NCBI GenBank assembly: GCA_045660745.1
Contig: JAZREJ010000022.1
Span: 13,232-77,231, forward strand
Direction of reading: 5' to 3'
DNA from: Eubacteriales bacterium
Lineage (GTDB): Bacteria > Bacillota > Clostridia > Oscillospirales > SIG627
Length of the DNA: 64,000 bases
This document shows, piece by piece, positions 1 to 64,000 of the stretch (positions are counted from its first letter, which is position 1; the number at the start of each line of letters is the position of its first letter). The notes beneath the pieces were generated by a model. It was not told the origin of the DNA. It did no database searches and saw only the letters and a list, made by a program, of their open reading frames with translations. The position numbers were made by a program, and so were the translations under genes.

Positions 1-73
1 ATTTTTATTTATTATTTTGCACACTACAGCGTAATACACGCAACAAATTAATTATTTTCGGAGGTACATGAAA

Positions 74-451
74 ATGGCTACAGAAAAGACAACCAACATT
101 CTTGAAGAAATTAAAGCACTTACTATTCTTGAACTCGCAGATCTCGTTAAGGCTCTTGAGGAAGAGTTCGGCGTATCCGCAGCTCCCGTTGCAGTTGCAG
201 CAGCTCCCGCTGACGGCGCAGCTCCCGCAGCTGAAGAGAAGTCTGAGTACGACGTAATCCTCGCTGCAGCAGGCGACAGCAAGCTCGGCGTTATCAAGGT
301 AGTTCGTGAGATCACTGGTCTCGGTCTTAAGGAAGCTAAGGAGCTCGTTGATACCGCTCCCAAGCCCGTTAAGACAGGCGTTGACAAGGCTCAGGCTGAA
401 GAGATCAAGGCTGCTCTTACCGCTGCTGGCGCTACTGTTGAAGTTAAATAA
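74..451 (+). CDS. rplL: 50S ribosomal protein L7/L12
   Basis: [19 protein letters not shown] hinge, EEKSEYDV and [11 protein letters not shown] motifs; GGAGGT at 60-65 favours ATG 74 over ATG 68. Confidence 0.98.
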
Positions 452-473
452 AGAAAAACTTTTGTCAACACTC

Positions 474-507
474 AAAGGACAACCGTTTGGTTGTCCTTTT
501 TGTTTTT
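474..507 (+). terminator. Rho-independent terminator after rplL
   Basis: AAAGGACAACC-gttt-GGTTGTCCTTT followed by T-rich tail. Confidence 0.85.
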
Positions 508-617
508 GTGAAATTGCAGGCATTTACGCGAAATTTTGCATATTTTCAAAAGTACACCAATATCGGATAAATGAAGAGCCATGCGAGGAACGTTCAAACA
601 CTTTTTAAAATCTACCA

Positions 618-646
618 TTGACAATTTTCTAAAGTTGTATTAAAAT
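618..646 (+). promoter_or_regulatory. sigmaA-type promoter for galE
   Basis: TTGACA-17 nt-TAAAAT. Confidence 0.7.
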
Positions 647-687
647 ATATGGAGAATATTTCCCACAATTTGCAGAAAGGACTACTT

Positions 688-1686
688 ATGGCTATACTTA
701 TCACAGGAGCAACCGGTTACATAGGCTCACACACGGTTGTTGAACTCATAAATAAAGGCTATGACACAGTACTCGTTGACAATCTTTACAATTCCGACAT
801 CTCGGTCCTTGATAAAATAGAAAAAATAACAGGAACAAGACCGAAGTTCTACGAGCTTGATGTTGCAATTCGCGAAAACGTTGAAAAAATATTTGACGAA
901 AACAAGATAGATGCCGTAATTCACTTTGCGGGACTTAAGGCGGTTGGCGAGTCATGTACAATGCCCGCACTATATTACTATAACAACATTGCCTCTGCAA
1001 TGGCAACAGCCGACGTTGCAGAGCGTCACGGATGCTATAATATAATTTTCTCTTCCTCCGCAACCGTTTACGGCGAACCAAAGAGCGTTCCGATAACCGA
1101 AGACTTTCCTCTCCACACCTCGAACCCTTACGGCGAAAGTAAGCTTCTTATCGAAAACCTTTACCGAGATCTTTACCGCTGGAACAACAAGTGGAATATA
1201 ACCCTTCTCAGATATTTCAACCCCATCGGCTCTCATGATTCGGGACTTCTCGGAGATGACCCGAACGGAATTCCGAATAACCTTATGCCCTACATTGCAA
1301 GAGTAGCATCCGGTGACCTTGAAAGACTCAACGTATTTGGCAACGATTATCCCACAAGAGACGGCACGGGAGTGCGTGACTATATCCACGTTGTCGATCT
1401 TGCGCTCGGTCACATCGCTGCACTTGAAAAAATGACCTCTCCCGGTATACACACCTATAATCTTGGCACAGGCAAGGGCTACAGTGTTCTTGAGATAGTC
1501 GAGGCTTTTGAAAAGGTCAACGGAATAAAGATACCCTACGTTATCACCGACAGACGCCCCGGTGACATTCCCGAATATTTTGCTGACCCATCCAAGGCAG
1601 AACGCGAGCTCGGATGGAAAGCCCTGCGTGACGTTGAAGATATGTGCCGCACGGCATGGAAGTTTATAGAAAACTCAAAAAAATAA
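688..1686 (+). CDS. galE: UDP-glucose 4-epimerase
   Basis: GATGYIGSH, HFAGLKAVGES, YGESK and RDYIHV motifs; AAAGGA before ATG 688. Confidence 0.95.
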   Translation: MAILITGATGYIGSHTVVELINKGYDTVLVDNLYNSDISVLDKIEKITGTRPKFYELDVAIRENVEKIFDENKIDAVIHFAGLKAVGESCTMPALYYYNNIASAMATADVAERHGCYNIIFSSSATVYGEPKSVPITEDFPLHTSNPYGESKLLIENLYRDLYRWNNKWNITLLRYFNPIGSHDSGLLGDDPNGIPNNLMPYIARVASGDLERLNVFGNDYPTRDGTGVRDYIHVVDLALGHIAALEKMTSPGIHTYNLGTGKGYSVLEIVEAFEKVNGIKIPYVITDRRPGDIPEYFADPSKAERELGWKALRDVEDMCRTAWKFIENSKK

Positions 1687-1698
1687 CAGGAGACTGTA

Positions 1699-2262
1699 AT
1701 GAAAAAGACGATTCTGGCATTTCTTGTGCTGTCGCTTATCCTTGTTTTTTCCTCATGCTCAGAGGAAGAGAGCAAAGGTGGAACGATGGCAGATCACATA
1801 GATATTGAAACTTTGGAAAAAGACTCACTTAATATATCCATCGAAGTGCCGGAAAAATGGGTCGAATCATCCTCAAGCTACTATGGTACCGAAGTAAGAC
1901 ACTATATGTCGCTTCTTGAAGGCACAAAGGACAGCTTTGCGGAGAGTATTTCGGTCACTGCAGAAAAGCTTCCGAAGGACGGAACGCTCAAGACATACGT
2001 TGAAAGCAACGTGAATGCGCTTGAGATAACCTTTACCGATTTCGAGATACTTTCCCCCGTAACCGAGCTTAAGGTTGGAGAGTATGACGGTGCAAACGTT
2101 GTCTTTTCCTATTCTGCGGGTACCTTTGACATTGTTATCGACCAATCTTTTGTTGTGATAGACGGCACGGCTTATATAATCATGTGCAATGCAACCACCC
2201 ACTCCTATGATGACTTTAAGGATATTTTTGTAAAAGCACGCGAAACTTTTAAAATAAACTAA
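1699..2262 (+). CDS. lipoprotein, DcrB/PsbP-like fold
   Basis: signal peptide with lipobox VFSSC; IEVPEKW and AYIIMC...F pattern typical of PsbP/DcrB-like proteins. Confidence 0.6.
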   Translation: MKKTILAFLVLSLILVFSSCSEEESKGGTMADHIDIETLEKDSLNISIEVPEKWVESSSSYYGTEVRHYMSLLEGTKDSFAESISVTAEKLPKDGTLKTYVESNVNALEITFTDFEILSPVTELKVGEYDGANVVFSYSAGTFDIVIDQSFVVIDGTAYIIMCNATTHSYDDFKDIFVKARETFKIN

Positions 2263-2269
2263 AAAACTA

Positions 2270-2298
2270 TTGACAAAACTTTATTTTGGTGTTAGAAT
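2270..2298 (+). promoter_or_regulatory. sigmaA promoter of the rplU operon
   Basis: TTGACA-17 nt-TAGAAT. Confidence 0.8.
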
Positions 2299-2301
2299 AA
2301 T

Positions 2302-2360
2302 ATGCCGCATATTGTGGGTTTTTAAACACCTTCGGGTTACCTGCCGTAGCGAGTCATAAA
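2302..2360 (+). ncRNA. ribosomal protein L21 leader (cis-regulatory RNA)
   Basis: lies between promoter and rplU; CCGCATATTGTGG hairpin, ACC-TTCG-GGT hairpin and TACCTGCC...GCGAGT resemble the Firmicute L21 leader. Confidence 0.65.
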
Positions 2361-2379
2361 AGAAAGTGAGGTGCTTTTC

Positions 2380-2694
2380 GTGTTTGCAGTTATCAAAACA
2401 GGCGGAAAGCAGTACAAGGTTCAGGAAGGCGATATCCTTTTCATTGAGAAGCTTAATGCTGAAGACGGCGCCGAGGTTATTTTCGACGAAGTTTTAGCTC
2501 TTTCCGATGGAGAATCATTTGTTGCCGGCACTCCCCTTGTAAACGGTTCTTCCGTTAAGGCAACCGTTATCAAGAACGGCAAAGGCAAGAAGGTCGAAGT
2601 CTTCAAGTACAAACCCAAAAAGGGCGAGAAGAAGAAGATCGGTCATAGACAGCCTTACACCAAGGTACAGATTGAGAAGATCGTAAAGGCATGA
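2380..2694 (+). CDS. rplU: 50S ribosomal protein L21
   Basis: [13 protein letters not shown] and GHRQPYT; GTG start after GAGGTG. Confidence 0.98.
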
Positions 2695-3047
2695 CAAAAG
2701 CTCACTTTTACAAGGCCGATTCCCGTTTCACGGGATTCAAAATAATAGGACATGCAGGTATTTCGTTTGAAGGCGCAGACGTTTTGTGTGCGGCAATAAG
2801 CGGTATGACACTTCTTGTTATCAACACTCTCACCGACGTGTTCGAGTGTAAGGTTGATTTCACACAGAATGAAAAGGAACCGAGCATTTCGCTTGATGTT
2901 CTTTCATGTCCCGTTCAAAGCAGCGAAGCTGTTGACGGCGTTTTGAAGGGTTTTGTATTACAGCTTGAAGATCTATCCGAACAGTATCCAAAAAATTTGT
3001 ACATTGAGGTACACAAAAATACCACGAAAGGAACTAAAGAATTATGA
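2691..3047 (+). CDS. prp: ribosomal-processing cysteine protease Prp (YsxB)
   Basis: GHAG...DVLCAAIS catalytic His/Cys; canonical position between rplU and rpmA. Confidence 0.9.
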
Positions 3048-3316
3048 TTAGAATCAGTTTGCAATTTTTTGCACACAAAAAAGGTGTCGGTTCTACTAAG
3101 AACGGACGTGATTCCGAATCTAAGAGACTTGGTGCAAAGAAGGCTGACGGTCAGCATTGCGTTGCGGGCAACATCCTTGTTCGTCAGAGAGGAACAAAGA
3201 TCCATCCCGGTGAAAACGTAAGACGCGGCTCTGATGACACTCTGTTTGCAGTAGCAGACGGTATCGTTAAGTTTGAGCCTATGGCCGGTGGAAGAAAGAA
3301 AGTCAGCGTTCGCTAA
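3044..3316 (+). CDS. rpmA: 50S ribosomal protein L27 with Prp-cleaved N-terminal extension
   Basis: LQFF|[15 protein letters not shown] and RQRGTK. Confidence 0.98.
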
Positions 3317-3333
3317 CCACGCCACATTTTTGA

Positions 3334-3369
3334 GGGTTGTTTCAGGTTTCTGAGACAACCCCTTTTTTT
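3334..3369 (+). terminator. terminator after rpmA
   Basis: GGGTTGTTTCAG-gttt-CTGAGACAACCC plus T-run. Confidence 0.8.
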
Positions 3370-3391
3370 AAAGAAGAAACGGAGGGATCTT

Positions 3392-4660
3392 ATGTTTATT
3401 GATAAGACGGAAATATATATCAAGGCAGGCAACGGAGGTAACGGTTGCGTTGCATTTCACCGTGAAAAATACGTTGCCGAAGGCGGCCCGTCGGGAGGTG
3501 ACGGCGGACACGGCGGAAACGTTATATTTGAGGTAGACACAGGCGAAAACACCCTTCTCCCCTTCCGTTACAAGCATAAATTCGTAGCAAAAAATGGTGA
3601 GGACGGCAAGCCCGAAAAATTTCACGGAAAGACTGCTGAGGATCTTATAATCAAGGTGCCCCAAGGAACCCTCATAAGGGATGCCGATAGCGGAAAACTG
3701 CTTTTCGATATGGGGGAGGACGGAAGATACGTTGCCGCAAAGGGCGGACGCGGAGGCTTCGGGAACGTTCATTTTGCCACACCTACCCGTCAGATACCGA
3801 GATTTGCCAAAGGGGGTACAACAGGCGAAGAGCGCAGAGTTATACTTGAGCTCAAGATGCTTGCAGACGTAGGACTCATCGGATTCCCCAACGTCGGAAA
3901 ATCCACCCTTCTCTCAATGGTTTCTGCAGCAAAGCCTAAAATCGCAAATTACCACTTCACTACCCTTTCTCCCATTCTCGGAGTCGTAAAGGTGGATTCT
4001 TCGGCATTCGTTATGGCGGATATCCCCGGACTTATCGAGGGGGCAAGCGAAGGAGCAGGACTTGGGCATGACTTTCTCAGACACGTTGACCGTTGCCGAC
4101 TTCTCGTGCACGTTGTTGATGCGGCGGGCACCGAGGGCCGTGACCCTGTTGACGATATAGAAAAGATAAATCTTGAGCTTGCGGGCTGGAGCGAGGAGCT
4201 TGCCGCACGTCCTCAGATAATCGTCGCAAACAAGTGCGACGTGGGAGTGCCCGACGAAAACCGTGAAAGCCTCAAGTCTTGGGCCGGAGAAAACGGAGTG
4301 CCCATCTTCTTCATTTCGGCGGTTACAAAAAGCGGTGTTAACGAGCTCCTCTATAAAATAGTTGAAACTCTTTCCACCCTTCCCGAACGCAAATACTACG
4401 AGCCGGATGAGATTGAAGAAATTGAAGAAGAATCGGGAGAACGTGAATTTGAGGTAGAGCGCGAGGACGGTATCTGGTTCCTCGGAGGCGATTGGCTTGA
4501 AAAGGTCACTTCCTCTGTAAACTTTGAAGACCGCGAATCTCTTGCGTATTTCCACAAGGTCCTTAAAAATGCGGGTGTATTTAAGCGTCTTGAGTCTATG
4601 GGAATTGCAGACGGTGATACTGTTGACGTTTGCGGCTTCGAATTCGACTACGTTAAATAA
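3392..4660 (+). CDS. obgE: GTPase ObgE/CgtA
   Basis: Gly-rich Obg domain, GFPNVGKST, DIPGLIEG, NKCD and C-terminal OCT domain. Confidence 0.97.
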   Translation: MFIDKTEIYIKAGNGGNGCVAFHREKYVAEGGPSGGDGGHGGNVIFEVDTGENTLLPFRYKHKFVAKNGEDGKPEKFHGKTAEDLIIKVPQGTLIRDADSGKLLFDMGEDGRYVAAKGGRGGFGNVHFATPTRQIPRFAKGGTTGEERRVILELKMLADVGLIGFPNVGKSTLLSMVSAAKPKIANYHFTTLSPILGVVKVDSSAFVMADIPGLIEGASEGAGLGHDFLRHVDRCRLLVHVVDAAGTEGRDPVDDIEKINLELAGWSEELAARPQIIVANKCDVGVPDENRESLKSWAGENGVPIFFISAVTKSGVNELLYKIVETLSTLPERKYYEPDEIEEIEEESGEREFEVEREDGIWFLGGDWLEKVTSSVNFEDRESLAYFHKVLKNAGVFKRLESMGIADGDTVDVCGFEFDYVK

Positions 4661-4772
4661 AAGATTGAAAAACAACGCTTTCAGATACTGTTTTTAGCAC
4701 AATACGGCATGAAAATTCCCATCTGTAAAATAAAGGTATATAACATACCCATTCAGAACAGGATTATAAATA

Positions 4773-6329
4773 ATGAAAACCGAATCATTAAATAAAAGCG
4801 CAGATCCGTCTCTTTCGCCAAAAGATGATATCACCCCCCCACGAAAAAAGAATAAACATATCTTCCGTATCATACTTTTCGGTTTTTTATTTTTTTTGGC
4901 AGTAGGCATCTTCTCTTCATCAATTTGGTACAAAAATACTTTTTATATCGGATTCAATGAATTTCTGTTTACCCTTCTTGCACCAATGGCAGGAACAGGT
5001 AAAGAAACGGTATTAGACATCCTCTCAGTCAGCGTGTTACCGGGAGGGCTTGCTCTTATTCCATATGCACTTTTCGTTTTTTTTACACGGAGCGGCAAAG
5101 CGATTCATTTGCTATTGCGAAGGATCGGCGCAGTAACAGTTTTGACTTCCTTCATTTTTTCATTGATCTTTGCCTTCATCGTACTGCACATTCCGGAGTT
5201 TCTCGCTCACTGCGGTGAAAAAACCTTGATCTATAAGGAAAAGTATATTGATCCAAAGAGTGTCGCCATCACCGATCACGACGGCAATGCGCACAACTTG
5301 ATCTACATTTACCTTGAAAGCATCGAGACTACATATGCGTCAAAGGAAGAAGGCGGTGCTCAGAACGGAGTCAATTACATTCCGTATCTTACTGCTATGG
5401 CAAAAGAAAACGTCTCTTTTTCGGACGGCGAGGGGCTGGGAGGCTTTCACAGCGTTACAGGAACAGGCTGTACGATGGGCGCTCTGCTCGGTACGACATC
5501 AGGGGTTCATCTATCCCTTGAGACCTTCTACTCGCAAAGTAAGAAGGGATCGTTTTTGAACGGGCTCACAACTCTTGGCGATATCTTGGCAGAGAAAGGC
5601 TACAGAAACAGCTTCCTTGTTGGCTCAGATTCTGCGTTTGCAGGCACAAATTACTATGTCACCGTTCACGGAAGCTATGAGATATCGGACCTGTATACTG
5701 CGCGTGAGTGCGGTTACGTTTCGAAGAATTACCACAACGGATTTTGGGGTATTGAGGACAAATATCTCTACGATATGGCAAAGGACAAGCTACTTGAGCT
5801 TTCCGCAGATGATGAGCCATTCAATTTCACAATGATGACGATTGATGCGCATCACACGGGTGGATATCGGTGCAGTCTTTGCGACAATAACTATTCCAAT
5901 AAGCTTGGCAACGTTGTTGCCTGCGCAGACAGACAGCTTTATGAATTTATTGAATGGTGTAAAGAGCAAGACTTCTACGAGAACACGACCATAATCGTTA
6001 CAGGAGACCACCCTCGTGCCGATAATTACCTTGTCAAAGGTGTTCCTTTTTATGAACGCACCGTCTACAACTGTATTCTGAATTCCGCGATCAACACCTC
6101 ATATTCCGACAAAAACAGGGTTTTCACTTCACTAGATATGTTCCCGACTACCCTTGCCGCTATGGGCTTTGAAATCGAAGGAGACAGGCTCGGTCTTGGT
6201 ACAAATCTTTTCTCTGACCTTCCCACGCTTTGCGAAGAAATGGGAGAAGGCAAGAAGGGGTATGATCTGTTCGATACCGAATTCAAAAAGAGCTCGGCAT
6301 ATTATAAAAAGAATTTCTTGAAAACATAA
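4773..6329 (+). CDS. LTA synthase / phosphoglycerol transferase family membrane enzyme (sulfatase fold)
   Basis: N-terminal transmembrane helices; NLIYIYLES, TIDAH, GDH and LGLGTNLFS motifs. Confidence 0.8.
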   Translation: MKTESLNKSADPSLSPKDDITPPRKKNKHIFRIILFGFLFFLAVGIFSSSIWYKNTFYIGFNEFLFTLLAPMAGTGKETVLDILSVSVLPGGLALIPYALFVFFTRSGKAIHLLLRRIGAVTVLTSFIFSLIFAFIVLHIPEFLAHCGEKTLIYKEKYIDPKSVAITDHDGNAHNLIYIYLESIETTYASKEEGGAQNGVNYIPYLTAMAKENVSFSDGEGLGGFHSVTGTGCTMGALLGTTSGVHLSLETFYSQSKKGSFLNGLTTLGDILAEKGYRNSFLVGSDSAFAGTNYYVTVHGSYEISDLYTARECGYVSKNYHNGFWGIEDKYLYDMAKDKLLELSADDEPFNFTMMTIDAHHTGGYRCSLCDNNYSNKLGNVVACADRQLYEFIEWCKEQDFYENTTIIVTGDHPRADNYLVKGVPFYERTVYNCILNSAINTSYSDKNRVFTSLDMFPTTLAAMGFEIEGDRLGLGTNLFSDLPTLCEEMGEGKKGYDLFDTEFKKSSAYYKKNFLKT

Positions 6330-6430
6330 TTATATAAAAAGCATTCGATATGACTCCGATGCGATCGCTTTATCAAGCAAACCAAAAGCTTAGTTAAGGA
6401 TATTTAGTTCGACTGCGTAAAATGTTTTTT

Positions 6431-6463
6431 GCATGACACCCTCGCTCGGGTGTCATGCTTTTT
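6431..6463 (+). terminator. intrinsic terminator
   Basis: GCATGACACCC-tcgctc-GGGTGTCATGC-TTTTT. Confidence 0.8.
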
Positions 6464-6494
6464 GTCAAATAATAGATTTTAATGTAAATAATTG

Positions 6495-6522
6495 TTGACA
6501 AAGTGTTAATAAGTGATATAAT
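6495..6522 (+). promoter_or_regulatory. sigmaA promoter (extended -10) for the uracil permease
   Basis: TTGACA-16 nt-TATAAT with TG-n before the -10. Confidence 0.7.
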
Positions 6523-6556
6523 AGATGAAGAATATTAAAAAGGAAAGGATATCTCT

Positions 6557-7927
6557 ATGAAACTCGTTTACGGCATTAACGACAAACCAAAAGGCGCATC
6601 CCTTATCGTATTCGCAATTCAACAGTTACTTGCAATTATGGCGGCAACCATCGCAGTTCCCGCAATAGTAGGAAACGGAATGACTGCTTCTGCAGCTATG
6701 TTCGGTGCAGGTATCGGTACACTCGTCTACCAGCTTTTCACAAAGTTTAAGAGCCCTGTATTCCTCGGCTCGTCATTCGCTTTCATCGGTTCCATGTTCG
6801 CAGCATTCGCGGGTGCAGCTTCTGTATCTCTCGGCTATCTCGGACTTATCCTTGGTGCGGTGTTCGCAGGACTTGTTTACGTTGTACTCGCACTCATTGT
6901 TAAATTTGTTGGTGTTAAGTGGATTGCAAAGCTTATGCCCGCAGTTGTAATCGGTCCTACCGTTGCTCTTATCGGTCTTTCTTTGGCAAGTGCAGCTATA
7001 AATGACGTATTCTCTTACGGACCCAAGCTTGATGATGGCAGTGCATTTGTTATGTCAACTCCCATATGGCTCTCAGTCATCTGTGCTCTTGTTACTTTCG
7101 CAGTAGTTACTATCTGCTCGGTATACGGCAAGAAGATGACAAAGCTTATTCCCTTTATCATCGGTATTCTTGCAGGCTACGTTGTAGCACTTATATTCAC
7201 GCTTATCGGAATTGCTACCGATAACACAGCTCTTCAGATCATCGACTTTACCCCATTTAAGAATCTCGTTGCTGACGGTGTAAACCTTTCAACCTTTGTT
7301 TCTCTTCCCGAATTTTCATTCCTTGAAGCCTTCAAGGGCGTTAAGGAGTTTGAGTGGTCATACGTTGCAACTGTTGCTGTTGCTTACGTTCCTGTTGCAT
7401 TCGTTGTATTCGCTGAACATATCGCAGACCACAAGAACCTTTCCTCTATCATCGAGTCCGATCTTCTTGAAGAGCCCGGTCTCCACAGAACTCTTCTCGG
7501 TGACGGTGTAGGCTCTATCGCAGGTGCATTCTTCGGCGGATGTCCCAACACTACATACGGCGAGTCCGTTGGATGTGTTGCAATCACAGGTAACGCTTCG
7601 GTAATCACAATTACAGTAACCGCTATTATGGCAGTTGTTGTGTCCTTCATCTCTCCCTTTGTTGCCTTCCTCGACTCCATCCCCGGATGCGTTATGGGCG
7701 GTGTATGTATCACCCTTTATGGCTTCATCGCTGTATCAGGTCTTAAGATGATTCAGAAGGTTGACCTCGAGGACAACGCAAACCTCTTCACTATTGCTGC
7801 TATTCTTATCCCCGGTATCGGAGGTATGGCAATGTCCATCGGCAAGGTTACCATAACAGGTATCGCTTGCTCTCTCATTCTCGGCATTCTTGTAAACATC
7901 ATGCTTCACTCAAAGAAAAAGAACTAA
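6557..7927 (+). CDS. uraA: uracil/xanthine permease (NCS2 family, UraA/PyrP-like)
   Basis: PVFLGSSFAF, EHIADH and PNTTYGES NCS2 signature. Confidence 0.88.
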   Translation: MKLVYGINDKPKGASLIVFAIQQLLAIMAATIAVPAIVGNGMTASAAMFGAGIGTLVYQLFTKFKSPVFLGSSFAFIGSMFAAFAGAASVSLGYLGLILGAVFAGLVYVVLALIVKFVGVKWIAKLMPAVVIGPTVALIGLSLASAAINDVFSYGPKLDDGSAFVMSTPIWLSVICALVTFAVVTICSVYGKKMTKLIPFIIGILAGYVVALIFTLIGIATDNTALQIIDFTPFKNLVADGVNLSTFVSLPEFSFLEAFKGVKEFEWSYVATVAVAYVPVAFVVFAEHIADHKNLSSIIESDLLEEPGLHRTLLGDGVGSIAGAFFGGCPNTTYGESVGCVAITGNASVITITVTAIMAVVVSFISPFVAFLDSIPGCVMGGVCITLYGFIAVSGLKMIQKVDLEDNANLFTIAAILIPGIGGMAMSIGKVTITGIACSLILGILVNIMLHSKKKN

Positions 7928-7936
7928 AAAATAAGC

Positions 7937-7976
7937 AAAATACGGCAAAGATTCAAAAACTTTGCCGTATTTTTTT
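7937..7976 (+). terminator. terminator after uraA
   Basis: AAAATACGGCAAAG...CTTTGCCGTATTTTTTT. Confidence 0.85.
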
Positions 7977-7994
7977 ATATTTATACAAAAGTCC

Positions 7995-8023
7995 TTGACA
8001 AAACAAATAAAATGTAGTAGAAT
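7995..8023 (+). promoter_or_regulatory. sigmaA promoter of the aromatic amino acid operon
   Basis: TTGACA-17 nt-TAGAAT. Confidence 0.8.
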
Positions 8024-8053
8024 TCTTGTATTAAAAAAGAAGGAGAAAAAGGT

Positions 8054-8131
8054 ATGTTTAATAAGGCTTATTATTACTTTTATTACTTTAAACGAGACTG
8101 CCTGTTTTTCTCCGATTACAAAGGCTTTTAA
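8054..8131 (+). CDS. Tyr/Phe-rich attenuator leader peptide (25 aa, MFNKAYYYFYYFKRDCLFFSDYKGF)
   Basis: manual translation; AAGGAG RBS at 8040-8045; 6 Tyr and 6 Phe codons including seven consecutive (YYYFYYF); directly upstream of the Phe/Tyr operon. Confidence 0.9.
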   Translation: MFNKAYYYFYYFKRDCLFFSDYKGF

Positions 8132-8210
8132 TAAGCCCTTAACGAAAAGCAGACAGTCCGCAGCCGTTTGTGCTCATACTTTTGAGTACATGAGGGTGGC
8201 GGATTTTTTT
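8065..8210 (+). promoter_or_regulatory. transcription attenuator (protector, antiterminator and terminator)
   Basis: 8065-8073 pairs with 8129-8137; 8096-8110 pairs with 8144-8158; 8155-8161 pairs with 8199-8205 around an inner stem 8169-8176/8183-8190, with T7 at 8204-8210. Confidence 0.82.
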
Positions 8211-8223
8211 ATTGGAGGATAAT

Positions 8224-9414
8224 ATGTTTTCAGAAAAAATGCTCGAAATGGGCAGACACGGCTCTGTTATACGCGAAATTGCGGAGCACTCAAAAAAGAG
8301 AAAAGCGGAAATAGGTGAGGACAAGGTGTTCGATTTCAGTATCGGGAACCCAAGTATCCCCTGCCCCGAAGCCTTTACAAAAACACTTATCGAGCTTTTG
8401 AATAACACGGACCCCGTCGAGCTTCACAGCTATACTGCGGCACAGGGTGACCCTACGGTACGCCGCACGCTTGCTGAAAACATAAAAAATAAATACGGTT
8501 TTGAGCAAGATGCCGACCTCATGTATCTCACCTGCGGTGCTTCCTCCTCTCTTTCTATCGTATTCAAAGCGTTGCTCCATGCGGAGGATGAGGTAATGGT
8601 AATCGCTCCATACTTTCCGGAATACAGAGCATTTGTCGAAAACGTCGATGCAACTCTTTGCGTTGTCCCCTGTGACCCTGAAACACTTGAGGTAAATTTT
8701 GAGGATATCGAAAAGTGCATAAACGAAAAGACAAGAGCGATAATCATAAATTCCCCGTCCAATCCCACCGGTGCCGTGATGCCTCGCAATGAAATTGAAA
8801 AAATAGCTGAGATACTCGATAAAAAATCAAAGGAATATTCAAACCCCATTTTCATTGTCGCAGATGAACCTTACAGAGAAGTGGCTTTCGACGGTGTAGA
8901 AATTCCGTACATTCCGGAAATTTACGCAAACACTGTCGTTTGCAACTCCTACAGCAAATCTCTCTCAGTACCGGGTGAGAGAATGGGTTATATTGCAGTT
9001 TCTCCGAGAGTATCCAATGCGAAAGAATTCTACTATGCAATATGCGGTGCGGGACGCTGTATGGGATATATCTGTGCCCCCTCACTTCTGCAGAAGGCTA
9101 TTGCTATATGTGATACACTCCCATGCGACGTTTCTGCATACGACAAAAACCGCAAGCTTTTATACTCCTCTCTTACCGATATAGGCTACACCTGCGTTAT
9201 GCCCGAGGGCGCTTTTTACCTGTTTGTAAAAGCTCTTGAAAAGGATGCGGGAGCATTCTGCGAAAAAGCGAAGGAGGAAGAATTGCTGTTTGTTCCCTCT
9301 GACTCCTTCGGAGTTACGGGATGGGTCAGAATCGCCTACTGCACAAGCTATTCCCAGATAGAAAACTCAATCCCCGCTTTTAAAAAGCTTTACGAAAAAT
9401 ACCAGGAGAAATAA
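8224..9414 (+). CDS. PLP-dependent aminotransferase class I/II (probable aromatic amino acid aminotransferase)
   Basis: NSPSNPTG, DEPY and SYSKSLSVPGERMG (PLP lysine); first gene of the aro operon. Confidence 0.85.
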   Translation: MFSEKMLEMGRHGSVIREIAEHSKKRKAEIGEDKVFDFSIGNPSIPCPEAFTKTLIELLNNTDPVELHSYTAAQGDPTVRRTLAENIKNKYGFEQDADLMYLTCGASSSLSIVFKALLHAEDEVMVIAPYFPEYRAFVENVDATLCVVPCDPETLEVNFEDIEKCINEKTRAIIINSPSNPTGAVMPRNEIEKIAEILDKKSKEYSNPIFIVADEPYREVAFDGVEIPYIPEIYANTVVCNSYSKSLSVPGERMGYIAVSPRVSNAKEFYYAICGAGRCMGYICAPSLLQKAIAICDTLPCDVSAYDKNRKLLYSSLTDIGYTCVMPEGAFYLFVKALEKDAGAFCEKAKEEELLFVPSDSFGVTGWVRIAYCTSYSQIENSIPAFKKLYEKYQEK

Positions 9415-9415
9415 T

Positions 9416-10504
9416 ATGACAGATCTTGAAAAAGCAAGAATTACAATAAATGAAGTGGACCGTGAGATGTGCCGTCTCTTTGAAGAAAGAATGAACGCAG
9501 TAAAGATAGTTGCCGCTTACAAGCAAGAGCACGGACTTCCGGTGGACGATTTCGCAAGAGAAGAAGAAATGATTAAGAGAAATTCCAAGCTTCTCTCGGA
9601 TGAGGAGCTTCGCTCCTATTACGTAAACTTCCTTCGCTCTGCCATCGACATATCAAAAAGCTTTCAGCACAAGCTTCTCGACGGAATGAGGGTTGCCTAC
9701 AGTGGTGTTGCGGGCGCATTTGCAAATATTGTAGCAAAGCGCATATTCCCGGATGCAACAGCCGTTCCTTACCCCGATTTCAAATCAGCCTACAAGGCTT
9801 GCGAGGAGGGAGCTTGTGACGTCGTGCTTCTGCCTGTTGAGAATAGTCAGAACGGTGATGTCGGAAACGTAATGGACCTCGCGTTTTTCGGAACACTTTT
9901 TATTAACGGAATATACGAGGCGGAAATAGTACAGAATCTTATCGCACCGCAAGGGGCAACACTTAACAGTATAAAAAAGGTAATAAGCCACCCTCAGGCA
10001 TTAGGTCAGTGCGCATCTTTTATTGAAAAGCATGGCTTTGAAACAGAAGAAGCGGTCAATACTGCAGTAGCGGCGGAGTACGTCGCAAAGCTTAACCGCA
10101 CAGACGTTGCGGCAATCGGAAGCGTTGAGGCTTGCGAACAGTTCGGACTTGCGAAAATTGAAGCACATATAAATGAAGCATCCAACAACACCACCCGTTT
10201 TGCAGTATTTTCAAGAGCAAGACGCACCCCGTCTCCCAAGGACAAGCACTTTATAACAGTGTTTACGGTTAAAAACGAAGCAGGCTCTCTCGGACGTGCT
10301 ATATCTGTTATAGGAGAACACGGATTTAACCTCAAAGCACTTAAGAGCCGTCCAACCAAGGAGCTTATCTGGGATTATTACTTCTACGCCGAGGGCGAGG
10401 GAGACATCTACTCGGAAAACGGTGAGGAAATGAAGAAAAAGCTCAAAGCGTGCTGTTCCCACTTCAAGGTGCTTGGCACATACGAAAAAGAATTAAAGGT
10501 GTAA
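9416..10504 (+). CDS. pheA: bifunctional chorismate mutase / prephenate dehydratase
   Basis: N-terminal AroQ-type chorismate mutase; PVENS, SHPQALGQC, NTTRF; ACT domain with SRP. Confidence 0.92.
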   Translation: MTDLEKARITINEVDREMCRLFEERMNAVKIVAAYKQEHGLPVDDFAREEEMIKRNSKLLSDEELRSYYVNFLRSAIDISKSFQHKLLDGMRVAYSGVAGAFANIVAKRIFPDATAVPYPDFKSAYKACEEGACDVVLLPVENSQNGDVGNVMDLAFFGTLFINGIYEAEIVQNLIAPQGATLNSIKKVISHPQALGQCASFIEKHGFETEEAVNTAVAAEYVAKLNRTDVAAIGSVEACEQFGLAKIEAHINEASNNTTRFAVFSRARRTPSPKDKHFITVFTVKNEAGSLGRAISVIGEHGFNLKALKSRPTKELIWDYYFYAEGEGDIYSENGEEMKKKLKACCSHFKVLGTYEKELKV

Positions 10505-10508
10505 AGAA

Positions 10509-11525
10509 ATGATCATTCCTGTTAAAACTTCTCAAGGCTTTTACAATATAATACTTGGCAGAGGCGAGTTGTCGCGCGCTGACAGCTATATGAAGCTTGA
10601 CCGCCGTGTGCTTGTAGTTACCGACTCCGGAGTTCCGAAGACATACGCCGAAAAGGTTGCATCTCTTTGCAAAGCACCTGTCATTTACACCATTCCCGAA
10701 GGAGAAGCATCTAAGACTATTGACAGTTTCAAGACTCTTCTCGAAGTGCTTGTTGAAAACTCATTTACACGCTCGGACTGCGTTGTTGCAGTAGGTGGAG
10801 GCGTTGTTGGAGATCTTTCCGGATTTGTGGCATCGACATTTATGAGAGGCATTGATTTTTATAACATACCAACGACACTTTTGTCACAAGTGGACTCTTC
10901 TGTCGGCGGAAAGACAGCGGTAGATTTTATGGGCATCAAGAATATAGTAGGTGCTTTTTATCCTCCGAAATGTGTTATTGTTGATCCCGACACCCTCAAA
11001 ACACTGCCTGCAAGACAAATATCAAACGGTATGGCGGAAGCAATAAAAATGTCAGCAACCTGTGACACTGAGCTTTTTGAGTTTCTTGAGACATGTACCA
11101 CAACTGACTCTCGTTCCCTCGATTTTATAATATCACGTTCGCTTCTTATAAAGAAGAGTGTTGTTGAAAAGGACGAGAAAGAATCGAATCTGCGGCGTGT
11201 ACTTAATTTCGGTCATACGCTCGCACACGCGCTTGAATCCTCAGAAAGCTTTTCCGATCTTTATCACGGAGAAGCAGTTGCCATAGGTATGCTTCCAATG
11301 TGCTCAAAAGCAGTGCGCAAGAGACTTTTGAAAATACTTGAGCGTTTCTCTCTTCCAACAGAAATTTCAGCCGATGCGCAAAAACTTATAGATTTCGCCC
11401 GTCATGACAAGAAGAAGTCGGGAGATCACATAAATCTTATATTTGTACCCGACGCGGGTCGTTTTGAAGAAAAAAAGATACTCTTTCAGGAATATGAAAG
11501 TTTGATACGGGAGGCAGTTGAATGA
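10509..11525 (+). CDS. aroB: 3-dehydroquinate synthase
   Basis: GGGVVGDL, PTTLLSQVDSSVGGKT, LNFGHT and HGEAV. Confidence 0.96.
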   Translation: MIIPVKTSQGFYNIILGRGELSRADSYMKLDRRVLVVTDSGVPKTYAEKVASLCKAPVIYTIPEGEASKTIDSFKTLLEVLVENSFTRSDCVVAVGGGVVGDLSGFVASTFMRGIDFYNIPTTLLSQVDSSVGGKTAVDFMGIKNIVGAFYPPKCVIVDPDTLKTLPARQISNGMAEAIKMSATCDTELFEFLETCTTTDSRSLDFIISRSLLIKKSVVEKDEKESNLRRVLNFGHTLAHALESSESFSDLYHGEAVAIGMLPMCSKAVRKRLLKILERFSLPTEISADAQKLIDFARHDKKKSGDHINLIFVPDAGRFEEKKILFQEYESLIREAVE

Positions 11526-12619
11526 AAAATACGTTCGGTTCAAGTCTTGCTATAACCATTTACGGAGAAAGCCACGGCCCATCGGTGGGTGCTGTGCTTG
11601 ACGGAATTGCCCCCGGCATTAAAATTGACGAAGACTATATAAACGAAAAACTTTCACTCCGCCGTCCCGTCGGAAAAATTTCCACTCCGAGACACGAAGA
11701 AGACCCTGTTTTCTTTGAATCGGGAGTCTTTAACGGATACACCACAGGAACTCCGATCTGCATAAGGATACCAAACGGAGATACACACTCAAAGGACTAC
11801 TCGGAAACACGCTTTCTTGCCCGTCCCTCCCACGCTGATTTTACCTCGAATGAAAAGTATCACGGATTTGAGGATTACCGCGGCGGCGGACACTTTTCGG
11901 GTAGAATAACCGTGGCGCTGGTTGCAGCAGGTGCAATCGTTATGCGAGCACTTGAAGAAAACGGCATTTTCATCGGTACGCACATTAAACGCTGTGCGGG
12001 TGTTGAGGATGCAAATTTTACAAGCGATATAAAGTCGGACATTGTAGCCCTTTCAAAAAAAGCTTTTGCCACCCTCTCAAATGAAGCGGGAGATAAAATG
12101 CAGAAGGAAATAGTTACAGCTCTCGAAGCTCGCGACAGTGTTGGAGGAGTTCTTGAAACAGCAATCGTCGGACTCCCCGCAGGAGTAGGCGAGCCGTGGT
12201 TTGATACCCTTGAATCAATCATATCGCACGCCGTCTTCTCGATTCCCGCAGTAAAGGGAATTGAATTCGGTGCTGGATTTGCCATTTCGGACATGCGAGG
12301 CTCCAAGGCAAACGACCCATTCAGAGCGTATAACGGAAATACCGTGACCTCCACCAACAACAGTGGAGGTATAAACGGTGGCATCTCTAACGGAATGCCC
12401 ATCATTTTTCGCACGGCGGTTCGTCCGACACCTACTATCGGAACAGAACAAAACACTGTCGATATATCAAAAAAAGTAAATGCAACGCTTGCCGCACGCG
12501 GACGCCATGACCCATGTATCGTACACAGGGCACGCATCGTTCAGGACTGTGTTTCAGCCCTTGTGATATACGATGCAATGGCAGTGAGATTCGGAACCGA
12601 TTGGGCGGTGAAAAAATGA
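11522..12619 (+). CDS. aroC: chorismate synthase
   Basis: GESHG, RPSHAD, GGINGGISNG and GRHDPC. Confidence 0.96.
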   Translation: MKNTFGSSLAITIYGESHGPSVGAVLDGIAPGIKIDEDYINEKLSLRRPVGKISTPRHEEDPVFFESGVFNGYTTGTPICIRIPNGDTHSKDYSETRFLARPSHADFTSNEKYHGFEDYRGGGHFSGRITVALVAAGAIVMRALEENGIFIGTHIKRCAGVEDANFTSDIKSDIVALSKKAFATLSNEAGDKMQKEIVTALEARDSVGGVLETAIVGLPAGVGEPWFDTLESIISHAVFSIPAVKGIEFGAGFAISDMRGSKANDPFRAYNGNTVTSTNNSGGINGGISNGMPIIFRTAVRPTPTIGTEQNTVDISKKVNATLAARGRHDPCIVHRARIVQDCVSALVIYDAMAVRFGTDWAVKK

Positions 12620-13854
12620 AGTACGGATGCATTGCCGAAAAGCTCTCACACAGCTTTTCAAAAGAAATACATTCATATCTTGCATCTTACCCCTACGAGC
12701 TTCGCGAAATTGCCAAAGGAGATCTTGACGCTTTTATGCGCGAAAAGGATTTTCTTGCAATAAACGTTACCATCCCTTATAAAGAGGACGTTATCCCATA
12801 CCTTGACGAAATATCCGAAACTGCAAAAAAGATAGGCGCAGTAAACACTATTGTCAACCGAAATGGCAAGCTTTACGGCTATAACACAGATTTTTTCGGA
12901 ATGCGCTCTCTCATTCTTGCAAACGAGATATCTGTAACAGGAAAAAAAGCTCTTGTGCTCGGCTCGGGTGGAACCTCAAAGACTGCTGCGGCAGTGCTTG
13001 AAGACCTGGGGGCACGAGAAATATACAAGCTTTCAAGAAGGGCGCAAAACGGATGCATAACCTATGACGAAGCACTTGAAAAGCATACTGACGCTGAGGT
13101 CATAATAAACACTACCCCCGTCGGAATGTACCCGAATATCGGAGTCTCTCCCATTGATATTTCCCTTTTTCCAAAGCTTTCTGCGGTAATTGATGCTGTG
13201 TACAATCCGTTACGCACAAGGCTTGTATCTGAGGCTCTTGAAAGAGGCGTTCCGGCAATCGGCGGTCTATATATGCTTGTCGCACAGGCGGCGCGTGCAT
13301 GCGAATTTTTCATTGATACTGATATTCCCGATGAAAAAATTTTGGATGTGTTCAAGATAATGTACAAAAAGACCGAAAATATCGTTCTCACGGGAATGCC
13401 GGGTGCAGGTAAGAGCACCGTAGGAAAGCTCCTTGCAAAAAAACTTGAAATGGACTTTGTTGACTCGGATGACGAAATAGTAAAAAAGATAGGAAAAAGC
13501 ATTCCTGAAATATTCTCCGAAAACGGTGAAAATGTCTTCCGCGACATCGAAAGCGAGGTTATAAAAGAGCTTTCGACAAGAAAGAATACAGTTATCGCAA
13601 CGGGAGGCGGAGTAATACTGCGACGCGAAAACACCGATCTCTTGCGAGAAAACGGAAGGATATACTTCCTTGATCGTCCACTTGAAAACATCCGTCCAAC
13701 AAGCGACCGACCGACAGCGCTCGACCGTGAGGCACTTGTAAAGCGCTACCGCGAGCGTTACGGCATCTACACTTCTTCCTGCGACGTGCATATCAAAACA
13801 AGTGAAGATGCACTCGAAAACACAAATATGATCATCGAGGATTTTAAAAAATGA
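12616..13854 (+). CDS. aroE: fused shikimate dehydrogenase / shikimate kinase (AroE-AroK)
   Basis: HSFS, NVTIPYK, GAVNT, NTD then GMPGAGKST and ATGGG; ATGA overlap with aroC. Confidence 0.92.
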   Translation: MKYGCIAEKLSHSFSKEIHSYLASYPYELREIAKGDLDAFMREKDFLAINVTIPYKEDVIPYLDEISETAKKIGAVNTIVNRNGKLYGYNTDFFGMRSLILANEISVTGKKALVLGSGGTSKTAAAVLEDLGAREIYKLSRRAQNGCITYDEALEKHTDAEVIINTTPVGMYPNIGVSPIDISLFPKLSAVIDAVYNPLRTRLVSEALERGVPAIGGLYMLVAQAARACEFFIDTDIPDEKILDVFKIMYKKTENIVLTGMPGAGKSTVGKLLAKKLEMDFVDSDDEIVKKIGKSIPEIFSENGENVFRDIESEVIKELSTRKNTVIATGGGVILRRENTDLLRENGRIYFLDRPLENIRPTSDRPTALDREALVKRYRERYGIYTSSCDVHIKTSEDALENTNMIIEDFKK

Positions 13855-14279
13855 AGTTACTTGTTATAAACGGCCCAAATCTTAACATGCTGGGAATCAG
13901 AGAACCCGGAATCTACGGAAAAGGCACCTATTCCGACCTCTGTGAAATGATATACAGCCACGCCAACAAAAAAGGCTTTGAAGTTGACATATTCCAGTCA
14001 AATCACGAAGGTGCACTCGTTGACAGAATACAAGAGGCTTACGGTAAGATTGACGGCATAGTCATAAATCCCGCCGCCTATACCCACACAAGCGTTGCTA
14101 TTCTTGACGCACTCAAGTCAATCGGTATACCGTTTGTTGAGGTTCACATTTCAAAGGTTGAAAACAGAGAAGCATTCAGACAGATAAGCTACATCCGTCC
14201 GCACGCCTTGAAAACTATTACAGGTCACGGCTTTGACGGATATCTTGAAGCGCTCGATTTGCTTCTGGAGGCTTTATGA
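13851..14279 (+). CDS. aroQ: type II 3-dehydroquinate dehydratase
   Basis: NGPNLNMLGIREP, QSNHEG, INPAAYTHTS and EVHIS. Confidence 0.96.
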   Translation: MKLLVINGPNLNMLGIREPGIYGKGTYSDLCEMIYSHANKKGFEVDIFQSNHEGALVDRIQEAYGKIDGIVINPAAYTHTSVAILDALKSIGIPFVEVHISKVENREAFRQISYIRPHALKTITGHGFDGYLEALDLLLEAL

Positions 14280-15478
14280 GAGTTGTAATATCCCCTTCGG
14301 TAGCTAAAGGACGTGTATCTGCCCCTCCCTCAAAATCAATGGCTCACCGCGCCCTTATATGTGCCGCTCTCTCGAAAAAGAGCACCGTTTCAAATATTGC
14401 GCTTTCCCGCGACATTGAAGTGACTCTTGACTGCCTGAAAAAAATGGGCGCACACATAACACAAGAGGGTGACTCCTACACGATAGGTGGTCTTGACCCC
14501 AAAAAAATTCCCGACGGATGTGAGCTTTACTGCCACGAAAGCGGAAGTACACTGCGTTTTATTATCCCTCTTTGCATGCTTAGCGAAGGACGAGTAACGC
14601 TCACAGGTGCCCCCCGACTCATGGAAAGACCTCTTTCGGTATATGAGGAGCTTGCGGAAAAGCTTGGAATTGAATTTAAAAAAGAAAATGGAAAAATAAC
14701 AGTCGGAGGCGGTCTTTGTGCAGGGGACTACAGTGTTCCCGGAAATATCTCAAGCCAGTTCATAACAGGGCTTTTGCTTGCGCTTTCCACTCTCCCCGAA
14801 AAGAGCACGCTCACTGTTACAGGACAGTTTGAAAGTGCTTCATACACAGACCTTACAGTTTCCGTCCTTAAAGAATTCGGAAAAAGCGTTACAAGAAACG
14901 GACGTGTTTTCACGGTGATTCCATCGGAATTTAAAAGCACCTATCACACAGTGGAGGGAGACTTTTCAAACGCCGCATATCTTGACGCACTAACTCTTAT
15001 CGGTGGAGAAGTAGAGGTCTCGGGACTTTCAAAAGACAGTCTTCAGGGAGACTCTGTATATAGAGACTTTTTCAAGCGAATGACAAAAGGATACGACCTT
15101 TTTGACATATCCGACTGTCCCGACAACGCACCGATACTTTTTGCGATGGCATCTGCTTTGAACGGCGGAGAATTTACAGGGACTGCAAGACTTAAAATAA
15201 AAGAAAGCGATCGCTCCGAGGCGATGAAAGAGGAGCTGTCAAAGCTTGGTGTTAACATCACAGTCGAAGAAAACCGAGTTATCGTACCAATAAGCACTCT
15301 CACCCCTCCCAAAGTGCCGATATTCTCCCACAACGATCATAGAATAGCCATGGCAATGGCTATCCTTCTGACTCTTGTCGGAGGTGAGATAGAAGGTGCC
15401 GAGGCAGTAAATAAAAGCTTCCCCGATTTTTGGGAGAAGCTTCAAGAATTACAGATAGGACTTGAAAAACATGCTTGA
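14276..15478 (+). CDS. aroA: EPSP synthase
   Basis: PPSKSMAHR, ESGSTLRF, SSQF, KESDR and DHRIAM. Confidence 0.96.
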   Translation: MRVVISPSVAKGRVSAPPSKSMAHRALICAALSKKSTVSNIALSRDIEVTLDCLKKMGAHITQEGDSYTIGGLDPKKIPDGCELYCHESGSTLRFIIPLCMLSEGRVTLTGAPRLMERPLSVYEELAEKLGIEFKKENGKITVGGGLCAGDYSVPGNISSQFITGLLLALSTLPEKSTLTVTGQFESASYTDLTVSVLKEFGKSVTRNGRVFTVIPSEFKSTYHTVEGDFSNAAYLDALTLIGGEVEVSGLSKDSLQGDSVYRDFFKRMTKGYDLFDISDCPDNAPILFAMASALNGGEFTGTARLKIKESDRSEAMKEELSKLGVNITVEENRVIVPISTLTPPKVPIFSHNDHRIAMAMAILLTLVGGEIEGAEAVNKSFPDFWEKLQELQIGLEKHA

Positions 15479-16322
15479 TAAAAATTTAAACATACTGATA
15501 GTAGGTCTTGGACTTCTCGGAGGAAGCTATGCCAAAAAGCTGTCCGCCGAGGGATACAGCGTAAAAGCGATAACCCGCGATCCAAAAACCATTGATTACG
15601 CGCTTGAACACGGATTCATAAGCTACGGTACGACAGAGATAGACGAAAAGCTCATTACGGATGCAGACCTTATAATTTTTGCACTTTACCCGAAGGTATT
15701 TATTCGTTGGATAGAAGAAAACGGACATCTTATAAAACCTCACACAGTCATAACGGACGTTACGGGTGTGAAGGGTGCTGTAGTTGATACAGTGCAGAAT
15801 AGGCTCCCCGAAAACATTGAGTTTATCTCAGCGCACCCCATGGCAGGACGAGAATCAAGCGGCATCGAATATGCCGACGACTCAATATTCAAGTGTGCAA
15901 ATTATATTGTGGTACCTACAGACAAAAACACCTCCGATGGAATAAAACTGTGCCGCGAGCTTGGTGAGACGCTCGGCTTTGCTAAAGTTTCCGAGCTTTC
16001 GGTAGAGGCGCACGACAGAATGATAGCGTTTCTATCCCAGCTTACCCACTGTATTGCGGTAAGTCTCATGTGTACGGATGACAACCCTGACCTTGTTAAA
16101 TATACGGGTGACTCTTTCCGAGACCTGACACGAATTGCTAACATAAACGACGAGATGTGGAGCGAACTTTTTCTTCTCAACCGCGACGCACTCCTTCATC
16201 AAATGGACAGATTCCGTGACTCCTTTGAAGAGCTTTACGGTACTATAAGAGACGGCAAACGTGACGAAATGCGCGCACTGATGCGCACTTCAACAGAGCG
16301 CCGCAGCAAATTCAATAAGTAA
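15471..16322 (+). CDS. tyrA: prephenate dehydrogenase
   Basis: GLGLLGGS, DVTGVK, HPMAG and FRDLTRIA. Confidence 0.93.
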   Translation: MLDKNLNILIVGLGLLGGSYAKKLSAEGYSVKAITRDPKTIDYALEHGFISYGTTEIDEKLITDADLIIFALYPKVFIRWIEENGHLIKPHTVITDVTGVKGAVVDTVQNRLPENIEFISAHPMAGRESSGIEYADDSIFKCANYIVVPTDKNTSDGIKLCRELGETLGFAKVSELSVEAHDRMIAFLSQLTHCIAVSLMCTDDNPDLVKYTGDSFRDLTRIANINDEMWSELFLLNRDALLHQMDRFRDSFEELYGTIRDGKRDEMRALMRTSTERRSKFNK

Positions 16323-16346
16323 AAAAGATTTAAAGAGGTAATTATT

Positions 16347-17375
16347 ATGAACATGAACTTTTCCAGAAAACTTCCTATTCCTCAGGACATGAAGCGCGAT
16401 TTCCCGCTCAATGCAGATATGCAGAAAATAAAAGAGACCCGAGCTGAGGAGATTAAAAAAATATTTACGGGTGAGAGTGACAAATTCATTCTTGTCATAG
16501 GCCCCTGCTCTGCAGATCATCGCGATTCGGTGCTTGAATATATTTCCCGTCTAAAAAGAGTCGAGGAACAGGTAAAGGATAAGATATTTATTATACCGAG
16601 AATATATACGAACAAGCCCCGTACAACAGGTGAAGGCTACAAGGGTATGCTTCATCAGCCCAACCCTAATGAAAAGCCCGACCTGTATCAGGGAATCGTC
16701 GCTATCAGGGAGCTTCATATGTCAGCACTCAAGGACTACGGCTTCACCTGTGCGGATGAAATGCTATACCCCGACAACCACAGATACCTTTCCGATCTTC
16801 TTGCTTACGTTGCTGTCGGCGCTCGCTCAGTTGAAAACCAGGAGCACAGACTTACCGCCAGCGGTCTTAACGTCCCCGTCGGAATGAAGAACCCGACAGG
16901 CGGAGACCTTTCCATAATGATGAACGCCATCAAGGCAGCTCAGAGCAGTCACTCCTTCATCTACAGAGGATGGGAGGTACAGAGTGCAGGTAATCCGCTC
17001 TCCCACGCAATACTTCGCGGTTACGTTGATTTTGCCGGCAAGAGCGTATCTAATTATCACTATGAGGACCTTGTAAAGCTTTCTTCTCTCTACGCTGAAT
17101 CGGGGCTTTCAAATCCTTCCGCGATAGTTGACACCAACCATGCAAACTCAGGCAAGAAATACCTTGAACAGACAAGAATCGCATCCGAAGTCGTTCACAG
17201 CAGAAATCACAACCCTGACATCAAGAGTCTTGTAAAGGGTCTTATGATTGAAAGCTATATTGAGGACGGTGCACAGGGTATTGGCGAAAACGTATTCGGT
17301 AAGTCAATTACCGACCCCTGCCTCGGCTGGGAAAAGACCGAATCGCTTATACTCGGTCTTGCAGACAAGCTGTAA
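16347..17375 (+). CDS. aroG: DAHP synthase (class I-alpha)
   Basis: IGPCS, KPRTT, VGARS, GMKNPT, HANS and SITDPC; feedback isoform cannot be assigned from sequence. Confidence 0.9.
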   Translation: MNMNFSRKLPIPQDMKRDFPLNADMQKIKETRAEEIKKIFTGESDKFILVIGPCSADHRDSVLEYISRLKRVEEQVKDKIFIIPRIYTNKPRTTGEGYKGMLHQPNPNEKPDLYQGIVAIRELHMSALKDYGFTCADEMLYPDNHRYLSDLLAYVAVGARSVENQEHRLTASGLNVPVGMKNPTGGDLSIMMNAIKAAQSSHSFIYRGWEVQSAGNPLSHAILRGYVDFAGKSVSNYHYEDLVKLSSLYAESGLSNPSAIVDTNHANSGKKYLEQTRIASEVVHSRNHNPDIKSLVKGLMIESYIEDGAQGIGENVFGKSITDPCLGWEKTESLILGLADKL

Positions 17376-17382
17376 TCCACTA

Positions 17383-17415
17383 CAAAAAAACCGTCGAATT
17401 CTCGACGGTTTTTTG
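17383..17415. terminator. bidirectional terminator
   Basis: AAAAAACCGTCGA-attc-TCGACGGTTTTTT between convergent genes. Confidence 0.85.
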
Positions 17416-17718
17416 TCAGATGAAATATTCCAACACAAAAACTATACTGCATGCGGCAATTGAAACAAAGAACATACTCTTCCCCAACCACGCAAGCAGC
17501 ATTGCCACAGCAAACGCAATACTTGCCGCGATAACGCTCTCAGTTGCATGAATGATACTGGGGAAGGTCATTACTGCAAGAGTAACGAATGGGACGTAAT
17601 AAAGGAACGAACGAACAAAAGTGTTGTCTATATGACGGCGTATCAACGTAAGCGGCAGTGCGCGGATAAGATAGGTCACACCCGCCATAACGATAATATA
17701 AATGTATATGTTATTCAT
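17416..17718 (-). CDS. azlD: AzlD-family branched-chain amino acid export small subunit
   Basis: MAGVTYLIRALP...FLYYVP; overlaps the azlC stop. Confidence 0.85.
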   Translation of the reverse strand: MNNIYIYIIVMAGVTYLIRALPLTLIRRHIDNTFVRSFLYYVPFVTLAVMTFPSIIHATESVIAASIAFAVAMLLAWLGKSMFFVSIAACSIVFVLEYFI

Positions 17719-18436
17719 TTTCGTCCTCCTTCTCGTCAACCGGGAAAAGAACTGCAGCAACAGCGGCTATTACCACCGTAAGGATTATCATCCTAAATCC
17801 TGACTGTATTTCTTTAAGGTAGGGCGTATAATTGAATAGTGCGGACAGGAGCATTGAAACAACGACCACTCCCGCAACAACAGGTCTTTTGCGAGCCGGA
17901 GGCACTATTATTGCAATGAACATACCGTAGAGTGCAACACCGAGTGCTGACAGCACTCGCTCGGGAAGAACGCTTCCGAGAAGTGCTCCGCAGAGAGTAC
18001 CGAGAGTCCATCCGGGAATAGACAAGCTCATCATACCGTAAGAATAAAATGGGGATAGCTCACCGTGAACGCCTGCAGCAAGGGCAAATATCTCATCGGT
18101 GACACCAAAAGACATTGCCGCTCGGTGATAGAACGGAAGCTTGGTCGATACCTTTTGAGAAAGTGTAGAGGACATCAGACAGTATCTCAAATTTATTATC
18201 AGCTGAGTAAGAGCAACTCCGACGTAGGAAACACCGCTCACGATATCCCGAAGTCCAGCATACTGTCCCGCAGAGGTAAGGTTTGTGAGAGATAAAAGGG
18301 TTGCCTGAAATACTGTGAGACCGTTTGTCTTTGCAAGTATTCCAAATGCAAACGATACTGCAAAGTATCCAAGAAATATCGGTATTGCATCATGCATACC
18401 TTTTTTGTAATGTGCAAACCGTGTCAGCGCTATCAT
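17711..18436 (-). CDS. azlC: AzlC-family branched-chain amino acid export permease (start uncertain)
   Basis: PIFLGY, SAGQ, INLRY and TDEIFA motifs. Confidence 0.88.
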   Translation of the reverse strand: MIALTRFAHYKKGMHDAIPIFLGYFAVSFAFGILAKTNGLTVFQATLLSLTNLTSAGQYAGLRDIVSGVSYVGVALTQLIINLRYCLMSSTLSQKVSTKLPFYHRAAMSFGVTDEIFALAAGVHGELSPFYSYGMMSLSIPGWTLGTLCGALLGSVLPERVLSALGVALYGMFIAIIVPPARKRPVVAGVVVVSMLLSALFNYTPYLKEIQSGFRMIILTVVIAAVAAVLFPVDEKEDENE

Positions 18437-18462
18437 CTCCCAATAATTCAAATAACTCATGA

Positions 18463-18491
18463 ATTATAACAAATTTTTTCTTTATATGCAA
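18463..18491 (-). promoter_or_regulatory. sigmaA promoter for azlCD
   Basis: minus strand TTGCAT-17 nt-TATAAT. Confidence 0.6.
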
Positions 18492-18543
18492 GCCTTTTTT
18501 GATTTTTTTCACCCTATTGTCACCTTTTGTCAAAAAGTCGCAC

Positions 18544-18572
18544 TTGACTAAACTCAAATTTAGTTGTATAAT
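18544..18572 (+). promoter_or_regulatory. sigmaA promoter for the dnaD-dnaC-like operon
   Basis: TTGACT-17 nt-TATAAT. Confidence 0.75.
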
Positions 18573-18606
18573 GATATTCCCACACAAAAAGAAAGGAGGA
18601 ATTATT

Positions 18607-19605
18607 ACGGCACGACGCAAATTACGTTTCAGACTTCGACAGAAGCCGGGAGAAAAAGGCATATTTCTGCCTGAAAGTGTTCTTAAATCACTTACTAATG
18701 CTACCGAAGCTGAACTTAAGCTTCTTATAATACTTGCAAAGGAAGGCCGTGATAAAGACTACCTTTCGGAATCGGATATACTTCCCGCCTGCGAAAACGC
18801 GGGTATTGACAAAGAGTCATTCGTTGAAGCGCTTGCCTTCTTCAGAGGGGCAGGACTTGTGGAAAACGAAGAAAAGGATTCCACCGTCCCCACAGTGAAG
18901 GAAGTTCCCGCTCCGACAAAGGAAGAACCTGTTCCCGCAAAGAGATCGGTTGAACGACCTAAAAGCTACACCTCGCTTGAGCTTGCGGGTGCTGCAGAGA
19001 GCCGTGAATTTCTTGAGCTTGTGGATTTCACTGCGGTAAGCCTCAAAAAAACGCTTAACCGCTCAGATATTACAACGCTTTATTCCTTCGTGGATTCGCT
19101 TCTTCTTCCTTATGACGTCATAATGCTTGGTATTGAACATTGTGTGACAGAAGGGAAGATGAGTCTCAGGTACGTCGAAAAGCTTCTTTGCGACTTTGCA
19201 GACCGAGAGATAAACACATACGAGCTTGCCGAAGAATACATACGCACACGCACACTTTATAAAAGCTTTGAGGGGAAGATACGCACAAAGCTCGGCCTTG
19301 GTCAGAGAAGCCTTACCCCCAAGGAAAAGGCAATGATCTCATGCTGGCAGACCGAATGGAAGGTTTCCGATGAGCTTATTGACTTTGCCTACGAGAAAAC
19401 AGTGGAAAAGACAGGCAAGGCAAGTATGAGTTATATGAACAAAATACTTGAAAACTGGCATACAGCCGGCTTTAAGACTCGTGCTGAAGTTGAAATGGGA
19501 GACGTAAAACCCTCCCTCGGACAATCCTCCTTCGACGTGGATGAATTTTTCTCGATTGCTGTTGCACATTCAAATAACAAACAAAAGGAGCAAATGAATG
19601 AGTGA
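18607..19605 (+). CDS. DnaD/DnaB-domain replication protein (apparent non-canonical start)
   Basis: two DnaB_2-like repeats (SLRYVEKLL; SYMNKILENW...GFKT); strong RBS AAGGAGGA at 18593-18600. Confidence 0.8.
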   Translation, partial: TARRKLRFRLRQKPGEKGIFLPESVLKSLTNATEAELKLLIILAKEGRDKDYLSESDILPACENAGIDKESFVEALAFFRGAGLVENEEKDSTVPTVKEVPAPTKEEPVPAKRSVERPKSYTSLELAGAAESREFLELVDFTAVSLKKTLNRSDITTLYSFVDSLLLPYDVIMLGIEHCVTEGKMSLRYVEKLLCDFADREINTYELAEEYIRTRTLYKSFEGKIRTKLGLGQRSLTPKEKAMISCWQTEWKVSDELIDFAYEKTVEKTGKASMSYMNKILENWHTAGFKTRAEVEMGDVKPSLGQSSFDVDEFFSIAVAHSNNKQKEQMNE

Positions 19606-20539
19606 TATACCGTTTGAAGAGCGCCGCGCAATAGCGCTTGAAAAGGCGGAGGAAAGAAGCCGCGAGGTCTGGGCGAAGAGTGAGGAGCTTGAGGCTATTG
19701 ATAAAGAGCTTTCCGGTATTGGACTTAACATTTTCAAAACGGCACTTCTCCCCGACGATAAAAGACAAGCGGAGTTCAACCGTCTGTCTGACGAAACGCG
19801 GATGCTACACGAAAAAAAGGCTAAGCTTCTTGCCCTTCTCGGATATCCCGAGGATTATACAAAGCCGAAATACGAGTGTGATAAGTGCTCTGATTCGGGA
19901 TATATCGGGCACAAGATGTGCGATTGCTATCGAAAGTATCTTATGACAAAGAGAGCCAAGGCATCGGGTCTTGGAAAAGCCCTTGAGACACAGAGCTTTG
20001 AAACAATAAGGCCTGAGCTTTATCCCGAATCCGTAAGGCATGATATGATGGGAATTGTGGATACCTGTCGTAAGTATGCAAACGAATTCAACGGAGAGGA
20101 CGGTAACTCGCTTCTGCTCATAGGCTCAACAGGACTCGGTAAGACACACCTGTCCAGTGCTATTGCAAAGACGGTGCTTGAAAATGGCTTTTCGGTGGTA
20201 TACGAGAGTGCTCAGAATCTTATTTCTACATTTGAGAGAGACCGTTTTTCTCAGGAAACAAAAAAAGCGTCCGACCGATATTTTGACTGTGATCTTCTTA
20301 TAATTGACGATCTCGGAACAGAGGTACGTGCACAGACATCTCTTTCGTATTTTTATACGCTTATAAACACAAGACTCGTTAATTCAAAATCTGTGATAAT
20401 CAATACAAATCTCACAGGGCAAACACTTCAGTCACACTATGACGAGCGGTTCGTTTCCCGCCTTTTGGGAGAGTATCAGGTAATGCTCTTCAAAGGAGAG
20501 GATGTCAGAAAAATAAAAAAATCAAGAGGTGTAAAATGA
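19598..20539 (+). CDS. DnaC/DnaI-like helicase loader ATPase
   Basis: CDKCSDSG...CDC zinc site, GSTGLGKT Walker A, LLIIDDLGTE Walker B, SRL. Confidence 0.88.
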   Translation: MSDIPFEERRAIALEKAEERSREVWAKSEELEAIDKELSGIGLNIFKTALLPDDKRQAEFNRLSDETRMLHEKKAKLLALLGYPEDYTKPKYECDKCSDSGYIGHKMCDCYRKYLMTKRAKASGLGKALETQSFETIRPELYPESVRHDMMGIVDTCRKYANEFNGEDGNSLLLIGSTGLGKTHLSSAIAKTVLENGFSVVYESAQNLISTFERDRFSQETKKASDRYFDCDLLIIDDLGTEVRAQTSLSYFYTLINTRLVNSKSVIINTNLTGQTLQSHYDERFVSRLLGEYQVMLFKGEDVRKIKKSRGVK

Positions 20540-20793
20540 TAAAGATAACTGTTGAAGTTGAAGGTATGAAGTGCCCTATGTGTGAGGCACATACAAATGA
20601 TGCAGTCAAGGAAGCTCTTGACGTCAAAAGCGTTGTATCCTCCCATAAGGAAAACAAGACCGAAATCACGGTTGAAAATGATATTCCCGACGAAAAGATA
20701 ATCGAAGCGCTTTCCAAAACAGGCTATACCATCGGCGATATCACCCGTGAAGAAGCTAAAAAGCAAGGCTTTTTCGCAAGATTTAAAAAATAA
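20536..20793 (+). CDS. heavy-metal-associated (CopZ-like) protein
   Basis: VEGMKCPMC motif. Confidence 0.85.
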   Translation: MIKITVEVEGMKCPMCEAHTNDAVKEALDVKSVVSSHKENKTEITVENDIPDEKIIEALSKTGYTIGDITREEAKKQGFFARFKK

Positions 20794-20847
20794 TGCAAAT
20801 TCTCTGTATTACAAAAGAATTCCCGACACTCTCGTGTCGGGATATTT

Positions 20848-21345
20848 TTATGCCTTTTTGTGACGAAAGCGTATCCAGAATACAACGGCTGAAACCATAG
20901 AGAACACCTCGCATGTAATACCGCCTATGGTGAAAACAACTACATTATTTATAAGCCACAGCGGAGATTGAAAGAATATTCTGAATTTTCGAATACCTAT
21001 CTCAGAGGCGAACCACATAGCGTAAGTACCGACAAGCTCAGCGGCACACACAAGAAGTGACAGCACACCTGTATAGCTCAATGCTGTTGCAACAGCTATT
21101 ACTGTACAAACCGCAACAAACATATAGTCTTTTCGAGTGTGTCTGTTTGAAGCAAGTATTCCTCTCAAAGCACACACCATATTGATTATGGCGCTTGTGG
21201 GTGAGCCGAGCAAGAAATAGCTTATTGCAAAAAGTGTACAGGTGCACACCGATGCCACACAAAAATGGCTCGTTTTTTTAATCTGAAAGGCAAAAACCGT
21301 GCCTATCATTCCGATTATACTTAATATTTGTGCTAAAACTTCCAT
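20848..21345 (-). CDS. YgjV-family inner membrane protein
   Basis: AQILSIIG...AFQIK, multiple transmembrane helices, PLWLINN...TIGG. Confidence 0.7.
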   Translation of the reverse strand: MEVLAQILSIIGMIGTVFAFQIKKTSHFCVASVCTCTLFAISYFLLGSPTSAIINMVCALRGILASNRHTRKDYMFVAVCTVIAVATALSYTGVLSLLVCAAELVGTYAMWFASEIGIRKFRIFFQSPLWLINNVVVFTIGGITCEVFSMVSAVVFWIRFRHKKA

Positions 21346-21375
21346 TTTTATCCTCTTTTCGGAATATTAATAAAA

Positions 21376-22242
21376 TTATCTAAGGTCGAATATATTGCTC
21401 CACGCGAATAAGCCGTCCGCTGTCTCCAGCTCTACTCTGACCCACTTTTCAAACTCCTGCGGTATATACTCTGCGTGTGTCACGCCCTTGAAAACTCGCT
21501 GAGACCATGCGGCACCCGACACGAAGGAGAGTCTTTTACACTCGTCGGAAGAATCAACAACGATTTTGTTCCCCTCACGTCTTGCGTAAAGCTCGGGACC
21601 TTGTGTTGCGTAAAAGCGTCCTTCCTTTACGGCATTCACAATATCGTCGGCGCTGTCCGACTCGGATTCTACCATGATATATGATTTACAGTCATCCTCG
21701 CCGCAGTAATAGTGAGCATCATCCGTTGCAACAAGCGGAAGAATATATCCTCGGTTAGCAAGTATATCCACGATATACCCCGAATAAGGACGGAAGCTCA
21801 TTCCGACGTCGGATACCGAATTGTATATTTCGAGAGCGGAAAACCCGTGAAGCGGCTCTATCATTTCGGGAGTATTAAGAGACCACGCGGGGTGTGCAAG
21901 TATCGCAATTCCACCCGCTTCGCCTATCCGATCAATAACCGTCTGCGGATCTGCATCTTTAGGCATTTGGGGGTCATATTTCATATTGATGCCAACAATA
22001 TGCATAACAAGTCCCGACGTATCGCCGCCGCCCACGTTATACTCAGCGCCCGAAAGAACGCAAAGTCCGTCCTCAATGCCGCCCTCTCCGTATGCCCAAT
22101 GGTCAGTCAGTGCAATAGCATCAAAGCCTGCATCACGGTAACGCTTTTTTGCCTCATCGGGAGAAAGCCGTCCGTCTGACACGCTTGTGTGAATATGAAG
22201 CCCTACCTTATACCATTTTCTGCCGTTTGTATCAATAAACAT
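21376..22242 (-). CDS. PHP-domain metallohydrolase (CehA/McbA-like)
   Basis: LHIHTSVSDG, LTDH, AHPAWS, EIYN and DDAH. Confidence 0.85.
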   Translation of the reverse strand: MFIDTNGRKWYKVGLHIHTSVSDGRLSPDEAKKRYRDAGFDAIALTDHWAYGEGGIEDGLCVLSGAEYNVGGGDTSGLVMHIVGINMKYDPQMPKDADPQTVIDRIGEAGGIAILAHPAWSLNTPEMIEPLHGFSALEIYNSVSDVGMSFRPYSGYIVDILANRGYILPLVATDDAHYYCGEDDCKSYIMVESESDSADDIVNAVKEGRFYATQGPELYARREGNKIVVDSSDECKRLSFVSGAAWSQRVFKGVTHAEYIPQEFEKWVRVELETADGLFAWSNIFDLR

Positions 22243-22244
22243 AT

Positions 22245-22982
22245 TCAATCCTCCGGTGTATATTCAAACACAGGCATCAATTCAAGCTTGAAAAGATTCA
22301 TTTTATGCTTTCTGTCAATAATATCCTTTGTCTGAAGGTCGTCTATTTCCCCCGTCCTTATATATCTGTCAAGCACAGCATAGGTAAAACCGAGGTTGTC
22401 CTCATCTGTCTTACCGCAAAGTCCGTCAATAGGGGTCTTCTCAACGAGCATCTCGGGGAGTCCGAGCACCCTTCCTATCTCCTTTACCTCCGCAACCGTA
22501 AGACGGGAAAGCGGGCTGAAATCTCCTACCGAATCCCCGTAGCGGGTGGAGTATCCCACCCAATCCTCCGAAAGGTTGCAGGTGTTTGCAACACGTCCGT
22601 TAACGCTCTGCGAAACAGCGTAAAGCGTTGTCATCCTGACACGTGGCGGTATATTATTCACCGTTTGCTCGGTAAGTTCAAGCTCCTTAGGTAAAGATTC
22701 CTTTAAGGCGTTCACGGTTTCTTTTATATTCACAACAAAATGCTTTATTCCAAGATGTGACACAAGCAATTCGGCAGCGTCAATATCATGCTGTACACCG
22801 TTTGGCATAAGCACGCCAACAACCCTGTCAACTCCCAGCGCCTCGACACAAAGCGCCGCTACAACCGAGCTGTCCTTGCCGCCTGATATTCCGACAACGG
22901 CAACGCATCCTTTTCCGTTATTCTCAAAGAAATCTCTAATCCATAAAACAACATCATTTTTGACCTTTTCTGCACAAAACAC
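22245..22982 (-). CDS. nadE: NH3-dependent NAD+ synthetase
   Basis: GISGGKDSS, RVRM, NLSE..VGYSTRYGD and TDEDNLG. Confidence 0.93.
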   Translation of the reverse strand: MFCAEKVKNDVVLWIRDFFENNGKGCVAVVGISGGKDSSVVAALCVEALGVDRVVGVLMPNGVQHDIDAAELLVSHLGIKHFVVNIKETVNALKESLPKELELTEQTVNNIPPRVRMTTLYAVSQSVNGRVANTCNLSEDWVGYSTRYGDSVGDFSPLSRLTVAEVKEIGRVLGLPEMLVEKTPIDGLCGKTDEDNLGFTYAVLDRYIRTGEIDDLQTKDIIDRKHKMNLFKLELMPVFEYTPED

Positions 22983-23040
22983 TCGAACGTCCCCCTTCCA
23001 AACAGTGAGATTATAACATAAAAGCCCCTCTTTGTAAAGG

Positions 23041-23066
23041 AAAACGGCAGAAAAATCTGCCGTTTT
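23041..23066 (-). terminator. terminator of the XRE/IseA-like operon
   Basis: AAAACGGCAGA-aaaa-TCTGCCGTTTT. Confidence 0.75.
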
Positions 23067-23069
23067 AAT

Positions 23070-26000
23070 TTATTTTATAAGCTTTTCAAATGCCACTCTT
23101 TCAACCCATGAGATAAATTCGACTCTGCCCGAGTGGTAGGTGGTTTCTTCAATGCTTTCATGCGGATAAAATACAGTTTCACCGTTTTCAAGATTCTTGA
23201 TATAAATGCCGATTTCAGCCTTATCCCAACCGCTCAGGTGTGAATAGCTTGAATCCCACCAAGGTGCTAAATAAAGAAGATACCTGCCGTCGGGTGAAAG
23301 CCTCGGCTCCTCGGCATAATCCTCTGCAAGAGATAATTCTCCCGTATTAAAGTCATAGATATAGACTGCCTGATAGTTATGATACGCATGTCCGCCATTA
23401 TCTCCTGCAAAAAGGGTGACGTTGCGGTTTATGACAAGCCATCTGTCGTCAACAAGCGCCGTACAGTATGCATTGTCCTCCTCGGTTGAGGGGAGCTTGA
23501 ATTCGCAAAGCACGTATCCCGAATCAAGCGAATATATCCTGTAGGTGGTCACACCGTTTTCGGTATACGAGAAGGCGAGTCTGTTCTCGTCCACCTCAAA
23601 AAGGTACGCACCGCTTCCGTTTTTATCAAGGGAAGGCACGTATTCGTACTTATTTTCGCTCACTTTAATACTTTTGGGAGTATTGTCTCTCATCACGCCC
23701 CAGTCCCAATAATCGTCACTGTTAAAGGTTTTTGTTATCTGTCCGTTTTCAATCACGTCATACTCAACACGCCAATCGGCACCGAGATAGCTTTCCTTTC
23801 CGTAGTCTCCCTCCCCCTCGCAAATATATTTGATTCGCCCGAGGGTGAAGCCGTCTGCGGAAACGTAGGAAATTTTACTTTCAAATAAGAATTGTGCCAA
23901 AAGGCTGTTTTCTTCAAGCTCACCGAGCGGTGTGTAGGGGTATGTAACACGCCACTTATTATTAAGCCTTTCCCACAGTGCGTGCCCCTCGTCAAAGCTT
24001 TTCGTGTTTTCATTAAGGAATGCCAAGTGGTAGGCGTTTGAATGTCTTGAATAGCGCTCAACGTCATATGATACAAATGGAACGTAGCTTCCGAAATCGA
24101 AATCCTCCGCCGCTGTTCTTTCATTGGGAGTGTAGGTCATCATATCAAGAGTGACCTCCGGGAGTGTAATTTGTGCAAATACCGTTGCGGAGCTGTATCC
24201 GTTTAAATAAAACTTGTCATAAAACTCAATGCCGTCATACTTTTCATATTCGCCGTTTTCAAGGCGCCATCCCGCCTTTGTTTTATGAAGTGAGAAAACA
24301 ACGTTCTTTTCAAGCGCTCCGTCAACAAGTCGGTCAAGCTTCACCATCACAAAGCCTTCGTACTGTTCCACAATTTCAAGGGTCTCAAACAGATATTCGA
24401 CCTGTCTTGTACTCGCATCTGCGTTAAAGTAAAGGTTGCCTTCACCCTCGGTATACAGTGCATCTCCTCCCTTTATCATGGGGAAAAAGATTCGCTCTGC
24501 GGCACTCGTTGTAAATACGCTGTAGGCGAAAGCCTTTATATCCTCGTCTGCCTTAAGAAACGGCGATTTCACAACCCCGTCAACTGTAGGCGGGGCAAGA
24601 GCTACCCGATCCCACAAAAGGTAGGCACGGTTTAAGAGCGGTCTGAATATTTCAAGCACTCGCTCACGGGTGAGTGTATCGCTCCTTTTCAGATAATAAG
24701 AATCGAAAGTAATCTCCTCACTCGGATATCTTTTTTTCACGGCTAACACAGGGGCAGTTGAATCTTTCTCTGTAACAGTTGCCCTGTGGAGTATCCAATC
24801 CTCTCCGTTTTTATTTATTTCAACGTCAAAGATCTCAAGGTCTGTTTCAACAGAAAGATAGAGCAGATCAAGTCTCTTACGCTTTGTGGAAATGCTTCTG
24901 ATCTCGCTTGACAGCTCTCCCGGTGCATCAATTTTTTCCAGGGTATAAAGCCGTCCGTCCTTTTCAATGTACTTAGCGCTTTCACCCTCAACAATGGGCT
25001 TTAAGAGTTGAAGGTCGAAAAAGGAATAGTGAAAAGCCGAATGGAAATATTTTTCAACATCATCCATTGTTTTAAAGCCATTCTCAACTATCATATAGTA
25101 TTCTCGTCCGTTGATAACAGTCGGTGTTGTGCTCGTTTCAAAATCACAGAAAACAAGCTTTCTCAAAACACTCTCACAACGTCTCAAAACGGCATTCACA
25201 ACACTGCGGATCTCCTGATCGCCAAGAGAGTTCACGTATCTCTCGTTCTCGGAGTTTTCAAGCCTCCAGCCGCTGTCGGTGTTTTGCATAACGAACACCG
25301 CTTCCTCACCGTCGGAAGTGAGAAGGGACACCATTACAACGTCCTTGTACTGTGCCACCACCTCAAAGGTGTCAAAATCGTACTCAATATTTCTGCCGTG
25401 TGCGGCTGAGTGATAGTAAAGCTTCCCATCCTCATCGACATATCTCGGAATATCATCTGCATAAACGGGATATATCTCACTTTTAAAAAGCCGTATCGCA
25501 GCAGACTCGGTGTAAGCGCTGAGTGCCATATTCCAAACATCTGAAAGCGTTGTAATTTCGGGAGTATCGGCAAAATAATAGGAGTGATTACCGTTTCTGA
25601 AGGCTTCGGTTTTAGTTATACTCCAGGAGGGAGAGTTTTTTATCCGCTCGTGCACCGTTATGCCACGCTCTAAAAGAGGCTTAAAAATGCTCTTTATCTC
25701 ATCGACAGAATATAGCATATCCATTTTGGAAAGCTCCTTGTCGTCAAAAGACAAAATGCCACTGCCTAAATTGAATACAGCTTCCTTTTCGCTGATATTT
25801 TCAACGTGCTCCGAAACGCTCTTAATTCGCCATCCATCACCTATGTCAACGATTTCCGTCTCAAGTGTGAAATAATAAAAGTCAACAAGTGCCCTAAAGC
25901 TTCTTTCCTCTTTTCCCACCTTCTCGGAGAGGATACGCACGCTTTTTATATCGGTCACGGTATAAAGAGTAGGTCTTTTTCCAATAACGTACAGCCTTTT

Positions 26001-26366
26001 TACATGCTCAATTATTCTCGGGGTAAAGTTTCCTTCAGCCATTGCCATATCAATTAAACGGCTTCCGTCGAGAAATACACTGTTCACATACGTTTTAAGC
26101 TCGTCTGCAGTCGTTACTCCGTCCTCGACCACCTTATAATATTTAATACCGTCAAAGAGATCTGCCTGTTCCCGTGCCTGAAGCGTGCCTCCTATTAGCT
26201 TTTCGTAAACCTCTCCTGCTCGAGTGAAAAGATCAAAAGTTACAGTCTCTATTTCATCACGGTTTAATTTTTCCTGAGGGACCTTATCCAAAACAATGCT
26301 TTTTACAACAATAGCCGCTACTAAAAGAAAGACTGTCGTTATAACTGCAAAAATAAGTTTTTTCAC
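23070..26366 (-). CDS. large exported protein with four IseA-like repeats and a C-terminal beta-propeller-like domain
   Basis: N-terminal signal/anchor; repeated 'YY.V....T..D.....SAF...Y.E.DG.LY...GWRL' modules; PRLSPDGRYLLY TolB/WD40-like motif. Confidence 0.6.
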   Translation of the reverse strand: MKKLIFAVITTVFLLVAAIVVKSIVLDKVPQEKLNRDEIETVTFDLFTRAGEVYEKLIGGTLQAREQADLFDGIKYYKVVEDGVTTADELKTYVNSVFLDGSRLIDMAMAEGNFTPRIIEHVKRLYVIGKRPTLYTVTDIKSVRILSEKVGKEERSFRALVDFYYFTLETEIVDIGDGWRIKSVSEHVENISEKEAVFNLGSGILSFDDKELSKMDMLYSVDEIKSIFKPLLERGITVHERIKNSPSWSITKTEAFRNGNHSYYFADTPEITTLSDVWNMALSAYTESAAIRLFKSEIYPVYADDIPRYVDEDGKLYYHSAAHGRNIEYDFDTFEVVAQYKDVVMVSLLTSDGEEAVFVMQNTDSGWRLENSENERYVNSLGDQEIRSVVNAVLRRCESVLRKLVFCDFETSTTPTVINGREYYMIVENGFKTMDDVEKYFHSAFHYSFFDLQLLKPIVEGESAKYIEKDGRLYTLEKIDAPGELSSEIRSISTKRKRLDLLYLSVETDLEIFDVEINKNGEDWILHRATVTEKDSTAPVLAVKKRYPSEEITFDSYYLKRSDTLTRERVLEIFRPLLNRAYLLWDRVALAPPTVDGVVKSPFLKADEDIKAFAYSVFTTSAAERIFFPMIKGGDALYTEGEGNLYFNADASTRQVEYLFETLEIVEQYEGFVMVKLDRLVDGALEKNVVFSLHKTKAGWRLENGEYEKYDGIEFYDKFYLNGYSSATVFAQITLPEVTLDMMTYTPNERTAAEDFDFGSYVPFVSYDVERYSRHSNAYHLAFLNENTKSFDEGHALWERLNNKWRVTYPYTPLGELEENSLLAQFLFESKISYVSADGFTLGRIKYICEGEGDYGKESYLGADWRVEYDVIENGQITKTFNSDDYWDWGVMRDNTPKSIKVSENKYEYVPSLDKNGSGAYLFEVDENRLAFSYTENGVTTYRIYSLDSGYVLCEFKLPSTEEDNAYCTALVDDRWLVINRNVTLFAGDNGGHAYHNYQAVYIYDFNTGELSLAEDYAEEPRLSPDGRYLLYLAPWWDSSYSHLSGWDKAEIGIYIKNLENGETVFYPHESIEETTYHSGRVEFISWVERVAFEKLIK

Positions 26367-28279
26367 TCAATTTCCTCCATAAGCTTATCCCGTCTTATCC
26401 ACCCCTTGAATATGGCATACTCGGAATATTCCATAAAATAAAGCGTGCCTGCTTCAAGGTCCTTTATATAATAGCCGCTCGGCATATTAAAGCTTGCATC
26501 ATATCCTGTCTGTGCTCCGTAATTTCCTGTGTAAGCGATATATTTCATATCAGGAGAAACTAATGCTTGTTGCGCATAATTTTGAAGAAGCGTCAGCTCT
26601 CCCGTTTCGATATCGTAAAGATAGCTTGCCCATATCGGACCTTCGGTGTCAAACGCCTTTGTCATATCCGTCACTTCGAAAACGCAATATCTTCCGCCCA
26701 CAAAATCACGAAGCGTCATAAATTTTTCGCTCCAATCAAACGGGACGTTTATTTCATATTCAACGCGCCCGCTCTCAAACGACCAAACGTAATAAGAGAG
26801 TCTTTTATCGGCGGTCTTTGGTAGGCAATAATAAATAAAATACTCGTCATCAATAAACGATGTGAAGTATCCTCTTTCAAGTCTTGGTATAGGATAGAAT
26901 ATATCGGCGATTTCATCGTAGGTGAGCTTATGTGGAGGGGATTTTTCCAAAACATGCGAAAAAGTAAGCTCTCCGTTTTCAAAGACCTCATAAATATTCC
27001 TCCACTCGGGTTTATCAAGGCTCTCTATCTCTCCCTCTCCAATATATTCAAGGCGGTACCGCCCGATCATATCAAGGTCCTCTGACATATAGTTGACACG
27101 GCTTTTAAAAAGGAAATCCGTGTAAGCATCTTCATAGCGTTCATCAGTGATACGATAATTTGCGTCACCGAAAACAAAGCCGTCAACAATGGGGGCTTCC
27201 ACAAAATATTTACCGTTGAGTTTTTCCCAAAGTCCGAGCGCCTCGTCAAGACTCTCGCATTTTGAATCGAAAATCACGTGATCGTAATAGACGCCGTGTC
27301 TATCGTAAAAGCGACCGTTGTATATCGCCCACGGGATATATTCACCGAATTCAAGCTCGGAAAAGGGCTTGGGGTCTCCGAATTCAAACGGTGCGTAGGA
27401 AAAATCCTCGGGGAAATCAACACTTACAACCTTATGTGAAAGCGGTGTGCGTGTAAGCGTAATTATGGCAAATTCCCCGTCAATCGGCAAAACAAATGCA
27501 TCCTCTGTCATATATTTTATCCAAAAGCCTTCGCGATTGGGCGGATAAAAGAGTCGGTCATACTCAATACACGGCTCAAGAAGGGTATTGCCTTGCGAGT
27601 CGATAAAGCCTATTTTCTCATCAAGCTGTACCACTGAAAGACCGTTGTAAACACAGCTTATATAGTCAAACATATCGCTTAGAGTTTTCCCTTGAGGATC
27701 TTGAAGGAAAAAGCGTCGCGTGTCATCTGCTTCAACCGACTTAAGGGTCGCACCATCGTAATGCGTGATTTTTTTATAATCCGTGACGGTGGTATGCCTC
27801 GGATAATTTGTATCGAGTATTTCTCCGCTCGTGTCAACGAGCAGCTTTCGGTTTTCACCGTTCAGGCAACACTCAAATACGGTTGCTCCGCCCTCGAAAG
27901 CGTAAAAAGCCTTATAGCTAAGCACCGAATCGATCGGAATTCCCGTGAAAACCAGGTTTACAATCACTTTCTGTCCATTGTAAATAAACTCTTTCGGAAA
28001 GTTCTGGTCTCTTGGAGCACGCTTGAGTATATCCGCGTCCCCTTTTGCATCAAAAACAAGACTCTCTTTCTCCTGTGATGCTACCTTATCATCCGCGCTT
28101 TCCAGAGTTTCTTTGCTCTCAATCATACCTTGGTCATACTCAATATCCGCCTCATATTCTTCTATTATGTCAGCAGGAGCTGCGATTCTGTCCTCGTCTG
28201 TGTTAAATACACAAAAACAGACAAATATCAAAGCAGCAAGAAGAAGCAGCGAAGCGATAACTAATAAAAACTTTTTCAT
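26363..28279 (-). CDS. exported protein with WG repeat and a C-terminal domain paralogous to its neighbour
   Basis: signal/anchor; KIGFIDSQGN WG repeat; VSPDMKYIAY; C-terminal half aligns by eye with 23070-26366. Confidence 0.6.
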   Translation of the reverse strand: MKKFLLVIASLLLLAALIFVCFCVFNTDEDRIAAPADIIEEYEADIEYDQGMIESKETLESADDKVASQEKESLVFDAKGDADILKRAPRDQNFPKEFIYNGQKVIVNLVFTGIPIDSVLSYKAFYAFEGGATVFECCLNGENRKLLVDTSGEILDTNYPRHTTVTDYKKITHYDGATLKSVEADDTRRFFLQDPQGKTLSDMFDYISCVYNGLSVVQLDEKIGFIDSQGNTLLEPCIEYDRLFYPPNREGFWIKYMTEDAFVLPIDGEFAIITLTRTPLSHKVVSVDFPEDFSYAPFEFGDPKPFSELEFGEYIPWAIYNGRFYDRHGVYYDHVIFDSKCESLDEALGLWEKLNGKYFVEAPIVDGFVFGDANYRITDERYEDAYTDFLFKSRVNYMSEDLDMIGRYRLEYIGEGEIESLDKPEWRNIYEVFENGELTFSHVLEKSPPHKLTYDEIADIFYPIPRLERGYFTSFIDDEYFIYYCLPKTADKRLSYYVWSFESGRVEYEINVPFDWSEKFMTLRDFVGGRYCVFEVTDMTKAFDTEGPIWASYLYDIETGELTLLQNYAQQALVSPDMKYIAYTGNYGAQTGYDASFNMPSGYYIKDLEAGTLYFMEYSEYAIFKGWIRRDKLMEEIE

Positions 28280-28950
28280 TTTATATATCCCTTAAAAAAC
28301 TCAGACTCCAGAACGTCGCTCTTGCGTATAAGAAAGGCTTTACCAAACCCGCGAAGAGCAATAAGTCCGTCAAAGACCTCCTCGAACGAGCTGTCGTTCG
28401 GTGTAAAGGTAATGCTCCAAAGAAGCTCGTTTTCACGGTAAAGAGAGGCCGTCACAAAAGTCTTGTGTATCTCAAGCTTTGCGGTCTTATCGCACGCCGA
28501 GTAAAGCTCGCTCTTTTCTTCTTTTATTTTACCAAACAGCAGTTTCATACAAAACAACGTATCGGCAAAAAAGGCTCCTGCAAGAAATCCGATAAAAATA
28601 TGATGCACATCGAGCCACACAAATACCGCGATTGCAATCACCCACCAAATAAGAGACGGTAAAAGAGAGAAAAGATGTACCCGACGTCTTTTTTTCCAAA
28701 CGCCGTCAATATCCTTTTTTTCAAAAAATGCAGTGTATTCTTCAAGAGCCTTTTCGGGATGATCTACCATATCATCAATAGTTACACCGAAGATCTCCTT
28801 TAATCTTATAAGGTTATCTATAGTCGGAAGAGTCTGTCCGTTTTCCCAAAGGCTCACCGTCTGTCGGCTGAGATGAAGTCTCTGTCCAAGCTCTTCCTGG
28901 CTCATATTTTTACTTTTTCTATAAAGCTGTATTCTCTCACCTATTGACAC
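28276..28950 (-). CDS. membrane-anchored XRE-family HTH regulator
   Basis: MSQEELGQRLHLSRQTVSLWENGQTLP HTH followed by two transmembrane helices. Confidence 0.88.
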   Translation of the reverse strand: MSIGERIQLYRKSKNMSQEELGQRLHLSRQTVSLWENGQTLPTIDNLIRLKEIFGVTIDDMVDHPEKALEEYTAFFEKKDIDGVWKKRRRVHLFSLLPSLIWWVIAIAVFVWLDVHHIFIGFLAGAFFADTLFCMKLLFGKIKEEKSELYSACDKTAKLEIHKTFVTASLYRENELLWSITFTPNDSSFEEVFDGLIALRGFGKAFLIRKSDVLESEFFKGYIK

Positions 28951-29003
28951 TGTTTTCGCCTCCTGATCGTTCTGTCATCATTATACTGCAAAACGAAAAA
29001 AAT

Positions 29004-29043
29004 GCAAGCACCGTGTAATTGACTCGTGTCAAGTGGTGCTTGC
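29004..29043. promoter_or_regulatory. nested inverted repeat (terminator and/or operator) overlapping the -35 of the XRE gene promoter
   Basis: GCAAGCACC...TTGAC-n4-GTCAA...GGTGCTTGC; minus-strand TTGCAT (29002-29007) and TATAAT (28980-28985). Confidence 0.55.
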
Positions 29044-29064
29044 TTTTTCCGTTTTTGCCCTTAT

Positions 29065-29367
29065 TTATAGGTCATAAATCCACTTATACTTTTTAAGATC
29101 CACCCTGTTTCCGACTACCTCAACACCATCAGCCTCAAGACGTCGGCGCTGTTCATCTTCTCCTCCAAACACGAAAGATGGGGCGAGATACCCCTTTGAG
29201 TTCACTACCTTGAAGCACGGGTACTTATCTCCGTCGGGGTTTGCGTGAAGCACGTTTCCGACGTACCTTGCAAGATATCTGTTTCCGAGATATTCGGCAA
29301 CCTGTCGGTAGGTCACGACCTTTCCTTTGGGGATGAGGGTAAGATATTCATATACTTTTTCTTTCAT
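29065..29367 (-). CDS. MGMT-family (O6-alkylguanine DNA-binding/methyltransferase domain) protein
   Basis: IPKGKVVTY, ARYVG, PCFKVVNS. Confidence 0.85.
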   Translation of the reverse strand: MKEKVYEYLTLIPKGKVVTYRQVAEYLGNRYLARYVGNVLHANPDGDKYPCFKVVNSKGYLAPSFVFGGEDEQRRRLEADGVEVVGNRVDLKKYKWIYDL

Positions 29368-29376
29368 GTCTCTATC

Positions 29377-30489
29377 CTACGCTATAGCCAGCATAAACAA
29401 AACGAGAATGGCGAGAAAGCCAAAATTAAAGAGCGAAAATTCGAGAATATAGCGCTTTGTTTTTCCGGGATTATATTTTGAATATTGTCTGAATGTTATA
29501 AGACTTGCAAGAGAGGATATGAGAGTGCCCACTCCTCCGATATTAACTCCGATAAGAAGGTCACGATAGTTTTCGGTAAACTGAGATAGGAGTATTGCCG
29601 AGGGAACGTTACTTATAAACTGACAGGAAAATGTGCTTACAAGTAGCGTGCTTTTATTTAGAAGATAGGAGAAAAGCTCGCGCACAACATCGATTCTTGC
29701 CATATTCCCCGAAAAGATGAAAAAGAACACAAAGGTGAAAAGAAGTCCGTAATCAACGTCAAAAAGCGCGCGCCTGTCCATAAACAGAAGTACTGCGGGA
29801 ATGACGATAAGTCCAACGTAATACGGCACACCTCTGAAAACTATGAGTATCGACAGCAAAAACAGGATAAGATAGACGGTTGTTCTGACGGGGGAAAGCT
29901 TTACCTTCTCCGCATTGATTGAAAGCTGCTCGGGCTTTACGAAAATAAAGCAGCAAACCGTGATGAGAGCAATTGAAAGTATGAAAGGCGGTGACATGAT
30001 AAGCATGAACTCGCCGTTTGGAATATTGAATTTGGTATAAAGATAAAGATTCTGAGGATTTCCAAAGGGGGTGAGCATACCGCCGCGGTTTGCGGCAATG
30101 TTTTGCATTATAAAAACGAAAGCCATATGCTTTCCCATGTGCGTTGCGCTGAGAACAAAATATCCGAGCGGCAAAAAAGTGAGAAGCGCCATATCGTTTG
30201 CAATCAGCATTGAACCGATAAAGGTTATATAAACAAGTGCCAAAGTGCACACTCTAGCATTTTTGAATATCTGTACCACGCGCCTTGCAAGAATAAAGAA
30301 AAAGCTTATTCGGCGAAGGGCGCAAACAACCGCCAACACACAAAAAAGACAGGTAAGGGTCTTAAAGTCAAAATACCCGAGATATTTCTTATCGGGAGGT
30401 ACTATAAAAGAGGTTATAAGCGCCGCTGCAAAGGCAATAAGCATAACCGCATTGTTCTTTGCAAACGCCGCAAGCTTTCCGCGTATCAT
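29377..30489 (-). CDS. SLC13/CitM/ArsB-type anion transporter
   Basis: ANDMAL, TPFGNPQNLYL, SNVP and SSLASLI. Confidence 0.85.
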   Translation of the reverse strand: MIRGKLAAFAKNNAVMLIAFAAALITSFIVPPDKKYLGYFDFKTLTCLFCVLAVVCALRRISFFFILARRVVQIFKNARVCTLALVYITFIGSMLIANDMALLTFLPLGYFVLSATHMGKHMAFVFIMQNIAANRGGMLTPFGNPQNLYLYTKFNIPNGEFMLIMSPPFILSIALITVCCFIFVKPEQLSINAEKVKLSPVRTTVYLILFLLSILIVFRGVPYYVGLIVIPAVLLFMDRRALFDVDYGLLFTFVFFFIFSGNMARIDVVRELFSYLLNKSTLLVSTFSCQFISNVPSAILLSQFTENYRDLLIGVNIGGVGTLISSLASLITFRQYSKYNPGKTKRYILEFSLFNFGFLAILVLFMLAIA

Positions 30490-30608
30490 ATAAAAAGCTC
30501 TCCGAAAAATCAGTTTTATGAGCAACGCCCACAGTGTTTTATTATACTCCCGGCAGCATATTTTGTCAACAAAAAAAGACTGCCGAAAATCGGCAGTCTA
30601 ATAATATT

Positions 30609-30992
30609 TTAAAAGTCTATTTTGACAACACACATAATGTCTCCGTCTTCTTCGCAAACGTTATAGATGATATTTTCAAGCTCAGGAAGCTCATTCTTAA
30701 TGGGAGTAAACGATTCTCTCATTTGAGGAATAAGCGATTCATATACACCTTTTATCTGCTCTTTAAACTCGGCAGATGCGTTATTCGTGCCGCTTATAAA
30801 AAAGTTTACAACGATATCATTACCATTTGCACTCACGTCACATTCACCAAGTCCGTCAAAGCTCATTTCCATCATTCTGGCAATGGATTTGCCGTTTTTC
30901 GCAACGTAATCCTTAACCGGGCTTCCCGTAGAGCACGCGACAATCGAAAAAACAAACAGTACCAAAAACAGTGCGCAGATTATTCTTTTCAT
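30609..30992 (-). CDS. small lipoprotein of unknown function
   Basis: MKR..hydrophobic..IVAC lipobox; AAAGAGG RBS; hairpin at 30577-30599 downstream. Confidence 0.7.
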   Translation of the reverse strand: MKRIICALFLVLFVFSIVACSTGSPVKDYVAKNGKSIARMMEMSFDGLGECDVSANGNDIVVNFFISGTNNASAEFKEQIKGVYESLIPQMRESFTPIKNELPELENIIYNVCEEDGDIMCVVKIDF

Positions 30993-31126
30993 TATTATTA
31001 CCTCTTTCAAATTATCATGCTTAGTGTACCACCGTAAGTTGAATTTGTCAATATACATCAAAAATTCAATTCACAACAATTCCTCAAAAAAGAATCGGTG
31101 CATGACTGCACCGATTCTTGAAATTT

Positions 31127-32290
31127 TTAGTTCTTCTTGCCTTTAAAATCGGGGAAGGTTATCGGCATTCCTCCGCATTTAAGAGAAAGCTCGGACAAAG
31201 GAGAAACCGCCATAACAACCGCTCCGTCATAAGCGTTGATAGGCATAGGCTTTCCTTCAAGCACGTGATTGAAAAATTCGCGATAGCAAAGGAAGTCCTT
31301 TCCTCCGTGACCCGTTTCCTTTCTCGTCTCGGGGAGACTTGCCCAGAGCGGATGCTCATACTCCTTGAAGTACTTATTCTCGCTCTCATACATTTCAGGC
31401 ATAAACTCGTGATCCTCGCCGTCAAAGAATATCATTCTCTGATCCTCGCTCGCCATACCCTTAGTACCTCTAACGGTAAGACGGCGGCTATACGGACGCG
31501 GAAGTGTGGTATCAAGCGAAAGAACAACGGTCTGACCGTTTTCACACTTAAGAACGGTAGTTACGATATCGCCCTGCGAGAACTTTGTATCAGCCATTTC
31601 GGGCTTATTGGTCTTTGCCCACTCGTTTATTCCGGCAGCCTTGGACGAGAAGGATGCAAGGGAAACAAATCGGTTGCCTCGGTTAATGCCAAGCACCTGC
31701 ATAAGAGGAACAAGAGCGTGAGACGGATAATTCTCGCGGTTATAATTAAGATATTCATCAAGTCTGTAATGGCGTGCCTCTCTGCCCGTTCCTATCTCAA
31801 TACGAAGGTCATGGCCGTATGCACCCTCGCAGTGAACTATCTCACCGAAAAGTCCTTTTTCAACCATATTGAGAATAGTGAGCTCTCGCTCTCCGTAGCA
31901 ACAGTTTTCACAGAACATATACGGCGTTTTTGTCTCTTCCCATACGCGCACGAGCTCAAAGCAATCCTCAACGGAGTTAGCACCGCCAACCTCTCCTCCG
32001 ACCGCAACACCCTGACGCATAGCGTAAAGCACTATTTCCATACGGCTTCTCCAGGAGGTGGAAACAACAAGGCAGTCGATTCTATCCTTTGTTACAATAT
32101 CCTTGTAATCAGCACTTGTAAATGGAATATTCTTTTCCTTCAAGGTTGCATAATCAACAATTCCCTGCATTCTATCTTCATAAAGGTCGCATACAGCCAC
32201 AACCTCTACCATGTCCATATTATAAAACATTTTCGTAAGACCGGATCCTCTTTTTCCAAGTCCAACAACACCAAGACGAAGCTTTTTCAT
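31127..32290 (-). CDS. GH109-like NAD-dependent glycosidase (Gfo/Idh/MocA family), copy 2
   Basis: GLGKRG, ENCCY, GAYGHDLR, YPSH, DTTLPRPYSR and GHGGKD. Confidence 0.85.
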   Translation of the reverse strand: MKKLRLGVVGLGKRGSGLTKMFYNMDMVEVVAVCDLYEDRMQGIVDYATLKEKNIPFTSADYKDIVTKDRIDCLVVSTSWRSRMEIVLYAMRQGVAVGGEVGGANSVEDCFELVRVWEETKTPYMFCENCCYGERELTILNMVEKGLFGEIVHCEGAYGHDLRIEIGTGREARHYRLDEYLNYNRENYPSHALVPLMQVLGINRGNRFVSLASFSSKAAGINEWAKTNKPEMADTKFSQGDIVTTVLKCENGQTVVLSLDTTLPRPYSRRLTVRGTKGMASEDQRMIFFDGEDHEFMPEMYESENKYFKEYEHPLWASLPETRKETGHGGKDFLCYREFFNHVLEGKPMPINAYDGAVVMAVSPLSELSLKCGGMPITFPDFKGKKN

Positions 32291-32322
32291 TATGTTATTC
32301 TCCTTATTTGAATTTCACAGTC

Positions 32323-32351
32323 ATTATACATTAAAGCACCATAAAAATCAA
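32323..32351 (-). promoter_or_regulatory. promoter of GH109 copy 2
   Basis: minus strand TTGATT-17 nt-TATAAT. Confidence 0.6.
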
Positions 32352-32355
32352 CCGT

Positions 32356-32390
32356 TTATGGGAAATTTACATGTTATGGGAAATTTACAT
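32356..32390. repeat. perfect 17-bp direct repeat with 18-bp period
   Basis: TTATGGGAAATTTACAT-g-TTATGGGAAATTTACAT. Confidence 0.9.
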
Positions 32391-32400
32391 CAGCCACAAA

Positions 32401-32431
32401 AACAGACCGGGAGTCAAGTCTCGGTCTGTTT
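32401..32431 (-). terminator. terminator after GH109 copy 1
   Basis: AACAGACCGGGA...TCTCGGTCTGTT with A-run on the left. Confidence 0.75.
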
Positions 32432-32444
32432 CGCACATTTGTAT

Positions 32445-33608
32445 TTAGTTCTTTTTACCCTTGAAATCGGGTACTGCAACCGGCATGCCTCCGCACTTAA
32501 TGGACATTTCGGTAAGAGGAGAAATAGCCATAAGCACTGCCGCATCATATGCGTCGATGGGCATTGGTTCACCCGAGATTACGTGATTAAAGAAATCACT
32601 GTAGCAAAGATAATCCATTCCGCCGTGTCCCGCTTCTCTTTCCTCGGGAGTAATATTTTTCCAAATTGGATGAGCGTACTCTTCAAAATACTTCTTCTCG
32701 TTTCTGAAAATTTCATCTGTGAAGTAATGTCCGTCCCCGTCAAAATGAATCATCTGCGAGTCCTCACTTGACATTCCCTTAGTACCTCTTACGGTAAAGC
32801 GTCGGCTGTAGGGACGGGGGAGTGTCGTATCAAGCGACAGCACAACTGTCTGTCCGTTTTCACACTTGATAATTGTTGTTACAACGTCACCCTGAGCGAA
32901 CTTTGTATCAACCATTTCCGGCTTATTTGTCTTTGCCCACTCATTGATTCCCATAGCCTTAGAAGACATGGAAACAAGAGAAGTGAATCGGTTTCCTCGG
33001 TTTATATCAAGCACCTGCATGATAGGTCCAAGCTCGTGGGAAGGATAATTCTCACGATTGTAATTAAGATACTCATCAAGTCTGTAATGACGCTTTTCGC
33101 GTCCTGTTGCAATCTCATCTCTGAGGTCATGAGCATATGCTCCCTCACAGTGAATAATGTCTCCGAAAAGTCCTTTTTTCACTATATTGAGAACAGTAAG
33201 CTCACGCTCACCATAGCAACAGTTTTCGCAGAACATATAAGGAGTCTTTGTCTCTTCCCAAACGCGCACAAGCTCAAAGCAATCCTCAACAGAGTTTGCG
33301 CCGCCTACCTCTCCGCCAACCGCAACACCCGCCTTTAAAGCGTAGAGGACTATCTCCATACGGCTTCTCCAAGAAGTGGAAACAACAACTACGTCAACCT
33401 TATCACGAGTTACAACATCCTTATAATCAACGCTTCCAAAGGGCTCGGTCTTTCCGAGATTTCTAGCCTCTTCCTTTATCGCCTCTATTCTATCTTCATA
33501 AAGGTCACAGACGGCAACCACCTCGACCATATCCATATTAAAAAACATTTTAGTGAGACAGGTGCCTCTCTTACCAACACCTATAACGCCAAGACGCAAC
33601 TTTTCCAT
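32445..33608 (-). CDS. GH109-like NAD-dependent glycosidase (alpha-N-acetylgalactosaminidase-like), copy 1
   Basis: GVGKRG, ENCCY, YPSH, DTTLPRPYSR and GHGGMD. Confidence 0.87.
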   Translation of the reverse strand: MEKLRLGVIGVGKRGTCLTKMFFNMDMVEVVAVCDLYEDRIEAIKEEARNLGKTEPFGSVDYKDVVTRDKVDVVVVSTSWRSRMEIVLYALKAGVAVGGEVGGANSVEDCFELVRVWEETKTPYMFCENCCYGERELTVLNIVKKGLFGDIIHCEGAYAHDLRDEIATGREKRHYRLDEYLNYNRENYPSHELGPIMQVLDINRGNRFTSLVSMSSKAMGINEWAKTNKPEMVDTKFAQGDVVTTIIKCENGQTVVLSLDTTLPRPYSRRFTVRGTKGMSSEDSQMIHFDGDGHYFTDEIFRNEKKYFEEYAHPIWKNITPEEREAGHGGMDYLCYSDFFNHVISGEPMPIDAYDAAVLMAISPLTEMSIKCGGMPVAVPDFKGKKN

Positions 33609-33672
33609 AACATCATACCTCTTTTTAAAGTTTGATACCATTCTATACCAACATCTATGAAAAGTCAATCCT

Positions 33673-34887
33673 TTATTTTAAATCTGAGAGCGCTGTTTGA
33701 ATAATAAAATTTCCATAGCACTCAAGGGCATGATAAAAGCCCTCTTTCGAATGTTCAGGGTACCAACGTGACTGATTATGCTCAATAACAATATTCGCAA
33801 GCCCAAGCTCATTATAAGCATATCCCTGAAGATAGCAGCTGCTTTTTATATACTTTCCCGGAATGCGCACAAGGTTCGGCTCTGTCTCGTATCCCTTTTC
33901 AACAAGTCTGTGCCAAACATGGTTTATCACCCTTCGGCTTACCGTGGAATTCTTTGCCTGTATGTTAAACTGATACCACAGACCCTCAAGCGTTCCTCCG
34001 GAGGTATGTAGATCAATAACTACATCTATCTCCTTGGCATAACGCTTCATAAGAGAAGCAACGTTTCGGCTCTCTCTTTGCGAAAATGTGTCAAAGTCAC
34101 GGTTAAGATCCTTTTCGTTACAATTGAATCGCCACTTTTTCTCGTAAGTGCTCCAAACATCAACCACAGGAATTACGATAAGCCTCGTGTTATGTCTAAC
34201 GTGTTCAAGTCCTCTGTCGCTTCCGTCCGAATTACACATAAGCTCAATAAATCTCGCAAGCGACAAAAATCCGTCAAATTCATTTCCGTGTACACCGCTT
34301 GTAATAAAAAGCGTTTTTTCGTACTTTTCGGGAGTGAAGGTGTACACCCACATATCGTACTTTCCGCTTTCGTCAACGCCTATATTTTCGCGTGTTATAT
34401 AATTGGGAAAACGGCGTCTTAAAGGCTCATACACATTTTCAAGAAGCTCGGCACAAGTCCAGTGCCAATCTCCCCAGCTTCCCTCTCCGCCTTCAAGATG
34501 TCCCGCCTCGGGCGGATAAAACCAATCGTCGTCCGTATCGGTTTCAAGCAAAACAGGGTTTTCAAAAACGTCAAATCTTCCGCCCTCGGTGTATATCACA
34601 AGATTTATTCCATCTTCAAGGGGCGTGTACGCAAAGTCACAGCATTCACCGAAAGGAAGATTCGTGTTCTCCTCAAGCTCGCACACGTCAAGCGTTTTCG
34701 TCGCAACAGCACATACTTTTTCGGCGGGCTCATAAAATCTGACTACATAAACATTCCCGAAAGTCAGCGGTATTACATATGATTTCTTGCCCGTAGCAAG
34801 GCTTTTTGAAGTATCCGGATACAAGTCTGTTATATATCCTCTGACGGTCACTTTGCGCTCAAAAAAAAGCGTATCGTTATTCCCCAC
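33673..34887 (-). CDS. M14 zinc carboxypeptidase / desuccinylase-like hydrolase with extra N-terminal domain
   Basis: GVHGNE, DLNRDF and IDLHT zinc motifs. Confidence 0.8.
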   Translation of the reverse strand: MGNNDTLFFERKVTVRGYITDLYPDTSKSLATGKKSYVIPLTFGNVYVVRFYEPAEKVCAVATKTLDVCELEENTNLPFGECCDFAYTPLEDGINLVIYTEGGRFDVFENPVLLETDTDDDWFYPPEAGHLEGGEGSWGDWHWTCAELLENVYEPLRRRFPNYITRENIGVDESGKYDMWVYTFTPEKYEKTLFITSGVHGNEFDGFLSLARFIELMCNSDGSDRGLEHVRHNTRLIVIPVVDVWSTYEKKWRFNCNEKDLNRDFDTFSQRESRNVASLMKRYAKEIDVVIDLHTSGGTLEGLWYQFNIQAKNSTVSRRVINHVWHRLVEKGYETEPNLVRIPGKYIKSSCYLQGYAYNELGLANIVIEHNQSRWYPEHSKEGFYHALECYGNFIIQTALSDLK

Positions 34888-35065
34888 AGTACACCTCCGT
34901 TGTATATGACAAAATTTGGCACGGTATAAACGAACTCTGTCCTTGACTTTTTTCTTTTTACATTATAAAATCATACTATAAATTTTTGACATTGTAATGC
35001 CATATTTCGCAAAATTTACGCCATATCTTGTTTTAAAAGCATGCCGTTTATTGCAGGAGGAATTT

Positions 35066-35848
35066 ATGCATCCTAAATTTGGTATAGAACGCGAAAGAAA
35101 CAACAATCTCTTTTTCAAGTCATATAAAAATGACAAAGGAAAATTTCAGTTTCATTCTCAGATAGAGCTCTACTTCGTTGATAGCGGCGAAATGGAAGTA
35201 GCGGTTGATGACTGTCACAGGCTACTCAAAGAGGGGGAGCTTTCGGTGGCACTCAGTTATCATGCGCATGCCTACAAAACGCCCGTCGAATCCCGCTCAA
35301 GCGTGCTTATCATACCACCTCACATCTGTCCCGAATTTATTTCCGCAACCCGTCACAAGACGGTGTCAAACCCCTTTATCACCGATAAGGAGGTTGTTAC
35401 AAAAATCAAAAAGCATTACAACGAGATTATAAATTGTGAAAACAAAATCACGCTGCTTGGGCACATATATGTAATTTTAGGTCTTGTTATGGATTCTATA
35501 AGTTTCGAGGAGACAGATAAGACCATCGAGCCTGAGCTTTCAAGCCGCATACTGTTTCACATAAACGAAAACTTTAAAAACGATATATCTTTAAGCTCTA
35601 TTTCGCAGGCTCTCGGATACAGCCAAAGCTATATTTCGCGTTATTTCAAGAACTGCTTCAATATAGGTGTCAACAGATACATAAACATAGTACGACTCAA
35701 AAACGCCATTACCCTCATGCACGAACACAAGCACAGTATAACCTATTGCGCACTTGAAAGCGGATTCAACTCCATGCGCACCTTCTATCGTGCCTTCTTC
35801 GACGAATTCGGATGCTCGCCCAAGGATTACATTAACATGAATCCCTAA
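35066..35848 (+). CDS. AraC-family transcriptional regulator
   Basis: cupin FHSQIELY; C-terminal SYISRYFK and SGFNSMRTFYRAF; GGAGG RBS. Confidence 0.92.
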   Translation: MHPKFGIERERNNNLFFKSYKNDKGKFQFHSQIELYFVDSGEMEVAVDDCHRLLKEGELSVALSYHAHAYKTPVESRSSVLIIPPHICPEFISATRHKTVSNPFITDKEVVTKIKKHYNEIINCENKITLLGHIYVILGLVMDSISFEETDKTIEPELSSRILFHINENFKNDISLSSISQALGYSQSYISRYFKNCFNIGVNRYINIVRLKNAITLMHEHKHSITYCALESGFNSMRTFYRAFFDEFGCSPKDYINMNP

Positions 35849-35857
35849 AAAACATCG

Positions 35858-35888
35858 GAGACACTTCGTTTTGAAGTGTCTCCTTTTT
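35858..35888. terminator. bidirectional terminator
   Basis: GGAGACACTTC-gtttt-GAAGTGTCTCC-TTTTT. Confidence 0.8.
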
Positions 35889-35893
35889 GTGTC

Positions 35894-37369
35894 TTATTTA
35901 CCGAGGATAGAAACAAATCTTTCGTAAGCCGCATCAAATGCATCTGTCCCCTGAGGCTCATAGCACTTAATCTCAAATGAACGGCGAACGACCTCTCGAG
36001 CTTCTGCAAGGTCACGGATCTCTCCCATAGCAATAGCCTGAACGAGGAGGTTACCGATAGCGGTAGCTTCAACAGGACCTGCATAAACGGGGATTCCGCA
36101 AGCATTTGCGGTAAGCTGACAGAGAGGAGCTTCCTTGGTACCGCCTCCAACGATATTGATGGAGGGAACCTTTGTTCCGCGAATCTCTTCAATAGCCTTA
36201 ACAACGTAACGATATTTCATAGCAAGGCTCTCAAAGATACAACGGATTATCTCGCCCTTACTCTGAGGAACGTACTGACCTGTACGACGGCAGAACTCTG
36301 CAATACGGCGAGGCTGATCTCCGGGAGGCGTAAATTCGGGAGAATCAGGATCTATAAAGCACTTGAGAGGCTCGGAAGCCATTGCCATATCCGAAAGCTG
36401 ATCGTAGGTAGTCTTTTCGCCTTCTCTCTCCCACTGTCTCTTGGATTCCTGCTCGAGCCAGAGACCCATGATGTTCTTGAGAAGTCTGATAGAGTTATCA
36501 AATCCGCCCTCGTTTGTGAAGTTGTACTTCTCGGTGAGAGGATTGATAAGGGGTTCAGGGTATTCACAACCCATGAGTGACCATGTACCGCTACTGATAT
36601 ATACGAAGTCCTTGTTATCGGAGGGAACGCTGACAACTGCGGATGCGGTATCGTGGGATGCAACGTTAACAACCTTAGCGTTAAGCTTACCAATCTCATC
36701 GGTAACGCCGGGAAGGATATCTCCGAGTACGTTTCCGGGCATTACTATCTTCTGGAGCAGATCGGTGGGAAGACCGAGAGCCTTCATCATATCATACGCC
36801 CAGTCGCGCTTCTTCGCGTCAAGCATCTGAGAAGTGGAAGCAATGGTATATTCACACGCAGGAATACCTGTGAGGAAATAGTTGAGAAGGTCGGGAATGA
36901 AGAGGAGCTTATCCGCAACGTCAAACTGCCAGGGATGAGCGCTGTTCTTGGTTGCAAGAAGCTGGAAGAGAGAATTGAGGTTTACGAACTGAATACCTGT
37001 AGTCTTATAAATTTCAGACTTGGGAACAAGCTCAAAAGCCTTCTCCTGCATACCTGTAGTACGAAGGTCACGGTAGTTGTAGGGGTTATCCATAAGCTGA
37101 CCGCACTTGTCGATAAATCCGTAGTCAACGCCCCATGTATCAATACCCATGGATGCAATGTCTCGGTCGTCACTTGTGGCGCACTTGCCCATAGCAAGCT
37201 TGATTTCGTGGAAAATTCTCATAATATCCCAACGGAATGCACCATTGATGAGAACAGGCTCGTTGGGGAAACGGTGATTCTCTCTGAGAGAGAGCTTATC
37301 GCCGTCAAATGTACCTACGATGCCTCTGCCGCTAGAAGCGCCGAGGTCGATTGCAAGCATTTTTAACAT
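35894..37369 (-). CDS. rhaB: rhamnulokinase (FGGY family; could be a fuculokinase)
   Basis: AIDLGASSGR, GIDTWGVD, HDTASA, SSGTWS, NEGG and PVEATAIGN. Confidence 0.85.
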   Translation of the reverse strand: MLKMLAIDLGASSGRGIVGTFDGDKLSLRENHRFPNEPVLINGAFRWDIMRIFHEIKLAMGKCATSDDRDIASMGIDTWGVDYGFIDKCGQLMDNPYNYRDLRTTGMQEKAFELVPKSEIYKTTGIQFVNLNSLFQLLATKNSAHPWQFDVADKLLFIPDLLNYFLTGIPACEYTIASTSQMLDAKKRDWAYDMMKALGLPTDLLQKIVMPGNVLGDILPGVTDEIGKLNAKVVNVASHDTASAVVSVPSDNKDFVYISSGTWSLMGCEYPEPLINPLTEKYNFTNEGGFDNSIRLLKNIMGLWLEQESKRQWEREGEKTTYDQLSDMAMASEPLKCFIDPDSPEFTPPGDQPRRIAEFCRRTGQYVPQSKGEIIRCIFESLAMKYRYVVKAIEEIRGTKVPSINIVGGGTKEAPLCQLTANACGIPVYAGPVEATAIGNLLVQAIAMGEIRDLAEAREVVRRSFEIKCYEPQGTDAFDAAYERFVSILGK

Positions 37370-37480
37370 AGTGTCACCTCATAATAATATTATTGTATTA
37401 ATTATAACCCCAAAAGGGATATTTTGTCAAGGACAATGAACATAAAAAGGCGGTAAAACCAAAGTTTTACCGCTGTTTTC

Positions 37481-38332
37481 TTACAATATATACGCAAAAT
37501 ATGACAATATTCTGTCCTCTCTCAGAGAGCGAAGTGCACGCTCAGCAAGATATCGCTTTTCAAACATTCCGAACACCGTCGGACCCGCCCCTGTCATTCG
37601 TGCGGCAAATGCACCAAGCTCCAAAAGTTTTTCCCGAAGGGATGCAACCTCAGGACACTCAGCAAAAATATTGGACTCGAAAACATTACACATTCCGTTT
37701 TTCAAAAGGGGAAAATTTCCGCTCTCAAGCGCCTTTATTACATCGGTATGAGAGCCTGTAAAGGCAGTCTGATATGTATCAAAATCGGAATACACCTTAG
37801 CGGTTGAAAGCTTTAGTGCATTCTTGGCAACAACAACGTAAAGCCTTTTAGGGGACGGCATTATCGGAGTAATAATCTCTCCTGTTCCCTGACAGAGAGC
37901 ACTCGTCTCGGTCATACAAAACGGCACGTCGGAACCAAGCGACAGGGCGAGTGCACCTCTTTTTTCGTCATCAAGTGCACCGTAAAGACGTTCCATGAGC
38001 TTTATAACAGTGGCAGCATCAGCGCTTCCACCGCCCATACCGCTGTTTGACGGAATAAGCTTTTTTAGTGTTATTTTTACGCTCTCGTCTTTGATTCCTT
38101 TATACTCAAGGTATCTTTTAGCAGCAACAACACACAGGTTTTTGTCATCGTTTCGAAGATAAGAGGCATTTGTCTCAAATTCAAGCGCTTCGCTCTTTGT
38201 AACACTTATCTCATCATAAAGGGAAATATGCGACATTACAGACGTTATTGGGTGATATCCATCGTCCCTCTTTGCGCCCACTTCAAGTGTAAGATTAAGC
38301 TTTGCAGGAGCGCGCATTGTTACAGACTTCAT
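37481..38332 (-). CDS. ispE: 4-diphosphocytidyl-2-C-methyl-D-erythritol kinase
   Basis: APAKLNL, DGYH, GMGGGSADAA, GSDVPF and MTGAGPT. Confidence 0.93.
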   Translation of the reverse strand: MKSVTMRAPAKLNLTLEVGAKRDDGYHPITSVMSHISLYDEISVTKSEALEFETNASYLRNDDKNLCVVAAKRYLEYKGIKDESVKITLKKLIPSNSGMGGGSADAATVIKLMERLYGALDDEKRGALALSLGSDVPFCMTETSALCQGTGEIITPIMPSPKRLYVVVAKNALKLSTAKVYSDFDTYQTAFTGSHTDVIKALESGNFPLLKNGMCNVFESNIFAECPEVASLREKLLELGAFAARMTGAGPTVFGMFEKRYLAERALRSLREDRILSYFAYIL

Positions 38333-39096
38333 TTAGTATCCTTCTTTTTGAAGCTGAATTTGTTTTCGGTTCGATTCATAAGTCGTTTTATATTCTCTCG
38401 GTGCATTATTATAATAATAGCGGCAATGAGCACGGTGATTATAGCCTCTATTCCTCCTTGCTTAGGTACAAAAGCGTCTTTAAGAAGCGGAAAGAAGAAT
38501 GCACAAATAATACTTCCGAGTGAAATATACTTTGAAAAATACACTATAGATATAAAGATCAAGATAAGGCAGAAGAAAATTACAGGCTCAAGAACAAGGA
38601 TCGTCACCGCCGAAACGACAACTCCCTTTCCGCCACGGAACTTATGATATATCGGGAAAATATGACCGAGTATACAGAACAGTCCAGCAATATATGCACC
38701 GCCGTTGCCCATCAAAAGCATTGCGACAAGAACTGCCACTGCAGCCTTAACACCGTCAAGAACCAAGGTAAGAATGCCAGCTTTTCTGCCGTAAGTTCTC
38801 AGCATATTGGTAGCGCCAGCATTTCCGCTTCCGTGAGACCTGACGTCATCCTTATGCCAATGCTTTGACAACACTACCGCAAAATTAATACTTCCGAGAA
38901 GATATCCGAGTAGCGCACAGAAAAAGAGCGCCGCTCCGAGTACCCACCCGTGTCCGTAGGACATTGCGTCAAAGAATACCCCGTCGAAGCTGAACTTATA
39001 ATATCCCTCGGGAGTATCAGCGCCAAGCGGGATATTATACTTTTCAATAAATTTACCGAGTATAAATCCAAAATCCTTTATGACAGCGAAATTCAT
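38329..39096 (-). CDS. plsY: glycerol-3-phosphate acyltransferase PlsY
   Basis: YLLGSI, GSGNAGATN, GHIFP...GGKGV and HRENIKRL. Confidence 0.93.
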   Translation of the reverse strand: MNFAVIKDFGFILGKFIEKYNIPLGADTPEGYYKFSFDGVFFDAMSYGHGWVLGAALFFCALLGYLLGSINFAVVLSKHWHKDDVRSHGSGNAGATNMLRTYGRKAGILTLVLDGVKAAVAVLVAMLLMGNGGAYIAGLFCILGHIFPIYHKFRGGKGVVVSAVTILVLEPVIFFCLILIFISIVYFSKYISLGSIICAFFFPLLKDAFVPKQGGIEAIITVLIAAIIIIMHRENIKRLMNRTENKFSFKKKDTK

Positions 39097-40421
39097 TCCT
39101 TATCCCCCTTCTCGCGGATTATAAGCTTTATAGGTGTACCCGCAAATCCGAATGTGTTTCTCAGGCAGTTTTCTATATATCTCTGATAAGAAAAATGGAA
39201 AAGTTCGGCGCGGTTGCAGAAAATAACAAACGTGGGAGGCTTTACACCTATCTGTGTCATGTAGTAGATTTTTAAGAACTTACCCTTATCGCTGGGAGGC
39301 TGAACACGACTTGTCGCCTCGGCAAGCACCTCGTTGAGCATACCTGTTGAGATTCGGGTGGATGACTGCATATTAACGTAGTTTATCTCCCCAAAGAGCT
39401 TATCAACACGCTGACCCGTCTTAGCCGAAATGAAGTGGATTGGCGCATAGGTCATGTAAGAGAGCGCTTGATAAACCTTTTCGGTAAATTCCTTGTGGGT
39501 GGTATTATCCTTTTCCACCGTATCCCACTTATTAACGCAAATAATAGATGCCTTACCCGCCTCGTGAGCAAGACCTGCGATTCGCTCATCCTGTGCGGTA
39601 ACACCCTCGCCTGCATCAACCATGATGAGACAGACGTCGCTGCGCTCAAGGGCAAGATTTGCACGGAGTACACTATACTTCTCAACCGCATCCTCGATTT
39701 TTGCGTTACGGCGAATACCTGCGGTGTCGATGAGCACGTACTTACCGTAATCGTTATCTACAAGTGAGTCGATAGCATCTCTCGTTGTACCCGCAATGTC
39801 GGATACGATAACTCGCTCCTCACCGAGAATTCGGTTGACAAGTGAGCTTTTACCCGCATTAGGCTTTCCGATAACCGCAACCTTGATTCTGTCATCCTCC
39901 TCTTCCTCCTCGGTCTGCTCGGGGAAGTAGGAAATAACCTCGTCAAGCACGTCACCCGTACCCGTGCCGTGAATGGAGGATACGGAAATGGGGTCATTCT
40001 CAAAGCCCAGCTCATAGAATTCGTAATATTCCATGGGGGGTGCGCCTATCTTATCGCACTTGTTTACCGCAAGTACAACAGGCTTACCCGACTTTTTAAG
40101 AAGGGTGGCGATGTCTCTGTCCTGTGCGGTAACACCTGTGGTAACGTCTGTAAGCATTATAATAACGTCGGCAGATTCGATAGCAATCTGTGCCTGTGTG
40201 AAAATATGCTTGAGTATTATATCGTCGGTCTTAGGCTCGATACCTCCTGTATCAATAAGGGTCATTGCCCTGCCCGACCATTCGGTTTCAAAATAAATTC
40301 TGTCACGGGTGACGCCGGGGGTATCCTCGACGATAGCAATTCGCTGTCCCGATATTTTGTTAAAAAACGTACTCTTGCCAACGTTTGGTCTGCCGACAAT
40401 TGCAACAACGGGTTTTGCCAT
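39093..40421 (-). CDS. der: ribosome biogenesis GTPase Der (EngA)
   Basis: two G domains (GRPNVGKS, GKPNAGKS) plus KH-like tail. Confidence 0.97.
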   Translation of the reverse strand: MAKPVVAIVGRPNVGKSTFFNKISGQRIAIVEDTPGVTRDRIYFETEWSGRAMTLIDTGGIEPKTDDIILKHIFTQAQIAIESADVIIMLTDVTTGVTAQDRDIATLLKKSGKPVVLAVNKCDKIGAPPMEYYEFYELGFENDPISVSSIHGTGTGDVLDEVISYFPEQTEEEEEDDRIKVAVIGKPNAGKSSLVNRILGEERVIVSDIAGTTRDAIDSLVDNDYGKYVLIDTAGIRRNAKIEDAVEKYSVLRANLALERSDVCLIMVDAGEGVTAQDERIAGLAHEAGKASIICVNKWDTVEKDNTTHKEFTEKVYQALSYMTYAPIHFISAKTGQRVDKLFGEINYVNMQSSTRISTGMLNEVLAEATSRVQPPSDKGKFLKIYYMTQIGVKPPTFVIFCNRAELFHFSYQRYIENCLRNTFGFAGTPIKLIIREKGDKE

Positions 40422-40426
40422 TTATA

Positions 40427-41737
40427 TCACTCCTTTATAATTTTATAAAGAAAATCGGTATCACTGTCTGTGGGTACTACCTCGACTCCAAGCTCACGCT
40501 CGACATCCTCAAGGGAAACACCGTCAAGGAACAAATCCCCCTCGTGCCTGAGTGCACATCTCGGAATGAAGAGATTTGAGCCAAGCTCCTTTCCCTTCAG
40601 CTGTGCGATAATATCCTGACCGACGAGAAGTCCCGACACGGTAACACTCTCGCCGTAAAAGTCATTTCTTATAACGTGTACGTCACACTCTATATTATAC
40701 CAAACTTCTCGGATTTTTTCAACAAGAAATCTTATATGTTCGCCTGCGGCAACACCCGTTGCGATGCTGACTCGGCGATTTTGTGAAAAATCATCTTCGT
40801 CTTCCTTCAAAAACTCAATTTCCGAGAGCACGTCGCTTTGCATGGAGCGTATCATCCCGACGCCGTTTTCAAGCTGAGGATATCCCTCGTAAAAATCTTC
40901 GTTCGGGAGCTCAAGTCCTGCCGTCAAATAAAACTCGTCGGATGCGAAAACAATACGCGTTCCGAACTTCTCCATGAAATGCTCCCCCCAGCCTTCGAGC
41001 ATTTTTACAACCTCGCAGGCGCTATCCTTATCAAAGGCTTCAAGAGGGTAAAGACCGTTTCTGTACTTTGTCAGTCCTACGGGAACTACAGCAATGCTTG
41101 CAAGTCTTGGAACAAACCGCTCAAGGTCTGAAAGTGTTTTTTCGAGATACTCACCGTCATTTACTCCGCGGCAGAGAACGATCTGCACGTTGAGCTCAAG
41201 CCCGCCGTCATAAAGTATCTGCATCTGGTCAAGAATCTTACCCGCAAAGCGGTTGCCAAGCATCATACATCTGCGCTCAGGGTCTGTCACCTGCACCGAG
41301 ATATTGACGGGAGAAATGTGCATTTTGCAAAGTCGGTGAAGCTCCTCGTCGGGGACGTTCGTAAGAGTGACGTAGTTCCCGAATAAAAATGAAAGTCGGG
41401 TATCGTCATCCTTGAAATATATCCCCTCCCTCATTCCGTGAGGGTTCTGGTCAATAAAGCAAAAGATACATTTATTCGAGCATCTTTGCTGTTTATCCAT
41501 GAGAAACGTCTCAAATTCAAGACCAATCTCGTCACATTCGTCCTTTTTTATCCTGACCTTATAGCGCTCTCCGTTTTCTCTCTCAAGCTCAAGCTCAAGC
41601 TTTGTCTCGTACATATAAAAACGGTAGTCCAATACGTCGCGGATAGGATGAGCGTTTACCGATATAAGCTTATCACTGTCTTTGATTCCCGCTTTTTGCG
41701 CGTGTGAGCCTTGCGTTACCTTGTATATCTTTACCAT
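40427..41737 (-). CDS. DUF512 / PDZ radical-SAM-like Fe-S protein
   Basis: N-terminal PDZ; CSNKCIFCF; KDDDTRLSF; PQLENGVG; typical position upstream of der. Confidence 0.88.
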   Translation of the reverse strand: MVKIYKVTQGSHAQKAGIKDSDKLISVNAHPIRDVLDYRFYMYETKLELELERENGERYKVRIKKDECDEIGLEFETFLMDKQQRCSNKCIFCFIDQNPHGMREGIYFKDDDTRLSFLFGNYVTLTNVPDEELHRLCKMHISPVNISVQVTDPERRCMMLGNRFAGKILDQMQILYDGGLELNVQIVLCRGVNDGEYLEKTLSDLERFVPRLASIAVVPVGLTKYRNGLYPLEAFDKDSACEVVKMLEGWGEHFMEKFGTRIVFASDEFYLTAGLELPNEDFYEGYPQLENGVGMIRSMQSDVLSEIEFLKEDEDDFSQNRRVSIATGVAAGEHIRFLVEKIREVWYNIECDVHVIRNDFYGESVTVSGLLVGQDIIAQLKGKELGSNLFIPRCALRHEGDLFLDGVSLEDVERELGVEVVPTDSDTDFLYKIIKE

Positions 41738-41766
41738 ACGCTCTCCTTTCAAAATTTGCAAAAAAA

Positions 41767-41797
41767 TGTGTCATGCCCCAAAGAAGGCATGACACAT
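41767..41797 (-). terminator. terminator after rpmF
   Basis: TGTGTCATGCC...GGCATGACACA with A-run on the left. Confidence 0.8.
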
Positions 41798-41825
41798 CCT
41801 TTTGTTTAGTCAAACCAAGCTCCAA

Positions 41826-42005
41826 TTAGTCCTGCTTAATGACTTCCTTGCCATTGTAAGAACCGCACTTGGAACAAACTCTGTGAGGAAGGTTGTACTC
41901 TCCGCACTTGGGGCATACAGACATTCCGGGCACTTTGAGCTTCCACACGCTGGAACGTCTCTTGTTCTGTCTCTGACTGGATACTTTTCTCTTCGGTACT
42001 GCCAT
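41826..42005 (-). CDS. rpmF: 50S ribosomal protein L32 (zinc-ribbon type)
   Basis: MAVPKRKVS...CPKCG...HRVCSKCG. Confidence 0.97.
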
Positions 42006-42052
42006 CTTACTTGACACCTCCTCGTTCTATACTAATAAGCATTTAAGCAATT

Positions 42053-42568
42053 TTATTCCTCGTCGAAAAAGCATTCAAGCGCTTTCCAACGGGGGTCCTT
42101 GTCCTGTAAATTACAATTACAGGTTACAAGATTAAGATCGGCACCGCATTTGGGACAAAGTCCGCGGCAATCCTCTCGGCACAGATGCGACATTGGTACG
42201 TTCAAAAAGAACGCCTCTCTCGCAAGCTCTGCAAGATCAATCTTCCCTGATTCGGGAATAATGTATTCATCATTGTCCATATTCTCAAGAGTCTCGGCAA
42301 CGGGTGCCGTTATCCTGTGTGTCAATACCCTTTCAACCGTGGTAAGACACCTTGAACAATGAGTGCGATACTTTACAGTTAACTCTGCATCAAGCTCCAT
42401 ATAGCCTGATAAATTGACCGCACGCCCTTTGATACGGGAGGGAGTGTCCACTTCAATGCCCTCAACGTCAAGCTCAGGAGTGAGCTCTGTGTCAAAGTCA
42501 AGTTCACGGATTTCCCCGCGGAGCAAGCCCGCAACGTCAAGCAGTGAAGAGTTCTGAACTATATCCAT
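42053..42568 (-). CDS. yceD: YceD / DUF177 protein
   Basis: CSRCL, CREDCRGLCPKCG and DPRW; upstream of rpmF. Confidence 0.92.
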   Translation of the reverse strand: MDIVQNSSLLDVAGLLRGEIRELDFDTELTPELDVEGIEVDTPSRIKGRAVNLSGYMELDAELTVKYRTHCSRCLTTVERVLTHRITAPVAETLENMDNDEYIIPESGKIDLAELAREAFFLNVPMSHLCREDCRGLCPKCGADLNLVTCNCNLQDKDPRWKALECFFDEE

Positions 42569-42687
42569 ACATCCTCTTTTCGGTCATATGCGAAAAACTG
42601 CAAAGTACATTATACACACCTTGACAAGTTTTGTCAACAATTTTTTTTACTTTTTATAAAAAAGTCGTATTTTTTTTAAATCAATGA

Positions 42688-44445
42688 TTATTTTGCGTTC
42701 TGCTCTCTTATTTCCTGAACCCTTGCCTTAACGTCATAGGTCTCAAGTCTTGCCTTAATTTCGTTGTAATCGTCAAGCTCTGCATAGCAGAAATCTCTGT
42801 AACCGAATATAGAGGAAGAGATACCCTCAAGCTTATTCGATCTCATGAAGTTGATTACGTTGAAGGTAAGAGGAATTGCGGGAGCCTCATCGATGAGCAT
42901 TTCTTCTGCCTTATGGAGAAGCTCGATTCTCTTGCCCTTGTTACCAACTGTATTGAATATCTCATCAATGAGCGCATTGTATTCTTCGTTGTCAAAGCCT
43001 GTGATGTGTGGCTTTGTAGTATCTGTGCCTTCGCCTATCTCGATAACGCTTCCGCTGTACTCACGTGCAAAAGGAGCAAGGAATGAGAATGCGTCGGTAG
43101 TAAGACCCTGATAGTCAATACCGATAACATCAAATTCACCTTCGTAAAGAGCGGTCTGGTAATCATTAGTTCTCACGTCATTAACTTCAACCTTGAAGCC
43201 AAGCTCTTCCCAAACAGTCTCTGTATAATTTGCAATAGCAACGTCTGCGGTGTCTCTGAGAGAAGTGATAGCAATGGTGTAATCAGCGGGATTGATTCCG
43301 GATTCCTTGATAAGAGCCTTAGCTGCTTCAATGTCTGCAGTGGTGGAAATAAGGTTGCCGCCTGCTGTACGGAATGCGGTTGAGTGATTCTTATCCTCAA
43401 CACCGTATGTTACAAAACCTGTTGCGGGAAGAGTTCCGCAGCCTGCGGTCTCTGCAATGGTGTTTCTGTCAAGAGCAAGGCTGAGCGCCTGTCTTACAAG
43501 CTTGTTATCAAAGGGAGCCTTTGTTGTATTGAAGAAGTATGTGAAGGAGGAAAGGAGATTCTTTGTGGTAATATCATCCTTATACTTTTCATACGCTTCC
43601 TTGGAAAAGCTACTGATGTAGAACATCAAGCCGTCTTCCCACATCTGGAGTCTTTCTTCTTCCGACATGTTATAATCTATCGGAAGCTGATAAGGCTCAA
43701 CTACATCCCATTCAGCTGTATCGCTTTCGGGATCACGCTGATAGCTTACGTTTCTCTGGAGAGTGAGAGTGCTTCTGAGAACGTAGTTCTTAGCGGTGAA
43801 TGCAGCGTTTGCCGCAAAGTTATCGCCTGAGCTTGACCAGCTGTCTTCTCTGCCGTATACAAGGTCCTCACGCTGAGGAGCAAGTGCAGGGCTGGCTACA
43901 GTCTTAAGGAAGAGGTCAAGATCGAACTCACCTTCAAACTCTACCTTGAGAAGAGTTCCGGACTCAGCATATACGCCAAGGTCGTCTGCAGTTACAAGAC
44001 CCGACTTAAATTCCTTTGCGTTTTTAATATTGTAAAGAAGGCACGCAGCAGGGCTGTTTGTCTCGGGAGAAAGAACACGGCGCCATGCATAAACAAAGTC
44101 GTCTGCCTGAACGGTTCTTCTGTCATCCCATCCTGTTGTGTCATTGAGCTCGAAGAAAAGGAAATATTCTCCGCGCTCCTTGTTTATCTTTGTGTACCAG
44201 TCAACAGCAATGCCCTCATGGAGATTTCCGTCTGCATCAAGGGTGGTAAGTCCTTCAAAGAACATACCTGTGTTGACAACTGTCTCCGCCTCATAGATCA
44301 TCGGAACCGCATCAATTGCGCCGAGAGCCTTTGAAACGTAAATCGGAATAACGGCACCCTTATCATCCTCGTCTCTCTTTGAACATCCTGTAAAGAGTGT
44401 AAGAATGAAGAGTGTTGCAAGTGCTAATGCTATGATTTTTTTCAT
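42688..44445 (-). CDS. oligopeptide ABC transporter substrate-binding lipoprotein (OppA-like)
   Basis: lipobox FTGC; DDFVYAWRR, APFDNKLVRQALSLALDR and AEEMLIDEAPAIPL. Confidence 0.88.
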   Translation of the reverse strand: MKKIIALALATLFILTLFTGCSKRDEDDKGAVIPIYVSKALGAIDAVPMIYEAETVVNTGMFFEGLTTLDADGNLHEGIAVDWYTKINKERGEYFLFFELNDTTGWDDRRTVQADDFVYAWRRVLSPETNSPAACLLYNIKNAKEFKSGLVTADDLGVYAESGTLLKVEFEGEFDLDLFLKTVASPALAPQREDLVYGREDSWSSSGDNFAANAAFTAKNYVLRSTLTLQRNVSYQRDPESDTAEWDVVEPYQLPIDYNMSEEERLQMWEDGLMFYISSFSKEAYEKYKDDITTKNLLSSFTYFFNTTKAPFDNKLVRQALSLALDRNTIAETAGCGTLPATGFVTYGVEDKNHSTAFRTAGGNLISTTADIEAAKALIKESGINPADYTIAITSLRDTADVAIANYTETVWEELGFKVEVNDVRTNDYQTALYEGEFDVIGIDYQGLTTDAFSFLAPFAREYSGSVIEIGEGTDTTKPHITGFDNEEYNALIDEIFNTVGNKGKRIELLHKAEEMLIDEAPAIPLTFNVINFMRSNKLEGISSSIFGYRDFCYAELDDYNEIKARLETYDVKARVQEIREQNAK

Positions 44446-44749
44446 GTAAAAAACCTCCTGCTGGAATGTGCGCATAGCGAATATAGTTTACCATAATATT
44501 TCACCTTATATAATAACACAAACACATGAATTTATCAATGATAATTTTAACTTTTCCCCCATTTGCACAATAATTTTTTTATTATTTTGGCAAAATAACC
44601 AATAAAATCCCAAAAACGAAGCATATTTGGTCCAAAAAACTTAATTCCGGACGGTTTTAGAGCACAAAAAAATCACATCGCAGATATTTTTTCCGTATAA
44701 TACCACCGGGTGCTTCCTATTTATTCTGCATCCGGAAAGGATGGATTCC

Positions 44750-45154
44750 ATGTTCCCGTTTTCCTTGCCCTGCCTTTTCAGACGTAGCGGCAGCGCTCCG
44801 TCGGGTCAGGTGTGTCTTGTCGGAGGATACGATATAAGTCGCCTCAATTTCATGAGTGCCAACGTGTGCGAGTGCGAAATCAACAACGCCGTGTCTCTTG
44901 TTGAGAGTGGCTTTGACGAATACCGCCTTGACCCCGCGGCAGTCGCTGCGAAATTCTTGAATTCGCCATCAGTGCCGTGCGCCTTCCGAGGCAAGCCTGC
45001 ATATCTCAAATGCCTCAAGACTTTATCCTGCAAGACATATGTCGTTCTGGGTATCTCCTGTGTTGGAGACGCTGTATTTGAGCTTGACTGCAGAGATACC
45101 TCTTGCGGCAAAAAAATATACACGGTCAGCCGTGCGGCTTTCATCTGCGGATAA
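44750..45154 (+). CDS. Cys-rich hypothetical protein (134 aa)
   Basis: GAAAGGA RBS 8 nt before ATG 44750; own downstream terminator; 11 Cys. Confidence 0.55.
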   Translation: MFPFSLPCLFRRSGSAPSGQVCLVGGYDISRLNFMSANVCECEINNAVSLVESGFDEYRLDPAAVAAKFLNSPSVPCAFRGKPAYLKCLKTLSCKTYVVLGISCVGDAVFELDCRDTSCGKKIYTVSRAAFICG

Positions 45155-45165
45155 AAATCCCCAAA

Positions 45166-45203
45166 CCTATCCCTCACGCTTGAGGGAAATAGGTGCGTTT
45201 TTT
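45166..45203 (+). terminator. terminator after the Cys-rich ORF
   Basis: CCTAT-CCCTCA-cgct-TGAGGG-aa-ATAGG then T-run. Confidence 0.6.
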
Positions 45204-45349
45204 GAAATATGCAAAACCACGCGTTCTTGTGAGTAATTTGCCGCAAGAAAAAGTCGTCTTCGACAGCTGATGCTCACCGAAGCTCACGAAAATCAAGCAA
45301 GCTTTTGTCTGTAACACAAAAAAGCTTGCGCAATTTCTGTGTGTAAAAT

Positions 45350-45378
45350 AAAAGTTCCTCCCGAGCGGAGGAACTTTT
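45350..45378 (-). terminator. terminator after fba
   Basis: AAAAGTTCCTCC-cgagc-GGAGGAACTTTT. Confidence 0.8.
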
Positions 45379-45388
45379 GTATTGTGAT

Positions 45389-46318
45389 TTATGCCTTATC
45401 CTTTGAGCCGAGAACGTTAACAATCTTGTGAGTAACGAGATCACGAACATTGTTTCTGGAAACCGAAAGATAAGTTCTGGGGTCGAATGCCGCGGGGTCC
45501 TTAACAAAGGTATCGCGAATACCTGCAGTGAATGCAAGACGAATATCGGAGTCGATATTGATCTTACAAACAGCCATAGAAGCCGCCTTGCGAAGAAGCT
45601 CTTCGGGAACACCTTGAGCATTTGCAAGGTTTCCGCCGTTTTCGTTGATAATCTTAACGTATTCCTGATTTACGCTGGATGCACCGTGAAGAACGATGGG
45701 GAACTCAGGGAGTCTCTTTGATATCTCTTCGAGAATGTCGAAGCGAAGCTTGGGCTCGCCCTTGAACTTGAATGCGCCGTGGCTGGTACCGATAGCGATA
45801 GCAAGAGAGTCAACGCCTGTTCTCTCAACGAAAGCCTCAACCTCTGCGGGATTTGTATACATAGCATCCTCAGCAGATACCTTAACGTCATCCTCAATGC
45901 CTGCGAGCTTACCAAGCTCACCCTCAACGGTAACACCGCGCTCGTGTGCATATTCAACTACCTTGCGGGTGATTGCAACATTGTCGTCAAAATCAAAGTG
46001 AGAGCCGTCGATCATAACGGAGGTAAAGCCGTTGTCGATACAAGCCTTACAGATTTCAAAATCTGCGCCGTGGTCAAGGTGAAGTGCGAAGTCAATTCCA
46101 GCATCCTCTGCTGCAGCCTTTGCAAGAGCCATAAGGTAAGCGGGCTTTGCATACTTTCTTGCGCCTGCGGAAACCTGAAGGATAACGGGAGAGTGCTGAG
46201 ATGCAGCAGCCTCACAGATAGCCTGAATAATCTCCATGTTATTGATGTTAAAAGCACCTACAGCATATCCGCCGTGATATGCCTTATTAAGCATTTCCTT
46301 GGTATTGATAAGTCCCAT
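45389..46318 (-). CDS. fba: fructose-1,6-bisphosphate aldolase class II
   Basis: LHLDHG, SVMIDGS, GTSHGAFK, VLHGAS and KINIDSD. Confidence 0.95.
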   Translation of the reverse strand: MGLINTKEMLNKAYHGGYAVGAFNINNMEIIQAICEAAASQHSPVILQVSAGARKYAKPAYLMALAKAAAEDAGIDFALHLDHGADFEICKACIDNGFTSVMIDGSHFDFDDNVAITRKVVEYAHERGVTVEGELGKLAGIEDDVKVSAEDAMYTNPAEVEAFVERTGVDSLAIAIGTSHGAFKFKGEPKLRFDILEEISKRLPEFPIVLHGASSVNQEYVKIINENGGNLANAQGVPEELLRKAASMAVCKINIDSDIRLAFTAGIRDTFVKDPAAFDPRTYLSVSRNNVRDLVTHKIVNVLGSKDKA

Positions 46319-46478
46319 AAATACACACCTGTCCTTTTTTAATATTTTAACATCTAATATGATAATATATATTTAGCTTAAAGTCAATAAAATCATGCAA
46401 AAAAGAAGATTTTTGTTAATTTATTAACATTTTTTGCATTCAAAAGCCTAACTTTACACCAAACATGCACAATTTCTT

Positions 46479-46507
46479 TTGACATTTCGAATTTTTTATG
46501 ATATAAT
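46479..46507 (+). promoter_or_regulatory. sigmaA promoter of the ruvCAB operon
   Basis: TTGACA-17 nt-TATAAT with extended TG. Confidence 0.8.
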
Positions 46508-46550
46508 GTACTATAAGTATATATATCTTTAAGAATACGGATTTCCAAAA

Positions 46551-47075
46551 ATGATAATATTAGGAATAGACCCGGGGATAGCAACGGTTGGTTGGGGAGT
46601 GGTTTCCTGTGACAGGGGAAGCTTTCGATATATCGACTGCGGAATAATTTCAACCCCTGCGGGGATGAGGGTAGAGCATAGACTTTACCTCATACACCGC
46701 GCTCTTGACGACATAATAACACGTTATACCCCAAACGAAATATCGGTGGAGGAGCTCTTCTACCAGAACAACCAGAAGACAGTAATCAACGTGGCTCAGG
46801 CAAGAGGCGTTATACTGCTCACTGCCGAAGAGCACAGAATACCTATTGCCGAATACACGCCGCTTCAGGTCAAGCAGGCAATAGTCGGCTACGGCAGAGC
46901 GGAAAAGAAGCAGGTCATGGAAATGACACGTATATTTTTACATCTTGACAGAGTTGTAAAGCCGGACGATGCTGCAGATGCGCTGGCATTGGCAATATGC
47001 CACGGTCACGCATCAGGTAGTAAGCTTTACGGCACACAATCACTCAAGGATTCCAAAAAGACAGGCGGTAGGTAA
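46551..47075 (+). CDS. ruvC: crossover junction endodeoxyribonuclease RuvC
   Basis: ILGIDPG, QARGV, YTPLQVK and DDAADALA. Confidence 0.96.
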   Translation: MIILGIDPGIATVGWGVVSCDRGSFRYIDCGIISTPAGMRVEHRLYLIHRALDDIITRYTPNEISVEELFYQNNQKTVINVAQARGVILLTAEEHRIPIAEYTPLQVKQAIVGYGRAEKKQVMEMTRIFLHLDRVVKPDDAADALALAICHGHASGSKLYGTQSLKDSKKTGGR

Positions 47076-47077
47076 GC

Positions 47078-47680
47078 ATGTATTACTACATTTCAGGAAA
47101 GCTTGTGCACCTTACACAAGGGTGCGCTGTTATAGATGCGGGAGGAGTCGGATACGAGATAACCGTTTCGGACAACACTCTCGCAAAGCTCCGTGCGGAA
47201 AACGCGGACAAAGCGCTTCTTTACACACATTTTCACGTTCGTGAGGATGCCGAGGAGCTGTTCGGCTTTCACTCTCTTGAAGAGAAGAGCCTTTTCATTC
47301 ATTTAATATCCGTATCGGGAGTAGGCCCTAAGGTGGCAATGTCCATACTTTCCACCCTATCCCCCGAAAAGTTAATTTATGCTATAGTGTCGGATGACGC
47401 CAAAACCATTTCCGCTTCCCCCGGAATAGGTCTGCGCACCGCACAGAAAATAATACTTGAAGTCAAGGATAAGCTCAAAAAGGACGGCGTTTCGGGAGGA
47501 GAGGACATCTCCGTTCCCATTCCCTCTCAGGACAAGGGGGCGCTTTCCGAGGCGCTTGAAGCACTCTCGGCTCTCGGATATTCACGCTCGGAGGCACTTT
47601 CAGCTCTGAAGATTGAGGGGCGCGATTCCATGAGTGTTGAAGAACTTATCCGCCGCGGACTCAAAAATCTGACAAAGTAA
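47078..47680 (+). CDS. ruvA: Holliday junction branch migration protein RuvA
   Basis: GVGYE, HVRED, VSGVGPK and ALSALGY. Confidence 0.96.
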
Positions 47681-47690
47681 AGGATATCCC

Positions 47691-48761
47691 ATGAACAACG
47701 ATTACCGTTTTGACGAGTACGATGAGTTTGACGACCGTCTTATAACAACAGCAGAAACCGAAATAGACCGAAGCTTTGAGACGGGTGAAACATCTCTTCG
47801 TCCTCTTACTCTCGACGAGTACGTGGGACAGGAAAAAGCAAAGGAAAACTTAAAGATCTTCATGGAAGCGGCAAAAAAGAGAGGCGAAAGTCTTGATCAC
47901 CTCCTTCTTTACGGCCCTCCCGGTCTTGGTAAGACCACCCTTTCCACAATAGTTGCAAACGAAATGGGGGTCAACATCCGTATAACCTCAGGTCCCGCTA
48001 TCGAAAAGCAAGGGGACCTCGCGGCACTTTTATCAAACCTTTCGGCAGGAGATATACTTTTTATCGACGAGATACACCGTCTCAGCCGTTCGATTGAGGA
48101 AATACTTTATCCCGCAATGGAGGACTATGCCCTTGACATCATCGTGGGTACGGGTCCCGCTGCACGAAGCATTCGCATTCCGCTCGAACGCTTCACACTC
48201 ATCGGTGCCACCACCCGTGCGGGTCAGCTTTCAGCCCCTCTTCGCGACCGATTCGGAGTTATTTTGCGTCTTGAACTTTACACAGAGGACGAGCTTGCAA
48301 AGATTGTAACGCGCTCAGCCTCTATCCTCGGCATTCCCATCGAAGACGAGGGCGCGCACGAAATTGCCCGTCGAAGCCGAGGCACACCGCGTATTGCCAA
48401 CAGACTGCTCCGCCGTGTAAGAGATTTCGCGGAAGTTGAGGGCAACGGAATCATCGACAAAAAAACAGCCTCAAAGGCTCTCTATATGCTTGAAATAGAC
48501 GAGCTCGGGCTTGATAACACCGACAGAAGGATGCTTCTGTCAATGATCAAACATTTTAACGGAGGTCCCGTGGGACTTGAGACTCTGGCGGCGGCAATCG
48601 GAGAGGAATCCGTCACCGTAGAGGACGTGCTTGAGCCGTATCTTATGCAGATAGGCTTCCTTGCCCGTACCCCCAGAGGAAGAGTCGCCACCAAGAGCGC
48701 TTACGAGCACCTCGGAGTTTCGTGGGGACAGGACGAAGCTCAGGTATCGTTTGAAGAATAA
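47691..48761 (+). CDS. ruvB: Holliday junction DNA helicase RuvB
   Basis: [24 protein letters not shown] and RTPRGR. Confidence 0.98.
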
Positions 48762-48796
48762 GCGCAAGGAGTCCCTTCGTTTCAGAAAGGAACTTT

Positions 48797-50467
48797 ATGG
48801 CGAAAAGCAAAAAACAGAATCTTAAGGTAATACCTCTCGGAGGTATAGGCGAGGTTGGAAAGAATATTACCGCAGTCGAATATGAGGATGATATAATAGT
48901 CGTTGACTGCGGACTCGGATTTCCCGATGACGATATGCTCGGAATCGACCTTGTCATTCCCGACATCTCCTATCTTGAAAAAAATGCCGATAAGGTCAGG
49001 GGAATAATACTCACTCACGGACACGAAGACCACATCGGCGCTCTTCCTTATATTTTAAAGGAACTTAACGTTCCCGTTTACGGAACAAAGCTTACCCTCG
49101 GAATACTTGAAAACAAGCTTGTGGAGCATCATCTTGACAAGGTGGCTGAGCTCAACTGCATAAGCGCGGGGGATACTGTAAAGCTCGGGTGCTTCTCGGC
49201 AGAGGCAATACGAGTAAACCACTCAATTGCTGACAGCGTCGCTTACGCTATCACAACTCCCGTGGGAGTGGTGGTATTCAGCGGAGATTTTAAAATAGAC
49301 CTTACCCCTATTGAGGGTGAGATGATTGACCTTACAAGGTTTGGAGAGCTTGGCAAAAAAGGCGTGCTTGCATTCTTCTGTGAGTCAACGAACGCCGAGA
49401 GAGGCGGTTATACCCCCTCCGAGCGTATCGTCGGAAACAGTCTTGATACTATTTTCGCATCCACCTCAAAAAGAGTTACCATCGCCACCTTCTCATCAAA
49501 CGTTCACCGCGTTCAGCAGATAATCAATGCTTCGCAAAAATTCGGACGTAAGGTTGCAATCACAGGTCGAAGCATGATAAACGTTGTTAAGGCGGCAATG
49601 GATCTCGGATATATGCACATGCCGGAGGGAATGCTTATTGATATCGGAGAAATGAAGCGTTACCGCCCCGACCAGATAACCCTTATCACTACGGGTAGCC
49701 AGGGTGAGCCGATGAGCGCTCTTTATAGAATGGCATATTCAGACCACGACAAAGTAAGCCTCGGAGCCGAGGACCTCGTTGTTATATCCGCAACTCCCAT
49801 TCCGGGAAACGAAAAGCTTGTCTCAAGAGTAATAAACGAGCTTCTCCACAAGGGCGTGGAGGTAGTGTATAACCAAGTGGCTGACGTTCACGTTTCGGGA
49901 CACGCTTGTCAGGAGGAAATAAAGCTTGTAACATCCCTCTTGAAGCCCAAGTTCTTTATTCCGATGCACGGCGAATTTAAGCATCTGTCACAAAACAGAA
50001 TGCTTGCCGAATTAGTGGGAGTGGAGCGTGATAACATTCTTATTCCCGAAACCGGCAAGATAATAGAAATAAACAAAAAATCCATCAAGCACCAAGGATC
50101 GGTTACTGCGGGAAATATTCTCGTCGACGGTCTTGGTGTGGGTGACGTCGGAAGCGTCGTGCTTCGAGACAGACGCCATCTTGCACAGGATGGTATCGTC
50201 ACTGTGGTAGCCGCACTCGACATTGCGGCGGGTTACCTTCTGTCGGGACCCGACATCGTGTCACGCGGCTTTGTATACGTAAAAGAATCGGAAGAGCTCA
50301 TGGAGGAAATGCGTCTTGTAACAGGAGAGGCAATAGACCGATGCCTTGAGGCGGGGGTACGGGATGCCGCAACCATCAAGAACGTCATGCGTGACGATTT
50401 GGCGAAGTTCCTTTACACAAAGACCAAACGTCGCCCCATGATATTACCGATATTAATGGATCTATAA
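48797..50467 (+). CDS. rnj: ribonuclease J
   Basis: THGHEDHIG, TGSQGEP, HVSGH and RRPMILP. Confidence 0.96.
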   Translation: MAKSKKQNLKVIPLGGIGEVGKNITAVEYEDDIIVVDCGLGFPDDDMLGIDLVIPDISYLEKNADKVRGIILTHGHEDHIGALPYILKELNVPVYGTKLTLGILENKLVEHHLDKVAELNCISAGDTVKLGCFSAEAIRVNHSIADSVAYAITTPVGVVVFSGDFKIDLTPIEGEMIDLTRFGELGKKGVLAFFCESTNAERGGYTPSERIVGNSLDTIFASTSKRVTIATFSSNVHRVQQIINASQKFGRKVAITGRSMINVVKAAMDLGYMHMPEGMLIDIGEMKRYRPDQITLITTGSQGEPMSALYRMAYSDHDKVSLGAEDLVVISATPIPGNEKLVSRVINELLHKGVEVVYNQVADVHVSGHACQEEIKLVTSLLKPKFFIPMHGEFKHLSQNRMLAELVGVERDNILIPETGKIIEINKKSIKHQGSVTAGNILVDGLGVGDVGSVVLRDRRHLAQDGIVTVVAALDIAAGYLLSGPDIVSRGFVYVKESEELMEEMRLVTGEAIDRCLEAGVRDAATIKNVMRDDLAKFLYTKTKRRPMILPILMDL

Positions 50468-50483
50468 TTAGGAGGACAAATTT

Positions 50484-50810
50484 ATGAAAATGATTTTTGC
50501 AGTCGTAAATAATGACGACGGAGCAGTTGTAAACGCTCAGCTTATAAAGGCAGGCTTCCAGGTTACAAAGCTTGCATCCACCGGAGGCTTTCTTAAAAAA
50601 GGAAACACCACCTTTATCGTAGGTGTTGAAGATGATAAGGTCGACGAAGTTAAGGACGTTATCCACCGCTACAGCAAAAAGAGAACTTATACCACTCCTC
50701 TTGACGTTGTTTCATCCGCTACCCTCGGAGGTGCTATGACCCCCATTGAAGTAACTGTGGGCGGTGCTACCATCTTCGTTATGAACGTTGAGCACTTCGA
50801 GCACATCTGA
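50484..50810 (+). CDS. darA: cyclic-di-AMP receptor DarA/PstA (PII-like)
   Basis: TKLASTGGFLKKGNTT and VGGATIFV. Confidence 0.92.
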   Translation: MKMIFAVVNNDDGAVVNAQLIKAGFQVTKLASTGGFLKKGNTTFIVGVEDDKVDEVKDVIHRYSKKRTYTTPLDVVSSATLGGAMTPIEVTVGGATIFVMNVEHFEHI

Positions 50811-51790
50811 TGAAGCTCATCGGCAACAGCACCGCCTTTGAGAATTTCAAGCGTGAATTTCTTGAAGGCAAGCTTTCCCACGCATTTATAATCGAGGGCG
50901 CAAGAGGAAGTGGAAGACTGACTCTTGCGCGCCATCTCTCGGCTCTTTTGATGTGTGAGAAGAACGCTCAGACCGACTGCTCCTGCAACGGATGTCGGAG
51001 AGCTCTTGACGGGACACATCCCGACGTTCACGAGCTTATACATCTTGATAGAACAGGTCAGATAAAAATTGACAACATACGGCAAATAATTGCCGAAGCA
51101 CACGTTAAGCCGTCGGAGGCTGAATACAAGGTATTTATAATAGAAAACGCTCAGATGATGAACAAGGTAGCGCAAAATGCGCTCCTTCAGATATTTGAAG
51201 AACCGCCTCAAAACACTGTTTTCTTCCTTTTATCCACCGACCGCAACCTGCTGCTCAAAACGCTGTTATCCCGTGCCCGCGTCATCATGACCGAACGCCT
51301 CTCGGACAGCGAGGTCGAAGCGTTTCTCAAAGAAAAATACCCCGATAAAACCGAGCTTATTCCGCGAGCCGTGAAGCTTGCGTCGGGATTTGCGGGGGAT
51401 GCCGCAGAGCTTTGTGAAAACGAAGCGTCGGCCGAAATGCTCTCTCTTGTCAGCGACTATTTCGACAAGGCATCAAAGGGAGCCGATTTCTACACCCTTT
51501 CAAAGATTCTTTCCCCTTTCGGAAAGATGTCTCGTGAGGAGTTTTCCTGTGCCGTCGGATATTTTATACCCGCACTGCGCGACGCCGCTTTATGCTGTCT
51601 CGGTATTGAGGAAGAATATTGCTTTTTTACCGACGTATCACTTCCCGAGGAGCTTGCACGCCGATTCGGGCTTTCGCGTATCATACGCGCCTTTGAATTT
51701 TGCACAGATCTGCAAAAGCGCCAAGGCTCGCTGAATTTTACCGCAAATGCGGCAATGCTTAACACCTATTTTGCAAGCGATATCAAATAA
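50810..51790 (+). CDS. holB: DNA polymerase III subunit delta'
   Basis: SHAFI, Cys cluster, HPDV, AQNALL..FEEPP; between darA and ricT. Confidence 0.88.
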   Translation: MKLIGNSTAFENFKREFLEGKLSHAFIIEGARGSGRLTLARHLSALLMCEKNAQTDCSCNGCRRALDGTHPDVHELIHLDRTGQIKIDNIRQIIAEAHVKPSEAEYKVFIIENAQMMNKVAQNALLQIFEEPPQNTVFFLLSTDRNLLLKTLLSRARVIMTERLSDSEVEAFLKEKYPDKTELIPRAVKLASGFAGDAAELCENEASAEMLSLVSDYFDKASKGADFYTLSKILSPFGKMSREEFSCAVGYFIPALRDAALCCLGIEEEYCFFTDVSLPEELARRFGLSRIIRAFEFCTDLQKRQGSLNFTANAAMLNTYFASDIK

Positions 51791-51804
51791 AGGACATTTA
51801 TTTT

Positions 51805-52731
51805 ATGGATAATAACACAAACAACATTCCCGAGGCAGTTTCCGCGAGCACCCCGGAAGCCACCGAATACGAAATAATCGGCGTGCGCTTCAAGGAAGCA
51901 GGAAAGGTATACTTTTTCTCCCCTTCGGGCATACAGTTCAATACAGGAGACGGAGCAATAGTGGAGACCTCACGAGGCGTGGAATACGGAGTTGTTGCGA
52001 TTGCCAACAAGACGGTGCCCGCCAAGGACGTTGTGCTTCCGCTCAAGCCCGTCATAAGACGTGCAACCGACAAGGATACCATTCGCGTCAAGGAAAATCT
52101 TGAGCTTGCCGAAAAGGCAAAGGAGATATTCCGAGAGCGTGTTGAAAAGCACAAGATAGACATGACTCTTGTTGATGCCGAATACACCTTTGATAACTCC
52201 AAGCTTCTCTTCTATTTCACATCTGAAGGACGAGTTGATTTCCGTGAGTTTGTAAAGGATATGGCGGCAGTCTTCAAGACAAGGATCGAGCTGAGACAGA
52301 TAGGCGTCAGAGACGAAGCAAAGCAAATAGGCGGACTCGGTATTTGCGGACGTCCCTTCTGTTGCAAGACCTTCCTCAATGACTTCGAACAGGTCTCAAT
52401 CAAGATGGCAAAGGATCAGGGGCTTTCCCTCAACTCTGTCAAAATATCAGGCACTTGCGGAAGACTTATGTGCTGCTTGAGATACGAAAATGACGTATAT
52501 CAGGAGGAGCTTGCAAAGACTCCGAAGGTTGGAAATATCGTCACCACCCCCGCGGGCAAGGGTACAGTTATAGAAGCAAATCCCCTTGCGGGAATCGTCA
52601 AGGTGTCTCTTGACCAGAACAGAGACGCTGCGCCCTCCGTATTCATTCGCGAGGATGTAAAGGTTATCGCAAAGGGCAAAAAGGACGAAAAACCGGATGA
52701 TGAAGAGCTTCGCGAGCTTGAAAAAGAATAA
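51805..52731 (+). CDS. ricT: RicT/YaaT (PSP1 domain) protein
   Basis: RVDFRE, RIELRQIGVRDEA, CGRPFCC and CGRLMCCL. Confidence 0.93.
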   Translation: MDNNTNNIPEAVSASTPEATEYEIIGVRFKEAGKVYFFSPSGIQFNTGDGAIVETSRGVEYGVVAIANKTVPAKDVVLPLKPVIRRATDKDTIRVKENLELAEKAKEIFRERVEKHKIDMTLVDAEYTFDNSKLLFYFTSEGRVDFREFVKDMAAVFKTRIELRQIGVRDEAKQIGGLGICGRPFCCKTFLNDFEQVSIKMAKDQGLSLNSVKISGTCGRLMCCLRYENDVYQEELAKTPKVGNIVTTPAGKGTVIEANPLAGIVKVSLDQNRDAAPSVFIREDVKVIAKGKKDEKPDDEELRELEKE

Positions 52732-52815
52732 TTTTATTTATACCACTTTACAATTTGCTTTTTTTGTGTTACAATGACACATGTTAAATAAGATACTAAA
52801 AGGAGGACTTTAAAA

Positions 52816-52986
52816 ATGGCTTACAAGATCAATGACGAATGCATCAACTGCGGCGCTTGCATCGGCGAATGCCCCACCGGCTGTATCAGCGAAGAAGACG
52901 GCAAGGCTGTTATCAACGCTGACGAGTGTGTTGACTGCGGCACCTGCGCTTCCGTATGCCCCGTTGAAGCACCCCAGGCTGAGTAA
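52816..52986 (+). CDS. fdx: 2[4Fe-4S] clostridial-type ferredoxin (56 aa; absent from ORF track)
   Basis: MAYKINDECINCGACIGECPTG...CVDCGTCASVCPVEAPQAE; AGGAGG RBS; hairpin at 53009-53031. Confidence 0.95.
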   Translation: MAYKINDECINCGACIGECPTGCISEEDGKAVINADECVDCGTCASVCPVEAPQAE

Positions 52987-53057
52987 TAGTACATACTATT
53001 TATGCCAAGTGCCACAGGTCTCCTGTGGCACAATTTTTTAAAGAAGGAATTTAACAG

Positions 53058-54863
53058 ATGTACAATCCCGAAAACATTCGAAATTTCTGTATCATTGCGC
53101 ATATCGACCACGGCAAGTCAACCCTTGCGGACAGACTTCTTGAAATAACCGATACAGTCGAGCGCCGTGAGATGGAGGAACAATTACTTGACAATATGGA
53201 CCTTGAGCGTGAGCGAGGCATCACGATAAAGGCGCGTGCAGTAAAGCTTGATTACAAGGCAGATGACGGACAGAATTATACCTTCAACCTCATTGATACA
53301 CCTGGTCACGTCGACTTCAACTATGAGGTATCACGCTCTCTGTCGGCTTGCGAGGGCGCACTGCTTGTTGTTGACGCCTCTCAGGGCGTTGAAGCACAAA
53401 CTCTTGCCAACACATATCTTGCTCTTGACCATGACCTTGAGATTCTTCCTGTTATAAATAAGATAGACCTTCCCGCCGCAGACCCTGACAGGGTCAAAAA
53501 CGAGATAGAGGAGATAATTGGAATCCCCGCCGAGGATGCCCCCTGTATTTCTGCTAAGACGGGACTTAATATAAAAGACGTGCTTGACGCCGTCGTAAAA
53601 TACATTCCCGCCCCCAAGACAAACATCGAAAAGCCCTTGAAGGCGCTCATCTTTGATGCCGTTTACGATTCCTACAGAGGCGTTATCGTTTACGTGCGAA
53701 TTATGGAGGGTAAGCTGTCGGCAAAGGACCGCATCCGCATGATGAATACCGGAGCGGAATTTGAAGTAGTTGAGGTAGGACATCTGCGTCCCTTCGGCCC
53801 CGAAAAGCGCGACACGGTATATGCTGGAGAGGTTGCCTACATCACCGCCGCCATCAAGTCGCTTGACGACACGCAGGTCGGTGATACCGTGACTCTTGCC
53901 GAAACTCCCACAGAGGAAGCTTTCCCCGGCTTTAAGAAGGTGCTTCCCATGGTGTACAGCGGTATTTATCCTGCCGACGGCGCTCGTTACACAGACCTTC
54001 GTGATGCTCTTGAAAAGCTCCGTCTTAATGACTCGGCTCTCGTTTTTGAAGCCGAAAGCTCGGCGGCTCTCGGATTTGGCTTCCGTTGTGGATTCTTAGG
54101 ACTTCTGCATATGGAGGTAATCCAGGACAGACTTGAAAGAGAATTCAATCTTGACCTCATCACAACAGCTCCCGGCGTTATCTATAAGGTCGTTATGAGA
54201 AACGGAGAGGTCAAATACATTGACAATCCTCAGAACTTCCCCGCCGCAGACGAGGCGGACGAGTTCTGTGAGCCAATGGTTAAGGCGACCATTCTCTCCC
54301 CCAAGGAGTACGTCGGTACCATTATGGACCTGTGCCAGGACAGACGTGGCACGTTTGTTGACACTAAATATATCACAACAGACAGAGTAGAGCTTCATTA
54401 CAGACTTCCTCTCAACGAGATAGTTTATGACTTTTTCGATGCTCTCAAATCCCGCACAAAGGGATATGCATCCCTTGACTACGAGATGTCCGATTACGAA
54501 AAATCAAGCCTTGTAAAGCTTGACATAATGCTCAACGGAGACGTTGTTGACGCACTTTCCTTTATCGTACACTCCGAAAAGGCTTACGGCAGAGCGCGAA
54601 AGATAGTTGAAAAGCTCAAAGAGAACATCCCGCGCCAGCTTTTTGAAATACCCGTACAGGCGGCTATCGGAGGAAAGATTATAGCGCGTGAGACCGTTAA
54701 GGCTATGAGAAAGGACGTTCTTGCTAAGTGCTATGGCGGTGACATTACCCGTAAGAAGAAGCTTCTTGAAAAGGAAAAAGAGGGTAAAAAGAAGATGCGC
54801 CAGCTCGGTACGGTTGAAGTTCCGCATGAGGCATTTATGGCGGTGCTCAAGCTTGATGAATAA
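53058..54863 (+). CDS. lepA: elongation factor 4
   Basis: [24 protein letters not shown] and [10 protein letters not shown]. Confidence 0.98.
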
Positions 54864-55992
54864 GGGTATTTATATTCACTTTCCGTTTTGTGATTCAAAA
54901 TGCCTTTACTGTGACTTTTTCTCGGTCCCCGATATGAGAAAAAAAGAATTATACGAAGAAGCGCTGGTAACGGCGCTTCTGTCATATAAAGGCAAAAATA
55001 TCACGGCGGACACAGTATTTTTCGGAGGCGGTACACCAAGCCTTATGTCGGATGCGGGCGCTGAAAAAATATTTTCGGCTTTGCACGATGCCTTTGAAAT
55101 AACCCCCGATGCCGAAATAACGCTTGAAGCAAATCCATCATCGGTGGCAGAGCTTCCAGAAAAGCTTTCTCTTTTTAAGCGTCTTGGAGTAAACCGACTG
55201 AGTCTCGGTGCGCAAAGCATGAATGAAAAGGAGCTTTTGACTCTCGGAAGACGGCACACCCCCCTTGACACAGAAAATACCGTAAAAGCCGCAAGAAGCG
55301 TAGGTTTTGACAATATATCACTCGACCTGATGGTGCGAATCCCACACCAGACCTCCGAAACGCTTATATCCACTCTTGAAAAAACATGTAATCTATCCCC
55401 GGAACACCTATCGCTTTACACTCTTTCAATTGAAGAAAAGACTGTGTTCGGTGCAAGATACAAAAAGGGTGACTCCCTCTCTCTTGCAAGTGAGGAATGT
55501 GAGGAGGAAATGTGGGAAAAAGCATGTGAGTATCTTGCAAAAAAAGGCTTTGAGCATTATGAGGTGTCAAACTTTGCACGAGACAGCAAACGCTCCCGAC
55601 ACAATTTAAAGTATTGGCGAGCAGAGGAATATATCGGCATCGGGGCTTCCGCTCATTCTTATTTTGACGGAGTACGCTTTTTTCATACAGCAGGACTTGA
55701 CGCCTTTATTTCAGCCCCAACCAAGCGCGAAGGAGAGGAAATAATCGACAAAAAAACACGGGCACTTGAATACGTTATGCTATCCCTCAGGCTCTCAGAG
55801 GGAATAAGCCTTGAGAAGCTTGAGAGCACCCACAATATCACACCGAGTGAGGAATTCTTTGATGTTGCAAAACGCTTTGACAAGGCGGGCTACGTCATAC
55901 TTTTAGGCGACTCGCTTCATCTCACAGAGCGTGGCTGGAGAGTATCAAATGCAATTATCGAAAGCCTTCTTGAAGCGCTCGACTTAATATAA
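54856..55992 (+). CDS. hemW: radical SAM heme chaperone HemW
   Basis: [27 protein letters not shown] and HNLKYW; follows lepA. Confidence 0.9.
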
Positions 55993-56022
55993 AAGGCAGA
56001 AGCTTTCGCTTCTGCCTTATTT
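55993..56022. terminator. bidirectional terminator
   Basis: AAGGCAGAAGC-tttc-GCTTCTGCCTT. Confidence 0.8.
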
Positions 56023-56828
56023 CATTCTATTCCGTATAAAAGCCTTGCCGCTTCAATAAGCTCAAGATCATATTTAAGCGTGCCGTTTTTATCGCACTCA
56101 CTCTCAATAAAATCAAAATACTCGGCAAGCACATTTGTGGGAATTTCCGTGTATTTTTTCGCTCTCACCTTGTCAAAGGTATAAATATTTCCATCATAGT
56201 AGAGTGCCAGAGGATTTTTCAAAGCTTTTTTCATCTCTTCAACGTCTCCGCAGTAGAGTGCGTCAATAGTGCTCTGCTGTAACTCGTCCCCTCCGAGTCT
56301 CCTGTTCGCTTCCTCAAGTGCCTCTCTCGGAATATTAAGGTCAACTATCATCATATATACGTTCGGAACTGCGTCCATTTCCTCGGGAGAAAGCTTTAAA
56401 AAGACCTCATTCACCCACTTGTCACCCACTTCGCGTCCCACTGCCTCATCGCAAACGACCAAATTATATACCTCGTCAATGTACTCACGGGAGAAGGAGG
56501 TATCTGAGCCACCTATAGGCGGTGGGTCAACGGGCGTAATATCCACCCCGCTTGCAACAGGAGGATCTTGGTTTTCAGTAGGAATAAAAGGCTTTTCAAC
56601 ATCAATTGGAGGCTCAGGGACAATAGGCGTTTGTACGGGCGCCTTTGCAGGTTTTTGAACTTCGGGAAGCGCGAGTATTCCCACTATTGCGATAAGGCAA
56701 ACACAAGCTGCAAGCGGCAACCATTTCATTGACATTTTTAAACTTCTCCTTTTCTTATCCAAAGACGCTTCTTCTATATATTCGGGTGATATTTTCCCCA
56801 TTGCCCACAATAAATTCTTATCCTTCAT
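56022..56828 (-). CDS. putative membrane anti-sigma factor
   Basis: LLWAMGKISPEYIEEA N-terminus, one transmembrane helix (AACVCL), Pro-rich linker; overlaps the sigma gene. Confidence 0.7.
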   Translation of the reverse strand: MKDKNLLWAMGKISPEYIEEASLDKKRRSLKMSMKWLPLAACVCLIAIVGILALPEVQKPAKAPVQTPIVPEPPIDVEKPFIPTENQDPPVASGVDITPVDPPPIGGSDTSFSREYIDEVYNLVVCDEAVGREVGDKWVNEVFLKLSPEEMDAVPNVYMMIVDLNIPREALEEANRRLGGDELQQSTIDALYCGDVEEMKKALKNPLALYYDGNIYTFDKVRAKKYTEIPTNVLAEYFDFIESECDKNGTLKYDLELIEAARLLYGIE

Positions 56829-57382
56829 ACAAAAAAGCCCTCCTTTTCCAAAAAATCACGAAGCTTCTTTCTCGTTCTGGACAGCGTCATTGTAACAGCG
56901 CTCTCCTTCATACCGAAATCACGCGCAATGTCCGAGATACTGCTCACATAAAAATATCTGCGCACAAACACACGTCGCACGTCTTTTGAAAGCCCTTTCA
57001 AAAAGCGGTTCATGGAATCCGAAAGCGCAACACTCTCTCCTATATCCTCACCGATGTCACTGTCCGAAATACATTCGGAAAGCTCGTCGAGTGCAAGAGC
57101 CGTCTCCCCTCCTCTTTTTTTCGCTTGCCGCGACTCATAGCGGTTAAGTGAAAGCTGACGTGTAACCATGCCGACGTAGGGCTTGAGTGGATTCGGCTTG
57201 TTTGGCGGAACCGTATTCCACACCTTGAGATACGTATCGTTTACCACCTCCGCAGCATCCTCGCTGCTCGATAATATATTAAATGAAATGCTGTGACAGT
57301 ACCTTCCGTATTTTTTGTCGGTTTCCTCAATAGCACTCTCGGAGCGCTCTAAATAAAGCTTAAGTATTTTTCCGTCATCCAT
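56825..57382 (-). CDS. ECF RNA polymerase sigma factor
   Basis: DAAEVVNDTYLKVW (region 2); VFVRRYFY...DIA...LSRTRKKL (region 4). Confidence 0.92.
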   Translation of the reverse strand: MDDGKILKLYLERSESAIEETDKKYGRYCHSISFNILSSSEDAAEVVNDTYLKVWNTVPPNKPNPLKPYVGMVTRQLSLNRYESRQAKKRGGETALALDELSECISDSDIGEDIGESVALSDSMNRFLKGLSKDVRRVFVRRYFYVSSISDIARDFGMKESAVTMTLSRTRKKLRDFLEKEGFFV

Positions 57383-57488
57383 CTTTTGTCACTCCTTTCA
57401 TTTATAATAACAGAAAAGTGCGGTGTTACAGCACATATAATTTAATTTTTTTCAAAATGTAAATATTTTTGTAAACAAAAAAGGAGTC

Positions 57489-58373
57489 TTATGACTCCTT
57501 TTTTATATGGGAAACACAGATTCCGAGGGCAATAAGCACAAAAGCTACCAAATATTGAGGCTTCAGTACGTTTTCTCCGAGCAAAGCCGCACCGAACACA
57601 CAGGCAAAAAGCGGCTCGGCAAATTTGATGATAAAGAGCTTTGATACCTGTCCGTTTTTTAGTACCGAAAACCACAAAAGATAGCTAACGATCGAAGCAA
57701 GGCAAATGTATACGAGAATAAGGTATCCTCTAATGCCTCCCTCACCCATTCCTCCTCCCATTATAACGCCCGCTAAAAAAAGCACCGCTCCGCCGAAGAA
57801 CTGCGAAATGGCGGTGGACGTCACGTAACTTGCAGTTCTGAGCACATTTTTAATGATAACTGTCGATGCAACAGATGAGAAGGATGCGATAAGTATTAGC
57901 AAGTCCCCCAAATTGAAGCTTAGACCCGATACGTTTGAGTTTATCGCAACAATACCTCCAAATCCGAGTAATACTCCGAAAAACTTTGGAAGAGTAAACC
58001 TATCATCCTTGAAAAACAGGAAAGAAAAGCACACGTAAAAGAGCGCTCCAACCTGTTTAAGTATTGCGGTCTTTGAGGCATCTGTCATGCCAAGAGCCGA
58101 ATAAGTACAGGCGTAATGCAAAATAATTGAGAAAAATCCCGACATTAATATTGGAAATATGACCGATCTCGCACTTTTGTAGGATGCTTTATCCTTGAGC
58201 GAAAAGAGCGCAATAACACCTCCGCAAATAACAAATCTCACACCCGCAAACAGGAGTATATCTCCCATTGACTCGATATTCCATTCTTTCATTCCAAGCT
58301 TTACCGCAGGGAACAGGCTTCCCCACAGAAGCATTACGAAAAGGCTTATGATGAGGGTTTTATTCTTCCGCAA
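57489..58373 (-). CDS. DMT/EamA family transporter
   Basis: MLLWGSLFP, AGVRF, EPLFA; about ten transmembrane helices. Confidence 0.88.
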   Translation of the reverse strand: MRKNKTLIISLFVMLLWGSLFPAVKLGMKEWNIESMGDILLFAGVRFVICGGVIALFSLKDKASYKSARSVIFPILMSGFFSIILHYACTYSALGMTDASKTAILKQVGALFYVCFSFLFFKDDRFTLPKFFGVLLGFGGIVAINSNVSGLSFNLGDLLILIASFSSVASTVIIKNVLRTASYVTSTAISQFFGGAVLFLAGVIMGGGMGEGGIRGYLILVYICLASIVSYLLWFSVLKNGQVSKLFIIKFAEPLFACVFGAALLGENVLKPQYLVAFVLIALGICVSHIKKES

Positions 58374-59340
58374 CCGTAAGCACGACCTTTCCTATATTCT
58401 CGCCTCTTTCAAGTATTGCGTGTGCCTCCTCAGCTTTTTCCATGGGAAGCACCTTATAGACCGATGGCTTCATTTCACCGCTCTCTATTCTACTCCATAC
58501 GTTTTTAACAAGCTCCGAGAGAAGCCATGCCTTAAACTCGGGAGTTCTTTTGCGGAGCATGCTTCCCACAAGATGAAGTCCTTTTGTAAGAAGAGGGCGA
58601 AGTTGAATATTGGTTTCAACTCCGGCAAGAGTGGAAATTACGACCCAATATCCGCCATCTGCCATATATGGCATACTCTCACCAAGTGTTTTGCCCGAAA
58701 GACAGTCCATTACAACAAACACGGGAGTTCCGCGCTCCTCCTCTGCCTTGAGCGCATCCGACACGCTCTCGGTCGTGGAATTTATAATAACATCAGCACC
58801 GAGAGGACGTATCTTCTCTCTTATCTCATCCGATAAAACAGAGGTAATTACTCTCGCACCGAATGCCTTTGCCATCGGGATTGCAACGCTTGCAAGTCCC
58901 GATGCTCCCGCAGGGATAAATGCCGTCTTACCCGATTCAAGGTGTCCTTCAATAAAGAGATTCAAATAGCTTGTGGCATATGCTTCAGGAAGAGTGGAAG
59001 CTTCAACAAGTGTGAGTCCCTTCGGCACTGGCATGAGCATATCATACTTTACGCTGACATATTCAGCATATCCGCCTCCACCGAGGAGAGCACAAACACG
59101 GTCTCCTATCTTCCAATTATTTACATTTTTCCCAACCTCAACTATCTTTCCCGCAATCTCAAGTCCCATCCATTCAGGACATCCCTTGGGAGAAGGGTAG
59201 GTTCCGGCTCTCTGCAAAAGGTCTGCTCGGTTGAGGGCAGCGGCGTATATTTTAACAAGTACCTCGTCATCCTTTATAACGGGATCGGGGACGTCACTCC
59301 ATACGAGATTCTTATTTTCATCAACAAGCATTGCTTTCAT
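58360..59340 (-). CDS. NAD(P)H-quinone oxidoreductase (MDR, PIG3-like)
   Basis: LNRADLLQRAGTY, GLEIAG, GGGYAEY and NIGKVVL. Confidence 0.88.
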   Translation of the reverse strand: MKAMLVDENKNLVWSDVPDPVIKDDEVLVKIYAAALNRADLLQRAGTYPSPKGCPEWMGLEIAGKIVEVGKNVNNWKIGDRVCALLGGGGYAEYVSVKYDMLMPVPKGLTLVEASTLPEAYATSYLNLFIEGHLESGKTAFIPAGASGLASVAIPMAKAFGARVITSVLSDEIREKIRPLGADVIINSTTESVSDALKAEEERGTPVFVVMDCLSGKTLGESMPYMADGGYWVVISTLAGVETNIQLRPLLTKGLHLVGSMLRKRTPEFKAWLLSELVKNVWSRIESGEMKPSVYKVLPMEKAEEAHAILERGENIGKVVLTVAEE

Positions 59341-59341
59341 A

Positions 59342-60115
59342 TCAGTCTGTTCCTTTCATTGAGAGACATCTGCCGCCGTCTACAATATATGTCTGTCCTG
59401 TGATAAATCTCGCCTTATCCGAGCAGAGAAACTCTACCATATTTGCAATATCCTCGGCGCGGCACATCTCACCGAGAAGATTTGTTTCATAAGCATAGTG
59501 ATGACCCTCAGGAGTTGTAATATCAATCTCGTCTCGACAAACCACACCCGGCGCTACCGAGTTTACGTTTATCTTATGAGGCCCGAGCTCCTTTGCAAGA
59601 GCTTTTGTAAGAGACATAACGCCTCCCTTACTTGCAGCATACTCTGTCGAACCTACAAGTCCGTTTACACCTACGGTAGATGCAAAGTTTATGATCTTAC
59701 CGCCCTCGCCCTGCGCTATCATCACACGCGCCGCTGCACGACTTGCCCAGAATGCACCGTAAAGATTCACCTTGAGCACCTTGTCAATTACCTCGTCCGC
59801 CTGTCCTGCAAGCTCTGAATACTTGCCGGGGCCCGCAAGTCTTGCACTTCCTCCCGCGATATGTACCATAGCGTCAAGTCTGCCGAAGGTCTTGACTGCG
59901 TCGTTTACCGCCTCGTCGACTTCCTTTGATACGCTCACGTCAAAAACGTAGCCCTTTGCTTCTCCGCCCTCGGCAAGTATTTTTTCAACGGTTCTGTCAA
60001 CCGCCTCACGGCTGATATCACCAACCGCTACGGCATAGCCTGCCTTTGCAAGGGTTATTGCGGATGCGCTTCCGAGAAATCCGCCTCCACCCGTAATAAA
60101 TGCAACCTTTTTCAT
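59342..60115 (-). CDS. SDR family oxidoreductase
   Basis: TGGGGFLG, YAASK and VDGG. Confidence 0.9.
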   Translation of the reverse strand: MKKVAFITGGGGFLGSASAITLAKAGYAVAVGDISREAVDRTVEKILAEGGEAKGYVFDVSVSKEVDEAVNDAVKTFGRLDAMVHIAGGSARLAGPGKYSELAGQADEVIDKVLKVNLYGAFWASRAAARVMIAQGEGGKIINFASTVGVNGLVGSTEYAASKGGVMSLTKALAKELGPHKINVNSVAPGVVCRDEIDITTPEGHHYAYETNLLGEMCRAEDIANMVEFLCSDKARFITGQTYIVDGGRCLSMKGTD

Positions 60116-60128
60116 AATTATTCTCCTT

Positions 60129-60881
60129 TTAAGCCTGGTTGAGCGGACCGAGTACTCTTCCGCCGTCTACCACAATATTTTGTCCCGTAATATAATTGTT
60201 TTCGGCAAGGAACATTGCGGTATCGGCAATCTCAGAGGGCTCGCCCGCATATCCCTTATCGCCCATAAAGGTCATTCCCGTCCACTTAGCGCCGTCACGC
60301 TGAATCGCACCGGGAGAGATGCAGTTGACACAGATATTGTACTTGCCTACCTCCATGGCAAGCGCCCTTGCCATACCGATAAGAGCCGCCTTTGCCGCAG
60401 AGTAGTCAACTCTGTAGGTTATACCGCAAACAGCGGCAATGCTTGACATATTGATTATCTTTCCGTAGCGGTTTTCAATCATAGAGGGAAGCACCGCCTG
60501 AGCGCAGTTCATACTGCCCTTGATGTTAACGTCAAGCACGAAATCGAGCGTTTCAGGCTCTGCATCTACAAAGTGTGTAAGCTTTCCGATAAGCCCCGCA
60601 CTTCCGCCCGCATTGTTGATAAGCACGTCAATCTTACCGAATTTTTCAAGTGCCTTTTCAACTCCTGCGAAAATCTTCTCACGGTCTCTCACATCACAGA
60701 CAAGAGAGGTCGCTCCGACTCCGAGTGCCTCGCATTCCTTCACAACGCTCTCGGCATTCTCAAGGTTTATGTCGCAAACGATGACGTTTGCACCTTCCCT
60801 TGCAAAGGAAAGTGCTATCTCACGTCCGATGTTTTTTCCTGCTCCCGTTACCATAACGGTGCGATTTTCAAATCTTTTCAT
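60129..60881 (-). CDS. SDR family oxidoreductase
   Basis: TGAGKNIG, NNAG, YSAAK and VDGG. Confidence 0.9.
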   Translation of the reverse strand: MKRFENRTVMVTGAGKNIGREIALSFAREGANVIVCDINLENAESVVKECEALGVGATSLVCDVRDREKIFAGVEKALEKFGKIDVLINNAGGSAGLIGKLTHFVDAEPETLDFVLDVNIKGSMNCAQAVLPSMIENRYGKIINMSSIAAVCGITYRVDYSAAKAALIGMARALAMEVGKYNICVNCISPGAIQRDGAKWTGMTFMGDKGYAGEPSEIADTAMFLAENNYITGQNIVVDGGRVLGPLNQA

Positions 60882-61870
60882 ATCTTTTCTCCTATTGCAC
60901 GAAGTATACTTTTATGTACTGCAAGGTCATGAGCATAAAGCCTTTCGTCCTTTTTATTGCCTGTTACAAGGTCATAAAACTCACGCATCATTTCGTCGTA
61001 GCGCTTACGGGACGGCATATCGGGAACGTCTATTTTTCGTTTTATGTTTTTATATGCGTTATCGGCAAAATCAACGCTTGAAAAATACATTTCAACGTTA
61101 AGCTCAATCGGTTTTATCTCAACGGTGCCAAGGCTTCCCATGACCGCCATGCGTCTCATCCCCCATCCGTTTACCTCGACCGAGCTGTTCGTAATCTTTG
61201 CAAACGCCTTATCGTATTCAAGGAGCGCAAAGCAGTTGTCATCAGCCTCAACTCCTTGAAATCTGCTCTGCTTTATAAAGGAATGGACCGACATCGGCTC
61301 ACCTAGAATCAGATGTGCAAGGTCGATTAGGTGACTGCCGAAGATGTACATACTTCCGCCCTTGAAATGCTTCAGCCACTCGCGGTATTCCTTTGAGTGA
61401 TAGGTGCTCATCTCAAGGTCTACCTGGTAAATTTCACCGAGCTTTCCGTCGCGGATAAGCTCGAAGGTCTTTTTTATTGCGGGATTATGGCGGTACATAT
61501 ACCCCATATGCACTATAAGGTTTTTGTCCTCGGCACTCTTTAAAAGACGGGTGAATTCTTCAAGCGTGCCGCTCGCGGGCTTATCGATGTGAACGTGCTT
61601 TCCTCTGTCAACGCAGACCTGCGCCCATTTCGTGAGATTCCACACGTCACATTCAACGCATATCGCGTCGCACCTTTCAATAAGCTCGTCAACGCCAAGT
61701 CGGGTGATTCCGTCATAGCATTCAAGTCTGCCACGCTTCCTTACCCATTCCTCGTCAGGCTCGGCATACCCCACTATATCAAAGCATTCGGGATTGTTTC
61801 TCATGCCGAGCATATGACCGTCGGCGTGATTATGTCCGATACCGAGCTGACCAATTTTTATTTTTTTCAT
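60878..61870 (-). CDS. Gfo/Idh/MocA family oxidoreductase
   Basis: GIGHNH, HVHIDKP, MGYMYRHNP and GSHLID. Confidence 0.88.
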   Translation of the reverse strand: MKKIKIGQLGIGHNHADGHMLGMRNNPECFDIVGYAEPDEEWVRKRGRLECYDGITRLGVDELIERCDAICVECDVWNLTKWAQVCVDRGKHVHIDKPASGTLEEFTRLLKSAEDKNLIVHMGYMYRHNPAIKKTFELIRDGKLGEIYQVDLEMSTYHSKEYREWLKHFKGGSMYIFGSHLIDLAHLILGEPMSVHSFIKQSRFQGVEADDNCFALLEYDKAFAKITNSSVEVNGWGMRRMAVMGSLGTVEIKPIELNVEMYFSSVDFADNAYKNIKRKIDVPDMPSRKRYDEMMREFYDLVTGNKKDERLYAHDLAVHKSILRAIGEKI

Positions 61871-62688
61871 AAGGTGCCTATTTTCCTTGTCTTGTCAATG
61901 ATATCACGCGCCGTCTCAAGATGAAGCTGCCCCATAGTGCTGGTCGCCTTGAAGGAGTCGACACAGAAAATCATGTGTGAGCCGAGCATAGGATTTATAA
62001 TTCTTGAAAGATCCCCCTTTGAACCGCCCACGTGGAAGGAAACAGCGGTCTTAACCTCCTTTTTGAGTGCTCTCATCGTCTTAAAAGATTCAATAAGCTC
62101 ATCCTCTGTCTCGGCGAGCGTTACAAGCTTTATTACATCGGGGTTTCTCTTTTCAAGGAAAAGTGCAAGGTCTACCACCTGTTCACAGCTCATGACTCGC
62201 GCGGGATGGCATGACAAAAGCACCTCAGCACCTCTTTCGTGCACCCATTCGATAAGCTCGCACTGCTTTGAGATCACACCCTTGTCTGTCACCACTTCGC
62301 AAGGCTCCGCGCTTGCAAAGGAATGCTCTCGGTCTCCGAGATATGCAATCTTTGATTCCGCATGAAAGGTATACCCCTGCATGTCAACACCGGCTGCACC
62401 CGCCTCGACAGCTCTCTTAAAGTATTCAACTCTCTCCTCCTCCGTAAGTCCAAGAGGCTCCCATTTTTCGTTCATATTATAATTTAGCGCAAGGATCGGA
62501 AGCGAAGAAGCTTTCACTATATCACGAAGTGCACCAACGCTTGAGTCCTCCATACAGGACATATGCAGATCTATCATATCTGCGCCATGGTAAATACAGT
62601 TTTTAATTTCTGCCAAAACTGCGTTTTTACTGTATTCTCTCACAACTCCCGCAAGAGCGGGGGGTGTAAGGTCGGATATTCTCTTCAT
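61867..62688 (-). CDS. type I 3-dehydroquinate dehydratase-like protein (divergent)
   Basis: GADMIDL, VLLSCH (His), DVIKLV (Schiff-base Lys), SRIINPMLGS and GQL. Confidence 0.72.
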   Translation of the reverse strand: MKRISDLTPPALAGVVREYSKNAVLAEIKNCIYHGADMIDLHMSCMEDSSVGALRDIVKASSLPILALNYNMNEKWEPLGLTEEERVEYFKRAVEAGAAGVDMQGYTFHAESKIAYLGDREHSFASAEPCEVVTDKGVISKQCELIEWVHERGAEVLLSCHPARVMSCEQVVDLALFLEKRNPDVIKLVTLAETEDELIESFKTMRALKKEVKTAVSFHVGGSKGDLSRIINPMLGSHMIFCVDSFKATSTMGQLHLETARDIIDKTRKIGTL

Positions 62689-62734
62689 ACTATCACCTCA
62701 CGCCTATTATTTCATATATATCCGCTTTTGTAAA

Positions 62735-62802
62735 TATCACTTTTGATACTTTTATCAAATTTGATATAAAGTGTTGACTTTTTTAAGTCAATATGATATT
62801 GT
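62735..62802. promoter_or_regulatory. divergent promoter region with repeated palindromic operators
   Basis: TATCA-n4-TGATA at 62735-62748 and 62753-62766; TTGACTT-n4-AAGTCAA at 62774-62791 overlapping a TTGACT -35. Confidence 0.6.
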
Positions 62803-62823
62803 TTTTGCAGAGGGAGCGATTAA

Positions 62824-63579
62824 ATGAATACAAATATTTTATCAAATTTGATTATAAAAAGCGTTTTGTCTGCAACTACGATGTATACCGAAAAAAATAC
62901 CAAGATGAAAAAAGTGAGTCGTGAGGGATGGGCTCTCGTCATGAAATTCGAGGGAGAGACCGTGTATACTCAAAACGACAAGAGATTTGTCTCCTCAAAA
63001 AACAGCATAATAATTCTTCCTAAGGGCTGTGCTTACGAGTGGATATGTACCGAATCAGGACACTTCACAATAGTTGAGCTTGACTGTGATGGAGAATATC
63101 ACGAAATATTTGCTCTCCCCATAAAGAATACGGAAAAGTATTTGAAGCATTTTAAAAACCTTGAATATGTCATGACCCTTAAGCCACGCGAATACAGACT
63201 TGAGGCTTTAAAGGACGTGTACTCTATAATCTTATCTCTTTTGCAAAGTCGAAACGGTTATCTTTCCTCAGATAAGACCGAAAAGATAGCACCGGTGCTT
63301 GAATATATCGCAAAAAACTACACAAAAAACGTCTCAAACGAAACCCTTGCCTCACTCACCGGTATATCCTGCGTATATTTCCGAAAGCTTTTTACCGAAA
63401 TTATGGGTGAGTCTCCTATCGCATATATGCACGCGCTGAGAATAAAAAAAGCGTGTGAAATGCTCAAAAGTGACCATGGAACGATTTCCGACATCGCTTT
63501 TTCTCTCGGATACTCAAGCATCTACGACTTTTCACGCGACTTCAAAAAGCACACGGGAACCTCACCCTCAAAATACTAA
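62824..63579 (+). CDS. AraC-family transcriptional regulator
   Basis: YFRKLF...SPIAY and LGYSSIYDFSRDFKK. Confidence 0.92.
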   Translation: MNTNILSNLIIKSVLSATTMYTEKNTKMKKVSREGWALVMKFEGETVYTQNDKRFVSSKNSIIILPKGCAYEWICTESGHFTIVELDCDGEYHEIFALPIKNTEKYLKHFKNLEYVMTLKPREYRLEALKDVYSIILSLLQSRNGYLSSDKTEKIAPVLEYIAKNYTKNVSNETLASLTGISCVYFRKLFTEIMGESPIAYMHALRIKKACEMLKSDHGTISDIAFSLGYSSIYDFSRDFKKHTGTSPSKY

Positions 63580-63606
63580 AAGGTTGCAGTTATCTGCAAC
63601 CTTTTT
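63578..63606. terminator. bidirectional terminator
   Basis: AAAAGGTTGCAG-ttat-CTGCAACCTTTT. Confidence 0.8.
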
Positions 63607-63607
63607 G

Positions 63608-64000
63608 TTACTTTTTATAAACCGTATTACCGCCAACGACCGTCATTTCAACATTGATATCATCATCAAAGAGTACAAGGTCGGCTCTCTTTCCTATTTC
63701 AAGAGTTCCTATCTCATTCTCCATATTAATAAGTCTTGCGGGGGTTTCTGTCATCATCCTGACCGCGTCCGTAATGGAAACGCCTACCGTCTTATACATT
63801 GTGCGCACAAGTCGGTCTGTTGTACAAACGCTTCCTGCAAACGCCGTGCGGTCGGGTAGCTTTGCAACTCCACCCTCAATAATACAGTGAAGACCTGTAT
63901 CGCGGTTTCCGAGCACAGTGTCTCCGTCGGGCATTCCTGCACCTCTCATGGAGTCGGTTACAAGCGCTATGTTGTTTGCGCCCTTGAACTTATATATCAT
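63608..64000 (-). CDS. nagA: N-acetylglucosamine-6-phosphate deacetylase, C-terminal part (truncated by window edge)
   Basis: LVTDSM, AFAGS, TPAR and GKRADLV. Confidence 0.85.
   Translation of the reverse strand: MIYKFKGANNIALVTDSMRGAGMPDGDTVLGNRDTGLHCIIEGGVAKLPDRTAFAGSVCTTDRLVRTMYKTVGVSITDAVRMMTETPARLINMENEIGTLEIGKRADLVLFDDDINVEMTVVGGNTVYKK

Follow-up and report, generated by a model that had tools for sequence, protein, structure and literature searches.

The region directly upstream of an aro-phe-tyr operon in a member of the Clostridia is a candidate element that very probably acts as a leader-peptide (ribosome-mediated) transcription attenuator, and would track the supply of charged tRNA-Tyr, charged tRNA-Phe, or both. 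The core of this reading, that the operon is preceded by an attenuator using Tyr and Phe as control codons and not by a T-box, had been put forward in an initial annotation, and it now has strong comparative support. Positions given here are those within the window, the whole 64-kb stretch of DNA that was analysed, and are on the + strand unless stated otherwise.

Anatomy of the leader and its operon

The sequence anatomy of the region is established directly, as are its conservation, its covariation and its association with genes of the pathway. The features, in order along the DNA, are these.

7995-8023, + strand: sigma-70-type promoter, TTGACA-17-TAGAAT, with 11 of 12 consensus matches
8040-8045, + strand: Shine-Dalgarno sequence (SD) AAGGAG of the leader ORF, 8 nt 5' of the ATG, read directly
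8042-8059, + strand: region 1, the SD/start segment, paired with 8095-8113 (region 2) in the minimum-free-energy fold; a proposed anti-antiterminator that would also sequester the leader SD
8054-8131, + strand: leader ORF of 25 codons plus TAA (8129-8131), ATG at 8054, peptide MFNKAYYYFYYFKRDCLFFSDYKGF, from the sequence and homologous uORFs
8069-8089, + strand: control codons, seven consecutive Tyr/Phe codons (TAT TAT TAC TTT TAT TAC TTT), read directly
8096-8110, + strand: region 2, 5' arm of the antiterminator (helix ii), inside the uORF and encoding D-C-L-F-F; compensatory changes keep the helix
8123-8137, + strand: hairpin GGCUU/AAGCC at the apex of the antiterminator; the uORF stop (8129-8131) lies in its loop, from the fold
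8144-8158, + strand: region 3, 3' arm of helix ii, whose final 3-4 nt (8155/8156-8158) double as the terminator base, from sequence, fold and covariation
8155-8210, + strand: predicted intrinsic terminator (attenuator), an interrupted stem 8156-8176 / 8183-8204 followed by a U run at 8204-8210, from RNAfold and conservation
8224-17375, + strand: nine-gene aromatic operon under the proposed control, from Pfam matches and ORF layout, as for each of its genes below
8224-9414, + strand: aminotransferase, gene 1
9416-10504, + strand: chorismate mutase-prephenate dehydratase (CM-PDT; pheA), gene 2
between 10504 and 15462, + strand: aroB, aroC, aroE/aroK fusion, aroQ and aroA, genes 3-7 in that order
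15462-16322, + strand: prephenate dehydrogenase (tyrA)
16347-17375, + strand: DAHP synthase, the last gene of the operon

The initial annotation had named the promoter, the ribosome-binding site, the leader ORF and its run of seven adjacent aromatic codons, and each was found again at these positions; the transcript probably starts near 8030. The leader ORF holds six Tyr, six Phe and no Trp codons among its 25, and Pfam matches bear out the aro-phe-tyr operon that had been read downstream. The 5' leader of this biosynthetic operon carries a short uORF with its own SD and start codon (8040-8131), and the codon cluster matches the products of the regulated pathway (seven Tyr/Phe codons before a pheA/tyrA/aro operon). 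The intrinsic terminator (stem 8156-8204 and U7) follows the leader ORF and comes before the first structural gene.

The terminator also lies where it had been placed, with RNAfold pairing 8156-8176 with 8183-8204 ahead of the T run at 8204-8210. The whole leader folds at -51 kcal/mol (z = -3.3), and none of 200 shuffles folds as well. A simple terminator scan made no + strand call at this terminator, because the stem is long and interrupted, and gave only a minus-strand site (8161-8149); the predicted terminator is called from its fold and its conservation. All nine pairs of its upper stem show two-sided changes among 110 related leaders.

Helix ii was likewise recovered at 8096-8110 with 8144-8158, and consists of 13 Watson-Crick pairs, one G.U pair and one C.A mismatch. 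We find that its conserved competitor is the pairing of the 5' arm with the uORF's own Shine-Dalgarno/start region, rather than helix i, the third helix of the initial annotation. In the window the SD/start:arm duplex has an energy of -18.3 kcal/mol (z = -2.3) and is part of the minimum-free-energy fold. Helix i (8065-8073 with 8129-8137) does form nine perfect base pairs there (-12.0 kcal/mol, z = -3.9), but it is lineage-specific and not a feature of the family. For a comparable pairing of aromatic run and stop region, the median z over 110 leaders is 0.08 and only 8 of them score z <= -1.64, and helix i was dropped from the mechanism.

A family of related leaders

Upstream regions of relatives were compared on two sets of leaders, and in both (14 and 110 leaders) the aromatic-rich uORF is conserved and the stems covary. 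With covariance model R1, the element was found in 16 of 51 genomes of the family and in 11 of 151 genomes sampled across the order; model R2 found it in 4 of 150 genomes across the class (G000 is included in all three counts). The arrangement seen in the window recurs in 14 related genomes among the covariance-model matches. A search pattern that specified helix ii and the terminator only, and not the uORF, returned 110 copies on 106 stretches of named MAG contigs. The MAGs that carry them are labelled Acutalibacteraceae, Oscillospiraceae and similar.

In every one of these 110 copies a Tyr/Phe-rich ORF runs on into the 5' arm of helix ii and has its stop codon between the two arms; two of the copies are truncated where their sequence stretch ends. 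The homologous uORFs, present in every aligned leader, are 17-29 codons long with a median of four Tyr and four Phe codons, and the longest aromatic run is at least four codons in 106 of the 110. An SD-like motif precedes the start codon of the Tyr/Phe frame in 107 leaders, whereas in the two alternative frames just 24 and 8 leaders have an open stretch that includes a start codon. Of the codons that the Tyr/Phe frame places in the last 18 nt 5' of the arm, 92% encode Tyr or Phe, a composition that is kept by Tyr/Phe exchanges and synonymous substitutions. The aromatic run ends 5-8 nt before the arm in all 14 model-found leaders (6 nt in the window). A promoter-like site lies at an equal distance in 98 of the 110 leaders, with the end of the -10 box mostly 29-37 nt 5' of the uORF start.

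The alignment of 14 leaders has 90.4% of its cells paired, with two-sided changes at 12 pairs. None of 500 shuffles reaches this; control alignments slid out of register are 31-40% paired. The 110-leader alignment gives 89.3% and 15 such pairs (0 of 500 shuffles). Both alignments were fitted to the model, and most of the 110 sequences were picked by a pattern that fixes the core of helix ii, so the invariance there is partly a product of selection. Sequence conservation is strong in the helix ii core and in the motif ACAGUCCGC; outside the helices and the aromatic run the leader is variable.

The structures between and around the arms recur as well. Of the 110 leaders, 109 have a hairpin of -3 kcal/mol or lower between the helix ii arms, and in 104 this apical hairpin encloses the stop codon. 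The SD:arm pairing is present in all 14 model-found leaders (-16.6 to -25.7 kcal/mol); over the 110 its median energy is -20.3 kcal/mol, at most 5% of shuffles match it in 83, and the arm duplex overlaps the SD itself in 99.

The first gene 3' of the 110 copies, by Pfam-checked class, encodes DAHP synthase in 68 cases, an aminotransferase in 20, CM-PDT in 18 and another product in one, with three copies at a contig edge. Of the 107 copies that can be judged, 106 directly precede one of the three named classes. Within the genus of the window, 12 of 16 genomes have no match to the element and their operon is arranged differently, with pheA 3' of aroC in an operon of other gene order. Model R1 with its filters off also gave no match at the loci of these 12 genomes. 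Their closest aminotransferase is 46-50% identical, and upstream of it (11 of 12 inspected) there is a plain promoter and no leader.

A proposed ribosome-driven switch and its inputs

From the anatomy we infer an order of events, a response to starvation and a possible sensing of both amino acids. A search for sequencing runs that contain this sequence found DNA contigs and no RNA run. Transcription would start near 8030, and a ribosome would load at the strong SD and translate the 25-codon leader behind RNA polymerase. When Tyr and Phe are plentiful, this ribosome would pass the 5' arm (8096-8110), reach the stop codon in the apical hairpin (8123-8137), and there cover or split the antiterminator. 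The 5' arm would be free to re-pair with the SD/start segment (8042-8059), and the free 3' arm would join the full terminator (8156-8204 and U7), ending transcription near 8210. When Tyr-tRNA or Phe-tRNA is scarce, the ribosome would stall in the YYYFYYF run (8069-8089), 6 nt 5' of the arm, and the exposed arm could pair with 8144-8158 once that segment emerges from the polymerase. Formation of helix ii would remove the lowest 3-4 bp of the terminator and shift the remaining hairpin away from the U tract, and polymerase would continue into the operon. Transcripts that are not translated would adopt the default SD:arm pairing with the terminator, and would be terminated.

The placement of aromatic run, arm and stop codon suits the switch that had been predicted, and folding with ribosome constraints gave a mixed picture of it. 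When pairs spanning the ribosome are forbidden, a condition that partly builds the result in, helix ii forms next to a stalled ribosome and in most leaders competes for the base of the terminator, whereas it is lost in all 14 once the ribosome is placed at the stop codon. When such pairs are allowed, equilibrium folds with a simple ribosome mask show no consistent switch across the 14 leaders. In these masked folds, with the stall set at the first codon of the aromatic run or at its middle, helix ii has a value below 0.05 in 8 of the 14, because the arm stays paired with the SD.

How helix ii would disable the terminator deserves the same caution. The initial annotation had helix ii robbing the terminator of its base, and the two do share nucleotides, but only 3-4 of them (about 2 in homologue L018 by eye, with the terminator beginning at CCGC), far below the 6-11 nt described for enteric leader attenuators (PMC3064811). 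Antitermination by plain sequestration is thus less certain than first claimed. Without the 4 shared nt, the terminator stem of the window still folds at -19.4 kcal/mol, compared with -26.8 kcal/mol for the stem alone, and the hairpins of the leaders folded retain -8 to -19 kcal/mol. The discussion of overlaps in PMC3064811 holds that a terminator can still form to some extent when the overlap is short, and it also provides a precedent, the 3-nt overlap of the B. subtilis trp leader.

In its fullest form the proposal has several parts. Either uncharged tRNA-Tyr or uncharged tRNA-Phe would open the switch, and across a large group of uncultured Clostridia from gut and rumen the synthesis of aromatic amino acids would be governed mainly by this family. 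Three features would set the design apart from the enteric one. With region 1 formed by the leader's own SD, one pioneer ribosome per transcript would take a one-shot decision, and the antiterminator would need to take only 3-4 nt. About one in eight loci would have two complete tandem leader-attenuators before DAHP synthase, sharpening the response. Taken jointly, these parts form a tentative reading to which we give somewhat less than an even chance.

The strongest competitor, which we consider rather unlikely but well worth weighing, is that the attenuator senses one amino acid only, Phe or Tyr, and that codons of the other type are tolerated filler. Dual sensing may occur but is not assured, because only Phe limitation acted in Corynebacterium: as PMC11802643 recounts for C. 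glutamicum AroR (Phe-Tyr-Phe), limitation of Phe raises transcription and the availability of Tyr has no effect. Some members of our family are almost all Phe (one Tyr and five Phe, or none and five), and TTT is the commonest aromatic codon (404 occurrences, followed by TAT with 249, TAC with 135 and TTC with 72). Against a single input, 50% of all codons in the last 18 nt 5' of the arm encode Tyr over the 110 leaders, some leaders are dominated by Tyr (six Tyr and three Phe, or five and two), and the regulated units mostly contain enzymes of the Phe and the Tyr branch alike (pheA and tyrA) or the DAHP synthase that serves both. The Tyr share is also similar whatever gene lies downstream (0.39-0.47), with no clear specialisation of the Tyr:Phe ratio by gene class.

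A very improbable alternative is that the hairpins are a site for a protein or small ligand, as in a riboswitch or an attenuator governed by an RNA-binding protein, and that the uORF is incidental. The high conservation of the helix ii core and ACAGUCCGC is what binding sites often show, and the short overlap resembles that of the TRAP-dependent trp leader, which requires a protein (PMC3064811). An incidental uORF would hardly account for an SD, a start, an aromatic run and a stop within a hairpin in 110 of 110 copies retrieved by a pattern that ignored it, or for substitutions that preserve Tyr/Phe identity; moreover, no Rfam family matches, and the sequence beyond the helices and the aromatic run varies. 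Least probable of all is that the uORF product itself acts, either as a small hydrophobic peptide with its own function or by arresting the ribosome in response to free Tyr/Phe in the tunnel, in place of a response to tRNA charging: arrest peptides are widespread, TnaC senses Trp in this way, and the aromatic-rich nascent chain is conserved in composition, but arrest by an abundant amino acid would switch a biosynthetic operon on at plenty, the wrong sign, the conserved residues outside the run (D/G-C-L/P) are dictated by the RNA helix, peptide length and tail vary, and two of the 110 homologues read the arm in another frame (S-V-T-A-R), so that it is the RNA, not the peptide, that is conserved at the arm.

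Comparison with known leaders

Amino-acid operons of Firmicutes are usually credited to T-boxes, regulatory proteins or riboswitches, and T-box riboswitches (RF00230) are the usual amino-acid sensor of these bacteria. Rfam also holds leader families for the enteric Phe, Trp, His, Thr and Leu operons and a Lactococcus leu/phe leader. No Rfam family, T-box included, matched the element; the T-box model had no match at gathering score in the 64-kb window, and the T-box was missing from the 20 Rfam matches with E <= 10 in 7900-8300. Over 16 homologous loci the sole Rfam match was an unrelated L10 leader, with no T-box, and no curated Rfam amino-acid leader model matched the window or these loci. 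The exclusion of a T-box thus held up, and a T-box or any other Rfam family was ruled out as the identity of the element. The T-box model does match four sites elsewhere in the same genome, 5' of three aminoacyl-tRNA synthetase genes and of a serine acetyltransferase gene.

A ribosome-mediated attenuator with Tyr/Phe control codons would place a classical sensing mechanism over the whole shikimate/Phe/Tyr pathway in widespread uncultured gut and rumen Clostridia, where no Rfam model covers it. With a curated model, hundreds of MAGs could be better annotated, true starts of operons recognised, and organisms that make aromatic amino acids on demand picked out. Attenuator design could also be studied on the natural variation of the family, which concerns the Tyr:Phe ratio, the presence of one leader or of two in tandem, the overlap of 3-4 nt and the sequestration of the SD. 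Given that the mechanism is a textbook one and that Phe/Tyr leader peptides are known in Corynebacterium, no new class of regulation is added.

In architecture the element resembles the enteric pheL-pheA, trpL and hisL leaders, which share the short SD-led uORF with its run of product codons, the mutually exclusive 1:2, 2:3 and 3:4 pairings proposed here, and the intrinsic terminator before the first structural gene; as in pheL-pheA, the regulated genes include chorismate mutase-prephenate dehydratase. There is, however, no sequence or Rfam relationship. The control codons here mix Tyr and Phe, but it is the SD/start segment, not these codons, that serves as region 1; the stop codon of the uORF lies in the loop at the apex of the antiterminator, and the host is a Gram-positive anaerobe. 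The terminator overlap also differs, at 3-4 nt here and 6-11 nt in the enteric leaders as PMC3064811 gives it. Like the T-box, the element would sense tRNA charging through competition between antiterminator and terminator, but it would do so via a translating ribosome and not by direct binding of tRNA. The TRAP trp leader of B. subtilis has a very short overlap too (3 nt; PMC3064811) and likewise controls an aromatic operon of a Firmicute. It uses a Trp-activated RNA-binding protein and (G/U)AG repeats and has no leader peptide, and the conserved core of our family has no such repeats.

Two further published systems have aromatic leader codons. The C. glutamicum aroR leader peptide, 5' of aroF (Neshat et al. 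2014, via PMC11802643), combines Phe and Tyr codons with ribosome-mediated attenuation of a DAHP synthase operon. Compared by its description there, it is actinobacterial and has a Phe-Tyr-Phe triplet, in contrast to the aromatic runs of 4-9 codons found here. The uORFC-13-1 motif of Acholeplasma, a comparative-genomics prediction, is a candidate Phe uORF just 5' of an intrinsic terminator and upstream of aroF (DAHP synthase), with a U run encoding at least one Phe and 24 representatives from Acholeplasma and environmental sequences (PMC8632094). Like our family it places Phe codons in a uORF ahead of a terminator and of DAHP synthase, and its lineage is related to Firmicutes; the motif as described in PMC8632094 includes no Tyr component, and it is absent from the Rfam copy searched, or at least gives no match to this region.

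The initial annotation had suggested that a dual Tyr/Phe leader-peptide attenuator was new. In the main text of openly accessible papers (an earlier prediction may exist elsewhere) we found no description of this leader in Clostridia, and that part of the claim stands; as a general claim it was too strong, given what PMC11802643 and PMC8632094 report. Because the aroR and uORFC-13-1 analogues are published, the element is not a new mechanism; it is a new, well conserved family of an already known one, set apart from both analogues by their descriptions.

The leader and its operon

A re-reading of the sequence bears out the anatomy that the initial annotation gave for 7995-8223, namely a Tyr/Phe leader peptide followed by helix i, in which aromatic codons pair with the stop region, helix ii as antiterminator, and a terminator. 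The features are as follows.

6557-7927, xanthine/uracil-type permease gene, upstream of the leader
7995-8023, + strand, near-consensus promoter TTGACA-17-TAGAAT, 11/12 consensus matches
8040-8045, + strand, Shine-Dalgarno (SD) sequence AAGGAG of the leader ORF (uORF), read from sequence
ATG 8054 to TAA 8129-8131, + strand, uORF of 25 codons, peptide MFNKAYYYFYYFKRDCLFFSDYKGF
8069-8089, + strand, seven consecutive aromatic codons of the uORF, read from sequence
8065-8073 with 8129-8137, + strand, helix i, 9 perfect pairs
8096-8110 (5' arm) with 8144-8158 (3' arm), + strand, helix ii, 14/15 paired, one C.A mismatch
8156-8176 with 8183-8204, then seven U, + strand, terminator, a long interrupted stem (RNAfold)

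The uORF has six Tyr codons, six Phe codons and no Trp codon. RNAfold gives the leader a folding energy of -51 kcal/mol (z = -3.3; 0/200 shuffles as good), and a simple terminator scanner did not flag the stem at 8156-8204. Rfam gives no sign of a T-box: the window has no family at gathering score, and the 401 bases around the leader yield noise only at E <= 10, with no T-box.

Nine same-direction genes follow from 8224 onward, in the order aminotransferase, chorismate mutase-prephenate dehydratase (CM-PDT), aroB, aroC, aroE/aroK fusion, aroQ, aroA, prephenate dehydrogenase and DAHP synthase. Directly 3' of the permease gene, a hairpin (ACGGCAAAG ... CTTTGCCGT) with a T run is seen by eye at 7930-7982, unlisted by the terminator scanner; it looks like the permease gene's terminator, setting the aromatic operon apart as its own transcription unit. 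In a same-genus relative, a leader for ribosomal protein L10 (RF00557, 77.5 bits; L002:163-312) is found some 1.2 kb ahead of the attenuator, so the operon's upstream neighbourhood there differs from that of the window. That a single protein combines aroE-like and aroK domains is notable in its own right. As listed (ORFs 11522-12619 and 12514-13854), the ORF of this shikimate dehydrogenase/shikimate kinase fusion begins about 100 nt before aroC ends, and its true start is probably further downstream.

Conservation and distribution of the leader family

Comparison with related genomes, which the initial annotation had suggested as a check, shows that the leader recurs as a conserved family. Searching 61 relatives at the DNA level recovered it in three same-genus genomes, along with a 69-base uORF match upstream of a DAHP synthase gene in another genus. 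With a strict pattern, 5 of 51 genomes in the taxonomic family proved to be carriers. Covariance model R1, built on five leaders, places the element in 16 of those 51 (4/8 genera) and in 11/151 genomes sampled across the order, spread over six families; R2, built on 110 leaders (alignment A3), places it in 4/150 sampled across the class, one genome being unscorable. The window's own genome is counted in all of these R1 and R2 totals. Only 4/16 genomes of the window's genus have the element; in the remaining 12 the operon has another gene order, with pheA after aroC, and R1 matches nothing at those loci.

A search pattern limited to the core of helix ii, the junction motif and the 3' arm of the terminator matched 106 stretches, with 110 copies, in species-representative genomes. 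Among the matches listed (80 titles) all are MAGs, labelled Acutalibacteraceae (26), Clostridia (19), Eubacteriales (14), Oscillospiraceae (8), Lachnospiraceae (5), Ruminococcus (3) and other (5). The first gene after the 110 copies is DAHP synthase in 68, aminotransferase in 20, CM-PDT in 18 and another gene in 1, with 3 unassigned at a contig edge; representative genes of each class were confirmed with Pfam.

Although the pattern left the uORF unspecified, a Tyr/Phe-rich ORF reads into the 5' arm in 110/110 copies, of which two are truncated where the stretch ends and two use another frame through the arm. In A3 the uORF spans 17-29 codons, and its median content is 4 Tyr and 4 Phe; its longest aromatic run is at least four codons in 106/110 leaders, and Trp is present in 4. 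Tyr or Phe accounts for 92% of the uORF-frame codons in the last 18 nt upstream of the arm; an open frame with its own start codon exists in the other two frames in just 24 and 8 of 110 leaders. Relatives differ from one another by Tyr/Phe exchanges or by synonymous changes. The 5' arm supplies the codons for the residues after the aromatic run, D/G-C-L/P. In two homologues (L067, L123) the conserved arm is translated in a different frame (..YYYYYFS-V/E-TARTL) and the RNA helix is kept, so that the RNA is the conserved part there; this shows the peptide motif to be a by-product of RNA structure. A promoter-like site stands at constant distance in 98/110 leaders.

Helix ii and the terminator are, on sequence comparison, both maintained by compensatory changes. 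Across 14 leaders they are 90.4% paired with 12 pairs changed on both sides (0/500 shuffles as good; 31-40% paired in a slid-partner control), and across 110 leaders 89.3% paired with 15 such pairs (0/500 shuffles). The alignments were fitted to the model and most of the 110 leaders were selected by a pattern fixing the helix ii core, so the informative covariation is that of the terminator upper stem and position 119/253.

At 13/100 loci in the R1 search, two complete leaders precede one gene in tandem, separated by about 10-30 nt; the gene is mostly DAHP synthase (L032, L034, L039, L040, L055, L073, L081, L082, L087, L097, L125, L126 and L127). Divergence is often greater in the second copy, which at L126 and L127 includes a Trp codon. 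At four aminotransferase-led loci (L036, L042, L063, L099) a second near-consensus promoter (TTGACA ... TATAAT), whose spacer carries a short palindrome around CACG/CGTG, lies between the attenuator terminator and the gene; it may provide an attenuator-independent start, possibly repressor-controlled.

Competing structures and a proposed mechanism

Helix i, which had been proposed as the competitor of helix ii, is peculiar to the window's lineage and not conserved across the family. The conserved competitor is instead the SD/start region of the uORF, paired with the 5' arm and the bases following it.

8042-8059 with 8095-8113, SD/start region with 5' arm, in the minimum-free-energy fold of the window

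This pairing occurs in 14/14 model-derived leaders of differing sequence, at -16.6 to -25.7 kcal/mol. Among the 110 its median is -20.3 kcal/mol; at most 5% of shuffles match it in 83, and the SD is covered in 99.

The overlap by which helix ii was said to take bases from the terminator exists, but is limited to GUC(C), 3-4 nt. According to a study of the B. subtilis trp leader, antiterminator and terminator share 6-11 nt in enteric leader attenuators, about 7 in T-boxes and 3 in TRAP, and a short overlap is argued not to block terminator formation fully (PMC3064811). Taking away the four shared bases costs the terminator 4.7-11.9 kcal/mol of stability and would increase the distance between its hairpin and the U tract; the hairpins left over still have -8 to -19 kcal/mol.

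The model with the best support is an attenuator of the classical type with four regions. In it, the SD/start segment would be region 1, region 2 the 5' arm inside the uORF, region 3 the 3' arm with the terminator base, and region 4 the terminator 3' arm. The stop codon lies between the arms of helix ii in 110/110 leaders; a local hairpin forms there in 109/110 and encloses the stop codon in 104/110, so that the antiterminator is one long hairpin with the uORF end at its tip. With a ribosome stalled in the aromatic run, region 2 would be available for pairing with region 3; a ribosome at the stop codon would occupy the hairpin tip, and the terminator would therefore form. Untranslated RNA would adopt the 1:2 pairing plus the terminator. 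We infer this order of events and the response to starvation.

Ribosome-constrained folding, suggested in the initial annotation, switches in this way when no pair may span the ribosome: helix ii has a probability of 0.2-0.9 at early-run stalls in 12/14 leaders and of 0.00 with the ribosome at the stop codon in 14/14. Simple ribosome masking does not reproduce the expected switching. The initial observation is real and its interpretation correct in outline, with helix i and the details of the overlap in need of correction.

Relation to known regulators

Full-text literature searches found no description of such a leader in Clostridia, and Rfam has no matching model for the window, the leader region or the homologous loci. 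The window's own genome is predicted to use T-boxes elsewhere: four matches, one above gathering score, precede genes for a class II (D/K/N) tRNA synthetase, a ThrRS-like protein, a class I (I/L/M/V) synthetase and a serine acetyltransferase (contigs C9, C53, C39 and C20; L183-L186). The closest accounts lie in other groups. In C. glutamicum, aroR is described as a Phe-Tyr-Phe leader peptide before aroF, with an effect from Phe limitation and none from Tyr limitation (PMC11802643); in Acholeplasma, a Phe uORF before aroF has been predicted (PMC8632094).

The Tyr/Phe leader family is new and well-populated, and it merits a curated model. Its design has some unusual features: the SD can be sequestered by pairing, the overlap is minimal, the stop codon sits at the tip of the hairpin, and some copies occur in tandem. 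It belongs to a known kind of regulator and introduces no new principle, the mechanism being that of pheL, trpL and hisL.
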